Shown in pieces: positions 1 through 64,000 of a DNA stretch of 64,000 nucleotides. Within the stretch, counting starts at the first letter, position 1, and each line of letters starts with the position of its first letter. A program made the translations under genes and the position numbers. A model generated the notes under the pieces. That model saw only the letters and a list, made by a program, of their open reading frames with translations. It searched no databases and was not told the origin of the DNA. Source of the stretch: an uncultured Chloroflexia bacterium (GTDB lineage Bacteria; Chloroflexota; Anaerolineae; CG2-30-64-16); NCBI GenBank assembly GCA_963810095.1, contig CAWEMM010000010.1, positions 160,001 through 224,000 of the forward strand, in the 5' to 3' direction.

Positions 1-694
1 GATCCCGCTGATGTTGGTCATGGGCATCGTGTTTGGGCTGACGATGGGCTCGCTCATTCACTTCTTCAAAGTCGAACCCTTTATCGTGACGCTCATGGGC
101 ATGTTTTTCGCCCGCGGGATGGCGTATGTGATCACTCTGGAAGGGGTGCCCATCACGACCGCCATTTACCGCCTGTTGGCGCTGACCAAGGTGCCGGTGC
201 CCCTGATCGATAAGGCGTACGTGTACCCGGCCGCGCTGGTCGGCCCCATCCTGTTGCTCGTGGCGATCTATCTCTCGTTCTTCACCCGCTTCGGCCGCAC
301 CGTCTATGCCATCGGCAACAACGAGCAGTCGGCCCGGTTGATGGGCTTCCCGGTCGGTCGCACCAAGATCATCGTCTACGCCTTCAGCGGCTTCTGCTCG
401 GCCCTCGCGGGCATCGTCTGGAGCATCAACCTGCTTTCCGGGTATGGCGGCTACGCACCCGGCATGGAGCTCGATGCGATCGCGTCGGTGGTCATCGGCG
501 GCACGCTGCTGACGGGCGGCGTGGGCAACGTGATCGGCACGCTGTTCGGCGTCCTCATCAACGGCACGATTGTGTCTATCCTGCAATTCAACGGCACCTT
601 GAGCTCCTGGTGGACCCGCATCGGCGTAGGGTTGTTGACGCTGGTCTTCATCGGGATCCAGAGCCTCTTCTACAGCCGGAAGAAGCACTCTTGA
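1..694 (+). CDS. Sugar ABC transporter permease (RbsC/YjfF-like), 5'-truncated by the window edge
   Basis: Multi-TM protein with FGRTVYAIGNNEQSARLMG and MELDAIASVVIGGTLLTGG motifs typical of monosaccharide ABC permeases. Confidence 0.9.
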   Translation, partial: IPLMLVMGIVFGLTMGSLIHFFKVEPFIVTLMGMFFARGMAYVITLEGVPITTAIYRLLALTKVPVPLIDKAYVYPAALVGPILLLVAIYLSFFTRFGRTVYAIGNNEQSARLMGFPVGRTKIIVYAFSGFCSALAGIVWSINLLSGYGGYAPGMELDAIASVVIGGTLLTGGVGNVIGTLFGVLINGTIVSILQFNGTLSSWWTRIGVGLLTLVFIGIQSLFYSRKKHS

Positions 695-764
695 GCGCGG
701 TTGTCAGGCGGCGGCCAGTCCAGGCCCTCCTCCCGCGCTGCTGGACAACGCGGGAGGAAACAGG

Positions 765-825
765 ACACTGATTGAACTGATTCGACTGATTCTCACGATC
801 GTTTTCTCCCAGATCAGTTCAATCA
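765..825. repeat. REP-like palindromic repeat, family B (GATTGAACTGAT...ATCAGTTCAATC)
   Basis: Arms gattgaactgat / atcagttcaatc; the same motif recurs at ~6563, ~42248, ~42347 and ~45908. Confidence 0.7.
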
Positions 826-843
826 CAGGTCGGGAAGGCACGC

Positions 844-898
844 AGACCTCCGGCGTCGTCCGAGCTCCGCTCAGGATCGCGACACCGGAGGTCTTTTT
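844..898 (+). terminator. Hairpin plus T-tract downstream of the permease (REP-like, possible intrinsic terminator)
   Basis: agacctccgg...ccggaggtct followed by tttttt. Confidence 0.55.
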
Positions 899-912
899 GA
901 GCGCGCGTTTCG

Positions 913-942
913 TTGACGCCCGGCTCCGCTCTATGCTATACT
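913..942 (+). promoter_or_regulatory. sigma70-type promoter
   Basis: TTGACG-N18-TATACT with extended TG. Confidence 0.6.
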
Positions 943-1035
943 GCCGCAGTTGCCGGGCAAGTGCACTTGCATAGCAAGTGCGCTTGCTGTGCAGGCGGCG
1001 CCGCCGCCACGCAGCCGGCCCGGGCGTGAGCGAGC

Positions 1036-1711
1036 ATGCGTATTCTGACCGTCAGCGACAAGGTTGAGCCGGTTCTGTATGGCCCCTATATCCGGGAGCG
1101 GGTGGGCCAGGTGGACCTTGTCCTGGCGTGCGGCGACCTGCCGTACTACTACCTGGAATACATCGTCGGCTTGCTCGACGTGCCGCTGTTCTATGTGCAC
1201 GGCAACCACGACAAGGTCATGGCGCCGACGAGCCATGGTGTGCCCGCCGCGAGCGACACGATTAGCTGGGCGACGAACTTGCACGGCCGGGCCGTCGAGC
1301 ACAAGGGGTTACTGTTGGCAGGGCTGGAAGGGTGCCGGCGCTATTCGCCTGAACGGCCCTTCCAGTACACCGAAGGCGAAATGCGGCTGCAATGCGACGC
1401 GCCTGGGCCTGAAGTTGCTGCCGAATAAGCTGCGCCGCGGCCGCTTCGTCGATATCCTGATCACACATGCACCGCCCCGCGGCATCCACGACGACGAGGA
1501 TGTGCCGCACCAGGGGTTCGACAGCTATTTGAGCTTTATGCGCACGTACCGGCCCGTGCTCCTGATTCACGGGCACCAGCACGTGTATAACCGAAATTTG
1601 ACGATGGACAGCGTTTATGAGGGCACACGGGTGCTCAACACGTATGGGTATCGCGTGATCGAGTTGGCCGAAGACGCGGGCCGCTGGCAGGTCGTCAGCG
1701 GCAGCCGCTGA
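1036..1711 (+). CDS. Metallophosphoesterase (calcineurin-like), frameshifted near 1395
   Basis: VSD, CGDL and HGNHD motifs in one frame; ITHAPP and IHGHQH in the next frame. Confidence 0.85.
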
Positions 1712-1719
1712 AGGGACGC

Positions 1720-2289
1720 ATGAAGACGATTGCCGTGTTTGGCAGTTCGCGCCGTGACGAGAATAGCCCGTACTGGGCCGAGGCCCACGAGTTGGGCCGC
1801 GTTCTCGCGACCGCCGGCTACGCCGTCCTCTCGGGAGGCTATGGCGGCAGCATGGCCGCGGTGAGCCGCGGCGCGTCCGAGCACGGTGGTCACGTCATCG
1901 GCGTCACCTGCGCCATTTTCGACCCCTGGCCGTGCAACACCTGGCTGACCGAAGAGGTGAAGGCGCCGACGCTGATGGCCCGACTGGCTGTGATGATCGA
2001 GCGCTCTGACGCGTTTGTTGCGCTGCGCGGCGGCATCGGCACGCTCTCGGAGATCACCCTCGTGTGGAGCCTGCTGCAGACGCGCGAGCTGCAGGGCAAA
2101 CCGCTCATTTTGCTGGGCGCGGACTGGCGCGCGGTGGTGGACGCGCTCCGGCAGCACACCGACCTCGGCGGCTCCATCGCGGCGTTGGCCACGATTGTCG
2201 ACACCCCGGAGCAGGTTCTCTCCGCGCTGAGTGCGCAGGCCGCGCACGCCGCACCCCCAACACCTCTCGGCCCTCCGCCCGTCGGCTAA
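1720..2289 (+). CDS. LOG family protein (nucleotide 5'-monophosphate phosphoribohydrolase-like)
   Basis: IAVFGSS, GGYGGSM, SDAFVALRGGIGTLSE motifs. Confidence 0.88.
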   Translation: MKTIAVFGSSRRDENSPYWAEAHELGRVLATAGYAVLSGGYGGSMAAVSRGASEHGGHVIGVTCAIFDPWPCNTWLTEEVKAPTLMARLAVMIERSDAFVALRGGIGTLSEITLVWSLLQTRELQGKPLILLGADWRAVVDALRQHTDLGGSIAALATIVDTPEQVLSALSAQAAHAAPPTPLGPPPVG

Positions 2290-2355
2290 CCGGACCAGGG
2301 CAGGAGGGCGAACGAGCAGGTTCCCCGGTTTTCGTGGCAAACGTGAGTGTTTTCT

Positions 2356-2436
2356 AACCACGAAGAACCAAGACATGAGGTTTCACGACGCTTTATGGTC
2401 TTAGTGAGACTTCGGTTCTTCGTGTCTTCGTGGTTC
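2356..2436. repeat. REP-like palindromic repeat, family A (CACRAAGACAC...GTGTCTTYGTG)
   Basis: taaccacgaagaacc...cttcgtgtcttcgtggtt; more than 10 related copies in the window. Confidence 0.7.
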
Positions 2437-2462
2437 CGTTCCTGATGAATGAGGAGCTTACT

Positions 2463-3911
2463 ATGGCAGAGAAGGGTGTTACTCCGCGAGCGGAGGACTA
2501 TTCGCGTTGGTATACCGAGGTCGTGCAGAAGACAGAACTGGCAGACTACTCGCCGGTGAAGGGCTGCATGGTGATCCGGCCGTACGGCTACACGCTATGG
2601 GAGAACCTGCGCGACGGGCTCGACCGTCGTTTCAAGGAAACCGGGCATGTCAATGCCTACTTCCCGCTGCTCATCCCGATGAGCTTTCTGCAGAAGGAAG
2701 CCGAGCACGTGGAAGGCTTTGCGCCGGAACTGGCCGTCGTGACGCACGGCGGCGGCAAAGAGCTGGACGAGCCGTTAGTGGTCCGGCCGACCTCGGAGAC
2801 GATTATCGGGTACATGTACAGCCAGTGGGTGCGGTCGTACCGCGACCTGCCGCTGCTCATTAACCAGTGGGCCAACGTCGTGCGCTGGGAGATGCGCACC
2901 CGGCTGTTCCTGCGCACGACCGAGTTCCTGTGGCAGGAAGGCCACACCGCGCACGCCACCCAGCAGGAAGCGTTCGAAGAGACAATCCGCATGCTGGGCG
3001 TGTACGCCGACTTCGCCATCAACGACGCGGCGATTCCGGTCGTGCAGGGCAAGAAAAGCGAGCGCGAGAAGTTCGCCGGCGCAGTCGACAGCTACACCAT
3101 AGAAGCGATGATGGGCAACGGCTGGGCGCTCCAGTCGGGCACGAGTCACTTCCTGGGTCAAAACTTCGCCAAGGCGTTCGACATCAAGTTCCTGAATCAG
3201 AACAACGAGCTTGATTTCGCCTGGACCACGAGCTGGGGGCTGAGCACCCGCATGGTGGGTGCGATCATCATGACGCACGGCGACGATCAGGGCTTGATGC
3301 TCCCGCCGGTGCTGGCGCCGTTCCAGGCCGTGATCGTGCCGATCTGGCGCAAGGACGCGGAGCGCACCTCCGTGCTCGAGTACAGCCAACGCGTGTTCCA
3401 GACGCTGAAGGCGGGCGGAGTGCGGGTTAAGCTGGACGACCGTGACGAGTTGAGCGCAGGCTTCAAGTTCAACGACTGGGAGATGCGCGGGGTCCCGCTG
3501 CGCATCGAGATCGGCCCGCGCGACGTCGACCAGAACGCGGTGGTCTTTGCCCGGCGCGACATCCCGGGCAAGGAGGGCAAGACCTTCGGCGTGAGCGTCG
3601 ACGGGCTGGTACAGGCGACGAAAGATATGCTGGCGACCATCCAGGCGGCCATGCTGGCCCGGGCCACTGCCTTCCGCGATGCGAACACCCGCACCGCGGC
3701 AAGCTACGACGAGTTCAAGCAAATCCTCGAGGGCCCCGGCGGGTTCATTCGGGTGCACTGGGCCGGCACGAACGAGGACGAGGACCGGATCAAGGAAGAG
3801 ACCAAGGCGACTGTCCGGTGCTTCCCGTTCGACAAGCCGGAAGGCGAAGGGGTTTGCTTCTACACCGGCAAGCGGACGGATCGCGTCGCGATCTTTGCCC
3901 GCGCCTACTGA
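2463..3911 (+). CDS. proS: Proline--tRNA ligase (archaeal/eukaryal-like type)
   Basis: RPTSET, QWANVVRWEMRTRLFLRTTEFLWQEGHT, LQSGTSHFLGQNF motifs; C-terminal domain ending FARAY; RBS gaggag. Confidence 0.97.
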   Translation: MAEKGVTPRAEDYSRWYTEVVQKTELADYSPVKGCMVIRPYGYTLWENLRDGLDRRFKETGHVNAYFPLLIPMSFLQKEAEHVEGFAPELAVVTHGGGKELDEPLVVRPTSETIIGYMYSQWVRSYRDLPLLINQWANVVRWEMRTRLFLRTTEFLWQEGHTAHATQQEAFEETIRMLGVYADFAINDAAIPVVQGKKSEREKFAGAVDSYTIEAMMGNGWALQSGTSHFLGQNFAKAFDIKFLNQNNELDFAWTTSWGLSTRMVGAIIMTHGDDQGLMLPPVLAPFQAVIVPIWRKDAERTSVLEYSQRVFQTLKAGGVRVKLDDRDELSAGFKFNDWEMRGVPLRIEIGPRDVDQNAVVFARRDIPGKEGKTFGVSVDGLVQATKDMLATIQAAMLARATAFRDANTRTAASYDEFKQILEGPGGFIRVHWAGTNEDEDRIKEETKATVRCFPFDKPEGEGVCFYTGKRTDRVAIFARAY

Positions 3912-3920
3912 TCGCGCCCT

Positions 3921-3986
3921 AGCGCAAAGGCACAAAGACCCGGCGAGAGTCAGCCGCTCCGTCGTGTCCTTGTGCCTTTGTGTTTA
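3921..3986. repeat. REP-like repeat, family A
   Basis: gcgcaaaggcacaaagac...gtccttgtgcctttgtgtt. Confidence 0.7.
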
Positions 3987-4013
3987 AGAATGCTACAATT
4001 CTCCGCGCTGACC

Positions 4014-4697
4014 ATGAACACGCTGCGTTCGCATTGGCCGCCGGCGTGGCCGGAGATTACCGATCCGCTCGTGCTCGATGCCATGGCCTCTGTTCCGCGG
4101 CACCTGTTCGTGCCGCCCGAACACCAGGATCAGGCGTACGAGGACGCGCCGCTTCCCATCGGCTTCAACCAGACGATTTCGCAGCCCTTCATCGTCGCGG
4201 CGATGACGCAAGCTCTGCGCCTGGATCGCGAGAGCCGGGTGTTGGAGGTGGGCACCGGATCGGGTTACCAGGCTGCGGTCCTTGCCCACATCACGCCGCA
4301 CGTGTGGAGCGTGGAGGCCCTGCCCGTCCTCGCCGGCGCGGCCCGTGACCGGCTGGCGGGGCTTGGCTATGGGGTGATCGTGAAGACGGGCGACGGCCGC
4401 TTGGGTTGGCCCGAGCACGCCCCGTACGACGCGATCGTGGTCACGGCCGCGCCCGCAGACGTGCCGCCCGCGCTCGTGCAGCAGCTGGCGCCCGGTGGGC
4501 GGCTGGTGATCCCGCTGGGCGAGGGCCACTGGGACCAGTCGTTGTGGCGGGTCGAAAAAGGTGAGGGTGGGCGCCTACGGGCCGAGCGGCTGGGCGACGT
4601 CCGCTTCGTGCCCCTGATTCAGAGCGCGCCGCCGGCAGCCGAGGACGCTGAACAGGCACAGATTCGCGCAGAGCTACAACGGCTGCTGGGACGGTAA
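4014..4697 (+). CDS. pcm: Protein-L-isoaspartate O-methyltransferase
   Basis: QTISQP, VLEVGTGSGYQAAVL, APYDAIVVTAA and VRFVPL motifs. Confidence 0.95.
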   Translation: MNTLRSHWPPAWPEITDPLVLDAMASVPRHLFVPPEHQDQAYEDAPLPIGFNQTISQPFIVAAMTQALRLDRESRVLEVGTGSGYQAAVLAHITPHVWSVEALPVLAGAARDRLAGLGYGVIVKTGDGRLGWPEHAPYDAIVVTAAPADVPPALVQQLAPGGRLVIPLGEGHWDQSLWRVEKGEGGRLRAERLGDVRFVPLIQSAPPAAEDAEQAQIRAELQRLLGR

Positions 4698-4750
4698 CAA
4701 ATCCGGTTTCTACCAGAAACCAGGTTTGCCGGAAAGATGCAAGGAGCGTT

Positions 4751-5591
4751 ATGCGCGTCGTCATAACGGGACATAACGGGCAACTGGGGCGCCAGCTTGT
4801 CGCCGCGTTCGCCGGCCACGAGGTGCTGCCGCTCGATTTGCCCGCGGACGACATTACCGATCCCCGCATCGTTCAGCGCATCGTGGGGTTCGCTCCCAAC
4901 GTGATCGTTCATGCCGCGGCGTACACCGACGTCGACGGGGCCGAGAAGGACCCGGAGCTGGCGTACCGGGTGAATGCGTTTGGCACGCAGAACATGGCCC
5001 TGGCCAGCCGGGCGGCCGGCGCGGCCTTGCTCCACGTCAGCACCAACGAGGTCTTCGACGGCGTGCAGCGTGAGGCGTATCGCGAGTGGGACCCGATCAA
5101 TCCCACGAGCACCTATGCCCGCACGAAGGGGGCCGCCGAGCGCATCGTGCAGGCGCTGGCCCCGCAGTTCTACATCGCCCGCGTGGCGTGGCTCTTCGGG
5201 CCCGGCGGAAACAACTTTGTCACAAAGATCCTGGCGGGGGCCGAGAAGTACGGGGCGCTGCGGGTGGCAGCCGACGAGTTCGGCAACCCCACCTATGCCC
5301 CGGATGCGGCCGCGGCCATGGCCCGGCTGGCCCACACGGGGCACTATGGCATTTACCACCTGACGAACGCCGGCTTCTGCTCGCGCTGACGAGTTCGCCT
5401 CCTCGATCATGCGCCTTGCCGGCAAACCGGACGTGCCCATCACGCCGATCCTGAGCGCCGAATGGCCGCGACCCTCGAAACCACCCCTTCACGCCGTTCT
5501 GAGCAGCTCGGCTGCGGCCGGCCTGGGCATCGCCCTGCCGCCCTGGCAGGAAGCGCTGGCCGAGTACGTCGCGACCCTGACTCACGCGTGA
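4751..5591 (+). CDS. rfbD: dTDP-4-dehydrorhamnose reductase, frameshifted near 5385
   Basis: GHNGQLG, HAAAYTDVDGAE, YARTK motifs; C-terminus (PWQEAL) in a second frame. Confidence 0.9.
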
Positions 5592-5598
5592 GGCCCCG

Positions 5599-6558
5599 AT
5601 GTCTGCGAGCGTGACGGCCAGCATCATCATCCCGAACTACAACGGCAGGCGTTTCCTCGATACCTGCCTGGCGGCCCTGCGCGGCCAGACCTACCCCCGC
5701 GACTTGACCGAGATCATCGTCGTGGACGACGGGTCGACCGACGACTCGGTGGCTTATCTGGAAGCGCGTTATCCGGAAGTTAAGGTGGTTCGGCTAGACC
5801 ACAACAGCGGGCTGGCCGTCGGCTGTAACGCCGGCGCGCGGGCCGCCCGGGGCGAACTGCTGGTGATGTTGAACAACGACACGGAGGCCGAGCCTGGCTG
5901 GCTGGCCGGGCTGGTGGCAGCGGCGGAGGCACACCCCGAGGCCGGCGCCGTGGCCAGCAAGATGCTGCTTTTCGACCGCCGCGACACGCTGCACAACGCG
6001 GGCGACGTCATGGGCGCGGACGGCATCCCACGCAACCGCGGGGTCTGGCAGGTGGACAGCGGGCAATATGACGCCGACCCGTGTGTCTTTGGCGGGTGCG
6101 GCGGCGCCGTCGCCTATCGCCGTGCAGCGTGGGCAGCGACGGGCGGCTTTGACGAGCGGCTCTTCATGTACCTGGAGGACGTGGACCTGGCGTGGCGCCT
6201 GCAGTTGCTCGGATGGCAAGCCGTCTTTGCGCCCGAGGCCCGGCTGTATCACCAACTGAGCGCAACGGGCGGCGGGACGCTGGCGAGCTACTACACGGGG
6301 CGTAACACCATTTGGGTGATCGCCAAGAACATGCCCGGTCCGTTGTTACGGAGGTACATGGGCCGGGTCCTCGCCGGGCAGTGGCGGGTGACACGAGACG
6401 CTCTCCGCGCGTGGCGGGGCGCTGCGGCCCGGGCGCGGCTGCGAGGACAGCTGGTGGGCGTGCTCGGCCTGCCACGGGTGCTGGGCTGGCGCAGGGCCGT
6501 GCAGCGACAACGCAAAGTTCCGATCGAAGCAATTGATGCGCTGTTAGTGGATGATTGA
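5599..6558 (+). CDS. Glycosyltransferase family 2
   Basis: SIIIPNYNG, VVDDGSTD, LNND, GGFDERLFMYLEDVDL motifs. Confidence 0.92.
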   Translation: MSASVTASIIIPNYNGRRFLDTCLAALRGQTYPRDLTEIIVVDDGSTDDSVAYLEARYPEVKVVRLDHNSGLAVGCNAGARAARGELLVMLNNDTEAEPGWLAGLVAAAEAHPEAGAVASKMLLFDRRDTLHNAGDVMGADGIPRNRGVWQVDSGQYDADPCVFGGCGGAVAYRRAAWAATGGFDERLFMYLEDVDLAWRLQLLGWQAVFAPEARLYHQLSATGGGTLASYYTGRNTIWVIAKNMPGPLLRRYMGRVLAGQWRVTRDALRAWRGAAARARLRGQLVGVLGLPRVLGWRRAVQRQRKVPIEAIDALLVDD

Positions 6559-6562
6559 TTAG

Positions 6563-6700
6563 CACGCAGATTGAACTGATTGAACTGATCTGTATGATCT
6601 CGTTCCTATGGACTATCTCAGGCGGCGCTTGCAGCGCTGCCCTGCCTTCGGGTCGAGGAAGAATCAGGTCAATCGGTTGAATCAGTTCGATCTGCGTCCC
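6563..6700. repeat. REP-like repeat, family B
   Basis: acgcagattgaactgattgaactgatc...aatcagttcgatctgcgtccc. Confidence 0.7.
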
Positions 6701-6720
6701 ATTCTACAAGGAGTGATGTG

Positions 6721-9311
6721 ATGGCCCTGATCGAGAAGCTTGGCAGTTTCTATCTCGGTAAAGAGTACGACCTCGTCAACAAGAAGTTGTTGGATGCGAT
6801 GGTCAATTATGATGCCCGCGACCTGACGACCCATGCGGTATGCGTTGGGATGACCGGCAGCGGCAAGACGGGCCTGTGTATCGACCTCCTGGAGGAGGCC
6901 GCGCTCGACGGCGTGCCGGCCTTGCTGATCGACCCGAAGGGCGATATCACGAACCTCCTCCTGACCTTCCCCGACCTGCTGCCCGAGAACTTCCTGCCCT
7001 GGATCAACCCCGACGACGCGCGGCGCAAGGGGCTCACGCCCGAGGACTTCGCCGCGGCGCAGGCCAAGCTCTGGCGCGACGGCCTGGCGAGTTGGGACCA
7101 GGGACCGGACCGCATTCGCGCGCTGAAGGCAGCCGCCGATTTCGCCATTTACACGCCGGGCTCCGAGTCGGGCCTGCCCGTCAGCATCATCAGCAGCTTC
7201 AACATGCCGAACCTGGACTGGGAAACGGAAGGCGAGGCCCTGCGTGAGCGCATCCAGGGCACGGTGTCGGCGCTGCTCGGGCTGGCCGGCGTCGACGCCG
7301 ACCCCGTGCGGAGCCGCGAGCACATCCTGCTCTCGACGCTCCTGGAGGACGCCTGGCGCAAGGGCGAGCCGATGGACCTGGCCAAGCTCATCATGGGAGT
7401 CCAGAAGCCGCCATTCCAACAGGTCGGCGTGCTGAACCTCGAGGCCTTCTATCCGGAAAAGGACCGCTTCGGCCTGGCGATGGCCTTGAACAACATCATC
7501 GCTTCCCCGAGCTTCGCATCGTGGCTCAAGGGCGAACCGCTGGACATCCCCAGCCTGCTCTATACGCCCGAGGGCAAGCCCCGGCACAGTATCTTCTACA
7601 TCGCGCACCTGAGCGACGCCGAGCGCATGTTCTTCGTCACCATCCTGCTCGAGTCCTTCATCAGTTGGATGCGCAGCCAGCCCGGCACCACCTCGCTCCG
7701 CGCGCTCCTCTACATGGACGAGGTGTTTGGCTATTTCCCGCCGTCGCAAAACCCGCCGAGCAAGCGCCCCATGCTCACGCTGCTGAAGCAGGCGCGGGCG
7801 TTCGGCTGCGGCATCGTGCTGACCACGCAGAACCCGGTCGACCTGGACTACAAGGGCCTGACCAATGCGGGCACCTGGTTCATCGGCAAGCTGCAGGCCG
7901 AGCGCGACAAGGCGCGCCTGCTTGCCGGTCTCGAAGGCGTGATGGCGGATGCCGGGTCGCTGTCTGACGTCAAGGTGCTGGACAAGACGATCTCGTCCCT
8001 CGAGAGCCGTGCTTTTATCTTGCACAACGTAAACCAGAGTGCGCCGATCGTGTTTCAGACGCGCTGGGCGATGAGCTACCTGCGCGGCCCGCTGACCCGG
8101 CAGCAGGTCAAGCAGCTGATGGCCGGCCGGAAGCCCGCCGCGGCACCTGCACCGGCTCGCACCCCCCCCCGACGGCACAAACCAACCTGGCAGCGGGAGC
8201 GACGGCGGCAGCCCAGGCCGCGGCGGCGGTGCCTCCAATGGCCAACGCACTGCTCGGGACCGCGCAGGGCGGCCTGTCGTCGGCGCCGCCGGCTGCACCG
8301 CCCGGCGTTAACCAGGTGTTCTTGCCCGTGCGGACCCGTGAGGGCGACGCCGTGGCCGCGCTGCAGGCGAAGACGGGCGCTGCCGTCAAGGCCACCGATC
8401 GCCAGTTGGTGTGTGAGCCTGCGCTGGTGGGCGTGGCCAGCGTGTCGTTCGTGGATCGCAAGACCGGCCTGAACGAGTCCAACGACGTCGCCGTGATGCT
8501 GCCGTTGGACCCACAGGCCACGGTGGTCGACTGGCGCGACTCGGCGCCTGTCGACATCGGGGAACGTGATCTGGCGACGCAACCGCCAGCCGGTGCGGTG
8601 TTTGCGGGCGGAGTGCCGGCCGGTCTCTTTGCCCCACGCTTCATGACGAAACTGCAGGGCGACCTCGTCGACCACCTGTACCGGACGCAGGCCTTTACCG
8701 TGCTCACGAATCCGACCCTGAAGCTCGTCGCCAAGCCAGGCGAGAACGAACGCGACTTCCGAGCCCGCTGTCAGCAGGCGGCCCGCGAATCGCGTGACGA
8801 GGCCGTCGACCAGGTCCGGGGGAAGTACGAGACCAAGCTGCAGAAATTGAGCGACCAGAAGGAACGCGAGGAACAAGAGCTGGAGAGCGACAAGGCGCAG
8901 CTGCAGGGCCGGGTGGGCGAGGAGATCCTCAGCGGGCTCGACACGGTCGCCGGCATGTTCGGCCTGTTTGGCACGCGGCGGCGGAGCTCGCTTTCAGGCG
9001 TGAGCCGGGTTGCCTCGAAGCAGCGCATGCAGTCCAAGGCCCGCGCAAATGTGCAGGAATCCGTCGACGCCATCAAGCGGCTCGAAGGCGACCTCACGGA
9101 GCTCAAAGGCGAGATGGAAGCCGAGATGAGCGCGACGACCGATGTGTGGACGAAGGCTGCCGACGACATCCAGCAAATGCAGGTGGCGCCGAAGAAGAGC
9201 GACGTGGACGTGCATCTCGTGGCCCTGGCGTGGGCGCCTAAGTGGCAGATCACCTACCAGGACGCACGGGGCCTCGCCCGCATGGAGACGGTCGACGCCT
9301 TTAGCGCGTAA
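6721..9311 (+). CDS. HerA/DUF87-like P-loop ATPase with C-terminal coiled coil, frameshifted at the poly-C run near 8162-8170
   Basis: Walker A GMTGSGKT, Walker [14 protein letters not shown] and TQNPVD motifs; continuation ORF 8229-9311. Confidence 0.85.
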
Positions 9312-9320
9312 TTGCGACGC

Positions 9321-9394
9321 TGCCACGAATTACACGAATTGAACGAACTGGGCTGATCCTACGAGAGATTCGTTCAATTCGGAAAATCCGTGGC
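9321..9394. repeat. REP-like hairpin between convergent genes (family B-related)
   Basis: gccacgaattacacgaattgaacgaa...ttcgttcaattcggaaaatccgtggc. Confidence 0.6.
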
Positions 9395-9404
9395 GGCCTC
9401 GGGG

Positions 9405-10848
9405 TCACCTGACCATCACGAGCATCAGGTCGTTGACGTTGGTCTGAGTGGGACCGGTGATCAGGAGGTCGCCGAGGCTGCCGAGCAGGTGATAGCTGTC
9501 GTTTGCTGCCAGGGCCGCGTGGGCGTCAAGCCCGCCGGCCCTGGCGCGCGCCAGCGTGTCGGATTCCGCGATGCCGCCCGCAGCATCCGTCGGGCCGTCC
9601 GTCCCATCCGTCCCCAGGCTGACAACGGCGGCCTCGATGCCTTCGGGCAGCCCGTGGCCTTCGAGGGCGAGCGCAGCGCTCAGCGCAAGCTCCTGGTTGC
9701 GCCCGCCCAGCCCTGGGCCGCGGACCGTCACAGTCGTCTCTCCGCCCAGCACAAGGCACGCCGGCCGCTGGATGTCGGATTGGCCGGCAGCGATGCCCTG
9801 GGCCAACCCGGCCAACACGCGGCCGGCCTCGCGTGCCTCTCCCTGCAGGAACGTCGTAACGAGCAGGCTGTGGTAGCCCCGGCTTGTTGCCTCGGCGACC
9901 GCGGCCCGGCCCGCAATGGCGTTGTCACCGACGACCGTGCTCGTGACCCGGTCGAACAACGGGTCGCCCGGCTTGGGTGTATCGGGGATTTGGGCCGCGA
10001 GGCCGCGCCGGATGTGCTGGGCTACGGCCGCCGGGGACCTGTTCCACGAGCGCATACCGTTCGAGCACGGCCCAGGCATCGGCGTAAGTGCTGCGGTCCC
10101 CAACGGTCGGGCCGGAAGCGATCGCGTCGAGAGGGGAGCCCACCACGTCGGAGAGAATCAGCGCGGCCACGTGTGCCCGGGCTGCCAGGCGCGCAAGCTG
10201 CCCGCCCTGGAGCCCCGAACAGTGTTTCCGGACCATGTTGATCTCGGCAATGCCTGCCCCGGACTTCAATAACAGGTCGTTGAGCTTCTGGTAATCGGCG
10301 AGGCCGACGCCGTCGACCGGCAGCGGCAAGAGGGCCGACCCCCCGCCGGAGATCAGCACTATGACGAGGTCGCGTTCGGTGAGTCCTGTCAGCAGGTGGG
10401 CGATACGCCGGGCGCCCGCCAACCCGGCTTGATCCGGTACGGGGTGGCCGGCTTCGACGATCTCGATTGGGCCCGTCCTGGCCTGGCGCTTCGTCTCGGC
10501 CGGTTCGCCCCCTCGCCCAAAACGAAGCCGCCAGCCCCCCGCAGCCGACGTGTGTCCGTGCTTGACGTTGACGGCGCCCCCTGTGATGAGGCCGCCTGTC
10601 GCGGCGTCGCCCAGCACTTCGTACGCCGCCGCTGCCATGGGCGTGCCGGCCTTCCCGGCGCCCACGACCAGGATCCGGTCGATCTCAGCCAAGCGGTAAA
10701 TCCGCCCGCCGATCCGCAGGCTGTTGCCCTCGAGCGCCAGGTTAGCCAGAATGGCCTGGTATGGGTCGACGGCCCGGATCGCCGCGTCGAGGACCGCCAG
10801 AGCATCCTCTCGCAGAGACGAACGGGGGCCTGCATCCTCGGCGGCCAT
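9405..10848 (-). CDS. Glycerate kinase type 2 (DUF4147/MOFRL), frameshifted near 10035
   Basis: GAGKA, EAGHPVPD, LISGGGSAL, GGETTV, GGRNQE, GTDGTDG, TGPTQTNVND motifs. Confidence 0.92.
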
Positions 10849-10908
10849 GCTCGTTCCCTCCATCCTATTCTGCTGCGCCGTACCGTGAACGCGGCGGGTG
10901 CAACGGCG

Positions 10909-12276
10909 TCACTGCCCGTTGATGGCAGCATCGACCGCCGACGCCGGGTCGCTCTTGCCCGCCAGCACCGCCTCGATCGCCGCACGTATCCGCTCGGCGG
11001 TGCCGGCATAGTCGGTGCCGGCGGGCAGGCTGCGCGCCTGCGCCAGCAGCGAGTCGAGGAAGCTCATGTAGGGGCCGTCTCCGACCAGTTCCAACGCGTC
11101 GGAGGAGGTGGGCAGCCAGCCGGCACGCGCCGTCCATGCCCCGGCATTTTCCGGCTCGAGCAGCCACGCGAGAAACTCAGCCGCCGCCTGCTGACGAGCG
11201 GGGTCTCGGGTGACGATTGCGAGGGCCCAGCCGCTCGCCAGGCTGGGCGCGGGCCCGTCTGCGCCGGGCGTTGGGGCGTACTCGCCAGGTGCGTTGCCAC
11301 GGCCAAGGAATTGTCGGGCGCTGACGTATGCCAGGGGGCCCTGCCCCTGGGAAAAAGCGTTCCAGGTCTCCTCTTCGTCCGCAAGCCCCTCGCCCGACGG
11401 CGTGAGGACCCCGGCTTGCGCCGCGTCGGCGTAGAAGGCCAGGAGCTTGAGCAAGGGCTGCGGCTCGAGCAGCAGCCGGCGGTCTGCGGCGAGCGTGGCG
11501 CCGGCCGAGAGATACTGGCCCAGGACCGCGTGCGACAGGGCCGCTGAGGGTTGGCCCGCCGAACCTTGCGCGCTTCCGGTTTGCGCCCGCCCAATCGGGA
11601 AGAGGTACGCGGTGCGCCGCGCCAGCAGGTCGATCCAATTGGCAGGCGGCTCGGCGATCTGAGCAGGGAGATAGGTCGCATGGTCCACGTCGGCCAGGTA
11701 CTGGACCGCGTACAACTTGCCGTGGAACAGGCCCGCTTCAGAGGCAAAAGGGTAGAGGCTTTCGGTCACACGGCTGTCGAGTAAACCGTCGAGCGGCTGG
11801 AGGAGGCCGGCTTCAACTGCCTTTTCAACCTCCGCCACATCGAGTGCAATGATGTCTGGCAGCATATCGGGCGCAACGGGCTGGGAAGAGCGCAGCGCAT
11901 CTAGCAAGCCGCCCTTGCCGTACCGTGCCTTCCGCACCGCGTCGACGCGCACCTGGCCCCCCTGCGCCGCCGAGAAGGCTTCCATCTGCCCTGCGAGGAT
12001 CGGGCCGGCCGGTTGGGGCGCCTCCGGGCTCAGAAACTCCGGCGTCCACCACACCAGGGTCATGTCGTCCGCCTCGGCAGAACTGGCCGAGGTGGGCACG
12101 CTGGTGGGCTGCGGGGCAGCCGTGGGCGTGCTCGGGCGTGCGGTTGCGGGGGCAGGTGCGGGCGTGCCCGTGCAGCTCGCAAGCATCCATGCGAGCAAGA
12201 TCAGCAGCAGGGTTGGCAGCCACGCGGCGCCAGGGCGAGCGACGCCGTCGTTGCGGCGGCCTGAAGGAGTTGTCAT
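10909..12276 (-). CDS. Extracellular solute-binding lipoprotein
   Basis: Lipobox LASC, Pro/Thr linker, PDIIALD and LLQPLD motifs. Confidence 0.82.
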   Translation of the reverse strand: MTTPSGRRNDGVARPGAAWLPTLLLILLAWMLASCTGTPAPAPATARPSTPTAAPQPTSVPTSASSAEADDMTLVWWTPEFLSPEAPQPAGPILAGQMEAFSAAQGGQVRVDAVRKARYGKGGLLDALRSSQPVAPDMLPDIIALDVAEVEKAVEAGLLQPLDGLLDSRVTESLYPFASEAGLFHGKLYAVQYLADVDHATYLPAQIAEPPANWIDLLARRTAYLFPIGRAQTGSAQGSAGQPSAALSHAVLGQYLSAGATLAADRRLLLEPQPLLKLLAFYADAAQAGVLTPSGEGLADEEETWNAFSQGQGPLAYVSARQFLGRGNAPGEYAPTPGADGPAPSLASGWALAIVTRDPARQQAAAEFLAWLLEPENAGAWTARAGWLPTSSDALELVGDGPYMSFLDSLLAQARSLPAGTDYAGTAERIRAAIEAVLAGKSDPASAVDAAINGQ

Positions 12277-12511
12277 AGGGCTAAGCCGATTCTACGAAGG
12301 GCCAGGTCGTAAAGCGTTGGGCGTCGCCTGGGCGTACCGCACCGTTCTTCGACGTGGATCTGATTCAGACGATTATATCCCCGAGCGCATCCGGGCGCTA
12401 CCGGGGATGAGTTTGTGACGCTGCCGAGGGCAGAAAGGCTCCCGCTTAAAGAACAACCGCGTGCTCCTCGTAGAGAAGCACGCGGCGGCCGTTACGGCTT
12501 TATCGCAAAAC

Positions 12512-15010
12512 TCAGTTGACCAGTTCCTCGGTCGCCTCGGTCACGGTCGGCGGCGGAGGGGCGATGGTGACGGCATGCTCGACGTCGAACGCGAGCTCCT
12601 TGTTCTCCCCCAGCGTGACGCGCACCTTGCTGCCCGGCTTCACCTTGCCCGTCAGCATGGCTTCACTGAGCTGATCCTCCAGCTTGTCCTGGATGATGCG
12701 GCGCAGCGGCCGAGCGCCGTATTCGGCGTCGTAGCCCTCTTCCGCCAGGAAATCCTTGACCTCGTCGGCTATTTCGAGCGTCACGGACTGCTCGACGAGC
12801 TGCTCGTTCATCCGGGCCAGCTCCAGCCCCACGATGTCGCGGATCTGGTCCTTGCTCAGGCTGCGGAATACCATCGTGCCGTCCAGGCGGTTCAGGAACT
12901 CGGGCCGGAAGGTGCGCTTCAGCGCCTCGGTCACACGTTCCCGCATCACCTGGTATTCGTCTTCCTGGCGGGCCGTGTCGTCGCGGGTAGTTGCGAACCC
13001 GAGGGCGCCGCCATGTTTGATCAGGTTGGCCCCCACGTTCGACGTCATGACCAGGATCGTGTTACGGAAGTCGATCCTCCGGCCCTTGGCGTCGGCCAGG
13101 CTGCCGTCCTCCATAATCTGGAGGAGCATGTTAAAGACCTCAGGATGGGCCTTCTCGATCTCGTCCAGCAGCACGACCGAGTAGGGCCGGCGGCGAACCG
13201 CCTCGCTCAACTGGCCGCCTTCCTCGTAACCCACATAGCCGGGCGGTGCACCCACCAGGCGGCTCACGTTGTGCCGCTCCATGAACTCGCTCATGTCGAT
13301 CTTGATGAGCGCTTCTTCCGAGCCGAACAGGAATTCGGCCAGGCTCTTGGCGAGCAGCGTCTTGCCGACGCCCGTCGGGCCGAGGAACATGAACGTGCCG
13401 ATGGGCCGCTTCGGGTCCTTAAGGCCGGTGCGCGCCCGGCGCACCGCCCGCGAGATCGCCTTGACCGGTTCGTCCTGGCCGACCACCCGCTTGTGCAGGT
13501 AGGACTCCATCTCGAGCAGGCGGGCCGTTTCCTCGCCCACCAGCCGGGTCATGGGGATGCCGGTCCACATGCCGACCACCTCGGCAATGTCCTCTTCGGT
13601 CACCACAGGCTGCGGTGCAGCGTCCTCCCAGCCCTTGCGGAGCTGTTCGAGCTGCTTCTCGAGGTCCATCTCGTGGTGGCGCAGGTCGAGTGCATCGTCG
13701 TAGCGCTTGGCTTCGACGGCCTCTTCCTTGGCCTTTTGCGTCGTGCGCAGCTCGCGGAACGCATCGCGGAGCGTGTTCGCATACGGCGCCTTGTACATGC
13801 GGACGCGGCTGGACGCCTCGTCGATCAGGTCGATCGCCTTATCGGGCATGAACCGGTCGGGCACGTAACGAGCCGACAGGCGGGCGGCGGCGTTAAGCGC
13901 CTCGTCGCTGATCTTGAGCTGGTGGTGCGCCTCGTACATCTTGCGCACGCCCTTCAGGATCTCGATGGTCTGCTCGATCGTCGGCTCGTCGACCAGGATG
14001 GGCTGGAAGCGGCGCTCGAGCGCAGCATCGCCTTCGATGTACTTCCGGTATTCGTCCAGTGTCGTCGCGCCGATGCACTGCAACTCGCCGCGGGCCAGCG
14101 CGGGCTTGAGCAGGTTCGCTGCGTCCACGCTGCTGCCGGCCGAGCCGGCGCCTACGAGCATGTGCACCTCGTCGATGAACAGGATCGCGTCGGAGTTCGT
14201 GATCTCCTCGATGACCTTCTTCAGGCGCTCTTCGAACTGGCCCCGGTACATGGTGCCGGCGACCAAGGAGCCCACGTCGAGCATGAGCACCCGCTTGTCC
14301 ATCAGCGTTTCGGGCACGTCGCCGTCGATGATCCGCTGTGCCAGGCCCTCCACGATCGCCGTTTTGCCGACGCCGGGCTCACCGATGAGCGCAGGGTTGT
14401 TCTTCGTGCGGCGGCTGAGGATCTGGATGACCCGCTCGATCTCTTTCTCGCGACCGATCACGGGGTCGAGCTTGCCCTCTTCCGCACGGGCGGTGAGGTC
14501 CATGCCCAACTGGTCGGTGAGCGGCGTCTTGCTCTCGCGCTTCTTAGTCGTTTTCTCCTGAAGCTGATTCTCCAGGATGGTGCGCGTGGTCTGCTGGCGA
14601 ATCTTATCCAGGCTCGCGCCGACGCTGCGCAGCACCTCGGCCGCAATGCCTTCGTCCTCGCGAACAAGGCCCAGCAGCAGGTGTTCCGTACCAATGTAGG
14701 AATGCCCCATCTGGCGGGCTTCCTCGACGGCCAACTCGATGACGCGCTTGGTGCGTGGCGTCAATGTCGGCTTGCCGAAGGGCGGGCGTGGGTTGCGCGG
14801 GGCCATCCGCTCGACCTGGCGAACCACTTCTGCCGGCGTCGCGCCGACTTCTTTCAGAACTTTCGAAGCCAGCCCGTTCTCTTCTTTTGCCAGGCCCAGC
14901 AGCAGGTGTTCGGTGCCCACATAGTTATGGTTGAGCCGCATGGCCTCTTCCTGGGCAATCTGCAGCACCTGTCGTGCATGTTTGGTAAATCGGTCCAGTT
15001 TGTCCGACAT
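12512..15010 (-). CDS. clpC: ATP-dependent Clp protease ATP-binding subunit ClpC
   Basis: Two Clp-N repeats (GTEHLLLGL), Walker A GEPGVGKT and [23 protein letters not shown]-like middle domain. Confidence 0.96.
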
Positions 15011-15358
15011 AGTATTCTCATCCTTCACGAGTGCGACTCGTGCGTGAACGCCGTTCCTTCACGAGTTGGCGCCTGCGTAGAGGCTGTCTTCGTGACTAAT
15101 TCAACTCGTACTCGCACCCTGTGCGTCGTCATGCGAGCTTTTGTGCCGCTGCATATGCCTAACGGTCCACTGCCGGCCGCCGTTCCCTGTTCAGCGATCC
15201 AGGTGGCCCCGGTCACAAACGATTATAACATAAGCCGAAAGGGGTGTCGTAAGCCGCGTTCCTGTGACTTTTCTCCCCTACGTCCGCCATCATTCAACGG
15301 ACCTTGATGTTAGATGCCTGGCGGCCGCCAGGGTTACCATAACCACGATCCCGCCGAT

Positions 15359-15396
15359 AAAAACAGGGGCGGCGCACTGTTGTGCCTCCGCCCCCT
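15359..15396 (-). terminator. Intrinsic terminator downstream of rpsA
   Basis: Minus strand AGGGGCGG...CCGCCCCT followed by GTTTTT. Confidence 0.7.
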
Positions 15397-15449
15397 TGGG
15401 TAGCAAGTGTATAGGTTACGGATCCGCCGCCCGATGGGCGACCGGCGAG

Positions 15450-16685
15450 CTACACCTGCTCTACGGGAAGCACCTCCGCAGGCACGCCTTCCAGGACGTT
15501 CAGCGCCTCGTCTGCGTCAGACTCGTCGGCGTCAGCCGCCCAGTCGACGTAGTTGTCGTCAGACGCCTGGCGCAGGCTCAGGCCGATGCGGCGATGCTGC
15601 GGATCGATCCGAATGACCCGCACTTGCACGACGTCGCCTTCCTGGACGATTTCTTTGGGATGGTTGATGCGATAGTCGGCCATCTCCGAGATATGAATCA
15701 GGCCCTCGATCGAGTCGTCCATCTTGGCAAAGGCGCCAAAAGCGGCCAGGCGCGTGACGGTGGCGGTAATGACCTGGCCCACCACGTAGCGATCGGCAAC
15801 GACGCTCCATGGTTCCGGCGACAGCCGGCGCAGGCTCAGCCCAATGCGCTTGCGTTCCTCGTCCACGTTCATCACGTAGACTTCGACTTCCTGGCCCACC
15901 CGCAAGATTTCGCGCGGGTGCTCCACCCGGTGCCAGGCCAGTTCTGAAAGGTGGATCAGGCCGTCGGCCCCGCCCAAATCGACGAAGGCGCCGAAGTCGG
16001 CAATGCTGGTGACGATGCCCTTCAGAATGTCGCCCTTGTTAAGGGTGGAAAGCAGGCGGTCCTTCTGGTTCTTGCGCCAGTCACGCATGGCAGCCCGTTC
16101 GGACAGGATCAGGCGATTGCGCTGCCGGTCCATTTCGACGACCTTCAGCTGCATGTTCTGGCCGACCAACCGTGCCCAGCGCTGCTCCGGGTCGCCTTCT
16201 GCATCCTGCTGGGCCTGCCAACGGGCAGACAGCTGCGAGGCCGGGACAAACCCTCGCACCCGTCCCACCCGAACGATCACGCCACCGCGATTGTAGCCGG
16301 TGACCACACCCTCAAAGACGTCTTGCGACTGGAATAGTTCCTCAGCCTGACGCCAGTCCTGTTCCTGCTGCGCCCGCGCCAGCGAGATGACGACGTTGCC
16401 GTCGCGGTCTTCTGGCTGTACGACGACCGCAGTGATGGGGTCGCCGACGGCGACGGTCTCCAGGAACTCTTTCCCCAGCCGCTCCAATTCTCGGGGATCG
16501 ACGATGGCATCGGCCTTGTACGGGATTGCGACGAGGACTTGATTGGGGCTGATGCTGACGATGGTGCCTTCGACCGTGTCGCCCTGGCGTAACTGTGAGA
16601 AGGTCAAGAGGTCTAGCGACAGGGCGTCCATGGGGTTGGGCTCGGCTGCAGGTTGGGCAGACTGCAGCGCTTTCTGCGTCTTCAT
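15450..16685 (-). CDS. rpsA: 30S ribosomal protein S1 (four S1 domains)
   Basis: S1 repeats GFVPASQL, FGAFVDLGGADGLIHLSEL, EGLIHISEM. Confidence 0.9.
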   Translation of the reverse strand: MKTQKALQSAQPAAEPNPMDALSLDLLTFSQLRQGDTVEGTIVSISPNQVLVAIPYKADAIVDPRELERLGKEFLETVAVGDPITAVVVQPEDRDGNVVISLARAQQEQDWRQAEELFQSQDVFEGVVTGYNRGGVIVRVGRVRGFVPASQLSARWQAQQDAEGDPEQRWARLVGQNMQLKVVEMDRQRNRLILSERAAMRDWRKNQKDRLLSTLNKGDILKGIVTSIADFGAFVDLGGADGLIHLSELAWHRVEHPREILRVGQEVEVYVMNVDEERKRIGLSLRRLSPEPWSVVADRYVVGQVITATVTRLAAFGAFAKMDDSIEGLIHISEMADYRINHPKEIVQEGDVVQVRVIRIDPQHRRIGLSLRQASDDNYVDWAADADESDADEALNVLEGVPAEVLPVEQV

Positions 16686-16723
16686 GAGAATGATGGCTCC
16701 CCCTCCAACAAAGACTGAAACGG

Positions 16724-16752
16724 ATTATACCGGACTACCGGAGAACGCGCAA
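16724..16752 (-). promoter_or_regulatory. sigma70-type promoter of rpsA
   Basis: Minus strand TTGCGC-N17-TATAAT. Confidence 0.6.
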
Positions 16753-16847
16753 GTAGAGTGCTGGCGAGAAGGGCAGTTCTCGTCTTACACGATTGGATGT
16801 GTCTCCTGCGAGTGGAAACTTTTGTTGGCAAACGCTATGCTTCGACG

Positions 16848-17231
16848 TCAGCGTTGGGGCACGTACGCGACCATTTCGATCTCGACCAGGGCCTTGCGCG
16901 GCAGGCCGGCGACTTGGACGGTCGAACGCGCCGGCGGCTGGGTCACGAATTCTGCGGCATAGAGCGTGTTGACGACCTGGAAGTCTGCCATGTCGGCCAG
17001 GAAGATGGTCGTCTTGATCACATGCTCGAACCCCGTGTTCGCCGCGGCGAGCACCGCGTGCAGGTTCGCCAGCACCTGGCGCATCTGGGCCTCGACACCC
17101 TCGACCAGCTTGCCGGATTCGGGCTCCAGCCCGATCTGGCCGGAGGTGAAGACGAAGTCGCCTGCGCGCACGGCCTGGCTGTAGGGGCCGATGGCGGCCG
17201 GGGCGGACGACGTGTTGATGATCTCAGGCAT
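16848..17231 (-). CDS. ridA: RidA family enamine/imine deaminase
   Basis: APAAIGPYSQAV, SGQIG, PPARSTVQV, LVEIE motifs. Confidence 0.92.
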   Translation of the reverse strand: MPEIINTSSAPAAIGPYSQAVRAGDFVFTSGQIGLEPESGKLVEGVEAQMRQVLANLHAVLAAANTGFEHVIKTTIFLADMADFQVVNTLYAAEFVTQPPARSTVQVAGLPRKALVEIEMVAYVPQR

Positions 17232-17258
17232 AGGTGGCCTCCGCGTCATGGTATCAAT

Positions 17259-17310
17259 AAACCTTCGAGGTTGCGTCACCCGGGGTGACGGTCGAAACCT
17301 CGAAGGTTTT
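17259..17310. repeat. Palindromic REP-like element, family E
   Basis: aaaccttcgaggtt...aacctcgaaggttt enclosing gtcaccccggggtgac. Confidence 0.65.
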
Positions 17311-17321
17311 GAGTGTCGCTG

Positions 17322-20210
17322 CTACGCAACCACGATATTGATCAGCTTGCCGCCCGCAAAGATGACCTTGCGCACTTGCTTGCCTTCAAACCACTTCTGC
17401 ACCGAGGGGCTGTTCAGCGCCAGCTCGCGCGCCTGGTCTTCCGTGATCCCCGCCGGCGCCTCGAGGCGGTCGCGCACCTTGCCGTTCACCTGGACCACCA
17501 GCGTCACGACGTCGGCCTTGGCCAACTCGGGGTCGTATTTCGGCCACGGGTGCACGTGGACGCTCTTGTCGGGGTCAAACCCACCGTCGGCCGCCCCTCC
17601 GGTCCCGTGGCGCTCCTGCCACAGTTCCTCGGCAATGTGCGGCATGGCCGGCGCCATCATCAGGATCAGGCTGTCGATCGCTTCATCCCAGGCCGGCGTC
17701 CCGACGACTGCCGTCTCGCGCGCCTTGATCAGGTAATTGTTAAACTCCATCAGCGCGCTGATTACGGTATTCCACTTGAACGTCTCGACGTCTTCGGTGA
17801 CCTTTTGCAGCGTCTTGTGCGTCATGTGGCGCAGCTCGCGCACCTGCCCGTCCGCCGCATCCTGAGCGGGCGCCAGCGAAGCTGGCGTGGTCGAAGGACG
17901 CTCGGCCACCACCGCCCACACCCGCTCCAGAAAGCGCTTCACGCCTTCGATGCCCGTAAAATTCCAGGGTCCGCCTGCGTCCCAGGGGCCGATGAACATC
18001 AGGTACGCCCGCACCGTGTCCGCGCCATACTTCTCCACGTAGCCGTCGGGTGCCACGACGTTGCCACGGCTCTTGCTCATGCGCAGGCCGTCAGGCCCGA
18101 GGATGATGCCCTGATTGAACAGCCGCAGCATCGGCTCGCGGAAGTTGACCACGCCCATGTCGGCCAGCGCCTTGGTGAAGAAGCGGGTGTACAGCAGGTG
18201 CATCGTGGCATGCTCGTGCCCGCCTGTGTACTGGTCGACGGGCAGCCAGTAGTCACCCTTCGCGCGGTCCCACGGCAGGTCATCCGGGCTCAGCTTTTCG
18301 CCGGCCTTCCAATAAGGCGAGACGTACGCGTACTGGTACCACGAGGAGCACATGAACGTGTCCATCGTGTCCGTCTCGCGCCGGGCCGGCCCGCCGCACT
18401 GGGGGCAGGTGGTATGCAGGAAGCCCTCGTGGAACTTCAGCGCGTTCTCGCCGGTCGGCGGCACCTTGGCATCGGTGGGCAAGATCACGGGGAGGTTCTC
18501 GTACTTCTCGGGCACGACGCCGCATTGCTCGCAGTAGATCATGGGAATCGGCGCGCCCCAGTAGCGCTGCCGGCTGATCAACCAGTCGTGCAGGCGGTAC
18601 TGGACGTCGAACCGGCCCAGGCCCTGCGACTGCAGCCACTCGGTCACCTTCGCCTTGGCGACGTCGCCCGGCGTGCCGGTGAACGCGCCCGAGTGGATCA
18701 TGGTCCCGTAATCGTGGTGATGCAGCACGTCGCGATACCACTCGACCGCGTGCCACATCGCCATGGTCGTGGCAAACTGCCGGGTGTAGTCGTACCCCGC
18801 ATGGCAGCGGGCCATGATTGCGCTGTCCGCCTCGACCGAGTCCAGCGTCAGCGCCTCGACGGTGTCGGGGGCTGCGTCGCGGAACACGACCTGCCAGCCC
18901 AGCCCGACGATGTCTGCCCAGTGGCCCGGCTTGAGGTGCTGCTGCAGCAGGTCGCGATAGGTCGCGACTTGCCCCTCTCCCTCCAGCTCGACGCCGACGA
19001 AATCGCCGCGGCCCGGGATCGTCAGCGGGCTCCAGCGCAGGTGTGCCGCGGTCAACGCGCCGGCAAAATCGCCCTCGACCGAGCCGGTCCAGACGGCGCT
19101 CTTCGCCCGGCCGTCGTTCCGCTCGATAACGGGGATGACCGGCAGCCCGAACTTCATGGCGAACGCAAAGTCGCGCTCGTCGTGCGCCGGCACACCCATG
19201 ATGGCGCCCGTCCCGTACGACATCATCACATAGTCCGCGATCCAGATCGGGACGCGTTTTCCGTTGACCGGGTTGATCGCATATGCGCCGGTGGCAACGC
19301 CGGTCTTCTCGCGCTCGGCCGTCGCGCGCTCGATCTCAGTCTGCATGCCCGTCTGCGCCTGGTAGGCTTTGACCCGCTCGCGATGCGACTCGGGCGTCAG
19401 CTTGTCGACCAGGGGGTGCTCGGGGGCGAGCACCATGAAGGTGGCTCCCCACAGGGTATCAGGGCGAGTGGTGAACACCACCAGCTCGTCGCCCTGTTCG
19501 CTCTTGAAAGCCACCTCGGCGCCTTCACTGCGGTCGCCGATCCAATTCGTCTGTGCCTGCCGGATGCGCTCGGGCCAGTCGATATTGTCAAACCGTTTCA
19601 GTTCTTCGGCGTAGTCCGTGATCTTGAAGTACCACTGTTCGAGCAGGCGGCGCTCCACCTGGCTGTCGCAGCGTTCGCAGCGGCGGTCGTCGCCCACGAC
19701 CTGCTCGCGCGCCAGGGTCGTGTTGCACGTCGGGCAGAAATCGACGGGGCTCTTTTTGCGGTAGGCCAGGCCCGCGTCGTGCAGCTTGAGGAAGAACCAC
19801 TGCGACCACTTGTAGTATTCCGGCTCGCAGCTGACGGCCTCGTGTTCCCATGACCACATCGCACCCATCGTGCGCAGTTGCCCGCGCATCCGGTCGATGT
19901 TCTGCATCGTCCACGTGTAGGGGTGGGTGCCGTGGCGGATCGCGGCGTTTTCCGCCGGCAGGCCGAATGCATCGAAGCCAATGGGGAAGAAGACGTTGTG
20001 CCCCTGCATGCGCCGGTAACGCGCGCCTGCATCGGAGGGCGTCATCGCATACCAGTGGCCGATGTGCAGGTCGCCTGAGGGGTAGGGGAGCATGGTAAGG
20101 AAGTACCATTTCGGCCGGTCGGCAACCTCGCGCGTCACGTACAGGCCGCTCTCGGCCCATAACTTGTGCCACTTCGGCTCGATGTCCTGCGGAATGTACT
20201 TCGTGTTCAT
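17322..20210 (-). CDS. leuS: Leucine--tRNA ligase with ~130-aa insertion
   Basis: PYPSGDLHIGH, FTTRPDT, GTGAIMGVPAHDERD, DWLISRQRYWG, RMSKS motifs. Confidence 0.97.
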   Translation of the reverse strand: MNTKYIPQDIEPKWHKLWAESGLYVTREVADRPKWYFLTMLPYPSGDLHIGHWYAMTPSDAGARYRRMQGHNVFFPIGFDAFGLPAENAAIRHGTHPYTWTMQNIDRMRGQLRTMGAMWSWEHEAVSCEPEYYKWSQWFFLKLHDAGLAYRKKSPVDFCPTCNTTLAREQVVGDDRRCERCDSQVERRLLEQWYFKITDYAEELKRFDNIDWPERIRQAQTNWIGDRSEGAEVAFKSEQGDELVVFTTRPDTLWGATFMVLAPEHPLVDKLTPESHRERVKAYQAQTGMQTEIERATAEREKTGVATGAYAINPVNGKRVPIWIADYVMMSYGTGAIMGVPAHDERDFAFAMKFGLPVIPVIERNDGRAKSAVWTGSVEGDFAGALTAAHLRWSPLTIPGRGDFVGVELEGEGQVATYRDLLQQHLKPGHWADIVGLGWQVVFRDAAPDTVEALTLDSVEADSAIMARCHAGYDYTRQFATTMAMWHAVEWYRDVLHHHDYGTMIHSGAFTGTPGDVAKAKVTEWLQSQGLGRFDVQYRLHDWLISRQRYWGAPIPMIYCEQCGVVPEKYENLPVILPTDAKVPPTGENALKFHEGFLHTTCPQCGGPARRETDTMDTFMCSSWYQYAYVSPYWKAGEKLSPDDLPWDRAKGDYWLPVDQYTGGHEHATMHLLYTRFFTKALADMGVVNFREPMLRLFNQGIILGPDGLRMSKSRGNVVAPDGYVEKYGADTVRAYLMFIGPWDAGGPWNFTGIEGVKRFLERVWAVVAERPSTTPASLAPAQDAADGQVRELRHMTHKTLQKVTEDVETFKWNTVISALMEFNNYLIKARETAVVGTPAWDEAIDSLILMMAPAMPHIAEELWQERHGTGGAADGGFDPDKSVHVHPWPKYDPELAKADVVTLVVQVNGKVRDRLEAPAGITEDQARELALNSPSVQKWFEGKQVRKVIFAGGKLINIVVA

Positions 20211-20274
20211 GCGGCTCCCTATCTTCCCTGTGGGCTTACTGTTCTGCGCAGCAGGACAGTTAACAATTAGACAA

Positions 20275-20310
20275 CGAAAAATCCCCTTCGCCTACTAGGT
20301 CGAAGGGGAC
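20275..20310 (-). terminator. Intrinsic terminator after the tRNA-Ala pair
   Basis: Minus strand TCCCCTTCG...CGAAGGGGA followed by TTTTT. Confidence 0.75.
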
Positions 20311-20338
20311 TCGTGCACACCAAACTGGTAGCCGGTAG

Positions 20339-20411
<73 letters not shown>

Positions 20412-20501
20412 ATTCTCGCCGACCTTCGTTCCTAAGTGGATTGGCCTTCCTTTCGAAGGTGATCGGGCGTAAGCATTGCGGTCCCCAGTTGGTTGTGCCA
20501 G

Positions 20502-20574
20502 TGGAGCTGAGGGGACTCGAACCCCTTGCCTCTACAGTGCGATTGTAGCGCTCTCCCAGATGAGCTACAGCCCC
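20502..20574 (-). tRNA. tRNA-Ala(CGC), CCA not encoded
   Basis: GGGGCTG/CAGCTCC acceptor stem with G3:U70, anticodon arm CTACA-ATCGCAC-TGTAG, T-loop TTCGAGT. Confidence 0.96.
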
Positions 20575-20588
20575 GACAGGTAAGCGTG

Positions 20589-20617
20589 AGTATACGCAGA
20601 TGGGGCGAAAGTGTCAA
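20589..20617 (-). promoter_or_regulatory. Promoter of the tRNA pair
   Basis: Minus strand TTGACA-N17-TATACT. Confidence 0.8.
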
Positions 20618-20769
20618 ATACCGCGGGCATTCTCCGGTTGCGCCGGCTTTTCTGACCACGACGACACGAAGAACCGAGCGCTCACGAAGCCGGCGCAGGT
20701 GCTTGAGGGACCGCCTTTGTGGTCCTGTGTGTCGCCGGGTCTTCGTGGTGAGACGGATATTCCTGCACC

Positions 20770-20798
20770 TTGACAGGCAGGCAAGCGCAAAGTATCAT
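20770..20798 (+). promoter_or_regulatory. sigma70-type promoter
   Basis: TTGACA-N17-TATCAT. Confidence 0.7.
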
Positions 20799-20858
20799 CA
20801 CCACGGTTTGTGATCCTGGTTTCAAGGCCGTTTCGTTTCGCATGACAGGAGGGCAAGC

Positions 20859-21296
20859 ATGGGTTTCTCCGGTAATTTCTGGATCGACGTCCACATGGTG
20901 TGGCGCTGGGTGCTGCTGGCGGCCGGCCTGGCGGTCATCGTCAAGGCCCTGCTCGGGTGGCTGGGCAAGAAGCCGTGGGGCAAGCTGGACGACCAGTTGG
21001 GCATGTTCTACACCATCGCCGTCGATATCCAGTTCCTGCTCGGCCTGATCCTGTGGTTCGTCGGGCCGTTCAAGATCACGAATGCCGGCGCACTGATGTC
21101 GAGCCCACTTGCCCGCTTCTACATCATCGAACATCCGCTCCTCATGCTGGTGGCCCTGGCGTTGGCTCACATCGGCCGGAGCCGGTCGCGCAAGGCCGAG
21201 CCGGATGTGCAGAAGCACAAGATGGCCTTCATCTTCTACCTGTTGAGCTTCCTGTTCATCGTCCTGATCTTCATCCTGCGCATCAGCATTCGCTGA
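20859..21296 (+). CDS. Four-TM hypothetical membrane protein
   Basis: Hydrophobic helices, EHPLLM...AHIG motif, RBS ggagg. Confidence 0.8.
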   Translation: MGFSGNFWIDVHMVWRWVLLAAGLAVIVKALLGWLGKKPWGKLDDQLGMFYTIAVDIQFLLGLILWFVGPFKITNAGALMSSPLARFYIIEHPLLMLVALALAHIGRSRSRKAEPDVQKHKMAFIFYLLSFLFIVLIFILRISIR

Positions 21297-21345
21297 TACG
21301 CGGCGTGCTCGCCCCCGCGAGCCGATTGCTGCTAAAATCTAGCCG

Positions 21346-22260
21346 ATGGCCTTCGAGAACTACCAACTGTACCGGATCGGGTTCTGGCTGGTGCGGCGTT
21401 TGCCGCGCGGCCTGCTCTACTTTGTCGCCGGCATGATCGCCGAGCTGAACTTCGGCTTCAACCGGACCGGCCGCCTGGGAGTCTACGACAACCTGGACCA
21501 CGTGCTGGGCCGGTCGGTCAGCCGCTTCACCCGCTGGCGGTATGGCCGCTCGGCCTTCCGGCACTTCGCCTATTCCGTGATCGATCTGTTCCTGATCCCG
21601 GGCCTGCGGCTCGAGAACATGAACGAGTTCGTCGCATCGATTCGCGGTATGGAGCACATCGAGGCGTGCCGGGCCGAAGGCAAGGGCGGGATCTTCATGA
21701 CGGTGCACATGGGCAGTTGGGAGTTGGCCGGCGCCGCGATGGGCCTGCTCGGGGTGCCCGTGACGGCAGCCGTGCTGAAACATTCAGATCCCCGCATCGA
21801 CCGCATCTTTGCCGACATCCGGAAGCGCGGCCAGATGCAGGAGGTTCCGGTCGGCGGGGCCTTACCGAAACTGGAAGCGGCGGTGGCCCAGGGCCGCTTC
21901 ATCGCGCTCGTGTCTGATCGTGACGTGAAGGGCTCGGGGATGAAGGTCACGTTCTTCGGAGAGGAAACGACCCTGCCCACCGGGCACGCAAGGATCGCCG
22001 CCCGCACGGGCGCATGGATCCTGCCCGGTCTGACGTATCGCACGCGTGATCACCGGATCATGATCGAAATTCGCCCGCCCATCATCCCACGCCCCGGCGA
22101 GACCGAAGAAGAGTTGATGGCGCGCAGCATTCCAGAGCTCGAGGCGATGATCCGCGCGCACCCCGACCAGTGGTCGTCATTCTTCAACTTGTGGAGCAAG
22201 ACCCGCCGTCCCGTGCGCTGGCAGCATCTGAGAAACAGGAAGCCCGCCCGGGGCGAATAA
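21346..22260 (+). CDS. Lysophospholipid/lipid acyltransferase (LpxL/PatA-like)
   Basis: HMGSWE, ALVSDRD, FFGE and HPDQW motifs. Confidence 0.88.
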   Translation: MAFENYQLYRIGFWLVRRLPRGLLYFVAGMIAELNFGFNRTGRLGVYDNLDHVLGRSVSRFTRWRYGRSAFRHFAYSVIDLFLIPGLRLENMNEFVASIRGMEHIEACRAEGKGGIFMTVHMGSWELAGAAMGLLGVPVTAAVLKHSDPRIDRIFADIRKRGQMQEVPVGGALPKLEAAVAQGRFIALVSDRDVKGSGMKVTFFGEETTLPTGHARIAARTGAWILPGLTYRTRDHRIMIEIRPPIIPRPGETEEELMARSIPELEAMIRAHPDQWSSFFNLWSKTRRPVRWQHLRNRKPARGE

Positions 22261-22297
22261 GGATTTGCCACAGAGGGCGCAGAGGCGCCTCGGACGC

Positions 22298-22331
22298 AGA
22301 AACCAGGTTTCTTCAAGAAACCTGGTTTCTT
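22298..22331. repeat. REP-like repeat, family C (AGAAACCNGGTTTCT doublet)
   Basis: agaaaccaggtttcttcaagaaacctggtttct between convergent genes. Confidence 0.8.
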
Positions 22332-22345
22332 TAATGTTCGTGTGG

Positions 22346-23738
<1,393 letters not shown>

Positions 23739-23925
23739 CGGGGACTCCTGTCGGGTGCTGTGCATTTGCCTCATTATAGCGTCACGGTGACCGTATGACC
23801 GCAATCATTGACCCTCGGCGAGCGGTCATGCTAACTTGCGATTGGGGGGCAAGGTCGGCCCTCACCCCACTACTTGCCGCCGTGCTCTTTGCGGTACGCT
23901 GAAGTATCAAAAGGAAGCAAGCCGG

Positions 23926-26731
23926 ATGAAACTTCGATTCCTCGCGGTCGCACTGCTCCTACTCGGGCTCCTTGCGCTCGCCGCCCTCAGCCTCGCGCAG
24001 CCCGGATTTGCGTTCGACGATCCCGTCGGGGCCGAGCCGGCCTCCACCCCGGGTGACGCCGGTCAGTCCTGCACGCAGGAGGACCCGGCTGCAGCGGACG
24101 AGCTGGCGCGCGCCGGGCTCGCCGTCGATCGGGTGCTGTCGGTGCAAGGGGTGGCGCCCGGTAACACGAACCCCACCGTCTTCTACTTCACGCCCCCCCA
24201 GCCGGCCCAGCCCGCTTCCCTCACGCTGACCTACGTGTACGGCCTGACCACCCCGCGCTCCTCCGTCGGGCTGCGCATCGTGCGCAACGGGCGGGCGGTT
24301 GGAACAGGGCAGACGACCAGCGACGCGGCCGGGAAGTATGTCTTCTACCCCCTCCGCCACCCCTGCGTGCCCATCGGCTACGAGTGGGTGCTGCAGGGGG
24401 GCGACGTGGTCGAGGTCACGGCCGCCGGCCACACCGTGTCGACGACCATCGTGCCCCTGAACGTGTGGATGGACCCGTTCAGCAACACGGTCGCCGGGAC
24501 CACGGCCCCGGGACGGGAGGTCCTGGTGACGGCCGCTCAGGCGCAAGCCGACCGGTGCAGCCCGCTGCAGGTCGAGAAGCTGGCGACGTCGGCCCCCGAC
24601 GGCAGCTTTACGACCGACTGGAACGGCAGGCTCGACTTCGACCACAGCGCCAGCAGCACCGTGTGCTCGCGCGACCCAAGCGGCAACGGCGCCTGTCTCT
24701 ATACGGAGGCGTTCCACATCGCCCTCGTCCCGACGGGGTACAACGCTGGCTTTCAGGGGCAGGTGAAGCCATCTGCGCCGTACCAGGTGACCCGAGTGCG
24801 GAACGGTAGCGCCTTGGTCGTCGCGACCGGGAATGCATCGGCGACGGGCACCCTTACTGAGCACCCGGACGATCTGCAGCCAAACGACGTTTACCGGCTG
24901 TCGAGCGGCGGGATGGTCATGGAGTACCAGTTCCTCCCCTTTGCCGCTTCGCTGGACGCGACGAGCGATCGTGTGACCGGGTCGATTGGGCCCGGCCGCT
25001 CGATTCGGGCGAACTTCGTCAGGCGGGGGTACAGCATCTCCGCGCCCTACCACCAGCCCACCCTGAACGCATGCGGTGGGGCTTCGAGCTGCCGCTCGGC
25101 CAGGTCGGATGCGTCCGGCGTTCAGCATCGACGATGGGCTGGACATCCTGCGGGGCGACTACGTTGCCCTCACCGCCTACGACGCGAACGGCAACTGGCA
25201 GGAACTGCCTTTCGTCAATGCCCCGGCCATCTATGTCGACCCGGTGCGGAGGACGGTGCAGGGCTACTGGGTGGCCATCCCCGGATACACGCTGTCCCTG
25301 CGCTTGCTCGGTCCGGCCGGCGAGGTCAAGCGAACGGAGTCCTTGCTGTACAGTCAAAGCGACGGATCGTTCGGCGGCTGGGCCTCCGCGTCCATCGAGC
25401 CTGGGGATCGGATCGAGGTGACGGACCCGAGCGGCGTGCTGACCGAGACGATGACCGTCCAGCCCCTCACCGCCCGGTTTGACGCCGAGAGCAGTCACAT
25501 CACGGGCGCATCGACTGGGGGTCGCCTGGTGGCCCTGCCGTGGCAGCAGGGCTGCGCTTACTACGGTCCCGCGACCCATCGGGCCGACGTGTGCCAGGAG
25601 GCCGAAGCCTCGCCGGGGGCCTACGGGCTGACGTTCCCCGGCTTCGCTGCCCGGGCCGGCGACTACGCGGTCGTGAGCCTGCGCGGGCCCGACGGTCACT
25701 ACACGCTGCTTCACAGCCCGACCTTCCAGGTGCGCTGGAGCCAGATGGAGTCCTACCCGTACCTGACCGTGCGAACGAAGAGCCCGAATGCCACGGTGCA
25801 GGCGTCGGCCACGCACGGCGGCAAGACTGAGCCGCTGGACTGTCAATTCGGCACCTCCGGTTACGCGAACTGCACCCTGCCGAACGCAACTGAGCGGCTC
25901 CAGCCCGGCGACGTGATCCACGTGACCACTTCCGACGGCGACCAGCTTGCGCTGGACCTCCCCGACTTCACCGCGAGCGGGACCAACACCCCGCCGAGCA
26001 TCTTCGGGAACGCGCCGGACGGCGGGGAGGTCTCGACGGAGATGTACGAGGTGGTGCGCGTGCTGGACGGCGGGCCCTACGGCGCGCCGTTCAATGGGCC
26101 GTACCTGAGCAGTACGAGCCGCGTCCGGGTCAACGTCCGGCCGGATGCGAACAACACCTATCGCGCCCCGTTCGCGGCCCAGTGGGCGCCGGCGACTTCT
26201 TCCGCGTCCCTGTGCTGGCCCGCCCACCCCGGCAGCCCGTGCGCCGGCACCGGCGCTTTGTACTGCACGCCGGCGGGGCACCAGGTCTACATGGAGACGC
26301 AACCGCCGTATAGCATCGCCGCGGATACCTTTGAAGACGACGATGTGTCCACGAACGCCAGCACATATGCCGGGCCACAGCACCGCACCTTCGATTGGGA
26401 GGGCGATACGGACTGGGTGCGGTTCGAGGTGACGCCGGCCGCGATTGCCAGCGGCAGCTCCTACCGGATCGAGACCACCGGCCTGGCCTCGGGCGCGATC
26501 CAGGATGTCGCCCTATTCGGGGTCGACGGGCAGACGCTCATCCGGGCGTGGCATGTCGAGAGCAAGTACGGCCTGCCCGGCTTCTCCGTCTGGACGCCCC
26601 CAGGGCCGGGCATCTACTACCTGCGCGTGCAGCGCCCGGCGTCGCTGGGATCCGTCTACTGTGGCGACGTGTATGACCTGCGCGTCGAAGAGGTGCAAGG
26701 GACGAGTTTCCTCCCACTGCTGCTGCACTGA
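23926..26731 (+). CDS. Large secreted repeat protein with C-terminal FLPLLLH tail, frameshifted near 25110
   Basis: Signal peptide MKLRFLAVALLLLG..., recurring LxPGDxIxV-like modules, C-terminal DTDW...YYLRV beta domain. Confidence 0.75.
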
Positions 26732-26747
26732 TGCGACGTCCGGCCGG

Positions 26748-28601
26748 ATGGAGCTTGAAGAGGTCGGGTGGCTGGCGGCAGCCGTCCTGGCGCCGCTCGT
26801 CCTCAATCCGGCCGGTTGCAGTGTGTTCGAACTGCCCAAAGCCGTCGTCGTGCAGGCGTGCGCGCTGGCTGCATGGGCGCCGGTGGTCGTCTCGCGCAGG
26901 GGAACCGGCCGGCGCAGCCCCCTGATCTGGCCGCTGCTCGCCCTGGCGGGGATCGCCGTCCTCGCGTCCTTCGCCTCCATCGACCGGGGCCTCAGCCTGT
27001 GGGGCTCGCTCGACCGCCAGCAGGGGCTGCTCACGCTCCTGGCGTATGCGGCCCTGGCGGCGGCCGTGGCCGTCCGCCTTCGCACGCCCGGCCAGGCCCT
27101 GCGGCTGCTCCGCGCTGGTGTGGGGCAGCGCGCCGGTCGTCCTGTACGGCCTTGTCCAGGCGCTGGGCGTCGATCCCGTCCCCTGGCAGACGGACGCCGC
27201 CTCGCGCGTCCTGTCCACCGTGGGCCGGGCGAACTTCCTCGGCTCCTACCTGGTCCTCGTCTTCCCCCTCACGGTCGTTGCGGCCTGGCTGGCAAGCCGG
27301 AAGTGGCCCTACTGGCTGCTGCTGGCCGGACAGCTCGCCGTGCTCGGGGCTGCGGCTGCCCGTTCGGCGTGGGCCGGCGCAGCGGTCGCCGGGGTGGCCC
27401 TGGTCCTGTTCTGCGCAGTGGCCTTGCGGCGCAGGCGGCTGGCCTGGGCGGGCGCGGGGCTGGCCGGCATGTTGCTGCTGACCGTGCTCCTGACCGGCCT
27501 CGGAGCAGTGCTGCCGGGCGTCGGACGGCTCGCATCGCCGGCCGGCACCGGTTCGGGGGCGGCCCGCCTGACGATCTGGCGGGCCGTGCTGCCCCTGATC
27601 GCCGCCCGGCCCGCTGCTCGGCTACGGACCCGGAGACGACGCAAGCCGCCTTCCTCCCGGTCTACCCCCCGCAGCTCGTTTACTACCAGGGTCGCGACGC
27701 CGTCGTCGACCGGGCTCACAACGTCTGGCTCGACCAGGCTCTCAGCACCGGGCTGCTCGGCGTCCTTGCACTGATCGCGCTCCTGGCCGTTGCGGGCCGG
27801 CAAGGGGCGCGTGCGCTCCGCAGCGACCCCGATCTCCGGGTCCGGCTCCTTGCGGCCGGCGTGCTCGCCGCGCTGGCCGGCCACCTGGCCGATCTGCAGT
27901 TCAGCTTCGACCTGACGACGACGGGCACCGTCTTCTTCCTGCTGGCGGGGCTCAGCGCCGCGCTGGGCGAGGGCTTGGATGAGCGCCTACGCGTTCCCGC
28001 CCGCAAGGAGCCGGTCGCTTTGGCCGCCGCGTTTGGCGTCGCCCTGGTCGTCTTCGGGGTGTTGGGCGCACGACCGCTGCTGGCCGACGCGCAGTGCGGG
28101 CGGGGCCACGATGCGCGGCGCCCCCCTGCGGCCCGCCTGGCGGCCGCCGAGGCAGCGGTGAGCACCTGGCCCGTGCAGGCGGAATATGCGAGGCGTTTGG
28201 CCGTTGCCCGCGCGCAGACAGGCGACTTCGGGGGGCGGAACAGGTGCTCGTCCAGGTGACGCAGGCGCAGCCGAGCGACCCGAACGCGCACGCGCTCCTG
28301 GGCGATTTCTACGCGGAGAGGGCCGGGCGTGAGCCGGGTTACTGGCCCCGTGCAGAGCGGGAGTACCGGAGCGCCATATCCTTAGCGCCGAACATCGCCA
28401 CCTTCCATGTGGCGCTCGGTGCGGCGCTGGCGGTACAGGGGCGGCTGGAGGAGGGGATTGAGGCCCTGGAGCGGGCTGCCGCGCTGGATGCCACGAGCGC
28501 TGACGGCCTATCGTTACCTGGCCGAGCTGTACGGGGCGGTGGGCCGGCCCGAAGACGCCCGGCGGGCTGAAGAGGCAGCCCGGGCCCTGGTGAATCCCTG
28601 A
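26748..28601 (+). CDS. O-antigen ligase/Wzy_C-like membrane protein with C-terminal TPR repeats (several frameshifts)
   Basis: FELPK, STVGRANFLGSY, RLTIW, DRAHNVWLD motifs and TPR-like helices, spread over successive frames. Confidence 0.8.
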
Positions 28602-28626
28602 GCTGCCTCCCAGCGTTAACGGGCCT

Positions 28627-29586
28627 TTACTCCCACTTGCTCACTTCGTTGAGCGCGGCCATCTCCTCGTCGGACAGCTTCACGCCCGCCCCACCCAGGT
28701 TCTCGCGCAACTGCTCGACGCTGTTGGCGCCGATGATGGGCGAGGTGATGACGGGCTGTGTGAGCAGCCACGCCAGTGCGGCCTGCGTCGGCGTGAGGTT
28801 GCGGCCCCGAGCGACTTCCTGCAGCTTGTCCAGGATGCCCCAGCCCCGGTCGTTGAAATAGCGGGTCTTGATGCCCTCGACGCGGGCACCCTGCGCCTCC
28901 GCACCCCGCTGGTATTTGCCCGTGAGGAAACCGGCTGCGAGCGGGCTGTAGGGGATGACGCCGATGCCCTGGTCCTTGCACAGCGGCAGCAGCTCGCGCT
29001 CGAACTCCGCCCGGTTCGCCAGGTTGTAGTGCGGCTGCAGCGAGTCGTACCGCGCCAGCCCGTGCTTCTCGCTCGTCCACAGCGCGCCGCACAGCCGCCA
29101 GGCCTGGATGTTCGATGCGCCGATGTAGCGCACCTTGCCCGCCCGCACCATGTCGTCCAGCGCCCGCAGCGTCTCGTCGAAAGGCGTCTCCCGGTCGTCC
29201 GCATGGGTCTGGTAGAGGTCGATGTAGTCCGTCTGCAGCCGGCGCAGCGAGTCGTCGACTGCCCGCATCAGGTGGCCCCGGCTCAGGCCCTCGCCGTTCG
29301 GCCCCTCCCACATGCGGCCGCGCGCCTTCGTCGCCAGCACGATGTCCTGCCGGTTGCCGCGTGCCTGCATCCACCGGCCGATGATCTCCTCCGAGACGCC
29401 GCCCGGATTGTTCGGCGCCCAGCGGCTGTACACGTCGGCCGTGTCGATGAAGTTGCCGCCGCCCTCCACGAACGCATCCATGACGGCGAAAGCCGTCTGT
29501 TCATCGGCCGTCCAGCCCCATTGCATCGTGCCCAGGCATAACTCGGAAACCTTCAGCCCCGTTCTTCCCAATCGCCTGTATTCCAT
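28627..29586 (-). CDS. Aldo/keto reductase
   Basis: [45 protein letters not shown] motifs. Confidence 0.95.
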
Positions 29587-29603
29587 CTGTCGCTCCTTCC
29601 CGC

Positions 29604-30074
29604 TTATTCTTGCATCTGACCTGTCTTCACTGCCGCTTCGAGATCCCTCATCCGGTGGTACGCCGAGTGGCCGTCGATGTCGAAGGGCCAATCTTTGCCA
29701 TGTTCCCGGCCGCTGAAGTACGTGTCCGGCGCCTCATTCAGGGCCGCCAGCAGCTCTTGCTGCACCTGCCGGTGCCAGTCCAGCACCTCCTGCGGCGAAC
29801 GGTCGCGCCACTTCTCCCAGATGACCCGGTTCATCTCGTGGAACTCCAGGCCGCGTTCCTCGGGCGGCCGGCGCTCCTTTCGGAGCCCGCGTACCGTATT
29901 GGCCTTCCAGTACGTGATGTGAGCGAGCGCGTCCTTAACCGTCCATGGGTCCCGGCTCTCAGGCCGGGGCACAGGGCGGTCCCAGTCCTCGGCCGTAAAG
30001 CCCGTGAGCAGGCGGTCGAGCAGCTCGAACTCACGCATGACCCGGTCGATCACTTCCTCGCGTGTGTGAAGCAT
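29604..30074 (-). CDS. DinB/maleylpyruvate-isomerase-N-like four-helix-bundle protein
   Basis: [13 protein letters not shown] motif and C-terminal HxxxH. Confidence 0.8.
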
Positions 30075-30172
30075 CTCGCTAGCCCCTTCCGCAACAAGGA
30101 ACGAGAAACCAGGTTTCAACGCCAGCTTTTTCGCTGGCGCATACCTGGTTTTTGATGCCTCGCCCCTACGAT

Positions 30173-31384
30173 TCAGGTCCGGTAGTGCCCGTTGATGTCG
30201 ACGTACGCGTGGCTCAGGTCGCAGGTCCACACCGTCGCACGGCCCTCGCCCAGGCCCAGATCGACCGACACCGCAATCTCGGGCCCGCCGAATACCGCCG
30301 TCGCCGCCTCTTCGGAGTACGGGAGCGGCCGGCCGCCACGGACGAGTTGAATGCGCTCCGCGCCCGAAGGCGCTTCGTCCACGCCCGGCGCGATCCACAG
30401 GTCCGCTTGCGCCGGGTCCACGTGGGCCCCGGAATACCCGACCGCCGCCAGGATGCGGCCCCAGTTGGCGTCGCCGCCGTAGAATGCGGTCTTCACCAGC
30501 GGCGAGTTCGCGACCGCCTTCGCTGCGGTCCGGGCTTCGTTATCGGACGCGGCGCCCGACACCCGAACGGCAATGAACTTCGTCGCACCCTCGCCATCCC
30601 GCACGATCTGCTGCGCCAGGTCGGTGCAGAGCCCGGTGAGCGCTGCGGCGAACGCGTGCTGGTCCACCGCCCCGGCTGCGCCGTTCGCCAGCGCCAGCAC
30701 CGTGTCGTTCGTGCTCATGTCGCCGTCGACGCTGATGCAGTTGAAGCTCACGTCGACTGCGGCGCGCAGCAGGGCGTCGAGCGCCTGCGGCTCGAGCGCC
30801 GCATCGGTCGCGATCACGCTCAACATGGTCGCCATGTTCGGGTGGATCATGCCCGCGCCCTTGGCCATGCCCCAGATGACGGCTTCCCCGACCCGGCGAG
30901 CGGCGACCTTCGGCCGGGTGTCTGTGGTCATGATGGCGTGCGCCGCGGCTGCGGCGCCCTGCGCGGCTGCCGCCGTATCGGACGCCAGGGCGGCTGCTGC
31001 GGCCCGTGCGCCTTCCGCAATCAGGTCCATCGGCAGCCGTGGGCCAATCACGCCGGTCGACATGACCGCAACGGACTTGGCCGGCGCACCAAACGCCGCT
31101 TCGGCCAGCCGGGCCATCTCTGCCGCATCGCTCAGCCCCTCGTCGCCCGTGCACGCATTCGCACAGCCAGAGTTGATTACTACGCCGCGCAGCGCTGAAG
31201 CGTTCCCTACGAGGAGGGCGCGATCGTACAGCACGGGCGCAGCGGGAAACGCGTTTCGGGTAAACGTAGCCGCAGCCGCACACGAGCGGTCGCTTAGCAC
31301 GGCCGCGAAATCCGGTGCGCCGTTCTTCTTGATGCCCGCTGCCACGCCGGCGAAGCGAAAACCGTTAGGAAGGCGCTGCTCCAA
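30173..31384 (-). CDS. argJ: Glutamate N-acetyltransferase / ornithine acetyltransferase
   Basis: NSGCANACTG, KGAGMIHPNMATML, DGDMSTND, DGEGATK, WTCDL motifs. Confidence 0.96.
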   Translation of the reverse strand: MEQRLPNGFRFAGVAAGIKKNGAPDFAAVLSDRSCAAAATFTRNAFPAAPVLYDRALLVGNASALRGVVINSGCANACTGDEGLSDAAEMARLAEAAFGAPAKSVAVMSTGVIGPRLPMDLIAEGARAAAAALASDTAAAAQGAAAAAHAIMTTDTRPKVAARRVGEAVIWGMAKGAGMIHPNMATMLSVIATDAALEPQALDALLRAAVDVSFNCISVDGDMSTNDTVLALANGAAGAVDQHAFAAALTGLCTDLAQQIVRDGEGATKFIAVRVSGAASDNEARTAAKAVANSPLVKTAFYGGDANWGRILAAVGYSGAHVDPAQADLWIAPGVDEAPSGAERIQLVRGGRPLPYSEEAATAVFGGPEIAVSVDLGLGEGRATVWTCDLSHAYVDINGHYRT

Positions 31385-31416
31385 CGAAACCTCCGGTTAT
31401 GGGTAGAACGACGGTC

Positions 31417-31501
31417 AACACAAAGACACGAAGGCACAACGTTTCATGATATATGCTGAATCACTCGCGTGACCCCTTGTGTCTCAGTGCCTTTGTGGTA
31501 A
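31417..31501. repeat. REP-like repeat, family A
   Basis: aacacaaagacacgaaggcacaa...ttgtgtctcagtgcctttgtggt. Confidence 0.75.
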
Positions 31502-31522
31502 CCTCTGGCGTCCAACAGGCGA

Positions 31523-32791
31523 CTAGTCGCGCTTGAACGCCGAATAGTCCGGCGCCTGGTGCTTGCTGCGGCCTGTGCCTTCCACGTCGAGCATCGCCTC
31601 GACCTTCATGGGCAGGCCGAACAGCTTGATGAAGCCCTCCGCGTCCTTCTGGTTGTAGACATCCTCTTCGCCGAAGGTAGCATAATCCTCGCGGTAGAGG
31701 CTGTAGGGCGACTTCCGCCCGACCAGGCTCACGCTCCCCTTGTACAGCTTGAGCCGGGAAGTGCCGGTCACGTGCTTTTGGGTGACGTCGACGAACGCAT
31801 CGAGCGCGCTGCGCAGCGGCGTGAACCACTGGCCGTTGTACACGAGTTCGGCATACTTCAGCGCCAGCATCTGCTTGTACTGCAGCGCCTGCTTGTCCAG
31901 GCAGATCTGTTCCAGCCCTTCGTGCGCCTTGTACAGGATCGTGCCGCCGGGCGTTTCGTACACGCCGCGCGACTTCATGCCCACGAGCCGGTTCTCGACG
32001 ATATCGACCCGGCCCACGCCGTGCTTGCCGCCGATCGCATTGAGCGCCGCGACCAGGTCGATCGGACCCATCGCCTGGCCGTTGACGCGCTTGGGCACGC
32101 CCTGATCGAAGTAGACTTCCACGTACTCCGCCTCGTCAGGGGCGGACTCCGGGCTTTGGGTCAGCTGGAACATGTCTTCCTTGGGCTCGTTCCACGGGTC
32201 CTCGAGCCCGCCGCCCTCGTGGCTCAGGTGCCACAGGTTGCGATCGCGGCTGTAGATCGACTTGATCGTCGCCGTGACCGGAACGTTGTGCTCGGCGGCG
32301 TACTTCAGCGCGTCCTCGCGGCTGCGGATGTGCCACTCGCGCCAGGGAGCGATGATCTTCAGCTTGGGGTTGAGCGCCATGACGGTCAGCTCGAAGCGGA
32401 CCTGGTCGTTGCCCTTGCCCGTGGCGCCGTGCGACACGGCGTCAGCGCCTTCCATGGCAGCGATCTCGACCATCTTCTTCGCGATCAGGGGGCGGGCGAA
32501 GGAGGTGCCGAGAAGGTAATCGCGCTCGTAGATCGCGCCGGCCTTGAGGGTGGGGTAAATGTATTCGGTGATGAACTCCTCGCGCAGGTCATCGATGTAC
32601 AGCTTGCTGGCGCCCGAGGCCAACGCCTTGGCCTCCAGTCCCGACAGCTCTTCTTCCTGGCCGAGGTTGGCGCAGAAGCAGATCACCTCGCAGTCGTAGT
32701 TCTCGACGAGCCACGGGACGATGCACGAGGTGTCGAGCCCGCCCGAATAGGCGAGCACGACTTTCGATACCGACTTCTTAGCAGCGGACAT
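31523..32791 (-). CDS. argG: Argininosuccinate synthase
   Basis: [39 protein letters not shown] motifs. Confidence 0.98.
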
Positions 32792-32816
32792 GAGGTTACT
32801 CCTTGCGTATGATGCC

Positions 32817-32892
32817 TAACACAAAGGCACTAAGACACGAAGTTCCCAGATACTGTTTCCGACCTCTTTGTGTCCTGGTGTCTTTGTGGTGA
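32817..32892. repeat. REP-like repeat, family A
   Basis: taacacaaaggcactaagacac...gtgtcctggtgtctttgtggtga. Confidence 0.75.
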
Positions 32893-32905
32893 AACCCACT
32901 CTTGC

Positions 32906-33931
32906 TTAACGGGAAAGATTGATGACATCGCGCAGCATTGCAGCGGCCGTGGGAACCGGGCCGCGCTCGTCCACCTTGAACTGCTGGAGCCCCATGATGT
33001 CGGTGTCGAATACGATGCCCATCTCCCAGCCCGATACGCTGGCGAGGAAATCGTCTTTCGGCAGCCACTTCGGCTCGACAGAGAAATGGAACCCGTCGCC
33101 GGCCTTCTCGGCCGTGGCGACGAGCTTCACGACCTTGCCCCGGGCCGCGCCCTCTACGATCTGCTCGGGCGTGATGTGGGTGATGCCCTCCAGCGGGCGC
33201 ACGTCGTTGAGCGTGGCCGGGACGCCCAGGATGCTGTTGGCGATGATGACCAGCTTGTTGGCCGTGTCCCACCCTTCCACGTCGAGCGAGGGGTCGGCCT
33301 CGGCAATGCCGTCGAGCTGCGCCTGCTTGAGCGCCTTCCCATAGGTGCCGCCCAGGCTCATGGCTTCGAGAATGGAGTTGCTGGTCGAGTTGAAGATGCC
33401 GCGCAGGCCCCGGATGTCGCAGCCGACGAGGTCGCGCCGCCCGATGTTGACCACCGGCAGCGCGCCGCAGACGGTGGCGCTGTAGGCAAAACCGACCCCC
33501 GCAGCCTGGGCGGCGCCCGTTAGCTCGGCGAACGCCAGCACAAGCGGCGCCTTATTCGCCAGCACCACGCCCATCCCCCGGCCGAGGGCCCGCCGCACGC
33601 AGCTCAGCCCCGGCTCGCCGTCTTTCAGGTTGACGGGCGACGCCTCGAGCAGCAGGTCCGCCGCGACCCGCTCGACCGCCTCCAGCGCCGTATCGAGGGC
33701 TTGTGCGCCGGGGAAGGAAGCGACGCCCTTGCCGCCCTGCTTGTGGGCCAGCAGCGCGTGCGGGTCGATGCCGCCGTTATTGACCACCGCGCCGGAGGAG
33801 TCGGCCGCAGCCGTGAGGACCAGCTCCAGCCCGTACCGATCGGCGAGCAAGCCGGCCTTCTCGTTCATCAGCTGGAGGAACGCCCGGCCGACATTCCCCA
33901 CCCCGATCAGCGCCACTCGGATCTGTTTCAT
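32906..33931 (-). CDS. Homoserine dehydrogenase-like protein inside the arg cluster
   Basis: GVGNVG, VVLANK, ATVCGALP, GIAEADPSLDVEGWDTANK motifs. Confidence 0.88.
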   Translation of the reverse strand: MKQIRVALIGVGNVGRAFLQLMNEKAGLLADRYGLELVLTAAADSSGAVVNNGGIDPHALLAHKQGGKGVASFPGAQALDTALEAVERVAADLLLEASPVNLKDGEPGLSCVRRALGRGMGVVLANKAPLVLAFAELTGAAQAAGVGFAYSATVCGALPVVNIGRRDLVGCDIRGLRGIFNSTSNSILEAMSLGGTYGKALKQAQLDGIAEADPSLDVEGWDTANKLVIIANSILGVPATLNDVRPLEGITHITPEQIVEGAARGKVVKLVATAEKAGDGFHFSVEPKWLPKDDFLASVSGWEMGIVFDTDIMGLQQFKVDERGPVPTAAAMLRDVINLSR

Positions 33932-34005
33932 CCTACCCCCTAACAGCAAACGGCACAAAGCGCACGAAGATCGTTGTGGCCTTCGTGTCTTTGTGTCTGA
34001 AACGC

Positions 34006-34527
34006 CTATGTCCGAACGGCGAAAGCCGGCCGCAGATTGATCATGCCGACCGTTTCTGCCTCGGGCTCGCGCAGATTCATCAGAACCGCGATCTCGTCGC
34101 ACTTGTCGAACTTCGAGCAGTACACGCATTCCTGCCAGATCTTCGGCGTGATCGTCCAGCGGTCGACGGTGGCAAAGCCGCACACGTTGAAGAAGCCTTC
34201 GTTCAGCGTCAGCGCACAGATCTTGTCGTACCCGGCATCGCGCGCCGCGATGACCAGCGCCTCCACCAGCCGCTTCCCCAGCCCCGTCCCGCGGGTCTCG
34301 GGCGCCACGGCCAGCGACCGCAGCTCGGTCAGGCGGGGGGTCAGCGGCACGTTCGACCCGCAGCCGACCACCCTTCCCCCGTGCGTGGCGACCAGGAACC
34401 CCGGCAGCGCCCGGCGAATCTGCTCGGCCGTGCGCGTCAGCATCAGGTCCTGTGCCGCGTAGCCGTTGACCAACCCCAGGATGCCGTCGATGTCGCTCTC
34501 TTTCGCAGCGCGAATGTGAATATCCAT
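34006..34527 (-). CDS. argA: Short GNAT N-acetylglutamate synthase-like acetyltransferase (alternative start 34539)
   Basis: ELRSLAV, GTGLGKRLV, KIWQECVYC...CDEIA motifs; position within the arg cluster. Confidence 0.8.
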   Translation of the reverse strand: MDIHIRAAKESDIDGILGLVNGYAAQDLMLTRTAEQIRRALPGFLVATHGGRVVGCGSNVPLTPRLTELRSLAVAPETRGTGLGKRLVEALVIAARDAGYDKICALTLNEGFFNVCGFATVDRWTITPKIWQECVYCSKFDKCDEIAVLMNLREPEAETVGMINLRPAFAVRT

Positions 34528-34541
34528 GACAAGTCCCATAG

Positions 34542-35756
34542 CTAAAGTTCTGCGAAGACCGCAGTCAGTCGCTCGATCAGCGTGTCGATCTCCGGCAGGC
34601 TGATGATGAGCGGCGGCACCAGCCGCAGCGTGTTCGGCCCCGCATTGACCAGCAGCAGGCCGTGCCGGTAGCCCGCCTGGACCACGTCGTTGGCAGGAAT
34701 GGTCAGGTCGGCGCCGATCATCAGCCCCTTCCCGCGCACCTCGGTGATGCACGGCGAGTTGATCTCTTCCAGGCGTTCCATGAGATACGCGCCCTTCTGG
34801 GTCACGCCTGCCAGGAAGTCGGGTTGATTCACCGTGTCGAGTACGACATTGGCCACGGCTGCGACGAGCGGCGAAGCGGCGAACGTGCTGCCGTGATCGC
34901 CCGGGTGCATGACCTGGGCCACCCGCTCGGTCATTAGCACCGCGCCCATGGGCAGGCCGCCGGCGAGCGGCTTGGCGCTGGTCAGCAGGTCGGGCGTCAC
35001 CCCGTAGCCCTGGTGGGCCCACAGCGTCCCGGTCCGCCCCAGGCCGCACTGGACCTCGTCAAAGATCAAGAGGGCGTCGTGCCGGTCGCACAGGTCGCGC
35101 AGGCCCTGCAGGAACTCGGGCGAGGCCGGGTGTACCCCGCCCTCACCCTGCACCGGCTCCACGATCACTGCGCACACGTCGTCGCCGATGGCATCTGCCG
35201 CGCTCGGCAGGTCGTTGAACTCGGCAAAGCGCACGCCGGGCATCAGGGGCCGGAAGGCCGCCTGGTACTTCTCACGGGGGGTGGCGGCCAGCGCGCCGAA
35301 GGTGCGGCCGTGAAAGGCGTTACTGAACGCGACGATGGCGCTCTTGCCGGAGGACTGCTTGCCGGGACCGGAGGTGTCAGCTTGACCGGCACGGTCATAC
35401 GCCCACTTGCGCGCGAACTTGAACGCGCCCTCGTTGGCCTCGGCCCCCGAGTTGCAGAAAAAGACCCGGTCGGCGAAGCTGCTGCGGCACAGGGCGGCCG
35501 CTAATTGGGCCTGGGGTGCCGTGTGATACAGGTTGGAAACGTGCCAGAGCTTGCCGGCCTGCTCGGCGAGCGCGGCCACGACTGCAGGGTGTGCGTGCCC
35601 TAGCGCGTTTACGGCAATCCCCGCCACGCAGTCGAGGTAGCTGTTGCCTTCGGTGTCATACACCCAGCACCCCTCGCCCCGGTCCAGCACGAAAGGCGGC
35701 CGGGCGTAGGTCTGCAGGACGTGGGCCTGTTCGAGTTCTATCGTGTTATTTGTCAT
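34542..35756 (-). CDS. argD: Acetylornithine aminotransferase
   Basis: GIAVNALGH, NSGAEANE, FHGRT, FDEVQCGLGRTG, AKPLAGG motifs. Confidence 0.95.
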   Translation of the reverse strand: MTNNTIELEQAHVLQTYARPPFVLDRGEGCWVYDTEGNSYLDCVAGIAVNALGHAHPAVVAALAEQAGKLWHVSNLYHTAPQAQLAAALCRSSFADRVFFCNSGAEANEGAFKFARKWAYDRAGQADTSGPGKQSSGKSAIVAFSNAFHGRTFGALAATPREKYQAAFRPLMPGVRFAEFNDLPSAADAIGDDVCAVIVEPVQGEGGVHPASPEFLQGLRDLCDRHDALLIFDEVQCGLGRTGTLWAHQGYGVTPDLLTSAKPLAGGLPMGAVLMTERVAQVMHPGDHGSTFAASPLVAAVANVVLDTVNQPDFLAGVTQKGAYLMERLEEINSPCITEVRGKGLMIGADLTIPANDVVQAGYRHGLLLVNAGPNTLRLVPPLIISLPEIDTLIERLTAVFAEL

Positions 35757-35815
35757 CGTATGTTCCTTCTTCCAGGGCGATGCATCGCTCCCCTGCACGC
35801 CCTGCCGCAGACGCA

Positions 35816-36583
35816 CTATCCCTTGATCACCGCCGTTCCGCCATCGTTAGCCAGGCCGGCCAGGTCGGTAATGACGGCCTGGTACACGCCGCTCTGCACT
35901 GCTTCGGTGGCCGAGCGGACCTTGGGAATCATGCCGCCGGTAATGTGGCCGTCTGCGATGAGGCCGTCGATCTGCTTAACGGTCAGCGCGCGCATGGTCC
36001 GGCCGGTGACCTGTACGCCGGGCACGTTGCTGACGAAGACGAGCTTCACTGCCTCGACCGCCTTCGCGACCCCCGCCGCCACGTGGTCCGCATTGACGTT
36101 GTATCCCAGCCCGTCCTCGCCCAGCGAGACGGGCGAGATGACGGGGGTCAGGCCCAGGTCGAGCAGCTGCAGCAGCGCTTCGCCGTTGACCGCCTGCACC
36201 GCGCCCACCCGGCCCAGGTCGCGGCCGTCGACCGTCAGCGGGGCCACGCGCACGAGGCCCATGTCGACGCCGGATAACCCCAGCGCATCCACGCCCCCGT
36301 TGACGAGGTGGCGCACCAGCCGGGTGTTGACGACGCCGTTCAGCACCATCTCGACGAGCCGCAGGCTTTCGACCGACGTGGCGCGCAGCCCTTCGACGGT
36401 CTCGAAGCTCACGCCGAGCTGGCCGTGCAGGTCGGCGATTTCCTTGCCGCCGCCGTGAACCACGATCACGGCATAGTCGGCCAGGAGGGACTTCACGGCT
36501 GCGACAAAGCCCGTCAGGAACGCTTCATCTTCAACCTGGTTGCCGCCGATCTTGAGGACCAGCACATGTTTTTCGTTCGGCAT
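35816..36583 (-). CDS. argB: Acetylglutamate kinase
   Basis: LKIGG, VHGGG, YNVNAD, GGMIPK motifs. Confidence 0.95.
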   Translation of the reverse strand: MPNEKHVLVLKIGGNQVEDEAFLTGFVAAVKSLLADYAVIVVHGGGKEIADLHGQLGVSFETVEGLRATSVESLRLVEMVLNGVVNTRLVRHLVNGGVDALGLSGVDMGLVRVAPLTVDGRDLGRVGAVQAVNGEALLQLLDLGLTPVISPVSLGEDGLGYNVNADHVAAGVAKAVEAVKLVFVSNVPGVQVTGRTMRALTVKQIDGLIADGHITGGMIPKVRSATEAVQSGVYQAVITDLAGLANDGGTAVIKG

Positions 36584-36634
36584 GGTTCTTTCCTCGGGGA
36601 ACATCCACGCGCGCGCACTGCGCCGCCGTGCCCG

Positions 36635-37669
36635 CTACAGCAGCGCGAGCTTCTCGTCGCAGCCGAGCATGATGTTCATGTTCTGCACTGCCTGACCCGC
36701 CGCGCCCTTGATCAGGTTGTCGATGGCGGCCGTCACGATCAGCAGGTTCGTGCCCGGCACAAACGTCAGCCCGATGGCGCAGAAGTTGGTGTGCACCGCA
36801 TGGGCCAGCGTCGCCACCTGGCCCGGCTTCAGCAGGTGGACGAACGGCTCGAACTCGTACGCCTCGACGTATGCCTCGCGCACCTGCGCTTCCGTCACGC
36901 CGGCCGGCAGATTGACATAAATAGTAGAGAGGATGCCCCGGTTGACGGGCAGGAGGTGGGGCGAGAAGACGACCTGCAGAGGCGCGGCCCCGTTCGTGGG
37001 GCCCACCAGCAGGCCCAGCTCCTGCTCCATCTCGGCCAGGTGCCGGTGCGTGCGGCCGATGCTATACGGGCTCATGTTCTCGTTCGCTTCGACGAAATGC
37101 GTCTTGAGCGACGGCGACCGGCCCGCGCCCGAGATGCCCGACTTGCTGTCGGCGATGACGGTGCCGTGCAGCCAGCCCGCCTGAGCCAGCGGCGCGAGGC
37201 CGAGGATCACGCTCGTGGGATAGCAGCCGGGATTCGCCACCAGGTTTGCGGCGCCGATCTCGTCCCGGTGCAGCTCGGGGAGGCCGTAGACCGCCTCGGC
37301 CAGCGCTTCGGGCTCCATGTGCCCGTGGCCGTACCAGGCTTCGTAAGCCTGGGCGTCGTGGATCCGGTAGTCGGCGCTGAGGTCGACGACCCGTGCGCCC
37401 GCCCGCCGGGCCGCTGCGACAGGCCCCTGGGCGGCCACGTGGGGCAGGCAGCAGAAAACCACGTCGGCGCCCGCCAGGTCGGCATCTTCGGCACGCACCA
37501 GGATCTCTTCGCCAAGGAACGGCGGCACGGGGAACACGTCGCCGAAACGCTGGCCGGCCGAGTTCTCGGAGGTGAGCCAGGCGATCTCGGTCGCCGGATG
37601 GCGTGCGAGAATCTTCAGCAGTTCCAACCCGGTATAGCCCGTTGCACCGATGATGCCGATCTTGACCAT
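36635..37669 (-). CDS. argC: N-acetyl-gamma-glutamyl-phosphate reductase
   Basis: GATGYTG, DLSADYR, ANPGCYPT, SGISGAG, DNLIKGAAGQAVQN motifs. Confidence 0.97.
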   Translation of the reverse strand: MVKIGIIGATGYTGLELLKILARHPATEIAWLTSENSAGQRFGDVFPVPPFLGEEILVRAEDADLAGADVVFCCLPHVAAQGPVAAARRAGARVVDLSADYRIHDAQAYEAWYGHGHMEPEALAEAVYGLPELHRDEIGAANLVANPGCYPTSVILGLAPLAQAGWLHGTVIADSKSGISGAGRSPSLKTHFVEANENMSPYSIGRTHRHLAEMEQELGLLVGPTNGAAPLQVVFSPHLLPVNRGILSTIYVNLPAGVTEAQVREAYVEAYEFEPFVHLLKPGQVATLAHAVHTNFCAIGLTFVPGTNLLIVTAAIDNLIKGAAGQAVQNMNIMLGCDEKLALL

Positions 37670-37745
37670 ATCTAGCTCCACTGGTTCCAAATCCTGACTG
37701 GCCCGTTGCCTGGGCCCTGCCGGCGCGTGAACGGCCAGGCACAAC

Positions 37746-37795
37746 AAAAAACCAGCACGCGGGCCGGGTGCTCACCCGGGCCTGGGTGCTGGTTT
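37746..37795 (-). terminator. Intrinsic terminator (attenuator) in the arg leader
   Basis: Minus strand AAACCAGCAC...CCGGGT-GAGC-ACCCGG...GTGCTGG followed by TTTTTT, between the promoter and argC. Confidence 0.85.
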
Positions 37796-37845
37796 GCCTA
37801 GTTCTGTCGTAGACGTTCGGCTCGCGCGCTCCTGCGGACCGGGTG

Positions 37846-37899
37846 CTAACCCGCTCTGATAAGGATACGACGACGAGGGAAGCGAAGGCTGATAGCCAA
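37846..37899 (-). CDS. Putative Arg-rich leader peptide MAISLRFPRRRILIRAG
   Basis: RBS GGAG, 5-nt spacer, TTG start; 5 Arg codons including CGT-CGT-CGT and AGA; TAG about 50 nt before the terminator. Confidence 0.7.
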   Translation of the reverse strand: MAISLRFPRRRILIRAG

Positions 37900-37994
37900 T
37901 GTAACTCCGAACGCTTCAATATGATGCGGGCGATGGGTGACTCGCAAAGTCACACGCCATCCGCAGGATGGCGCACCCTCTTTTGACGGACGGG

Positions 37995-38024
37995 AGTTTA
38001 GCATAGGTCGCGAGCGGTTGTCAA
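37995..38024 (-). promoter_or_regulatory. Promoter of the arg operon
   Basis: Minus strand TTGACA-N18-TAAACT with extended TG. Confidence 0.7.
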
Positions 38025-38082
38025 ACTTGGAGGTTCTGCGTAACCATACCGGTCTGACCGCTATCCCTGGCACGGGCCAGGT

Positions 38083-38722
38083 GTTGCAGTGTTGCAGTGT
38101 TGACGGAGGGGGTAACCGGAGAATTAATTCCCAGGCTCGCAGGGTTCGGCAAGACGGTGCGCTCTACGGCCAGGGGTTGCAGGGTTGGCGTACAAACGGA
38201 GGGCGTCTCGCATTGTTAATTCTACTGGTTTAGCGATCATCAGGCTTTTCTGTTGGCTGGAATAAGAAGATCCAGGTCAGCTAGGGATTCAGGCGATCTT
38301 ACCCTTCTTCAGCCGGCAACCTCCCCAGGTGATCCGCCAGGTCGTGCACATTTAGTATATTCATCCCTGCGCCATCCAAGTCCTCGCACACCGCAGTCGC
38401 GATCCAGCCTGTTGCCGCCAACTCGTCCCAATCGAAGCCCATGACCCATTCCTGTAGTGTATCGGCGTTCCAGATGTCTACCACTGAGCCGTCCAGATCC
38501 TCTAGCATCTTCATGATCTTGACGCCGTTCATCCAAACCTCCTCCCAAAGCTGACAAGTCAACCCGCCTGGCTAGAAGGCGAATTCCGGCTGTTCCAGTA
38601 CCGTCGGCGGCGCTCAGCCCCTTCACGCCACGCACTCTCGCGTCTGGCCTGCGCTGCGAGCCCCGCGGACCCCGGAATTAATTCGTCGGTTACCCCCTCC
38701 GTCAACACTGCAACACTGCAAC
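38083..38722. mobile_element. Segment bounded by 49-bp inverted repeats (non-autonomous element, remnant or invertible segment)
   Basis: 38083-38131 and 38674-38722 match at 47/49 as inverted repeats; interior looks more AT-rich; no transposase. Confidence 0.55.
38299..38532 (-). CDS. Small acidic hypothetical protein (77 aa)
   Basis: Strong RBS GGAGGAGG before ATG; open frame inside the IR-bounded segment. Confidence 0.6.
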   Translation of the reverse strand: MNGVKIMKMLEDLDGSVVDIWNADTLQEWVMGFDWDELAATGWIATAVCEDLDGAGMNILNVHDLADHLGRLPAEEG

Positions 38723-38741
38723 CCTGCTCGTCGCCCTCCAC

Positions 38742-39320
38742 CTAGCGCTGATGCTCGCGGCGTAACAGCCCGTAGTGCAGGGTCCCGGTAATGCTCCCAT
38801 CCGGCCAGAGGTGGTTCTCGCGGATGTGGCCCTCCAGCGTGAACCCGCAGCGCTCGGCGACGCGGGCACTCCGCTCGTTCGTGTCGTCGCATTCGAGCCG
38901 CACGCGATGCGCGCCGAGTTGGCCGAACAGGAACGGCAGGACCCCTCGCACCGCCTCGCTCACGTACCCCTGCCCCTCGTGATCGACGTCGGCGATGAAA
39001 CCGACCTCGAACTCGGGCAGGTCGGGGTTGGCGACGCCAACATAGATTTGGGCCACGAATTCACCTGAGGCATGCAGGAACGCGCCGAGGAAGAAGGCCT
39101 TGCCCGCAACCCAAGAGGCGGCGAATTCGCTCATCACATGTGCGGCATCTTCTTCGGTCGCGATGGTTGTGATCGGGTTGCCGGCTTCGAACTTGCCGAG
39201 GTGGGCCTTGTTGCGGAGGCTCATCGCGCAGTACCAGGGTGCGTCGCCCGGCTCGTACGCCCGGAGCAAAAGACGCTCGGTCGTGATGCGTGTTGCGGGA
39301 TCGGGGATGGGGAAGGGCAC
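38742..39320 (-). CDS. GNAT acetyltransferase (RimJ/RimL-like)
   Basis: TERLLLR, GQGYVSEA, NERSARVAERCGFTLEG motifs. Confidence 0.9.
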   Translation of the reverse strand: MPFPIPDPATRITTERLLLRAYEPGDAPWYCAMSLRNKAHLGKFEAGNPITTIATEEDAAHVMSEFAASWVAGKAFFLGAFLHASGEFVAQIYVGVANPDLPEFEVGFIADVDHEGQGYVSEAVRGVLPFLFGQLGAHRVRLECDDTNERSARVAERCGFTLEGHIRENHLWPDGSITGTLHYGLLRREHQR

Positions 39321-39323
39321 GGC

Positions 39324-39965
39324 TTACGCCTCGCCCAGGGCTTCACGGTCCAGGCGCTCGAAGAAGGCCGCCATGAAGCGGCGGCGCTCTGCGGCGATCT
39401 GGCGGGCCATCGCCGTGTACAGCCGGTCGGGAATCACGTCGAGCTTGTAGACGAACTCGTGCGAAGGGGTGTACCCCTCGCCCAACTCCTTGGGGCCCCG
39501 GTGCGCGTCGCTGCCTTGCGCCTCAATCTCGGCAATGGTCTGCCGCCAGAGGGCCGTGTCGACTGCGCCCGCATAGGCGAATGCGCGCCCGACGCCGATC
39601 GCGCCGATGGAGTCGAGCTTGTCGGCGTCGGACAGCACCTTCGCTTCGAGGGTTTGGGGCTGGGGATCGTGGCGGAAGCGGTGCGCTTCGATGGCATGGC
39701 CGACGGCGGCGACGAACTCGGGCGGCTCGCCGGCCAGCAGCTCGCGTGCCCGCTGCGCGCCCAGCAGGTGGTGGGTCTCCCGGTCGACGCTTTCCGCCAC
39801 GTCATGCAGCAGCGCGGCAGTGCGGACGATCGCGAGGTCTGCGCCCTCCGCCCGCGCAATCCGCTCGGCCAGCGCGGTCACGCGCAGCACGTGGTCGAAA
39901 TCGTGCCCCCCGCCTCCGGCCTCATACAGCCGCCGGGCGTCCTCAATCGTGATGATTTCGCTCAT
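39324..39965 (-). CDS. HD-domain phosphohydrolase
   Basis: HDFDHVLRV, ALLHD, DADKLDSIGAIG motifs. Confidence 0.92.
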   Translation of the reverse strand: MSEIITIEDARRLYEAGGGGHDFDHVLRVTALAERIARAEGADLAIVRTAALLHDVAESVDRETHHLLGAQRARELLAGEPPEFVAAVGHAIEAHRFRHDPQPQTLEAKVLSDADKLDSIGAIGVGRAFAYAGAVDTALWRQTIAEIEAQGSDAHRGPKELGEGYTPSHEFVYKLDVIPDRLYTAMARQIAAERRRFMAAFFERLDREALGEA

Positions 39966-40050
39966 GGAATCAGGCTTTCACAGGAAGACACGAAGAGAAA
40001 CCAGGTTTCTTCTGAGTGCAACCAAGGAGAAAGTGCGCGATGTCCCGGCG

Positions 40051-40162
40051 TCCTTCGACTGCGGCCCCTGACGGGGCCTCCGCTCAGGATGCCTGCGTGC
40101 GCTTACAAGGCGCATCCTGAGCGGAGCGAGCGCCAGCGCAGCTGGCGGAGCGAAGTCGAAGG
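40051..40162. repeat. REP-like long hairpin, family D (CCTTCGAC...CGCTCAGGATG / CATCCTGAGCG...GTCGAAGG)
   Basis: Nested inverted repeats, flanked by family A and C copies at ~39979-40011 and 40199-40247. Confidence 0.7.
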
Positions 40163-40250
40163 AGCGCCGGCATCCAGCAGTTTCACTTTGTTTGTACTTA
40201 ACACAAAGACACAAAGAAAGACGTCGTGTCTTCGTGTCTTTGTGTTATCG

Positions 40251-41219
40251 TTATTGTCTTGCTTCAGCAGGCTGCTGGCGTTTGCCGACGAGCCACAGGA
40301 CCCCCCCGGGCAGGCTGCCCAGGAACATGATCGCCTGCATCAGGATCGAGACGGCGAGTGCATGGGCCACCGGAACGCCGGCGAGCCCATAGAAGAACGG
40401 GTAAGCGGTCTGATTCACGCCAATGCCGCCGATGGAGATCGGGACCATCCCGACGAGGGCGATCAGCGGGTTGAACAACGCGATCGCGGCCAGCGACATG
40501 CCGCCGCCCATGGACTGCGAGAGGATCCAGTTGACCAACGTCGTGCAGGCGATGCCGAGCAGGCCGATGCCGAACGCGAGGGCCAGAGCCCGGTACTGGA
40601 AGCGATACGCGCCAAAGGCATTCGACAGCCGGCCCCACAGTGGGGCCAGCGGACGGAGCAGGCGGAACTGAAAGATGCGGGTGATGATGTCGCGCAGCCG
40701 CCGGCTGATCAGGAGCGCAAAGCCGGCGATCAGCACGACGAGCGCCAGCGCCGCCACCCACTCCACCTGCTGCAGTTCTTCGTGCCCGGTCAGGTTCACG
40801 GCGATGAACGCAGCGAAGGCGGCCGTCGTCATGTAGGCCATCAGCCCGACGACCCGGTCGACGATGACGGAGACCGCGGCGTCCGCACCCCGGTCGGTGT
40901 AGCGCGCGAGGCTGAACCCCCGCACCACGTCGCCGCCCACGTTCGCCGGGAGGAAGTTGTTGAAGAAGAATCCGGCGAAGATGAAGCGGAGCACCGCGCC
41001 GAACGGCACGACGACGCCCTGCGCGCGCATCAACACCTGCCATTTCGCGCCGTTGATGACTATGGCGAGCATGTAGAAGGCGAGTGCAAGGACGAACGCC
41101 GCCGGGTTGGCGCGGGCGAGCTGCGCGGCGACCTTAGGGAAATCGACCCGGGAGAAGGCAAACGCGATCAGCCCGAGGCTGACGACGACCTTGAGGACTG
41201 TGGTGAGTTTATCGCGCAC
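40251..41219 (-). CDS. Lysylphosphatidylglycerol-synthase-TM / flippase-like protein (UPF0104)
   Basis: FFNNFLPANVGGDVVR, VIVDR, PISIGGIGV motifs. Confidence 0.88.
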   Translation of the reverse strand: MRDKLTTVLKVVVSLGLIAFAFSRVDFPKVAAQLARANPAAFVLALAFYMLAIVINGAKWQVLMRAQGVVVPFGAVLRFIFAGFFFNNFLPANVGGDVVRGFSLARYTDRGADAAVSVIVDRVVGLMAYMTTAAFAAFIAVNLTGHEELQQVEWVAALALVVLIAGFALLISRRLRDIITRIFQFRLLRPLAPLWGRLSNAFGAYRFQYRALALAFGIGLLGIACTTLVNWILSQSMGGGMSLAAIALFNPLIALVGMVPISIGGIGVNQTAYPFFYGLAGVPVAHALAVSILMQAIMFLGSLPGGVLWLVGKRQQPAEARQ

Positions 41220-42180
41220 GAGGTCCTGCTACGGCGGTCGGACGGAGGTCGTCCTTGGCGGCCTGTTCCGCACGCTCGGCCTCCACGTCGGTCTTTTGCG
41301 ACCACGCCATGTCCCAGACCACGTGGCGATCTTTCTTGATCGCAAAGTCGTACCACCCGAGCAAACGCGACCACATCTCCAGCACGGCCAGCAGCACCAG
41401 CGTCCATACGAGCCGGATCGCGCCCCAGATTTCCTTAAAGGCCACTTTCGCGACGCGGGTGTTCTGGATGCTGGACACGGCATAGCCGTACTTGGACTTG
41501 AGGTACAGGTGGCCGGCGTGGTTGCGGCGGCGCTGGCGCACGAAGTCCTTGATGCTGTCGGGGCCGGTGTTGTACACGATCGCGTCGGGCGCATAGCGCA
41601 CCTGCATCCCGCGCTTGACCACCAGCGCCTCGACGAACGCCTCGTCCATGGCAACGTCGGGCGGGATGCGATCGAAGACCTTGCGGAACGCGATCATCTC
41701 GCCGAGCCGCGGGATTTCGAGGCATAGCTGGTGCTCGAGGCGCAGGCGCAGGTGGGTGAACAGGCCGACCAGGTGGTCGGGCGTGTTGACCGGGGTCTTG
41801 TGTGCGCCCGTCATGCCCACGCACGGGTCGGCAAACATGCGGACCATGCGCTCGACCGTGTCCTCGTGGGGCAGGGTGTCGCCGCTCTCCAGCACGCAGA
41901 TGTCTTCTTTGGCGTTGGCGAGAAAGATATTGATCGCGGCGGTTTTGCCCTCGCGCTTCGGCTGGATGAACAGCTTGATGCAAGGGTTGCGGGCCACGTA
42001 AGCTTCGACGATGGGGACGGTGTTGTCGGTGCAGCCGCTGGCGACGACGATGATCTCGCTGATAACAACATGACGTAAGTGTTGGTCCAGCAAGGCATCG
42101 AGGAGGCGGCTGATGTTGGCCTCTTCATTATAGGCGGTCACGCCGACACTGCAGCGCAACTGAGGGATGTTATGATCCAA
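41209..42180 (-). CDS. Glycosyltransferase family 2 (TTG start after GGAGGA)
   Basis: VTAYNEE, SGCTD, REGK, RQRRR motifs; the upstream ATG at 42210 overlaps a TATAAT -10 box. Confidence 0.88.
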   Translation of the reverse strand: MDHNIPQLRCSVGVTAYNEEANISRLLDALLDQHLRHVVISEIIVVASGCTDNTVPIVEAYVARNPCIKLFIQPKREGKTAAINIFLANAKEDICVLESGDTLPHEDTVERMVRMFADPCVGMTGAHKTPVNTPDHLVGLFTHLRLRLEHQLCLEIPRLGEMIAFRKVFDRIPPDVAMDEAFVEALVVKRGMQVRYAPDAIVYNTGPDSIKDFVRQRRRNHAGHLYLKSKYGYAVSSIQNTRVAKVAFKEIWGAIRLVWTLVLLAVLEMWSRLLGWYDFAIKKDRHVVWDMAWSQKTDVEAERAEQAAKDDLRPTAVAGPRAR

Positions 42181-42247
42181 CAGTTCCTCCGGGGATGCTG
42201 ATGCCGGCATTATAACAGGAACTGATAACGCGCGCCAAAGAGCGAAT

Positions 42248-42435
42248 GGGACGCAGATTGAACTGATGGAACTGATCTACATGATTGTTCTTGTACAGAT
42301 CAGGTGAATCAGTCCGATCAGCCAAATCAGCGTCCCGATCGGAAGTGGGACACAGATTGAACTGATTGAATTGATCTACATGATTGTTCTTGTTCAGACC
42401 AGGTGAATCAGTCCGATCAGCCTAATCAGCGTCCC
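42248..42435. repeat. Two tandem 89-bp copies of the family B palindromic repeat
   Basis: 42248-42336 and 42347-42435 are nearly identical; each runs gggac..cagattgaactgat...aatcagcgtccc. Confidence 0.9.
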
Positions 42436-43572
42436 ATTTCCAGTCGCCTGGCCCACGACGTGCGTCGCGGTGCGATGCAAGGGCAGGCAGCCCTGGGCCG
42501 CGAGCGCGGGCGACGGTGCGGTGGCCTCGTCGGGCTTGTCGGAGAGGGCAACCATGAGGCAGCCCCGCGCCTTCAGCCACTCGCACGCCTCGAGGACCTC
42601 GCGCGTCATGCAGACCTCCTCGACCAGCCGCTGGGCCAGTTGCGCGTCGGCAGGCAGGTGCCCCATGCGCGAGACCGTCTCCTGGAACTCGCGCGTCCGG
42701 AATGCTTTGAAGGGGGTCAGGTCGCCGGCCAGCGTGCGCCGGTACACCTCGTCGTGAGTCGCCTGGACACCTTTGGGCATGGCGTCACGCTTTGCGTCCA
42801 TCATGGACATGAACTGGCGGAAATCTTTCAGCCTGCCGTCGCCGATCTGCGCCACCAACTCGTCCACCCCGATCATCCCTGCGCCCGTCATCAGGCAGGC
42901 GTAGGCGACGTTATCCTGGTTGTCGGCGGTGAACGGGTGATACTTGGACGTGTTGAGCACCGCGTAGGCCTGGCGGAACTCGCTCTCGCTGAAGCCGGGG
43001 CCGATCGCCTCGTTCAGCGTGGCCTGGATGGCGGCCACCCGCGCATGGTCGATCGACTTGTCGTTGCGCCCGCGTGCGCCCAGCGCAGTCTTGTCGATGT
43101 CGACGATGACGACCGTCCCGGCGTCCAGCGCAGCGCCGGCGGCCAGCGTCTGCCGGACAAAGTCGGCGACGGCGATCCAGCGGTTGGCTTCGTAGATGCC
43201 CTGCCCGGGCAACCCGTCTCGCTCTTTCATCTGGGGGTGCTCGTCTTTTTCGGCGGCGATCAGGCACCAGCCGGGCCAGCCGGTCAGCGTCCGCAGGTTG
43301 TGGAATGCGCCGCCGTCGCTGAGCAGGTTGTCGCCCAGGTAGAGGATCTCGCTCAGCGCGGGGCCCCGGGGCCGGGCGATGCCTTGCGCGTGGGTCAGCA
43401 GCCGCTCCAGCGCGCGCGCGTAGGCCATGTCCAGCTTGCGCGGGGGCACCGGTCCGTCCATGCCGATCTCATGCCAGATGTCGGCGTAGCGCGGGAGGCG
43501 GCTGTCGACCGCGTTCAGATCGCGATAAATCACCAGATCGCCGAACACATCGGCCAGGGAGCGTAATTCCAT
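42394..43572 (-). CDS. Hypothetical protein with HAD-like motifs
   Basis: VIVDIDKT (DxDxT), YLGD and ALSDKP motifs; 3' end runs into the repeat. Confidence 0.7.
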   Translation of the reverse strand: MELRSLADVFGDLVIYRDLNAVDSRLPRYADIWHEIGMDGPVPPRKLDMAYARALERLLTHAQGIARPRGPALSEILYLGDNLLSDGGAFHNLRTLTGWPGWCLIAAEKDEHPQMKERDGLPGQGIYEANRWIAVADFVRQTLAAGAALDAGTVVIVDIDKTALGARGRNDKSIDHARVAAIQATLNEAIGPGFSESEFRQAYAVLNTSKYHPFTADNQDNVAYACLMTGAGMIGVDELVAQIGDGRLKDFRQFMSMMDAKRDAMPKGVQATHDEVYRRTLAGDLTPFKAFRTREFQETVSRMGHLPADAQLAQRLVEEVCMTREVLEACEWLKARGCLMVALSDKPDEATAPSPALAAQGCLPLHRTATHVVGQATGNGTLIRLIGLIHLV

Positions 43573-43587
43573 GTGACCCTCATCTTC

Positions 43588-43660
43588 ACCACGAAGACAC
43601 CAAGTCACAAAGCTTCACAAAGCCTTCGTGACTCTTTGAGTCTTCGTGTCTTTGTGGTTA
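43588..43660. repeat. REP-like repeat, family A, abutting the asd stop codon
   Basis: caccacgaagacac...cttcgtgtctttgtggtta. Confidence 0.8.
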
Positions 43661-44806
43661 AAGCCAACCCTGTGCGTACAGCAGTTCCGCGTTGAGCAGC
43701 GCGCCGCCGGCTGCGCCGCGGATCGTGTTGTGACCTAGCACGATGAATTTGTAATCGAAGAGCGGGTCGGGGCGCAGGCGTCCCACGCTCGTCGCCATCC
43801 CGTGGCCGGCCAACCGGTCCAGCCGGGGCTGCGGCCGGTCCTGCTCGGTGTGCAGGACGATGGCCGGGTTGGGCGCCGTTGGCAGGCCCATGCGTTGGGG
43901 CTCGCCGGCGTAGGACGTGAAGGCTGCGGCCACGTCCTCCAGGGAGGCCTTCGCTTTCAGCTTGACGCTGACGGCTTCGAGGTGTCCGTTACGCACGGCC
44001 ACCCGGTTTGCCTGTGCGCTCACCAGGAAGTCGGCGAATTCGATGGCATCGGCCCCCAGCCGCCCCAACAGCTTGCGGGGCTCGATCTCGATCTTCTCTT
44101 CCTCGCCGCCGATGTAGGGCACGACGTTGTCCAGGATGTCGAGCGACGCGACGCCGGGATAGCCCGCGCCGGATAGAGCCTGCATCGTGACGACGTTGAC
44201 CGCCACCAGCCCGAACGCGTCGTGCAGCGGCTTGAGCGCGCAGACCAGGTGGGTGCTCGAGCAATTGGGGTTGGTGACGATGAAACCAACGCGGCCGCCT
44301 GCCGAACGCTTGCCCAGCGCCAACCGCTTGCGCTGCTGCGCATGGATGAGGGCAGTGTGTTCGGGGTTCACGTCGGGGATGAGCAGCGGCACGTCGGCAT
44401 CCATGCGGTGGGCAGACGCATTCGAGCAGACGGCAAAACCTGCATCGGCCAGCTCGTTTTCGACCAGCCCGGCCGCGCCGCCCGGAATGGCGGAGAACAG
44501 CAGGCGCACGTCGCCTGCCGCGCTTTCGATGGCGCCCGGCTCCGTCGGGATGAGCAGCATGTCCTGCACGTTCGCCGGCATGCCCCCCCGAAGGAGCCAC
44601 TTCGCCGCATCGCCGTAGCGCTTGCCGACCGAGCGGTCCGAGGCGGTCAGGCAGCCGATTTCGAACCACGGATGCCCGGCCAGCAGCTGCACGAAGCGCT
44701 GCCCCACCGCGCCCGTGGCGCCCACCACGCCGACCTTGATCTTTGGCTCGGGTCCTTTTGCGCGTTCCGTGGCGGCCTGCACTGCCGGATTTCTTGCTTC
44801 AGTCAT
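43658..44806 (-). CDS. asd: Aspartate-semialdehyde dehydrogenase (archaeal/eukaryal type)
   Basis: GATGAVGQRF, TNPNCS, MQALSGAGYPGV, HNTIRGAAG motifs. Confidence 0.95.
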   Translation of the reverse strand: MTEARNPAVQAATERAKGPEPKIKVGVVGATGAVGQRFVQLLAGHPWFEIGCLTASDRSVGKRYGDAAKWLLRGGMPANVQDMLLIPTEPGAIESAAGDVRLLFSAIPGGAAGLVENELADAGFAVCSNASAHRMDADVPLLIPDVNPEHTALIHAQQRKRLALGKRSAGGRVGFIVTNPNCSSTHLVCALKPLHDAFGLVAVNVVTMQALSGAGYPGVASLDILDNVVPYIGGEEEKIEIEPRKLLGRLGADAIEFADFLVSAQANRVAVRNGHLEAVSVKLKAKASLEDVAAAFTSYAGEPQRMGLPTAPNPAIVLHTEQDRPQPRLDRLAGHGMATSVGRLRPDPLFDYKFIVLGHNTIRGAAGGALLNAELLYAQGWL

Positions 44807-44807
44807 C

Positions 44808-45890
44808 TCAACCTCCCAACGTCTGCCCCAGGGCGACGATATCCGAATGCACGCCGGCCGCCGCCGCTTCCACCCCTGCGCCCCGCCCCTGCAGCACGAG
44901 CGGCGTGTCGGGGTAGTAGCGGGTGCGGAAGGCGACCAGGTTGTCGTTGCCGCGCAGCAAGCCGAGTGGGCTGTCCAGCGGCACAGCTTTCACGCCGACG
45001 CTCGCACGGCCGTCCTGCAGGCTGACCGCATAGCGCAGCGTGGCGCCGGTCGATGCCGCTTCGCGCGCTTGCTCGGCGCACTCGTCGTCCAAATCGGACA
45101 GCCGGTCGAGGAACTCTGCCATGGGCAGCCCGGCGAGGGCCGGCGGCACCAACGATTGGATGCCTACCTCGAGCAGTTCCATCTGCCAGCCGATGGTGCG
45201 CGCCAGGATCAGGGCCTTGCGTGCAACGTCCAGGCCCCCCAGGTCGATGCGGGGATCCGGCTCGGTGTAGCCGCGCGCCATCGCCTCGCGCACCTGGCCC
45301 GAGAACGGTTGGCCCTCCTGGATGCCCGTGTAGAGGAAGCCGAGCGTCCCGCTCAGCGCCCCTTCCACCGAGGCGATCACGTCGTCGGCCCGCATCAGCC
45401 CGAGGGTGGCCTCGATGATGGGCACCGCCGACCCGACCGTCGACTCGTAACGGAAGCGGCGGCTGCCCGCAAGCGAGTTGAACACTGCCTGGGGCCCGGT
45501 GAGTGGAATCTTGTTCGCCGTGACCGCGCCATAGCCGCGCTGGACGGCCAGCAGCAGCGCGGGCACCGTGGCCTCGCTGGCGGTCACGTCCACGACGATG
45601 GCGCGGTCCTGCCCGACCAGGTCCACGATCGCAGGGAGGTCCTGCTGGGGCGAACCGTACTCCGTGTTGGCGAACGAGTCACCCGCATGCTTGGCGGCCG
45701 ACACCGTGCGGAGCACCTCGGGCCACACGCCCTTTTCGTCGACGACGGCGCCGTCGCGGTCACACCAGGCGGCGATGCTCAGTGCGAGCGCATCACGCTC
45801 GGCGTGCAGCCCTGCCGAGCCGAGCAACTGGCGCACCAGCGCGCGGCCAACCTTGCCGGCGCCGAAGATGATCAACGGGACTCTTTTCAT
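44808..45890 (-). CDS. hom: Homoserine dehydrogenase
   Basis: GAGKVG, VTANK, YESTVGSAVP, SGTLG, GYTEPDPRIDLGGLDVARK motifs. Confidence 0.92.
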   Translation of the reverse strand: MKRVPLIIFGAGKVGRALVRQLLGSAGLHAERDALALSIAAWCDRDGAVVDEKGVWPEVLRTVSAAKHAGDSFANTEYGSPQQDLPAIVDLVGQDRAIVVDVTASEATVPALLLAVQRGYGAVTANKIPLTGPQAVFNSLAGSRRFRYESTVGSAVPIIEATLGLMRADDVIASVEGALSGTLGFLYTGIQEGQPFSGQVREAMARGYTEPDPRIDLGGLDVARKALILARTIGWQMELLEVGIQSLVPPALAGLPMAEFLDRLSDLDDECAEQAREAASTGATLRYAVSLQDGRASVGVKAVPLDSPLGLLRGNDNLVAFRTRYYPDTPLVLQGRGAGVEAAAAGVHSDIVALGQTLGG

Positions 45891-45907
45891 AGTTCCAGCT
45901 TTCGAAC

Positions 45908-45994
45908 GGGACGCAGATTGAACCGATTGGACTGATTGACCTGATCGAAGGGTAGGGATCATCTACATCAGTCTTATCAGTCCGATCAGCGTCC
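45908..45994. repeat. REP-like repeat, family B
   Basis: gggacgcagattgaaccgattggactgat...atcagtccgatcagcgtcc. Confidence 0.75.
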
Positions 45995-47412
45995 TATTTT
46001 GTCTCGCCCAGCGCAAATGCGTCGTGAATATAGCGAATGCCGGCGTCGGCGTCGCCCGCGGCCAGGGCCAGCGAGATGTTCGTCTCGGAGGAACCCTGCG
46101 CGACGGCGATCACGTTCACGCGCTTCTCGCCCAGCGCAGAGAACAGGCGGGCGGCGATGCCCGGCGTGCCGCGCATCCCTTCGCCGACGATGGCTACGAT
46201 CACCACGTCCGGCTCGATCGTGACCCGGTCGATCAGGCGGCGCTTGATCTCTTCGCCGAAGGCCCGCTCCAGCGCGTCGCAGACCGGCTCGGCGTCGGCC
46301 TCGGGCACGACGAAGCAGATGCTCTGCTCGGAGGATGCCTGCGAGATCATCAGGACGTTGGCGCCCCGCTGTGCGACCGCCGCGAAGGTGCGCGCCGCAA
46401 TGCCCGGCACGCCCATCATGCCGCGGCCGGCGACCGTCACCAGCGCCAGCCCCCGGATGACCGTCAGCGCCTTGACCGTGCCCCCGTTCGACGACTTGGG
46501 GACGACGCGCGTGCCGGGAAAGCCGGGGTTGAAGGTGTTGCGGACGCTGATGACGATGCCCCGGTCGATCGCGGGGAGCATGGTCTTCGGGTGCAGCACC
46601 TTCGCCCCGAAATAGGCCAGTTCGGCGGCCTCACCGTACGTCAGCTCGGCCAACGGCTGCGCATCCTTGACGATGCGCGGGTCTGCCGTCAGCACCCCGT
46701 CCACGTCGGTCCAGATCTGGATTTCGTCCGCGTCGAGCGCGGCCCCCAGAATCGCGGCGGAGTAGTCCGAGCCGCCCCGGCCGAGGACGGTGGGCACGCC
46801 CTGCGGCGTCGCCGCGACGAAGCCGGTCACGACCGGAACGACGCCCTTTTCCAGCAGCGGCAGCAGGCGGCTGCGGGTGGCCGTCCGTGTCGCTTCCATG
46901 TCAGGAGCCGCCGAGGCGTGGTTGTCGTCCGTGACGATCAGTGCGCCGTCTGGCGACCCCGCATCCACGGCTTCGGCCTCGAGGCCCCGGGCGCGCATGG
47001 CCGCGGCCAGAATGGGCGCCATGAGCCGCTCGCCCAGGCCGGAAATGACCGCAAGCCCGCGGTCCGTCAGTTCGCCCAGGATTGCGACGGCCATGCACAA
47101 GCGCTCGAACTCGCGCACGCGCTCGTCGGTTTGCGCCTGGAGCACGGCAAGGTCGTCCAGATCGTGCACGAGCGCCTCGGCCGCATCGCGGTGCCGGCCG
47201 ATCAGCGTCTGGCGGGCGTCCCGGTAGGCCTGCCGGTCGCCCCGGGCAGCGGCGTTGGCCGAGTTGATCAACAGGTCAGTCACCCCCCGCATGGCGGAGG
47301 TGACGGCGACGATCTGCTGATCCTTGCGCCGCTGGTCTGCGAGAATGCTGACGACCTGGTTGATGGCCTTCGCGTCGTTGACCGACGTTCCGCCAAACTT
47401 GAGCACTTGCAT
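45994..47412 (-). CDS. lysC: Aspartate kinase with two ACT domains
   Basis: VLKFGGTSV, LGRGGSDYSA, WTDVDG, ELAYFGAKVLHP, ISQASSE and AQGSSE (ThrA-like ACT domains). Confidence 0.93.
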   Translation of the reverse strand: MQVLKFGGTSVNDAKAINQVVSILADQRRKDQQIVAVTSAMRGVTDLLINSANAAARGDRQAYRDARQTLIGRHRDAAEALVHDLDDLAVLQAQTDERVREFERLCMAVAILGELTDRGLAVISGLGERLMAPILAAAMRARGLEAEAVDAGSPDGALIVTDDNHASAAPDMEATRTATRSRLLPLLEKGVVPVVTGFVAATPQGVPTVLGRGGSDYSAAILGAALDADEIQIWTDVDGVLTADPRIVKDAQPLAELTYGEAAELAYFGAKVLHPKTMLPAIDRGIVISVRNTFNPGFPGTRVVPKSSNGGTVKALTVIRGLALVTVAGRGMMGVPGIAARTFAAVAQRGANVLMISQASSEQSICFVVPEADAEPVCDALERAFGEEIKRRLIDRVTIEPDVVIVAIVGEGMRGTPGIAARLFSALGEKRVNVIAVAQGSSETNISLALAAGDADAGIRYIHDAFALGETK

Positions 47413-47430
47413 GAAACCCTCTCCTCCTCA

Positions 47431-47730
47431 GAAAACGAAAAAGCTCCTCGCCGTTGGGGCGAGGAGCTTCGCGGTTCCACCCAATATTATCCTGCCGGCA
47501 CGTCTCGCGTAAGCAGGCATCTTACAGAGCCGTAACGTGGCTGGGCGGAGCGCCATACACTCCCCGGTCGGCCATCGTCGTGAAGGGCCGTCGGCCGGAT
47601 TTGTGGCGCTCGCTCTCGGGGGGTTTTCGGTGGTTGCCGGGCGAAGGCGGGTTTACACTCGTCGGCTTTCAGCCGATGACCCGCCGTCTCTGCCGCCGTT
47701 TCGCCGCCTACTCGTCCCGATCGACGCTTT
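47431..47730 (-). ncRNA. T-box riboswitch, probably Thr (ACC specifier)
   Basis: Minus strand stem I with AGTA, CAGAGA and GCTGAAA boxes; GAA-A-ACC specifier region; T-box GGGTGGAACCGCG; terminator AAGCTCCTCGCC...GGCGAGGAGC followed by TTTTT. Confidence 0.9.
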
Positions 47731-47750
47731 CGGTATCAAAAGTTGGACGG

Positions 47751-47778
47751 ATTATAACGGCTGCGGCCGGCTTGTCAA
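47751..47778 (-). promoter_or_regulatory. Promoter of the T-box/aspartokinase operon
   Basis: Minus strand TTGACA-N16-TATAAT. Confidence 0.8.
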
Positions 47779-47843
47779 ATCGCAAATTGCGCATAAAGGG
47801 TGCCTCACTCCACCGGCTCGACGAGCCGGGTGTTCCGCAGCAT

Positions 47844-48848
47844 TCAGGTCTTGACCAAGTTGACCCAATAGTCGATCACCTCGAAGCCGCGGCGGCGGAA
47901 GAGCGAAAAGGCTTCGGCATTGTCCTTCGTGTGCACGTGCACTTCGACCGAGACGTAACCACGGTTAGCCATCTCGGCCAGCGCCCGGTCGAGCAGGAAC
48001 GAACCGAACCGTAAGCCCCGGTACTGCCGCGCCAGCCCAATCCACGCCAGCGCGGCGATGGTCGGGTCGGGCATAGGATACCAGGCGATGCTCCCGACAG
48101 CCCGGTTGCCATCCGCAACGACGAGGCCCTGGTAACGCCGGCCCGCATTGTTGCCCCACGCCCGCAGTTGGTAAACCGGCTCGTCGCCCTGCCACGGCGA
48201 GCGTTCGTCGATCGACACCAGGCGCAGGTCGCGCTGGCCCAGCCCCGGATCGTCGGGCCGCTCGCGGTCGTGGAGCGAGGCCGACATGGTCACGTCGCCC
48301 GGGCTGCTGACCTGGTAGCCCCGCTTGTTGAGCCATGCGACGAGGTCCCGGTCGTTCACCGCGCTGATCGCCATGCTCTCGGTCGAGCCGTACCAGGGCG
48401 CCCACAGCCGCTCCATGATCCCGTAGAAGGGTGCGTTCTGCGCTGCGAAGTACATGGGGCAGTAGTAGAGGTAGTTTTCCGCCGCATTAAGAAGTCGGGT
48501 GCCCAGGCGCTGCTTGCGATAGCGGGGGTCGACAGCCAGCCAGGCGACATGATGGCGGGGTTCGGCCGAACGGTTGGCCGGAATGGCGCTCGCCGGCTTG
48601 ATGGCATGGACCGCGCCGGCGAGCCGGTCGCCGTCCATGCCCAGGATCAGGCCGCCCGGGTCGAAGGCCGGTTGCACCAGCACGCGCTCCGCAAAGTCGG
48701 CGACGGTGATCGGCGCATAATGGCGATGGCCGGCGAACGCCTCATTCAGAAAGTCGATGAGCGCGGGCAGGTGCTCCGGGCTGAAGTGACGGAGCTTGAC
48801 CGTGGCCTGGGTCTGAACATCGTTGTTGTTTGTCGTAGCGCTGGTCAC
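47844..48848 (-). CDS. Tandem-domain GNAT acetyltransferase
   Basis: Two acetyl-CoA motifs: VDPRYRKQRLGTRLL and YRGLRFGSFLL...NAEAFSLFRRRGF. Confidence 0.85.
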   Translation of the reverse strand: MTSATTNNNDVQTQATVKLRHFSPEHLPALIDFLNEAFAGHRHYAPITVADFAERVLVQPAFDPGGLILGMDGDRLAGAVHAIKPASAIPANRSAEPRHHVAWLAVDPRYRKQRLGTRLLNAAENYLYYCPMYFAAQNAPFYGIMERLWAPWYGSTESMAISAVNDRDLVAWLNKRGYQVSSPGDVTMSASLHDRERPDDPGLGQRDLRLVSIDERSPWQGDEPVYQLRAWGNNAGRRYQGLVVADGNRAVGSIAWYPMPDPTIAALAWIGLARQYRGLRFGSFLLDRALAEMANRGYVSVEVHVHTKDNAEAFSLFRRRGFEVIDYWVNLVKT

Positions 48849-48850
48849 TC

Positions 48851-49902
48851 TTACGTCCCTACATAGCGTGCATAAAGGGTGGCCGCCTGGACTTCGTCCT
48901 GCGTGCCCTTGATGATCGCCCGGCCATCGGGGAACACGGTGAACTCGTGGCCGTCCACGTTGGCCCGCAGCAGGAAGGGGTTGCTTGCGCACGTCCGTCG
49001 CCCCGCCCAGCCGCAGCCGCTCGGCCAGGTCGTCCAGCGACATGCCCTCGCCGGTGCCGGCCCCGCGGCTGCCGGCCACCGACACCTGCACCGCATCCCG
49101 GCCGCACAAGGACGTCGTCCGCGTGCCCGCTTCCGCGTTCAAGAACTCGTATTCGTGGGTGCCGCACGTCGGACAATCGGGCCGCGGCGGGCCGAGCTCG
49201 AACTTGTCATACGAGCTATCCCACAGGTCGACGTGGACCATGCCGGTGTTGATTTCCCCCTTGCCGACGATCAGCTTGATCGCTTCGGCCGCGGCGATCG
49301 AGCCCATCAAGCGACACGATGGGGCCGGTAATGCCTGCCGTGTCGCAGGTGGCGACCGTGCCGGGCGCGGGCAGCTCGCCCATGATGCAGCGCAGGCAGG
49401 GGGTGACGCCGGGCCTGACCGTGTGGGTCATGCCGTAGGAGGCCAGTACGCCGGAGTAAACCCACGGCTTGCCCAGCTTGACGCACGCGTCGTTGAGCAG
49501 GTAGCGGGTGGAGAAGTTGTCCGTGCCGTCGAGGACGACGTCGGCATCCGAGATCAGGCCGACGACGTTGGTCGGGTTGACGTCCGTAACGATGTCCTCG
49601 ATCTCGATCGAGCTGTTGATCCGGCGCAGCTTGCGCGCCGCGGCAACCGCCTTCGGCAGCATCTGGGCCAGGTCGTCCTCGTCGTACAGGAGCTGGCGCT
49701 GCAGGTTATTCAGCTCGACAAAGTCGCGATCGACGATGCGCAGGTGGCCCACGCCGGCCCGCGCCAGGTGGTTCGCCAGCACCGAGCCCGTCGCGCCGAC
49801 GCCGATGATCGTGACGTGTGCATCCAGCAGCCGGCGCTGCCCGTCCTCGCCAATGCCGGGAAAGATTGTTTGTCGCGCATACCGCGCCAGATTAGGTTCC
49901 AT
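48851..49902 (-). CDS. ThiF/MoeB family adenylyltransferase (two frameshifts)
   Basis: RYARQ, GVGATGS, DRDFVELNNLQRQ, DGTDN, CLRC and CPTC motifs; C-terminal FPDGRAIIKG. Confidence 0.9.
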
Positions 49903-49913
49903 AAGAGGGATTT

Positions 49914-49964
49914 TACCACAGAAGGACATGAAGAAACCAGGTTTCTGCCAGAAACCTGGTTTCT
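49914..49964. repeat. REP-like repeat, family C doublet (with an A-like arm)
   Basis: agaaaccaggtttctgccagaaacctggtttct. Confidence 0.75.
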
Positions 49965-49969
49965 ATCGC

Positions 49970-51880
<1,911 letters not shown>

Positions 51881-51975
51881 GGCAGTCCTCCGTTCGTCCA
51901 GATCATGCGTCGCGCAAATTATAAACAAGGGCGGCGCAAGGTGCAATGTGGCGTCACCGGCCGAGCGCTTGCGAA

Positions 51976-52003
51976 TTGACAGTGTCGTATATGATGGTAA
52001 TAT
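51976..52003 (+). promoter_or_regulatory. Promoter of brnTA (likely leaderless transcript)
   Basis: TTGACA-N16-TAATAT with extended TG; GTG start follows after a 6-nt gap. Confidence 0.7.
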
Positions 52004-52009
52004 ACAAGC

Positions 52010-52309
52010 GTGATCAATACGGACCAGTTTGACGGGTTTGATTGGGATGCCGGGAACAGCGAGAAGAACTGGCTCAAGCACGGCGTAACGCCGGCGGAGT
52101 GCGAGGAAGTTTTCTTCAACCAGCCTTTGCTGGTGGCGTCCGACCCCTCACACTCGGAGCGAGAGCCCCGCTACTTCGCGTTGGGCCGGACTGACGGGGA
52201 GAGGCAGTTGTTCGTCGCCTTCACCGGGCGGGGAACGAAAATTCGGGTTATCTCGGCGCGCGATATGAGCCGTAGGGAAAGAGCGATCTATGCTAAAGCC
52301 AATTCCTGA
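52010..52309 (+). CDS. BrnT family toxin
   Basis: FDWD..N..KN..KHGV, EEVF, RYFALG, IRVISAR motifs. Confidence 0.92.
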
Positions 52310-52565
52310 CTTTGAAAATGAGGACGCGGAGCGCGAGTTTTGGGCCGAGCATGACTCGGCCGAATACGTGGATTGGAGCAGCGCGTGGCCGGTCGCCTAT
52401 CCGCAGCTCAAGCCGACCACGAGGACGATCTCGCTGCGCGTGCCGGAATCGATGTTGAACGAACTGAAGCTGCTGGCAAACAAGCGGGACGTGCCATACC
52501 AGTCGCTCATCAAAATCTTTCTGCGCGAGCGCATCGACCGGGAGCTCAAGCGCACCGGAAGTTAG
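52290..52565 (+). CDS. BrnA/CopG family antitoxin
   Basis: [27 protein letters not shown] motifs; overlaps the toxin gene. Confidence 0.9.
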   Translation: MLKPIPDFENEDAEREFWAEHDSAEYVDWSSAWPVAYPQLKPTTRTISLRVPESMLNELKLLANKRDVPYQSLIKIFLRERIDRELKRTGS

Positions 52566-52678
52566 CCTCGGCCTCCCCCCTGGCCTACGGCAGAGCGTAG
52601 GTGGGGGGACTGTCCTTACTAGCGTCCCTCCGCCTCTACCACGCCAATTTCCTCCTCCGTGGCCCGAAGTGTCTCCAT

Positions 52679-52758
52679 TCGTTCTATCTTTCACAATATG
52701 ATAAGTGATATTTGACACGAACAGGGCTTGCGTTATAATTCGTACTAATAGGAACGAA
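52679..52758 (+). promoter_or_regulatory. rex promoter with candidate Rex operators
   Basis: TTGACA (52712)-N16-TATAAT (52734); 18-mers TCGTTCTATCTTTCACAA, AAGTGATATTTGACACGA and TCGTACTAATAGGAACGA resemble TTGTGAA-N4-TTCACAA. Confidence 0.6.
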
Positions 52759-52820
52759 CTGGTCGACCCCATCATTTGTCTAGCACTGCCGCTCTCGTCG
52801 ACGTCGAAAGGAGCGCACCT

Positions 52821-53477
52821 GTGACCGATACCACCTCCCGCCAGAGCGGGATTCCGGCGCCCAGCCTGCGGCGCCTGCCGGTGTACTACCGCCGGCTGGT
52901 GCAGGCGCTCGAGCAAGGGCGCAGCAATGTTTCTTCAAAAGAACTCGGCGATGCGGCCGGGGTGCCGGATGCGCAGGTGCGCAAGGACCTGGGCTATCTC
53001 TCATACGAAGGGCGGCCCGGGGTAGGTTACGACGTCCGCCTGCTGGCAGCGTGCCTCGAGGAGTTCCTGGGCCTGGCAAACGACAAGGATGCGGTGCTGG
53101 TCGGCCTCGGAAACCTGGGCCGGGCGCTGGTGTACTATCCGGGTTTTGAGCGCTACGGGCTGCACATTATTGCGGTGTTCGACAGCGATCCCGCCAAGCA
53201 GGGGCGCCTCCCTGATGGGAGGCAAGTGTTCCCCGCCGAGAAGCTGACCGACCTGGTGAGCCGGCTGCAGATTCGCATTGGGATCATTACGGTGCCAGAG
53301 GCAGCCGCACAAGCCGTCGCGGACGCGCTGATCGCGGGTGGGGTGCAGGTCATCTGGAATTTTGCGTCGTGCAAGCTGAACGTGCCGCGCGACATCTTGC
53401 TGAAGAATGAGGACCTGGCCGCCGAGTTGGCGACCTTGTCCCATCACATCACGCAGCGCAAGCTGGGAGCGGGCTGA
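52821..53477 (+). CDS. rex: Redox-sensing transcriptional repressor Rex
   Basis: RRLPVYYR, SSKEL, QVRKDL, GRPGVGY, GLGNLGRAL, IWNF motifs. Confidence 0.96.
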   Translation: MTDTTSRQSGIPAPSLRRLPVYYRRLVQALEQGRSNVSSKELGDAAGVPDAQVRKDLGYLSYEGRPGVGYDVRLLAACLEEFLGLANDKDAVLVGLGNLGRALVYYPGFERYGLHIIAVFDSDPAKQGRLPDGRQVFPAEKLTDLVSRLQIRIGIITVPEAAAQAVADALIAGGVQVIWNFASCKLNVPRDILLKNEDLAAELATLSHHITQRKLGAG

Positions 53478-53478
53478 G

Positions 53479-53610
53479 TAACCACAAAGTCACCGAAGAC
53501 ACGAAGGGTCACGAAGTTTTGGGGAGCCTTGAAGATATCGGGTTCTTCGAAGAAACCAAGGGCCTGGTTAGGGCCTCTGTGGACTTAGCGCCTTAGTGGC
53601 TTCGTGGTGA
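53479..53610. repeat. REP-like repeat, family A, enclosing a degenerate family C copy
   Basis: taaccacaaagtcaccgaagacacgaag...cttagtggcttcgtggtga. Confidence 0.7.
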
Positions 53611-53640
53611 AGAAGCCCGTCGGCGGCAAATGGAGAAGGA

Positions 53641-53904
53641 ATGCTATCTATCGTCGTGTGCGTGGGCAGTTCGTGCTACGTTCGGGGGTCCGAGGGTCTC
53701 GCCGAGACGTTCGATGCGCTCATCCGGCAGCACGGGCTGGCTGCGACGGTGGAAGTGACGGGCGCGTTCTGCATGGACCAATGCTCGATGGGCGTGTCCG
53801 TTCGGGTGGGCGACAAGCTCTACCGCTGCGTCGACCCCCAGAACGCGCTGTCGTTCTTCGAGCACGAGGTGATGCCCTGCCTGAAGGAGCCGGCGCAAGC
53901 ATGA
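53641..53904 (+). CDS. Thioredoxin-like [2Fe-2S] ferredoxin (HfsA-like)
   Basis: VCVGSSCYVRG and FCMDQC cysteine pattern. Confidence 0.85.
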   Translation: MLSIVVCVGSSCYVRGSEGLAETFDALIRQHGLAATVEVTGAFCMDQCSMGVSVRVGDKLYRCVDPQNALSFFEHEVMPCLKEPAQA

Positions 53905-55745
53905 ATGGCGAAGTGTGGTCTATGGGAAGCGCCAATGTGAAGGGGGCCGATTGGGTCCCCGTCGTCAGCACGAACCCCGCGCGCTGCCGCGACTGCTATC
54001 GCTGCGTGCGCATCTGCCCCGTCAAGGCGGTGCGGGTGGCCAGCGGGCAGGCGGAGGTGGTGCCCGAGCTGTGCATCGAGTGCGCGTCCTGCGTGCGCGC
54101 CTGCCCCCAGCAGGCCAAAGTCGTGCGCGACGATCTGACGGGGGTCAAGGCCGCGCTGGCCGCCGGGCGAACGGTGGTCGCCAGCGTCGCACCCTCGGTC
54201 GCCGCCTACTTTCCCGTTCAGGGCGACCCCGCCGCCGGCTTGACCTCGTTCGAACCCCTCGCGCACGCGCTCGCTGCGCTGGGCTTTGCCGGCAGCGGTG
54301 AGACGGCGCTAGGTGCTGCCATGGTCGGACCCGCGCATAAGGAGTGGACGGTCGGCCACCCCGAGCGGTGGCCGGTGATCGCCTCTTCCTGCCCCGTGGT
54401 CGTCAACCTCGTGGAACAGGTGTACCCCGACCTGGTCGATCACATCGCGCCGGTCGTTTCGCCCATGATCGCGCACGGGCGCTATCTCAAGCAGGTGTAC
54501 GGCCAGGATGCCTTTGTCGTCTTCATCGGCCCGTGCATCGCCAAGAAGGGCGAGGCGACGGATACCGTGGCGGCGGGCGCGGTCGATGCCGCGCTGACGT
54601 TCGACGAGCTCGAGCGCTGGCTGGCGGAACGGGACATAACGCTGGAACAAACCTCGGCGGTTTCGCCGGTCGGGACCTCATCGGGCGAAACCTCGGACGG
54701 CCCGTCGCCCGCCCGCCTCTTCCCGCTGGAAGGCGGGCTGCTGGCCACGGCAAAGCTCGAAACGGACCTTCTGTCCACCAACATCCTGACCGGGTCGGGC
54801 ATGGGGGTCTGCCAGAACGTGCTGGACGGCATACGGGCCGGCGCGCTCCAGGTGGCGGTGGTCGAGCTGATGGCCTGCTCGGGCGGGTGTATCAACGGCC
54901 CGGCGCTCGAGAACCGGCCGAGCGTGGCGATTTCCCGCCAGCGGGTCCAGCGTTATGCCGCCGCCCGGGGCAAGCAGGCCGTCCCAGATCGCAGCGAGTG
55001 GCCCGACCTGTTCCGCACCTACTCGGACCGCAGCGTGCCCGAGCCGGCCTTCACCGAAGAGCAAATCCAGGCTGCCCTGCGCCAGGTGGGCAAGTATTCG
55101 TCGGAAGACGAGCTCAACTGCGGGTCGTGCGGGTACGCGTCGTGTCGCGAGAAGGCCATCGCAACGCTCAAGGGCATGGCCGAGCCGACCATGTGCATCC
55201 CCTACATGCGGGCCCGCGCCGAGTCGCTGAACAGCGTGGTCATGGACCTGACCCCCAACGCCATCGTGATCGTGGACGGCGACTTGCGAATCCAGGACAT
55301 GTCGACTTCCGCGGAGCGCATGTTCGGGCAGAGCCGGACGTCGGCACACGGGAAGCCGCTGCAGCAGGTCATCCCGGTCATCACGGATTTCGTCCATGTC
55401 CGTGACACCGGCGTGCCGGTGCAGAACAAGATCGTGCGGATGCCCAAGCTGAACAACGGCGGCGGCGAGCTGATCGTCGAGAAGACCATCGTAAAGGTCG
55501 CCGGCCCTTCTGTCACCCAGGGCAGCCACGACCTCATGCTTGCGATCTTCCGCGACGTGACAGAACGCGAGCAGCAGCGGCAGGAGCTCGAAACCCTGCG
55601 CACCGAAACGCTGCAGCGGACCCAGGAAGTGATCGCCAAGCAGATGCGGGTGGCGCACGAGATCGCCGGCCTGCTGGGCGAGACCACCGCAGAGACGAAG
55701 GTCGTGCTGACGCAGTTGTCGAAGCTGCTGCGCGGGAATGAATAG
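53901..55745 (+). CDS. Sensory [FeFe]-hydrogenase with 2[4Fe-4S], FeS and PAS domains (HydS/HfsB-like)
   Basis: CRDCYRC..CP and CIECASC..CP; H-cluster motifs SSCP, GPCIAKKGE, ELMACSGGCING; NCGSCGYASC; PAS-like PNAIVIVD...AERMFG. Confidence 0.9.
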   Translation: MNGEVWSMGSANVKGADWVPVVSTNPARCRDCYRCVRICPVKAVRVASGQAEVVPELCIECASCVRACPQQAKVVRDDLTGVKAALAAGRTVVASVAPSVAAYFPVQGDPAAGLTSFEPLAHALAALGFAGSGETALGAAMVGPAHKEWTVGHPERWPVIASSCPVVVNLVEQVYPDLVDHIAPVVSPMIAHGRYLKQVYGQDAFVVFIGPCIAKKGEATDTVAAGAVDAALTFDELERWLAERDITLEQTSAVSPVGTSSGETSDGPSPARLFPLEGGLLATAKLETDLLSTNILTGSGMGVCQNVLDGIRAGALQVAVVELMACSGGCINGPALENRPSVAISRQRVQRYAAARGKQAVPDRSEWPDLFRTYSDRSVPEPAFTEEQIQAALRQVGKYSSEDELNCGSCGYASCREKAIATLKGMAEPTMCIPYMRARAESLNSVVMDLTPNAIVIVDGDLRIQDMSTSAERMFGQSRTSAHGKPLQQVIPVITDFVHVRDTGVPVQNKIVRMPKLNNGGGELIVEKTIVKVAGPSVTQGSHDLMLAIFRDVTEREQQRQELETLRTETLQRTQEVIAKQMRVAHEIAGLLGETTAETKVVLTQLSKLLRGNE

Positions 55746-55757
55746 GACAAGAGATAG

Positions 55758-56331
55758 ATGAAGACGAACACTTACCCACTCGATGCTATCTGGCCCCGCC
55801 TTGCGGGGTTCGGCCTGCTGTTAACGCTGGCGCTGCTGATCCCCGCGCTGGGCTGGCCCCAGCCGGTCACCGGGCCGCTGGTGAACGCGCTGCTGCTGAT
55901 TACCGTCGAGACGCTGGGCCTCTGGCCTGCCGATCGGGCTCGGGCTGCTGACGCCGCTCGGCGGCGCGCTGCACGGCGTGCTGCCCCTGCCGCTGATGGT
56001 GATGATCCCGTTCATCATGCTGGGTAATGCGACGCTGGTGGCCGTGTACGACCGGCTGCGCCGGCACAACCGCTGGCTGGCGCTGGGCGTTGCCGCGCTC
56101 GCCAAGTTCGGGGTGCTCTACGGCGCTGCCACGTTCTTCGTGGCGCGACCGTTGGAGCTGGCGCTGGGCGGGCCGGCGCGCACCGTCGTGATGCCCGCGG
56201 CCATCGTCAACATGATGTCGTGGCCCCAACTGGTGACCGCCGTTGCCGGGGGGCTGCTCGCATTTGCGGTGCTGCGCATCCGGCAGAAACCCGGTGTCTC
56301 CGAGAAACCGGGCTTCTTAAGGCTCACATGA
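55758..56331 (+). CDS. ECF-type S-component-like membrane protein, frameshifted near 55930
   Basis: QPVTGPLVNALL, IPFIMLGNATLV, PQLVTAVAGG motifs; multiple TM helices. Confidence 0.75.
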
Positions 56332-57500
56332 CTCCGATCGTCGAAGTGGCGTGGGACAGCCTGTGCAAGCACGGCGAGGAGCTGTGCGGCGACTGGGTCA
56401 AGGTCGTATCGACCGACGAAGACCTGGTGGTCGTGCTCTCAGACGGGCTGGGCAGCGGCGTCAAGGCGAACATCCTCGCAACGCTGACGGCCGAGATCGC
56501 CGCCGATATGCTCGAGAAGGGCGCCAGCATCGACGAGGTCGTGGAGACGCTGGTCGAAACGCTGCCCGAGTGCCAGGTGCGGCACCTCGCCTACGCGACC
56601 TTTGCCGTCTTGCGCGTCCACAAGGCGCGTGAGGCGTACCTGGCCGAGTACGATTGCCCGCCCCTGATCCTGGTTCGCGGCGGCAAGGTGGTCGAGCCGC
56701 CCATGCGCGAGCGCTGTATCGCGGGCCGCACAATCCGGGAGGGTCACTTCACGCTCGAATTGGACGACTATCTCGTGATGGTGAGCGACGGGTACATCCA
56801 CGCCGGTGTCGGCGGGCTCTACCGCATGGGGTGGGGCTGGAACAATCTCGGCATTGCGGTGCAGCGTTGGGCTGCCACCAGGGGCGATACGCACCAACTG
56901 GTGAATGCGCTGAGCCGGACGTGCCTGAAGCTCTCGAAGGAGCGCCTGGGCGACGATTCGACCTCGGTCGCCATGTGGGTGCGGCCGCAGCGTAAGGCAA
57001 CCGTGCTGACAGGCCCGCCGGCCGACCCGGCACGCGATGCCGAGGCGGTGCAGAAGCTGATGCAGTCGGGCGGCGTGAAGGCGATCTGCGGCGGGACGAC
57101 CGCGCAGATGGCGTCACGCGTGCTCGGGAAGCCCCTGCGAGTTGCGTGGCAGCCTGCGGCGAAAGGCGCGGCCAACGGCCCCGGGCGCAGGCTGCCGCCC
57201 ATGGGATTATTGGAAGGTGTCGACCTGGTGACCGAAGGCATCCTGACGATCAGCTCGGCCGTCGACCGGCTGCGCGACGTGAAGACGGTCCATGACCTGC
57301 CGAACGACCAGGACGCTGCCACCCGGCTCGCGCGCGAGCTGATGATCGCGGACCAGGTGCATTTCATCGTCGGCGGCGCGATCAATCCGCAGCAGCTGGC
57401 CGACGTCGTGCGGGGCGTGCCCATGCGCGAGATGTACCTGGACGAACTGATCGCCCGCCTGCGCGAGCGAAACAAAGCAGTCACAGTGGAGCACCTGTAG
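56328..57500 (+). CDS. SpoIIE/PP2C-type Ser/Thr phosphatase (HfsC-like)
   Basis: KHGEELCGD, LSDGLGSGVKANILAT, VSDG, GDDST, CGGTT motifs. Confidence 0.9.
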   Translation: MTPIVEVAWDSLCKHGEELCGDWVKVVSTDEDLVVVLSDGLGSGVKANILATLTAEIAADMLEKGASIDEVVETLVETLPECQVRHLAYATFAVLRVHKAREAYLAEYDCPPLILVRGGKVVEPPMRERCIAGRTIREGHFTLELDDYLVMVSDGYIHAGVGGLYRMGWGWNNLGIAVQRWAATRGDTHQLVNALSRTCLKLSKERLGDDSTSVAMWVRPQRKATVLTGPPADPARDAEAVQKLMQSGGVKAICGGTTAQMASRVLGKPLRVAWQPAAKGAANGPGRRLPPMGLLEGVDLVTEGILTISSAVDRLRDVKTVHDLPNDQDAATRLARELMIADQVHFIVGGAINPQQLADVVRGVPMREMYLDELIARLRERNKAVTVEHL

Positions 57501-57640
57501 ACCAGTCGCACCAGGCGCAACCTGCGGTTTCCAAGGTCCCGAAAGGTTGATGGCCCGCCGCGTTGCCCCCGATTAGCCGGAGAGGGTGTGGGATGCTATA
57601 ATCTTCCCTGATTTCACGCTCACAAAGGCCTTTCTGACGT

Positions 57641-58141
57641 TTGAGTAGTCGACCGCGCCCCTACCCGGCATTGTTTTCAGTCGCCGTACTGACGTTGATC
57701 CTCACGCTCCTCCTGTCGAGCGGCGCCTTGGCGCGCGGGATGTTTCAGACGTCGCCGGTTGGCACCCCAACCCCCTTCGTGCCCACCGTCGCACCGCCGG
57801 GCATCGAGCCGCTGCCGACGGAGCCACTCCCGGTGTTGGAGCCGCCGACGTCCGTGCCCTTGCCGCCGACGGTCGGACCGACGCCGACGATTCAGGGCTT
57901 CCTCCCGGCGCCCACCATCGTCAACCCCAACGACCTGCAGTCGCTGCCACTCGCACAGCCGCCCGTGTCAGGCGGGGACCTGGCCGAGCCCACCGTCGCT
58001 CCCCCTGCGTCCACAGCCAGTTCGGCCGCACGCGTCGTGGTTGCGCTCGTCAACTACCTCTGGTTGCTCTGTGGCAGCGCGCTCCTGATCGGCGGCGTGG
58101 TCGCCATCGTCCTGATTTGGCGCCGCGGCCGGCCCACCTAG
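57641..58141 (+). CDS. Pro/Thr-rich exported membrane-anchored protein
   Basis: Signal-like N-terminus, PT-rich linker, C-terminal TM plus basic tail RRGRPT. Confidence 0.65.
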   Translation: MSSRPRPYPALFSVAVLTLILTLLLSSGALARGMFQTSPVGTPTPFVPTVAPPGIEPLPTEPLPVLEPPTSVPLPPTVGPTPTIQGFLPAPTIVNPNDLQSLPLAQPPVSGGDLAEPTVAPPASTASSAARVVVALVNYLWLLCGSALLIGGVVAIVLIWRRGRPT

Positions 58142-58145
58142 CGGC

Positions 58146-59675
58146 ATGGCGCCCGGTGCACGCGGCGGCCGCACATATCGCAGCCCGGTCCTGGCGGCGA
58201 CCCTCCTGGCCTTTGCGCTGCGCTCCGGGTCGCTGCTCGCTCAGAGCCTCTGGCGTGACGAAGTAGATGCCCTGCTGTTCGCCACCCGCCCCCTCTCCGA
58301 CTCGCTTGGCATGTTCCGCCAGCCCGGGCAGAACGGTCCCCTCTTCTTTCTTGCACTGCGTCCCTGGCTGGCCGCGGTAGGGCACGGCGAGTTTGCTCTT
58401 CGGTTCCCGTCGGTGCTCTTCGGCACGCTGGCCGTCCCCTTGATCTTCGTCCTGATTGCCCGCGTTGCCGGCCGGCGGGTGGGGTTGGTTGCCGCGCTGC
58501 TCATGGCCACCGCGCCCTACGGCGTCTGGTACGGGCAAGAAGCCAAGATGTATGCGCTGCTGACCGTGCTGTGTCCTGCCTCGCTGCTCGCAATCGTGTG
58601 GCTGCGCGAAAGACGAGGTTGGCAGCCCTGGCTGGCCCTGTATCTCCTGACGAGCCTGAGCGCCTATACCCACCTGCTCGCGGCCCTGATCGTGCCGGTC
58701 CAGTTGGTATGGCTGGTGCTCATTCCGTGGAACGAGCGGCCCCTGCGCCGGCTGTTGGCCGCGCTGCTCTACCTGCTGGCTCTCGCCCTGCCCTATTTGC
58801 CGTTTCTGCGGTGGGCGCCCGGATTGTGGGCATCCGGCTTCCAGACGGGGCACCCGTTTGTGCCGCTCGGCGAGATGATCCAGATCTTGGCCGGCGCGTT
58901 CTCCCGCGGCGTGCTGGGAATCCGGCCGCTGGCGCTCCTGCCCTACGTGCTGGCACTGGTCGCGGGGGTCGTGCTCTGGCCCACGCTTGCGGCCGGCCGG
59001 GCAGAAGGCCCGCTTCGCCACGGGCTGGAGAGACTTTGGCGCACGGCCGACCGAGGGGCGGCGCGCCGGCGCTCCGTCGGGCTGCTGGCCACCTGGCTTT
59101 TTTTGCCCATCGCGCTCATCTACCTGATCACGCTGGGTATGCCCGTTTTCACGGATCGTTATCTCATCTGGATCATGCCCGCGTTCCTGGCCTTGCTGGC
59201 GTGTGGCATCGTCGCGCTTTCCGTATGGTGGCGTCCGCTGGGGGTCGTCGTGGCCGCCCTCATACTTGCATTCAACGGCTGGAGCATTTATCTTCAGGCG
59301 AGCCAATCCATCAAGGCTGATTTCCGCGCTGCCGCCGCGTACGTTCTGGCGCATTACCAGCCCGGCGACAAGATCATGTACCAGATTCCCTATAACCGGC
59401 TCACTTTCACGTATTACGCCAGCGGTCGACAGGACCCTGAGGATCCGGCATGGGCCGGCGTCGACGGGCCCTACACCAACTACGGCATGAGCGAGGCCGA
59501 GGCCGACGCTTGGATCGCGACCCGGATGGGGGGCGCACACGGCGTCTGGTTGGTGGCCTCCGAGGCGCCCATGTGGGATCAGCGTGATCTGACGGGCCGG
59601 TGGTTTGCCGAGAATGCGAGAGTTGCGGATCGCGCCGACTTCACCCGAGTGAGCGTGACCCGATTCGAACGGTAA
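58146..59675 (+). CDS. GT-C / glycosyltransferase family 39 (PMT-like) membrane protein
   Basis: SLWRDE, PLFF, EFALRFPS, YGQEAKMYAL, RYL motifs. Confidence 0.88.
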   Translation: MAPGARGGRTYRSPVLAATLLAFALRSGSLLAQSLWRDEVDALLFATRPLSDSLGMFRQPGQNGPLFFLALRPWLAAVGHGEFALRFPSVLFGTLAVPLIFVLIARVAGRRVGLVAALLMATAPYGVWYGQEAKMYALLTVLCPASLLAIVWLRERRGWQPWLALYLLTSLSAYTHLLAALIVPVQLVWLVLIPWNERPLRRLLAALLYLLALALPYLPFLRWAPGLWASGFQTGHPFVPLGEMIQILAGAFSRGVLGIRPLALLPYVLALVAGVVLWPTLAAGRAEGPLRHGLERLWRTADRGAARRRSVGLLATWLFLPIALIYLITLGMPVFTDRYLIWIMPAFLALLACGIVALSVWWRPLGVVVAALILAFNGWSIYLQASQSIKADFRAAAAYVLAHYQPGDKIMYQIPYNRLTFTYYASGRQDPEDPAWAGVDGPYTNYGMSEAEADAWIATRMGGAHGVWLVASEAPMWDQRDLTGRWFAENARVADRADFTRVSVTRFER

Positions 59676-59786
59676 CAGCAAGAATCGAAGAACCGAAGCT
59701 GCGCAACGCCGGGCATACCCCGCCATCTTTGCGTACCCTTGGTGCTCAGGTTCTTGCTGTGCGCCAGACACTCACGGAGACTCAAC

Positions 59787-60545
59787 GTGCTGACCGAGTT
59801 TCATGCGTCGCTAACCCCGCTGGATGACGGGCAAGGCTACGGCGAACCCGATTGGATGCCCTCGCCCGACGAGGTGGCCCGGGCGCGGACCGAGATGGCG
59901 CGTCGCGGCGCCCTCTCGGCCTATCAGCGCGAGCCGGCCTCGACAAGCATGGTCGAGCCGGGCGCGACGCCGTGGGCCTGGATCGCCGGCGCAGTGCTGT
60001 GGCTGGTCACGTGGCCCGCGGTCATTGCCTTGCGGCTGGGGCTCGGTTGGTGGGAGGGCTGGCTGCCCGGCTGGCTGCCGCCGCTGATCGCGACGCTTCA
60101 CATGCTCGTGCTGGTAGGTCCGGTGATCGTCGCGGAGCGCGACTCCGGGCGCTCGGCGCTGCGCCGCCGCTTCGGTCGGGTGCAGACGCTGGCGCAGATG
60201 CTGGCGCTCGACCCTGCGGAGTTCGAAATCTGGATCGGGATGATGTTCCAACTGAATGGTTTCCGCGTTCGCAACACGCAGTACAGCGGCGACCACGGGG
60301 TAGACATCGAGGTGTCCCGGCCGCCGGTCAATACGGGGCTCGTGCAATGCAAGCGCTACCGTGGGACCGTGGGCGAGCGGGTCGTGCGGGAGCTTTACGG
60401 GACGTTGATTCACGAGCGGGGGGATCGGGCCTGGCTGGCCACCACCGGCGCCATCTCGCGACAGGCGCGCGAATGGGCGGCCGGGAAACCTATCGAGCTG
60501 TGGGACGGCCAGAAACTCGTGGAACTCGCGCGCCGCGCAAGGTAG
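59787..60545 (+). CDS. Membrane-anchored Mrr-type restriction endonuclease domain protein
   Basis: Two TM helices, then FE..., GDHGVDI, LVQCKRY, VRELYG, IELWDG motifs. Confidence 0.82.
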   Translation: MLTEFHASLTPLDDGQGYGEPDWMPSPDEVARARTEMARRGALSAYQREPASTSMVEPGATPWAWIAGAVLWLVTWPAVIALRLGLGWWEGWLPGWLPPLIATLHMLVLVGPVIVAERDSGRSALRRRFGRVQTLAQMLALDPAEFEIWIGMMFQLNGFRVRNTQYSGDHGVDIEVSRPPVNTGLVQCKRYRGTVGERVVRELYGTLIHERGDRAWLATTGAISRQAREWAAGKPIELWDGQKLVELARRAR

Positions 60546-60559
60546 TCGACTTGGATCGC

Positions 60560-60621
60560 TAACACAAAGGCACGGAGGCACAACGTCACCATTTCTTTGT
60601 GTCCTTGTGTCTTTGTGTTAA
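60560..60621. repeat. REP-like repeat, family A
   Basis: taacacaaaggcacggaggcacaa...ttgtgtccttgtgtctttgtgtta. Confidence 0.78.
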
Positions 60622-60660
60622 GAGGTTGTATTCGAGAACGGAGTTGACGAAGAGGTCGCC

Positions 60661-61419
60661 ATGAAACGCACTGTTACAAATCGTCCCCTGGTCTTCGCAC
60701 ATCGCGGTGCAAAGCGTGTCGCACCGGAGAACACCCTGCCGGCCTTCGAGGCCGCGATCCGGCTCGGCGCCGACGGGGTGGAGCTCGACGTGCAGTACAG
60801 CTCCGACGGCAAGCTCGTCATTTTCCACGACTTGAACCTGGAGAAAACTTCGGACGGCACCGGACGCGTCACGTCGCACACCTTCGACGAACTGCGCGGG
60901 CTCGACGCAGGGTCGCACTTCGGCCCCGAGTTTGCCGGTACGCAAATCCCGACGCTGGACGAAGTGCTCGACCTGGCCAAGGGCAAGCTGCTGGTCAACA
61001 TCGAGCTGAAGTCGCTGGATATTTCCAACGCCCGGCTGGGCGTCGACGTCGTGGCAGCCGTCCGCAATCACGGTATGGTTGACGAGGTTGTCATTAGCTC
61101 CTTCAACCCGTTTGCGCTGCGCCGCTCCAAGCAGGCGGGCCGCGAGATCGAGCATGCGCTGCTGCTTGCGCCCGACACGACCAACTGGACGCGGTGGGGG
61201 GTCACGCTGGGCTACTCGCTCGCAGACGGAGTGCACCCCGAGATCAAGATGGTCGATGCCGCCTACGTGGCGGCAGCGAAGCGGCGGAAAATGCCGGTGC
61301 GCGTTTGGACGGTGAACGACGAAGCCGACATGCGCCGCATGGCCGGCCTGGGGGTGGACGCGATCATCAGCGACACGCCCGACATCGCCCGACGGGTCAT
61401 CGAGGGAGGGGCGGCATGA
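60661..61419 (+). CDS. Glycerophosphodiester phosphodiesterase
   Basis: AHRG, PENT, ELDV, IFHD, NIELK, WTVN, IISD motifs. Confidence 0.95.
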   Translation: MKRTVTNRPLVFAHRGAKRVAPENTLPAFEAAIRLGADGVELDVQYSSDGKLVIFHDLNLEKTSDGTGRVTSHTFDELRGLDAGSHFGPEFAGTQIPTLDEVLDLAKGKLLVNIELKSLDISNARLGVDVVAAVRNHGMVDEVVISSFNPFALRRSKQAGREIEHALLLAPDTTNWTRWGVTLGYSLADGVHPEIKMVDAAYVAAAKRRKMPVRVWTVNDEADMRRMAGLGVDAIISDTPDIARRVIEGGAA

Positions 61420-63584
61420 GCGAGAACCCCTCGACCGCCTCCCTGCAGCCCTTCTTCACGCCGAACGGCGTCGCCATCATCGGCGCCAGCCGCGACCCGT
61501 CGAAGCTCAGCTACGGCGTCATCCGCAACCTGGTCGACCCCGAGCACGGCTACCCCGGCCCGATCTACCCGGTGAACCCGAAGGCCGACGAAATCCTCGG
61601 GCGCCGGTGCTATCCCGACATCGCAGCCGTCCCCGACCCGGTCGAGTTGGCCGTCCTGATCATCCCCGCCGGGGCGGTGATCGCCGGGATCGAGGCGTGC
61701 GGCAAGCGGGGCATCAAGGCCGCGGTTGTGATCTCCGGCGGCTTCCGCGAGGTGGGAGCGGACGGCGCCGCCCGCGAGCGCGAGATGGTGGCCGTGGCAC
61801 GCCAGTACGGTATGCGCGTGATGGGCCCCAACGGGATCGGGGTGATCGACACGCACACCCCGCTCAATACGACCTTCGTCAAGGGGATGCCGCCACAGGG
61901 GAGTATCGCATTCCTCTCCCAGTCGGGCGCGCTCTGCGGCGGCATCATCGATTGGACCGTGGGGCAGGGCATCGGGTTCAGCCGCTTCCTGAGCGTCGGG
62001 AACGAGGCCGACGTGAACGAGACGGACGTGATCCCGTTCCTGGCCGCCGACCCGCTGACCAAGGTCATCACGCTCTATCTCGAAGATGTGAAGGGCGGGC
62101 CGGCATTCGTCGCCGCGCTTCGCGAGGCGGCTGCGCGGAAACCGGTCATCGCGCTGAAGACCGGCCGGACCGGCAGCGGCCAGGCGGCGACCGCTTCGCA
62201 CACGGGCGCGCTTGCCGGCGTCCACTCGGCGTTTCGGGCTGCCTGCAAACAGGCGGGCGCGCTCGAGGTGGAGAGCGTACAGGCCCTGTTCGACGCGGCG
62301 CTGGCTTTCGCATACCAACCCTTGCCCGACGGCAACCGGATCGCCATCGTGACCAACGCGGGCGGGCCGGCCGCGCTGGCAGCCGACACGCTCGAAGGGG
62401 CCGGGCTGCGGCTGGCGCGCACGACGCAGGCCACCCAGGACGCCTTGCGGCCCGTCGTTGCGCCCGATGCCCAATTGGGGGGCCCGGTCGATCTGCTCGG
62501 TGGGGCCGACGAACACGGGTACCGGGCGGCCATGGACGCGGTGCTGGCAGACCCCGACTGCGACGGCGTTCTCGCCGTGCTCGTGCCACAGGTGCTCGTC
62601 AATTCCGTGGCGGTCGTCGAGGCGTTTGGGGCCGCGGCAACAGCGCAAGGGGGCGCGCCAAAGCCAGTGGTGGTCTGCCTCATGGGCGATATCAGTCTGC
62701 ACGAGGCGAGGGCGGCCGCGCACCGCCTGCAGCTTCCCGCATACACCTTCCCCGAAGATGCCGTGGCCGCGTTTGGCGCGCTCTGGCAGCGGCGGCAGGT
62801 CGAAATCGGCCTGCTCCGGAGCGGCCGGGTTTCCGAGCCGGCAGACGCCGAGCGGGCGGCGCATGCCCGCGGCCGGCGGAAGGCGCAGGACGTCTTGATG
62901 CTGGCGCATGCAGCCGGCAGGCACGCGCTCGACGCAGCGGAATGCCGGCCCCTGCTCGAAGCCTACGGCATCCGCACGCCGCAGGAGTTTCTGGCGCTGG
63001 ACCCGGGCGACGCGGTCGAGTTCGCAAACAGCACCGGCTACCCCGTGGTCATGAAGATCATCAGCCCCGATATCCTGCACAAGTCGGACATTGGCGGGGT
63101 GATCGTGGGCATCGAAGACGAACAGGGCGTGCAGGCTGCCTTCGACACGATCCTGGAGCGGGCGCGGGCGGCCCACCCTGCGGCCCGCATTCGCGGCATC
63201 CAGGTGCAGGAGATGGTGCAGGGCGGCCAGCAGGTGATCGTCGGCATCAAGCGGGACCCGACGTTTGGGCCGCTGATCATGTTCGGATTGGGCGGCGTCT
63301 ACGTCGAAGCGCTGGCCGACGTGAGCTTCCGCCTCGCGCCGCTGACGGCCCAGGACGCGGAGGCCATGATCGACGAGGTGCGCTCGGCGAAGCTGTTGAG
63401 CGGCTTGCGCGGCGCGCCGCCGGCCGACCGGGCCGCATTGGTCGATGCCATTGTCCGGATTGGCCGGCTGGCTGCGGACCACGACGAGATTGCCGAGTTG
63501 GACGTGAACCCGCTGCTGGTGCTGCCGGACGGTGGCGGCGCAATAGCCGTCGACGCCCGGGTGATCTTGCAGGAAACAGGATGA
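61416..63584 (+). CDS. Acyl-CoA synthetase, ADP-forming (fused alpha/beta; acetate--CoA ligase family)
   Basis: VAIIGAS, GPNG, SQSGA, SHTGAL phospho-His motif, TNAGG, HKSDIGGV, DPTFGP, LDVNP motifs. Confidence 0.92.
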   Translation: MSENPSTASLQPFFTPNGVAIIGASRDPSKLSYGVIRNLVDPEHGYPGPIYPVNPKADEILGRRCYPDIAAVPDPVELAVLIIPAGAVIAGIEACGKRGIKAAVVISGGFREVGADGAAREREMVAVARQYGMRVMGPNGIGVIDTHTPLNTTFVKGMPPQGSIAFLSQSGALCGGIIDWTVGQGIGFSRFLSVGNEADVNETDVIPFLAADPLTKVITLYLEDVKGGPAFVAALREAAARKPVIALKTGRTGSGQAATASHTGALAGVHSAFRAACKQAGALEVESVQALFDAALAFAYQPLPDGNRIAIVTNAGGPAALAADTLEGAGLRLARTTQATQDALRPVVAPDAQLGGPVDLLGGADEHGYRAAMDAVLADPDCDGVLAVLVPQVLVNSVAVVEAFGAAATAQGGAPKPVVVCLMGDISLHEARAAAHRLQLPAYTFPEDAVAAFGALWQRRQVEIGLLRSGRVSEPADAERAAHARGRRKAQDVLMLAHAAGRHALDAAECRPLLEAYGIRTPQEFLALDPGDAVEFANSTGYPVVMKIISPDILHKSDIGGVIVGIEDEQGVQAAFDTILERARAAHPAARIRGIQVQEMVQGGQQVIVGIKRDPTFGPLIMFGLGGVYVEALADVSFRLAPLTAQDAEAMIDEVRSAKLLSGLRGAPPADRAALVDAIVRIGRLAADHDEIAELDVNPLLVLPDGGGAIAVDARVILQETG

Positions 63585-64000
63585 GCCAGCCCGCGCTTCC
63601 CGCCCCGGCGCTCCTGCGCCGGGTGCCCTACTTCTCGCAGCTGTCCGAAGCAGTGCTTGCAGCGCTGGCGGCGGCATGCGTCGAGCGGCATTACGACCGG
63701 GGGCAGGTCATCTTCCTGGAGGGTGAGCCGTGCGCCGGGCTGCACGTGGTGGCGGCGGGCGAGGTGAAGATCTTCAAGCTCTCGCCGCAGGGGCGCGAGC
63801 AGATCATCCACCGGATCGGTGCGGGCGACACCTTCAACGACGTTGCCGTGCTCGACGGTGGGCCCAACCCTGCCAGCGCGGCGGCCCTCACCGACGCCCG
63901 TCTCTGGGTCATCACGCGCGCCGAGATGCAGCGACTGGCGCAGGCGCAGCCCGCGCTAGCCTGGGCGTTGATCGAGAGCGTTGCCAGCCGGGCGCGGCAC
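63581..64000 (+). CDS. Crp/Fnr family regulator, 3'-truncated by the window edge
   Basis: LRRVPYFSQL, IFLEGE, GEVKIFKLSPQGREQI, GDTFNDVAVLDGGPNPASA motifs. Confidence 0.88.
   Translation, partial: MSQPALPAPALLRRVPYFSQLSEAVLAALAAACVERHYDRGQVIFLEGEPCAGLHVVAAGEVKIFKLSPQGREQIIHRIGAGDTFNDVAVLDGGPNPASAAALTDARLWVITRAEMQRLAQAQPALAWALIESVASRARH

Follow-up and report, generated by a model that had tools for sequence, protein, structure and literature searches.

The DNA analyzed here is a window of 64,000 nucleotides (part of contig CAWEMM010000010.1 of an uncultured bacterium), and its minus strand carries a structured leader whose downstream genes are arginine biosynthetic (Table 1). In this source genome, the argC ATG at position 37669 lies 76 nt past the T-run that ends the leader, and the gap between terminator and argC spans 14 to 188 nt among 24 loci from the same family. 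Pattern and nhmmer profile searches both indicate that the leader is present as a single copy in the source genome. A pattern search that allows one mismatch returned 14 matches, compared to 8 for a reversed control, and the match was exact only at the argC site. Likewise, the nhmmer profile revealed no copy in this genome beyond the argC site, and no comparable leader is present there at argF, argH, or argG.

A preliminary description of this locus listed a promoter, a Shine-Dalgarno (SD) sequence, a 17-codon open reading frame (ORF) that begins with TTG and includes three consecutive CGT codons, a direct repeat, a terminator, and the position of argC. We found all of these at the same coordinates, and all parts of the leader lie on the minus strand. 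The promoter-like sequence TTGACA-18-TAAACT has 10 of 12 matches and a TG before its -10 element, and one such site was found compared to 0.4 expected from shuffled sequences. Both hexamers are kept in an alignment of relatives. The fold shows the terminator as an extended G+C-rich hairpin (37795-37750) followed by T6 (37751-37746), and its inverted repeat (I1) has 20-nt arms that are 85% complementary. A simple terminator scan caught just the inner part of this hairpin. The 251-nt leader folds better than shuffled versions of itself (z = -3.16), with 1 of 200 shuffles performing as well.

Table 1. Features of the argC leader and downstream genes, with positions numbered from the first nucleotide of the window.
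Feature	Position	Strand	Details
Promoter	37995..38024	-	-35 TTGACA (38024-38019), 18-nt spacer, extended -10 TGcTAAACT (38003-37995)
Conserved 5' transcript block	37976..37985	-	CAAAAGAGGG here; CAAAAGAUGG in most relatives (alignment)
Variable 5' hairpin region	37937..37974	-	Two hairpins in the source genome (fold); sequence and length vary in relatives
Source genome's version of conserved block CCAGAAGCAUA	37920..37930	-	From alignments
Helix arm A (GCGUUCGG)	37907..37914	-	Pairs with A' (37813-37820); overlaps first two SD bases
SD sequence GGAG of leader ORF	37905..37908	-	Followed by 5 nt, then TTG at 37899
Leader ORF MAISLRFPRRRILIRAG	37846..37899	-	17 codons plus TAG (37848-46), TTG start; Arg codons CGC (37884-82), CGT three times (37875-37867), AGA (37857-55)
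Candidate control codons CGT CGT CGT	37867..37875	-	Codons 9-11 of leader
Hairpin H2 (CGGGU-UAGC-ACCCG)	37840..37853	-	Stop codon in loop (fold)
Segment Z (CACCCGGUCCGCAGG)	37831..37845	-	H2 3' arm and next bases; candidate antiterminator strand
B' (AGCGCGCGAG)	37821..37830	-	Partner of Pro-Arg codons CCU CGU CGU CGU
A' (CCGAACGU)	37813..37820	-	Partner of helix arm A
Conserved spacer (CUACGACAGAAC UAGGC)	37796..37812	-	From alignments
Intrinsic terminator	37746..37795	-	5' arm AACCAGCACCC, apex, 3' arm GUGCUGGUU, U6 (37751-37746)
17-nt insertion within terminator	37756..37772	-	Source genome only; copies the leader's stop-codon region
argC (N-acetyl-gamma-glutamyl-phosphate reductase)	36635..37669	-	TIGR01850, 389 bits; first gene past terminator
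argB	35816..36604	-	TIGR00761
argD	34542..35816	-	TIGR00707
Further same-strand genes, putatively cotranscribed with argC	30173..34527	-	GNAT acetyltransferase (34527-34006), homoserine-dehydrogenase-like gene, argG (32791-31523), argJ (31384-30173)

A covariance model of the leader (R1) identified one copy in 34 of the 37 genomes available from the family, always just upstream of argC, and the three genomes without a match are 63 to 76% complete. The elements conserved before argC in these 34 genomes are the upstream ORF with its Arg run, the SD sequence, the stop-codon hairpin, and the terminator. The preliminary description had suggested testing relatives for an Arg-rich ORF and a terminator, and all of its comparative tests turned out favorably, with sequence variation of the coding type. 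All genomes compared are assemblies from uncultured organisms, and the order of the source genome comprises the same 37 genomes as the family and thus adds no sample. Statistics on peptides and codons refer to 45 distinct leader sequences. The pattern used to collect leaders demanded that both the A'-spacer block and the terminator arm match exactly, and this limits diversity. Among the matches listed from genome contigs, relatives of argC are distant (40 to 57% identity), and the nearest named ones appear to be Anaerolineae and Caldilineaceae assemblies.

The direct repeat (D1) noted previously is present, with its 20-nt copies at 37853-37834 and 37778-37759 being 90% identical (18/20). It does not provide a family-wide basis for an antiterminator, because it results from the 17-nt insertion at 37772-37756, which occurs only in the source genome (1 of 45 sequences). 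The RNA libraries were available as contigs only. A contig from one library bridges the terminator of a relative and is without exactly the 17-nt insert. In another library, contig pieces from relatives fall on the leader and on argC, and the gap at 37705-37785 is uninformative. Two of the four RNA libraries had no match to the locus, and no sequencing run contained half of the query words.

Judged by its pattern of variation, the leader ORF is translated, because the peptide core L-R-F-P-R-R-R survives synonymous changes, in-frame insertions, and swaps among three start codons across the 45 sequences. The start codon is GTG in 29 leaders, TTG in 11, and ATG in 5. The SD sequence GGAG is unchanged in 24 of 24 sequences, and its spacing to the start codon is 5 to 10 nt in all 45 leaders. 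Every leader keeps the Arg residue before Phe (four synonymous codons are used), the Phe residue itself (TTC in 30, TTT in 15), and the Pro residue that follows (CCT in 34, CCC in 8, CCG in 3). Insertions of 3, 15, 30, or 45 nt occur between AFSL and RFPRRR, and all of them are in frame.

The Arg run reads R-R-R in 41 of 45 leaders and R-x-R in the remaining 4, and CGT occupies its three positions in 41, 41, and 44 of the 45 sequences. CGT is a minor codon that accounts for 12% of Arg codons in the source genome, whose G+C content is 65%. Using ARAGORN, we identified tRNA-Arg species with anticodons GCG, CCG, UCG, CCU, and UCU in the source assembly, and none with ACG. With this tRNA set, CGU can only be read via wobble from tRNA-Arg(GCG). 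The stop codon lies in the loop of H2 or no more than about 15 nt past it in every variant, so a terminating ribosome would always cover Z.

The alignments also support a closed structure in which several leader segments pair over long distances and the terminator forms. For the closed structure together with the terminator, 92% of cells are paired (26 to 47% for slid controls) and the covariation score exceeds that of all 500 shuffles; the covariation that the preliminary description had suggested testing for in relatives is seen here. The helix A:A' predicted by RNAalifold has six pairs, four of which show compensatory changes. Pairing of the Pro-Arg codons with B' (GCGCGCGAG) involves 90% of cells, and pair 14-72 switches among UA (22), UG (7), and CG (6). 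In H2, 82% of cells are paired (43 distinct rows), and GGG/CCC is swapped for CGG/CCG in some leaders. The 11-bp terminator stem, followed by its U-tract, has 97 to 99% of cells paired, and the base of the stem shows compensatory changes. A test comparing cognate with non-cognate duplexes gave small signals for H2 and the terminator and none for B:B' or the antiterminator.

One part of the terminator differs from what was originally proposed. CCGGGTG had been assigned to the 5' arm, whereas in relatives CCGGGUG forms the end of the loop and the 3' arm. The 5' arm (CCAGCACCC) is invariant in all 45 sequences while its 3' partner varies, which hints that this arm has a further partner besides its 3' arm. 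No convincing conserved RNA partner emerged from nine leader segments; the best of these, a strand of the 5' hairpin, gave -7.7 kcal/mol compared to -6.7 kcal/mol for shuffled arms.

The antiterminator is the least certain element of the leader. The preliminary description proposed that the region around the stop codon pairs with the terminator, and the complementarity itself is conserved. Specifically, Z and the terminator apex form duplexes with a mean energy of -17.1 kcal/mol in 45 of 45 sequences (control segment pairs give -5.7 and -7.9 kcal/mol), and 87% of cells are paired compared to 20 to 56% when the segments are slid. Isolated compensations are found (GAUC:GAUC in leader L018, GGUU:AAUC in L158, and U.G in L001-3). 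However, covariation between Z and the apex is not above chance, with 201 of 500 shuffles reaching the score, and cognate pairs have no advantage over non-cognate pairs (-17.14 versus -17.01 kcal/mol). We also considered an alternative register that joins the GGG downstream of Z to UUCCC from the Phe-Pro codons, but only a few sequences allow it and it was dropped.

Folding with ribosome masks, which the preliminary description had suggested for the region around the stop codon, likewise counts against this pairing. In every minimum-energy fold of full or truncated transcripts with masks at the Arg or stop codons, the terminator is present, and no consistent partner is seen for its 5' arm. Even when the Arg codons are masked, the antiterminator state is less stable than the terminator state by a mean of 12.2 kcal/mol (range 3.1 to 18.0; 42 of 45 leaders scored). 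Z also leaves the base of the terminator 5' arm unsequestered. Furthermore, a ribosome stalled at the third CGU reaches 9 to 10 nt past this codon and may not open H2 directly. Because pairing between Z and the apex is without covariation and weaker than the terminator state, we infer the antiterminator step from conserved complementarity and word it conditionally below.

Arginine biosynthesis is a textbook example of control by the repressor ArgR. No argR had been noticed in the window, and TIGR01529, the model for ArgR, has no match in the entire source assembly (88.5% complete) or in any of the 37 family genomes, 16 of which are of high quality. As a control, the same model matches in 9 of 14 reference genomes. 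A search of the region 37000-39000 against Rfam 15 with E values up to 10 gave no match on the leader strand, T-boxes and known riboswitches included, and the matches obtained were at chance level.

Comparable arrangements are found beyond the family. An Arg-rich upstream ORF and a T-run precede argC in 39 of 82 genomes from other families of the class, compared to 1 of 82 for the reverse complement and a mean of 1.75 (maximum 4) for 20 dinucleotide shuffles. Counted by family, an Arg-rich upstream ORF with a terminator occurs in 18 of 29 other families. These lineages often repeat one minor Arg codon, for example AGG, CGA, or CGT three times.

We consider it quite likely that the leader is a ribosome-dependent transcription attenuator that senses charged tRNA-Arg through its leader peptide and thereby regulates argC-argB-argD, probably together with the subsequent arg genes. 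The comparative sequence data support the anatomy of this leader, its conservation, the translation of its ORF, the closed structure, and the terminator on which such a mechanism would depend. Transcription would start at a strong sigma-70-type promoter, and a ribosome would translate the leader of 16 to 17 codons, in which codons 9 to 11 are the minor codon CGU. In the absence of a ribosome, the leader would fold shut, with the ORF enclosed by A:A', the Pro-Arg codons bound to B', and the stop codon kept in H2. The 11-bp G+C-rich terminator and its U-tract would then halt RNA polymerase 14 to 76 nt ahead of argC.

With ample Arg-tRNA, the ribosome would reach the stop codon and cover Z (CACCCGGUC..GGG), and the terminator would form. 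When Arg-tRNA is scarce, we infer that the ribosome stalls on the CGU run, which would open the closed structure and leave Z free. The partner of Z would then be a stretch that runs from the final three bases of the terminator 5' arm through the loop to the first five bases of the 3' arm. This pairing would block the terminator hairpin, and polymerase would read into argC. Because the leader is conserved across the family, the operon is most likely switched on when charged arginine tRNA is low.

The peptide itself is conserved to an extent that invites other readings. A purely codon-counting attenuator would not need the observed amino acid conservation of A-F-S-L-R-F-P. Ahead of the Arg run, Leu, Arg, Phe, and Pro are each kept as amino acids through synonymous codons in 39 to 45 of 45 leaders, although RNA pairing can explain part of the conservation, given the contact of the Pro-Arg codons with B' and the location of the Gly codon in H2. 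It is therefore conceivable, if quite unlikely, that the nascent chain (M-A-F-S-L-R-F-P, then R-R-R ... Gly-stop) is an arrest peptide that acts in the ribosome tunnel, either by slowing peptide-bond formation with Arg-tRNA or by binding free arginine and holding the ribosome at the stop codon. With the latter option, high arginine would keep Z covered and allow the terminator to form, and the Arg codons would not be the whole sensor. Family f14 keeps x-A-F-I-R-F-P-R-I-R-R despite a different terminator and a different remainder of the RNA, and most leaders end in Gly while using all four Gly codons. With the Arg codons in the A site, the conserved octapeptide would fill the upper tunnel. However, residues after the Arg run vary freely, including the C-terminal residues that would be nearest the peptidyl-transferase center at the stop codon, and the feature common to the class is the Arg run without a fixed peptide motif. 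A combined sensor is also unlikely. Here, the octapeptide M-A-F-S-L-R-F-P would occupy the exit tunnel as the wobble-read CGU enters the A site, and it would tune or gate the ribosome by either sharpening its dependence on Arg-tRNA or binding free arginine. Operon output would thus depend on free arginine as well as on tRNA charging, with RNA-level control replacing ArgR in the class and with the invariant terminator 5' arm and conserved 5' blocks engaged in a further partner interaction.

The amount of conserved RNA raises another alternative, in which a protein or small ligand binds the structured leader in the manner of a riboswitch and controls the terminator, with translation of the ORF being auxiliary. 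About 200 nt are conserved, including blocks that an attenuator does not need (CAAAAGAUGG, CCAGAAGCAUA, GUCUAAGACAGAU, and AGGC), and the motif AGCA appears in three conserved blocks. Indeed, the attenuator model does not account for two of the conserved 5' blocks or for the spacer that precedes the terminator, and the terminator 5' arm never varies although its 3' arm is under no comparable constraint. Regardless, we consider this explanation very unlikely. The ORF is under clear coding constraint and tolerates in-frame insertions, the unrelated leaders of other families share only an Arg-rich ORF and a terminator, Rfam (T-boxes and known riboswitches included) gave no match, and the element has no linked candidate gene for a regulator. 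Finally, the hairpin might merely end or insulate upstream transcription, with the small ORF arising by chance or representing an independent micro-gene unconnected to argC. Arg-rich short ORFs are indeed frequent by chance in G+C-rich DNA, being present in 25 of 82 reverse-complement controls when a terminator is not required. This idea is nevertheless highly improbable, as the conserved promoter immediately upstream points at argC and thus places the terminator inside the argC transcription unit. Moreover, the element is always linked to argC, and the combination of ORF and terminator exceeds its controls (39/82 versus 1/82).

The attenuator that we favor resembles the classical leader-peptide transcription attenuators of the enterobacterial trp, his, leu, thr, pheA, and ilv operons. 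Compared by description, the argC leader and the enterobacterial systems share a promoter, a short leader ORF that is translated and repeats codons for the end product, a stop codon that lets a terminating ribosome cover one strand of an alternative pairing (a candidate pairing in the argC leader), and an intrinsic terminator directly ahead of the first biosynthetic gene. In both, the closed structure of an untranslated leader would terminate transcription. A minor codon also serves as the control codon in the leu leader. Unlike in the enterobacterial attenuators, the amino acid is arginine and the host is an uncultured, Chloroflexota-like bacterium without ArgR. In addition, the candidate antiterminator pairs with the terminator apex rather than the whole 5' arm, the long-range helix encloses the entire ORF and touches the SD sequence, and amino acid conservation extends to the part of the peptide that precedes the control codons.

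Other upstream peptides respond to free metabolites. The fungal arginine attenuator peptide (the arg-2/CPA1 upstream ORF) and the bacterial arrest peptides TnaC and SpeFL detect a free metabolite inside the ribosome tunnel, with stalling at the stop codon or close to it. From their descriptions, these are like the argC leader in that a short conserved upstream peptide governs an arginine-related gene via the ribosome. In contrast, the argC leader has a run of Arg codons and its readout is an intrinsic terminator, and this codon run points to sensing of tRNA charging rather than of the free metabolite. A report on the Salmonella speF leader describes ribosome pausing at consecutive Arg codons of orf34 under low arginine, which picks between mRNA structures (Ben-Zvi et al. 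2019, PMC6386406). As in our model for the argC leader, pausing at Arg codons in an upstream ORF selects among alternative mRNA structures. According to the same report, orf34 differs in that it controls ornithine decarboxylase, has two Arg codons among its 34 codons, and acts through Rho-dependent termination, RBS unfolding, and RNase G decay instead of an intrinsic terminator.

In agreement with the preliminary description, which knew of no such system, our search of the openly accessible literature found no leader-peptide attenuator for arginine biosynthesis, and the term "arginine attenuator" surfaced in yeast papers only. A look-up of the relevant terms in PMC2965389 and PMC4833913 likewise found none in the text so covered. 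If confirmed, the argC leader would add arginine to the amino acids whose synthesis is controlled by attenuation, and it would provide an RNA and upstream ORF family that annotators could place ahead of argC. As a compact natural system, the leader also lends itself to relating codon choice, here a wobble-read minor codon used three times, to the sensitivity of a ribosome-based sensor, and to asking what a conserved nascent peptide contributes. Attenuation would govern arginine synthesis in a whole family without ArgR, with analogues in at least 18 of the 29 other families sampled, and, if confirmed, would explain how this pathway is regulated in abundant and mostly uncultured bacteria.

Re-reading the sequence placed every element listed in the preliminary description (promoter, ribosome-binding site, Arg-rich ORF and intrinsic terminator ahead of argC) on the minus strand at the positions first reported. 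The leader promoter is the single promoter-like site found within 2 kb, versus 0.4 expected, and upon RNA folding the 251-nt leader is more stable than its own shuffles (z = -3.16). An Rfam scan of the leader matched no family. Downstream, the same strand carries, in order, argC, argB, argD, a GNAT acetyltransferase gene, a homoserine-dehydrogenase-like gene, argG and argJ, with argH further along the same window and argF on a different contig. Pattern and profile searches of the assembly indicate that the argC leader is present in a single copy, and no similar leader was found before argF, argH or argG in this genome. The GNAT ORF (173 aa; Pfam PF00583, PF13508), located within the arg cluster between argD and the homoserine-dehydrogenase-like gene, is concealed in the ORF list by a longer out-of-context ORF (34006-35049) and possibly encodes a short N-acetylglutamate synthase.

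Features of the argC leader and its surroundings (window positions)
Feature	Position	Strand	Basis or detail
Promoter TTGACA-18 nt-TAAACT	38024-37995	-	10/12 matches, TG before -10
Conserved block CAAAAGAUGG	37976-37985	-	5' end
Inverted repeat, 22 nt	37824-37845 / 37953-37974		77% complementary; after leader stop / first 5' hairpin
Conserved block CCAGAAGCAUA	37920-37930	-	
SD GGAG, 5 nt, then TTG start	TTG at 37899	-	sequence
Leader ORF MAISLRFPRRRILIRAG, 17 codons	TTG 37899 to TAG 37848-46	-	sequence
Arg run CGT CGT CGT	37875-37867	-	sequence
Direct repeat, 20 nt	37853-37834 / 37778-37759		18/20 identical
Spacer GUCUAAGACAGAU..AGGC	37796-37812	-	conserved
Terminator, long G+C-rich hairpin + T6	37795-37746	-	fold, inverted repeat
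Terminator 5' arm CCAGCACCC	37784-37792	-	invariant 45/45
Terminator insertion, 17 nt	37772-37756		this genome only
argC ATG	37669	-	76 nt past terminator T-run
GNAT acetyltransferase ORF	34006-34527	-	Pfam

The same mini-ORF and terminator lie upstream of argC in nearly every genome of the family, whose 37 members also constitute the order-level genome set. A covariance model built from 24 family loci recovered one full-length leader copy in 34 of the 37 genomes, and the three misses are 63-76% complete. Genome G043 carries two full-length copies on two contigs (G043:C14:10126-10292 and G043:C15:5248-5414), which could reflect duplication, strain heterogeneity or contamination. A metagenome scan added 34 loci; its pattern was drawn from the non-coding part of the leader only, and the scan was therefore blind to the ORF. 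Overall, the leader is present in 78 of 94 loci, giving 45 distinct sequences.

Comparison of these sequences indicates that the leader ORF is translated. Phe (TTC 30, TTT 15), Pro (CCT 34, CCC 8, CCG 3) and the Arg before Phe (CGA 18, CGC 17, CGT 8, CGG 2) are each retained in all 45 leaders, Leu in 39 and Ala in 40, the latter two with four codons each. The reading frame also survives each of four insertions (3, 15, 30 and 45 nt) that separate A-F-S-L from R-F-P-R-R-R. Start codons are GTG (29), TTG (11) or ATG (5), with SD spacings of 5-10 nt. Residues C-terminal to the Arg run vary freely, and the final residue is mostly Gly.

The Arg run reads R-R-R in 41 of the 45 leaders and R-P-R or R-A-R in the remaining 4. 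Adjacent codons vary synonymously, whereas CGT occupies the three run positions in 41, 41 and 44 leaders. In this genome (65% G+C), CGT makes up 12% of Arg codons in 1028 long ORFs versus 41% for CGC. In bacteria, the Arg tRNA with anticodon ACG is ordinarily the one that forms inosine. ARAGORN identified tRNA-Arg anticodons GCG, CCG, UCG, CCU (two) and UCU in the whole assembly but none with ACG, and because the assembly is 88.5% complete this absence may be a gap. Provided that no tRNA-Arg gene is missing, CGU is decoded by G:U wobble alone. A minor, repeated and slowly decoded codon would fit the expectation for a sensor of tRNA charging.

The leader also has a conserved RNA architecture. 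RNAalifold supports the terminator and a long-range helix, ACGUUCGG : CCGAACGU, that encloses the entire ORF and reaches the SD; of its 6 pairs, 4 carry compensatory changes. We evaluated a closed state, in which the Pro-Arg codons pair with GCGCGCGAG, the loop of a small hairpin (H2) contains the stop codon, and the terminator is formed, across 43 distinct rows. In total, 92.3% of cells are paired (slid controls, 26-47%), 15 cells have double changes versus 5.3 expected, and the covariation score exceeds that of all 500 shuffles. The Arg-run uORF, terminator and covarying structure that the preliminary description proposed to seek upstream of argC in relatives are indeed there. The stop codon falls within the H2 loop or, in longer variants, at most ~15 nt past H2. 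The terminator 5' arm is invariant, whereas its 3' partner has five mismatching variants; no other conserved partner for this arm was found among the leader segments searched. The attenuator model does not account for the conservation of blocks CAAAAGAUGG and CCAGAAGCAUA or of the spacer that precedes the terminator. Complementarity similar to that of the 22-nt inverted repeat occurs in the two closest relatives and not beyond.

The preliminary description had assigned the antiterminator to the 20-nt direct repeat. This repeat derives from the 17-nt terminator insertion, and an RNA-library contig from a relative lacks precisely these bases. What is conserved is a segment after the stop codon, Z (CACCC-GGUC-nn-GGG), whose sequence complements the terminator apex: GGG to the final CCC of the 5' arm, GGUC to GACC of the loop, and CACCC to GGGUG of the 3' arm. 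The GGUC:GACC pairing would account for conservation of the loop. The predicted duplex averages -17.1 kcal/mol across 45/45 sequences (control pairs, -5.7 and -7.9), 87% of cells are paired versus 20-56% when slid, and isolated compensations (GAUC:GAUC, GGUU:AAUC, U.G) are consistent with it. The 3' half of the helix can form before the terminator 3' arm is synthesized, and once the helix is complete, other terminator pairs would be possible solely as a sterically impossible pseudoknot. Against this proposal, covariation of Z with the terminator apex is not beyond chance (201 of 500 shuffles reach the score), cognate pairs are not better than non-cognate ones, and under a stalled-ribosome mask the terminator state is still 12.2 kcal/mol more stable (42 of 45 sequences scored). 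Minimum-energy folds never lost the terminator. Of the original proposal, the core complementarity is conserved among relatives, and the repeat is confined to this genome.

Among 161 genomes searched across the class, 90 have a close argC (E 1e-80 or better), and 82 regions upstream of argC in other families (76 retrieved for this purpose, 6 from the first comparison of relatives) were examined after excluding three partial matches. We scored a region as positive when it had a uORF of 6-45 codons in which some stretch of 5 residues includes 3 or more Arg, and a T-run lying 15-130 nt past the uORF and no more than 150 nt from argC. This combination occurs in 39 of the 82 regions, compared with 1 of 82 reverse complements and a mean of 1.75 (maximum 4) in 20 dinucleotide shuffles. 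The matches are spread over 18 of 29 families. These leaders are unlike in sequence but have Arg runs in common, in many cases close to a Pro; a single minor codon tends to recur per lineage (AGG x3, CGA x3 or CGT x3), and their 167 Arg codons comprise AGG 47, CGC 44, CGT 37, CGA 19, CGG 16 and AGA 4. Leaders of family f14 retain x-A-F-I-R-F-P-R-I-R-R ahead of a terminator unlike the one here, and visual inspection of one f14 locus showed complementarity between a strand within the ORF and the terminator 5' arm, the classical geometry. Another argC leader is common to families f8 and f37 (L021, L195-L197, L199, L201): its peptide, ..S-P-R-S-P-R-R.., uses AGG codons, and its terminator, CUCUCC-AGGC-GGAGAG-U7, is conserved. 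Chance translation of that terminator yields a spurious "LSRRRAF" ORF, which also appears in f40 and f45. The attenuator is not universal in the class because argC at L023 and L025 (f17, f11) directly follows another coding gene, with neither leader nor terminator. Separately, argC of G009, G015, G017, G018, G041 and G075 matches in two pieces (~residues 1-223 and 229-343) within one frame of 400-460 aa, which suggests an insertion inside argC in several genera.

The arginine repressor ArgR (TIGR01529) was not found in this 88.5%-complete assembly or in any of the 37 family genomes, including 16 with completeness of 90% or higher; the same search matched 9 of 14 reference genomes. No sequencing run contained half of the sampled words. 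Four RNA libraries were compared as contigs, of which two had no matches and two contain fragments that resemble the leader at 88% or more. The leader is therefore present in RNA libraries of soil samples, where contigs are uninformative on starts, ends and regulation.

The data show a promoter, a leader that bears an Arg run and is translated, the closed structure and the terminator, together with the link to arg genes and the lack of ArgR in the genomes searched, and a classical ribosome-dependent attenuator for arginine is, probably, the correct reading as well as the best supported. That the terminator has no regulatory role is highly improbable, and direct binding of the leader by a ligand or protein is also unlikely, if slightly less so. 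Because the conserved octapeptide that would occupy the tunnel during Arg-codon decoding is maintained at the amino acid level, we keep in view some contribution from an arrest peptide, albeit as a doubtful one.

Like the preliminary description, which knew of no attenuator for arginine biosynthesis, we found none in a search of the openly accessible literature, nor did term look-ups in Naville & Gautheret 2010 (PMC2965389) and Korolev et al. 2016 (PMC4833913) turn one up. Salmonella speF orf34 is a leader ORF known to sense Arg codons, but its outputs and target differ from those of the argC leader (PMC6386406). By our count, the argC leader has five out of six assessable features that define leader-peptide attenuators, the exception being the antiterminator, for which Z is a candidate; it would work like the attenuators of trp, his and leu. 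When Arg-tRNA is scarce, the ribosome would stall at CGU and Z would act as the antiterminator, a direction of response that we infer. We conclude that the element before argC is real and conserved, and that it is probably an arginine attenuator.
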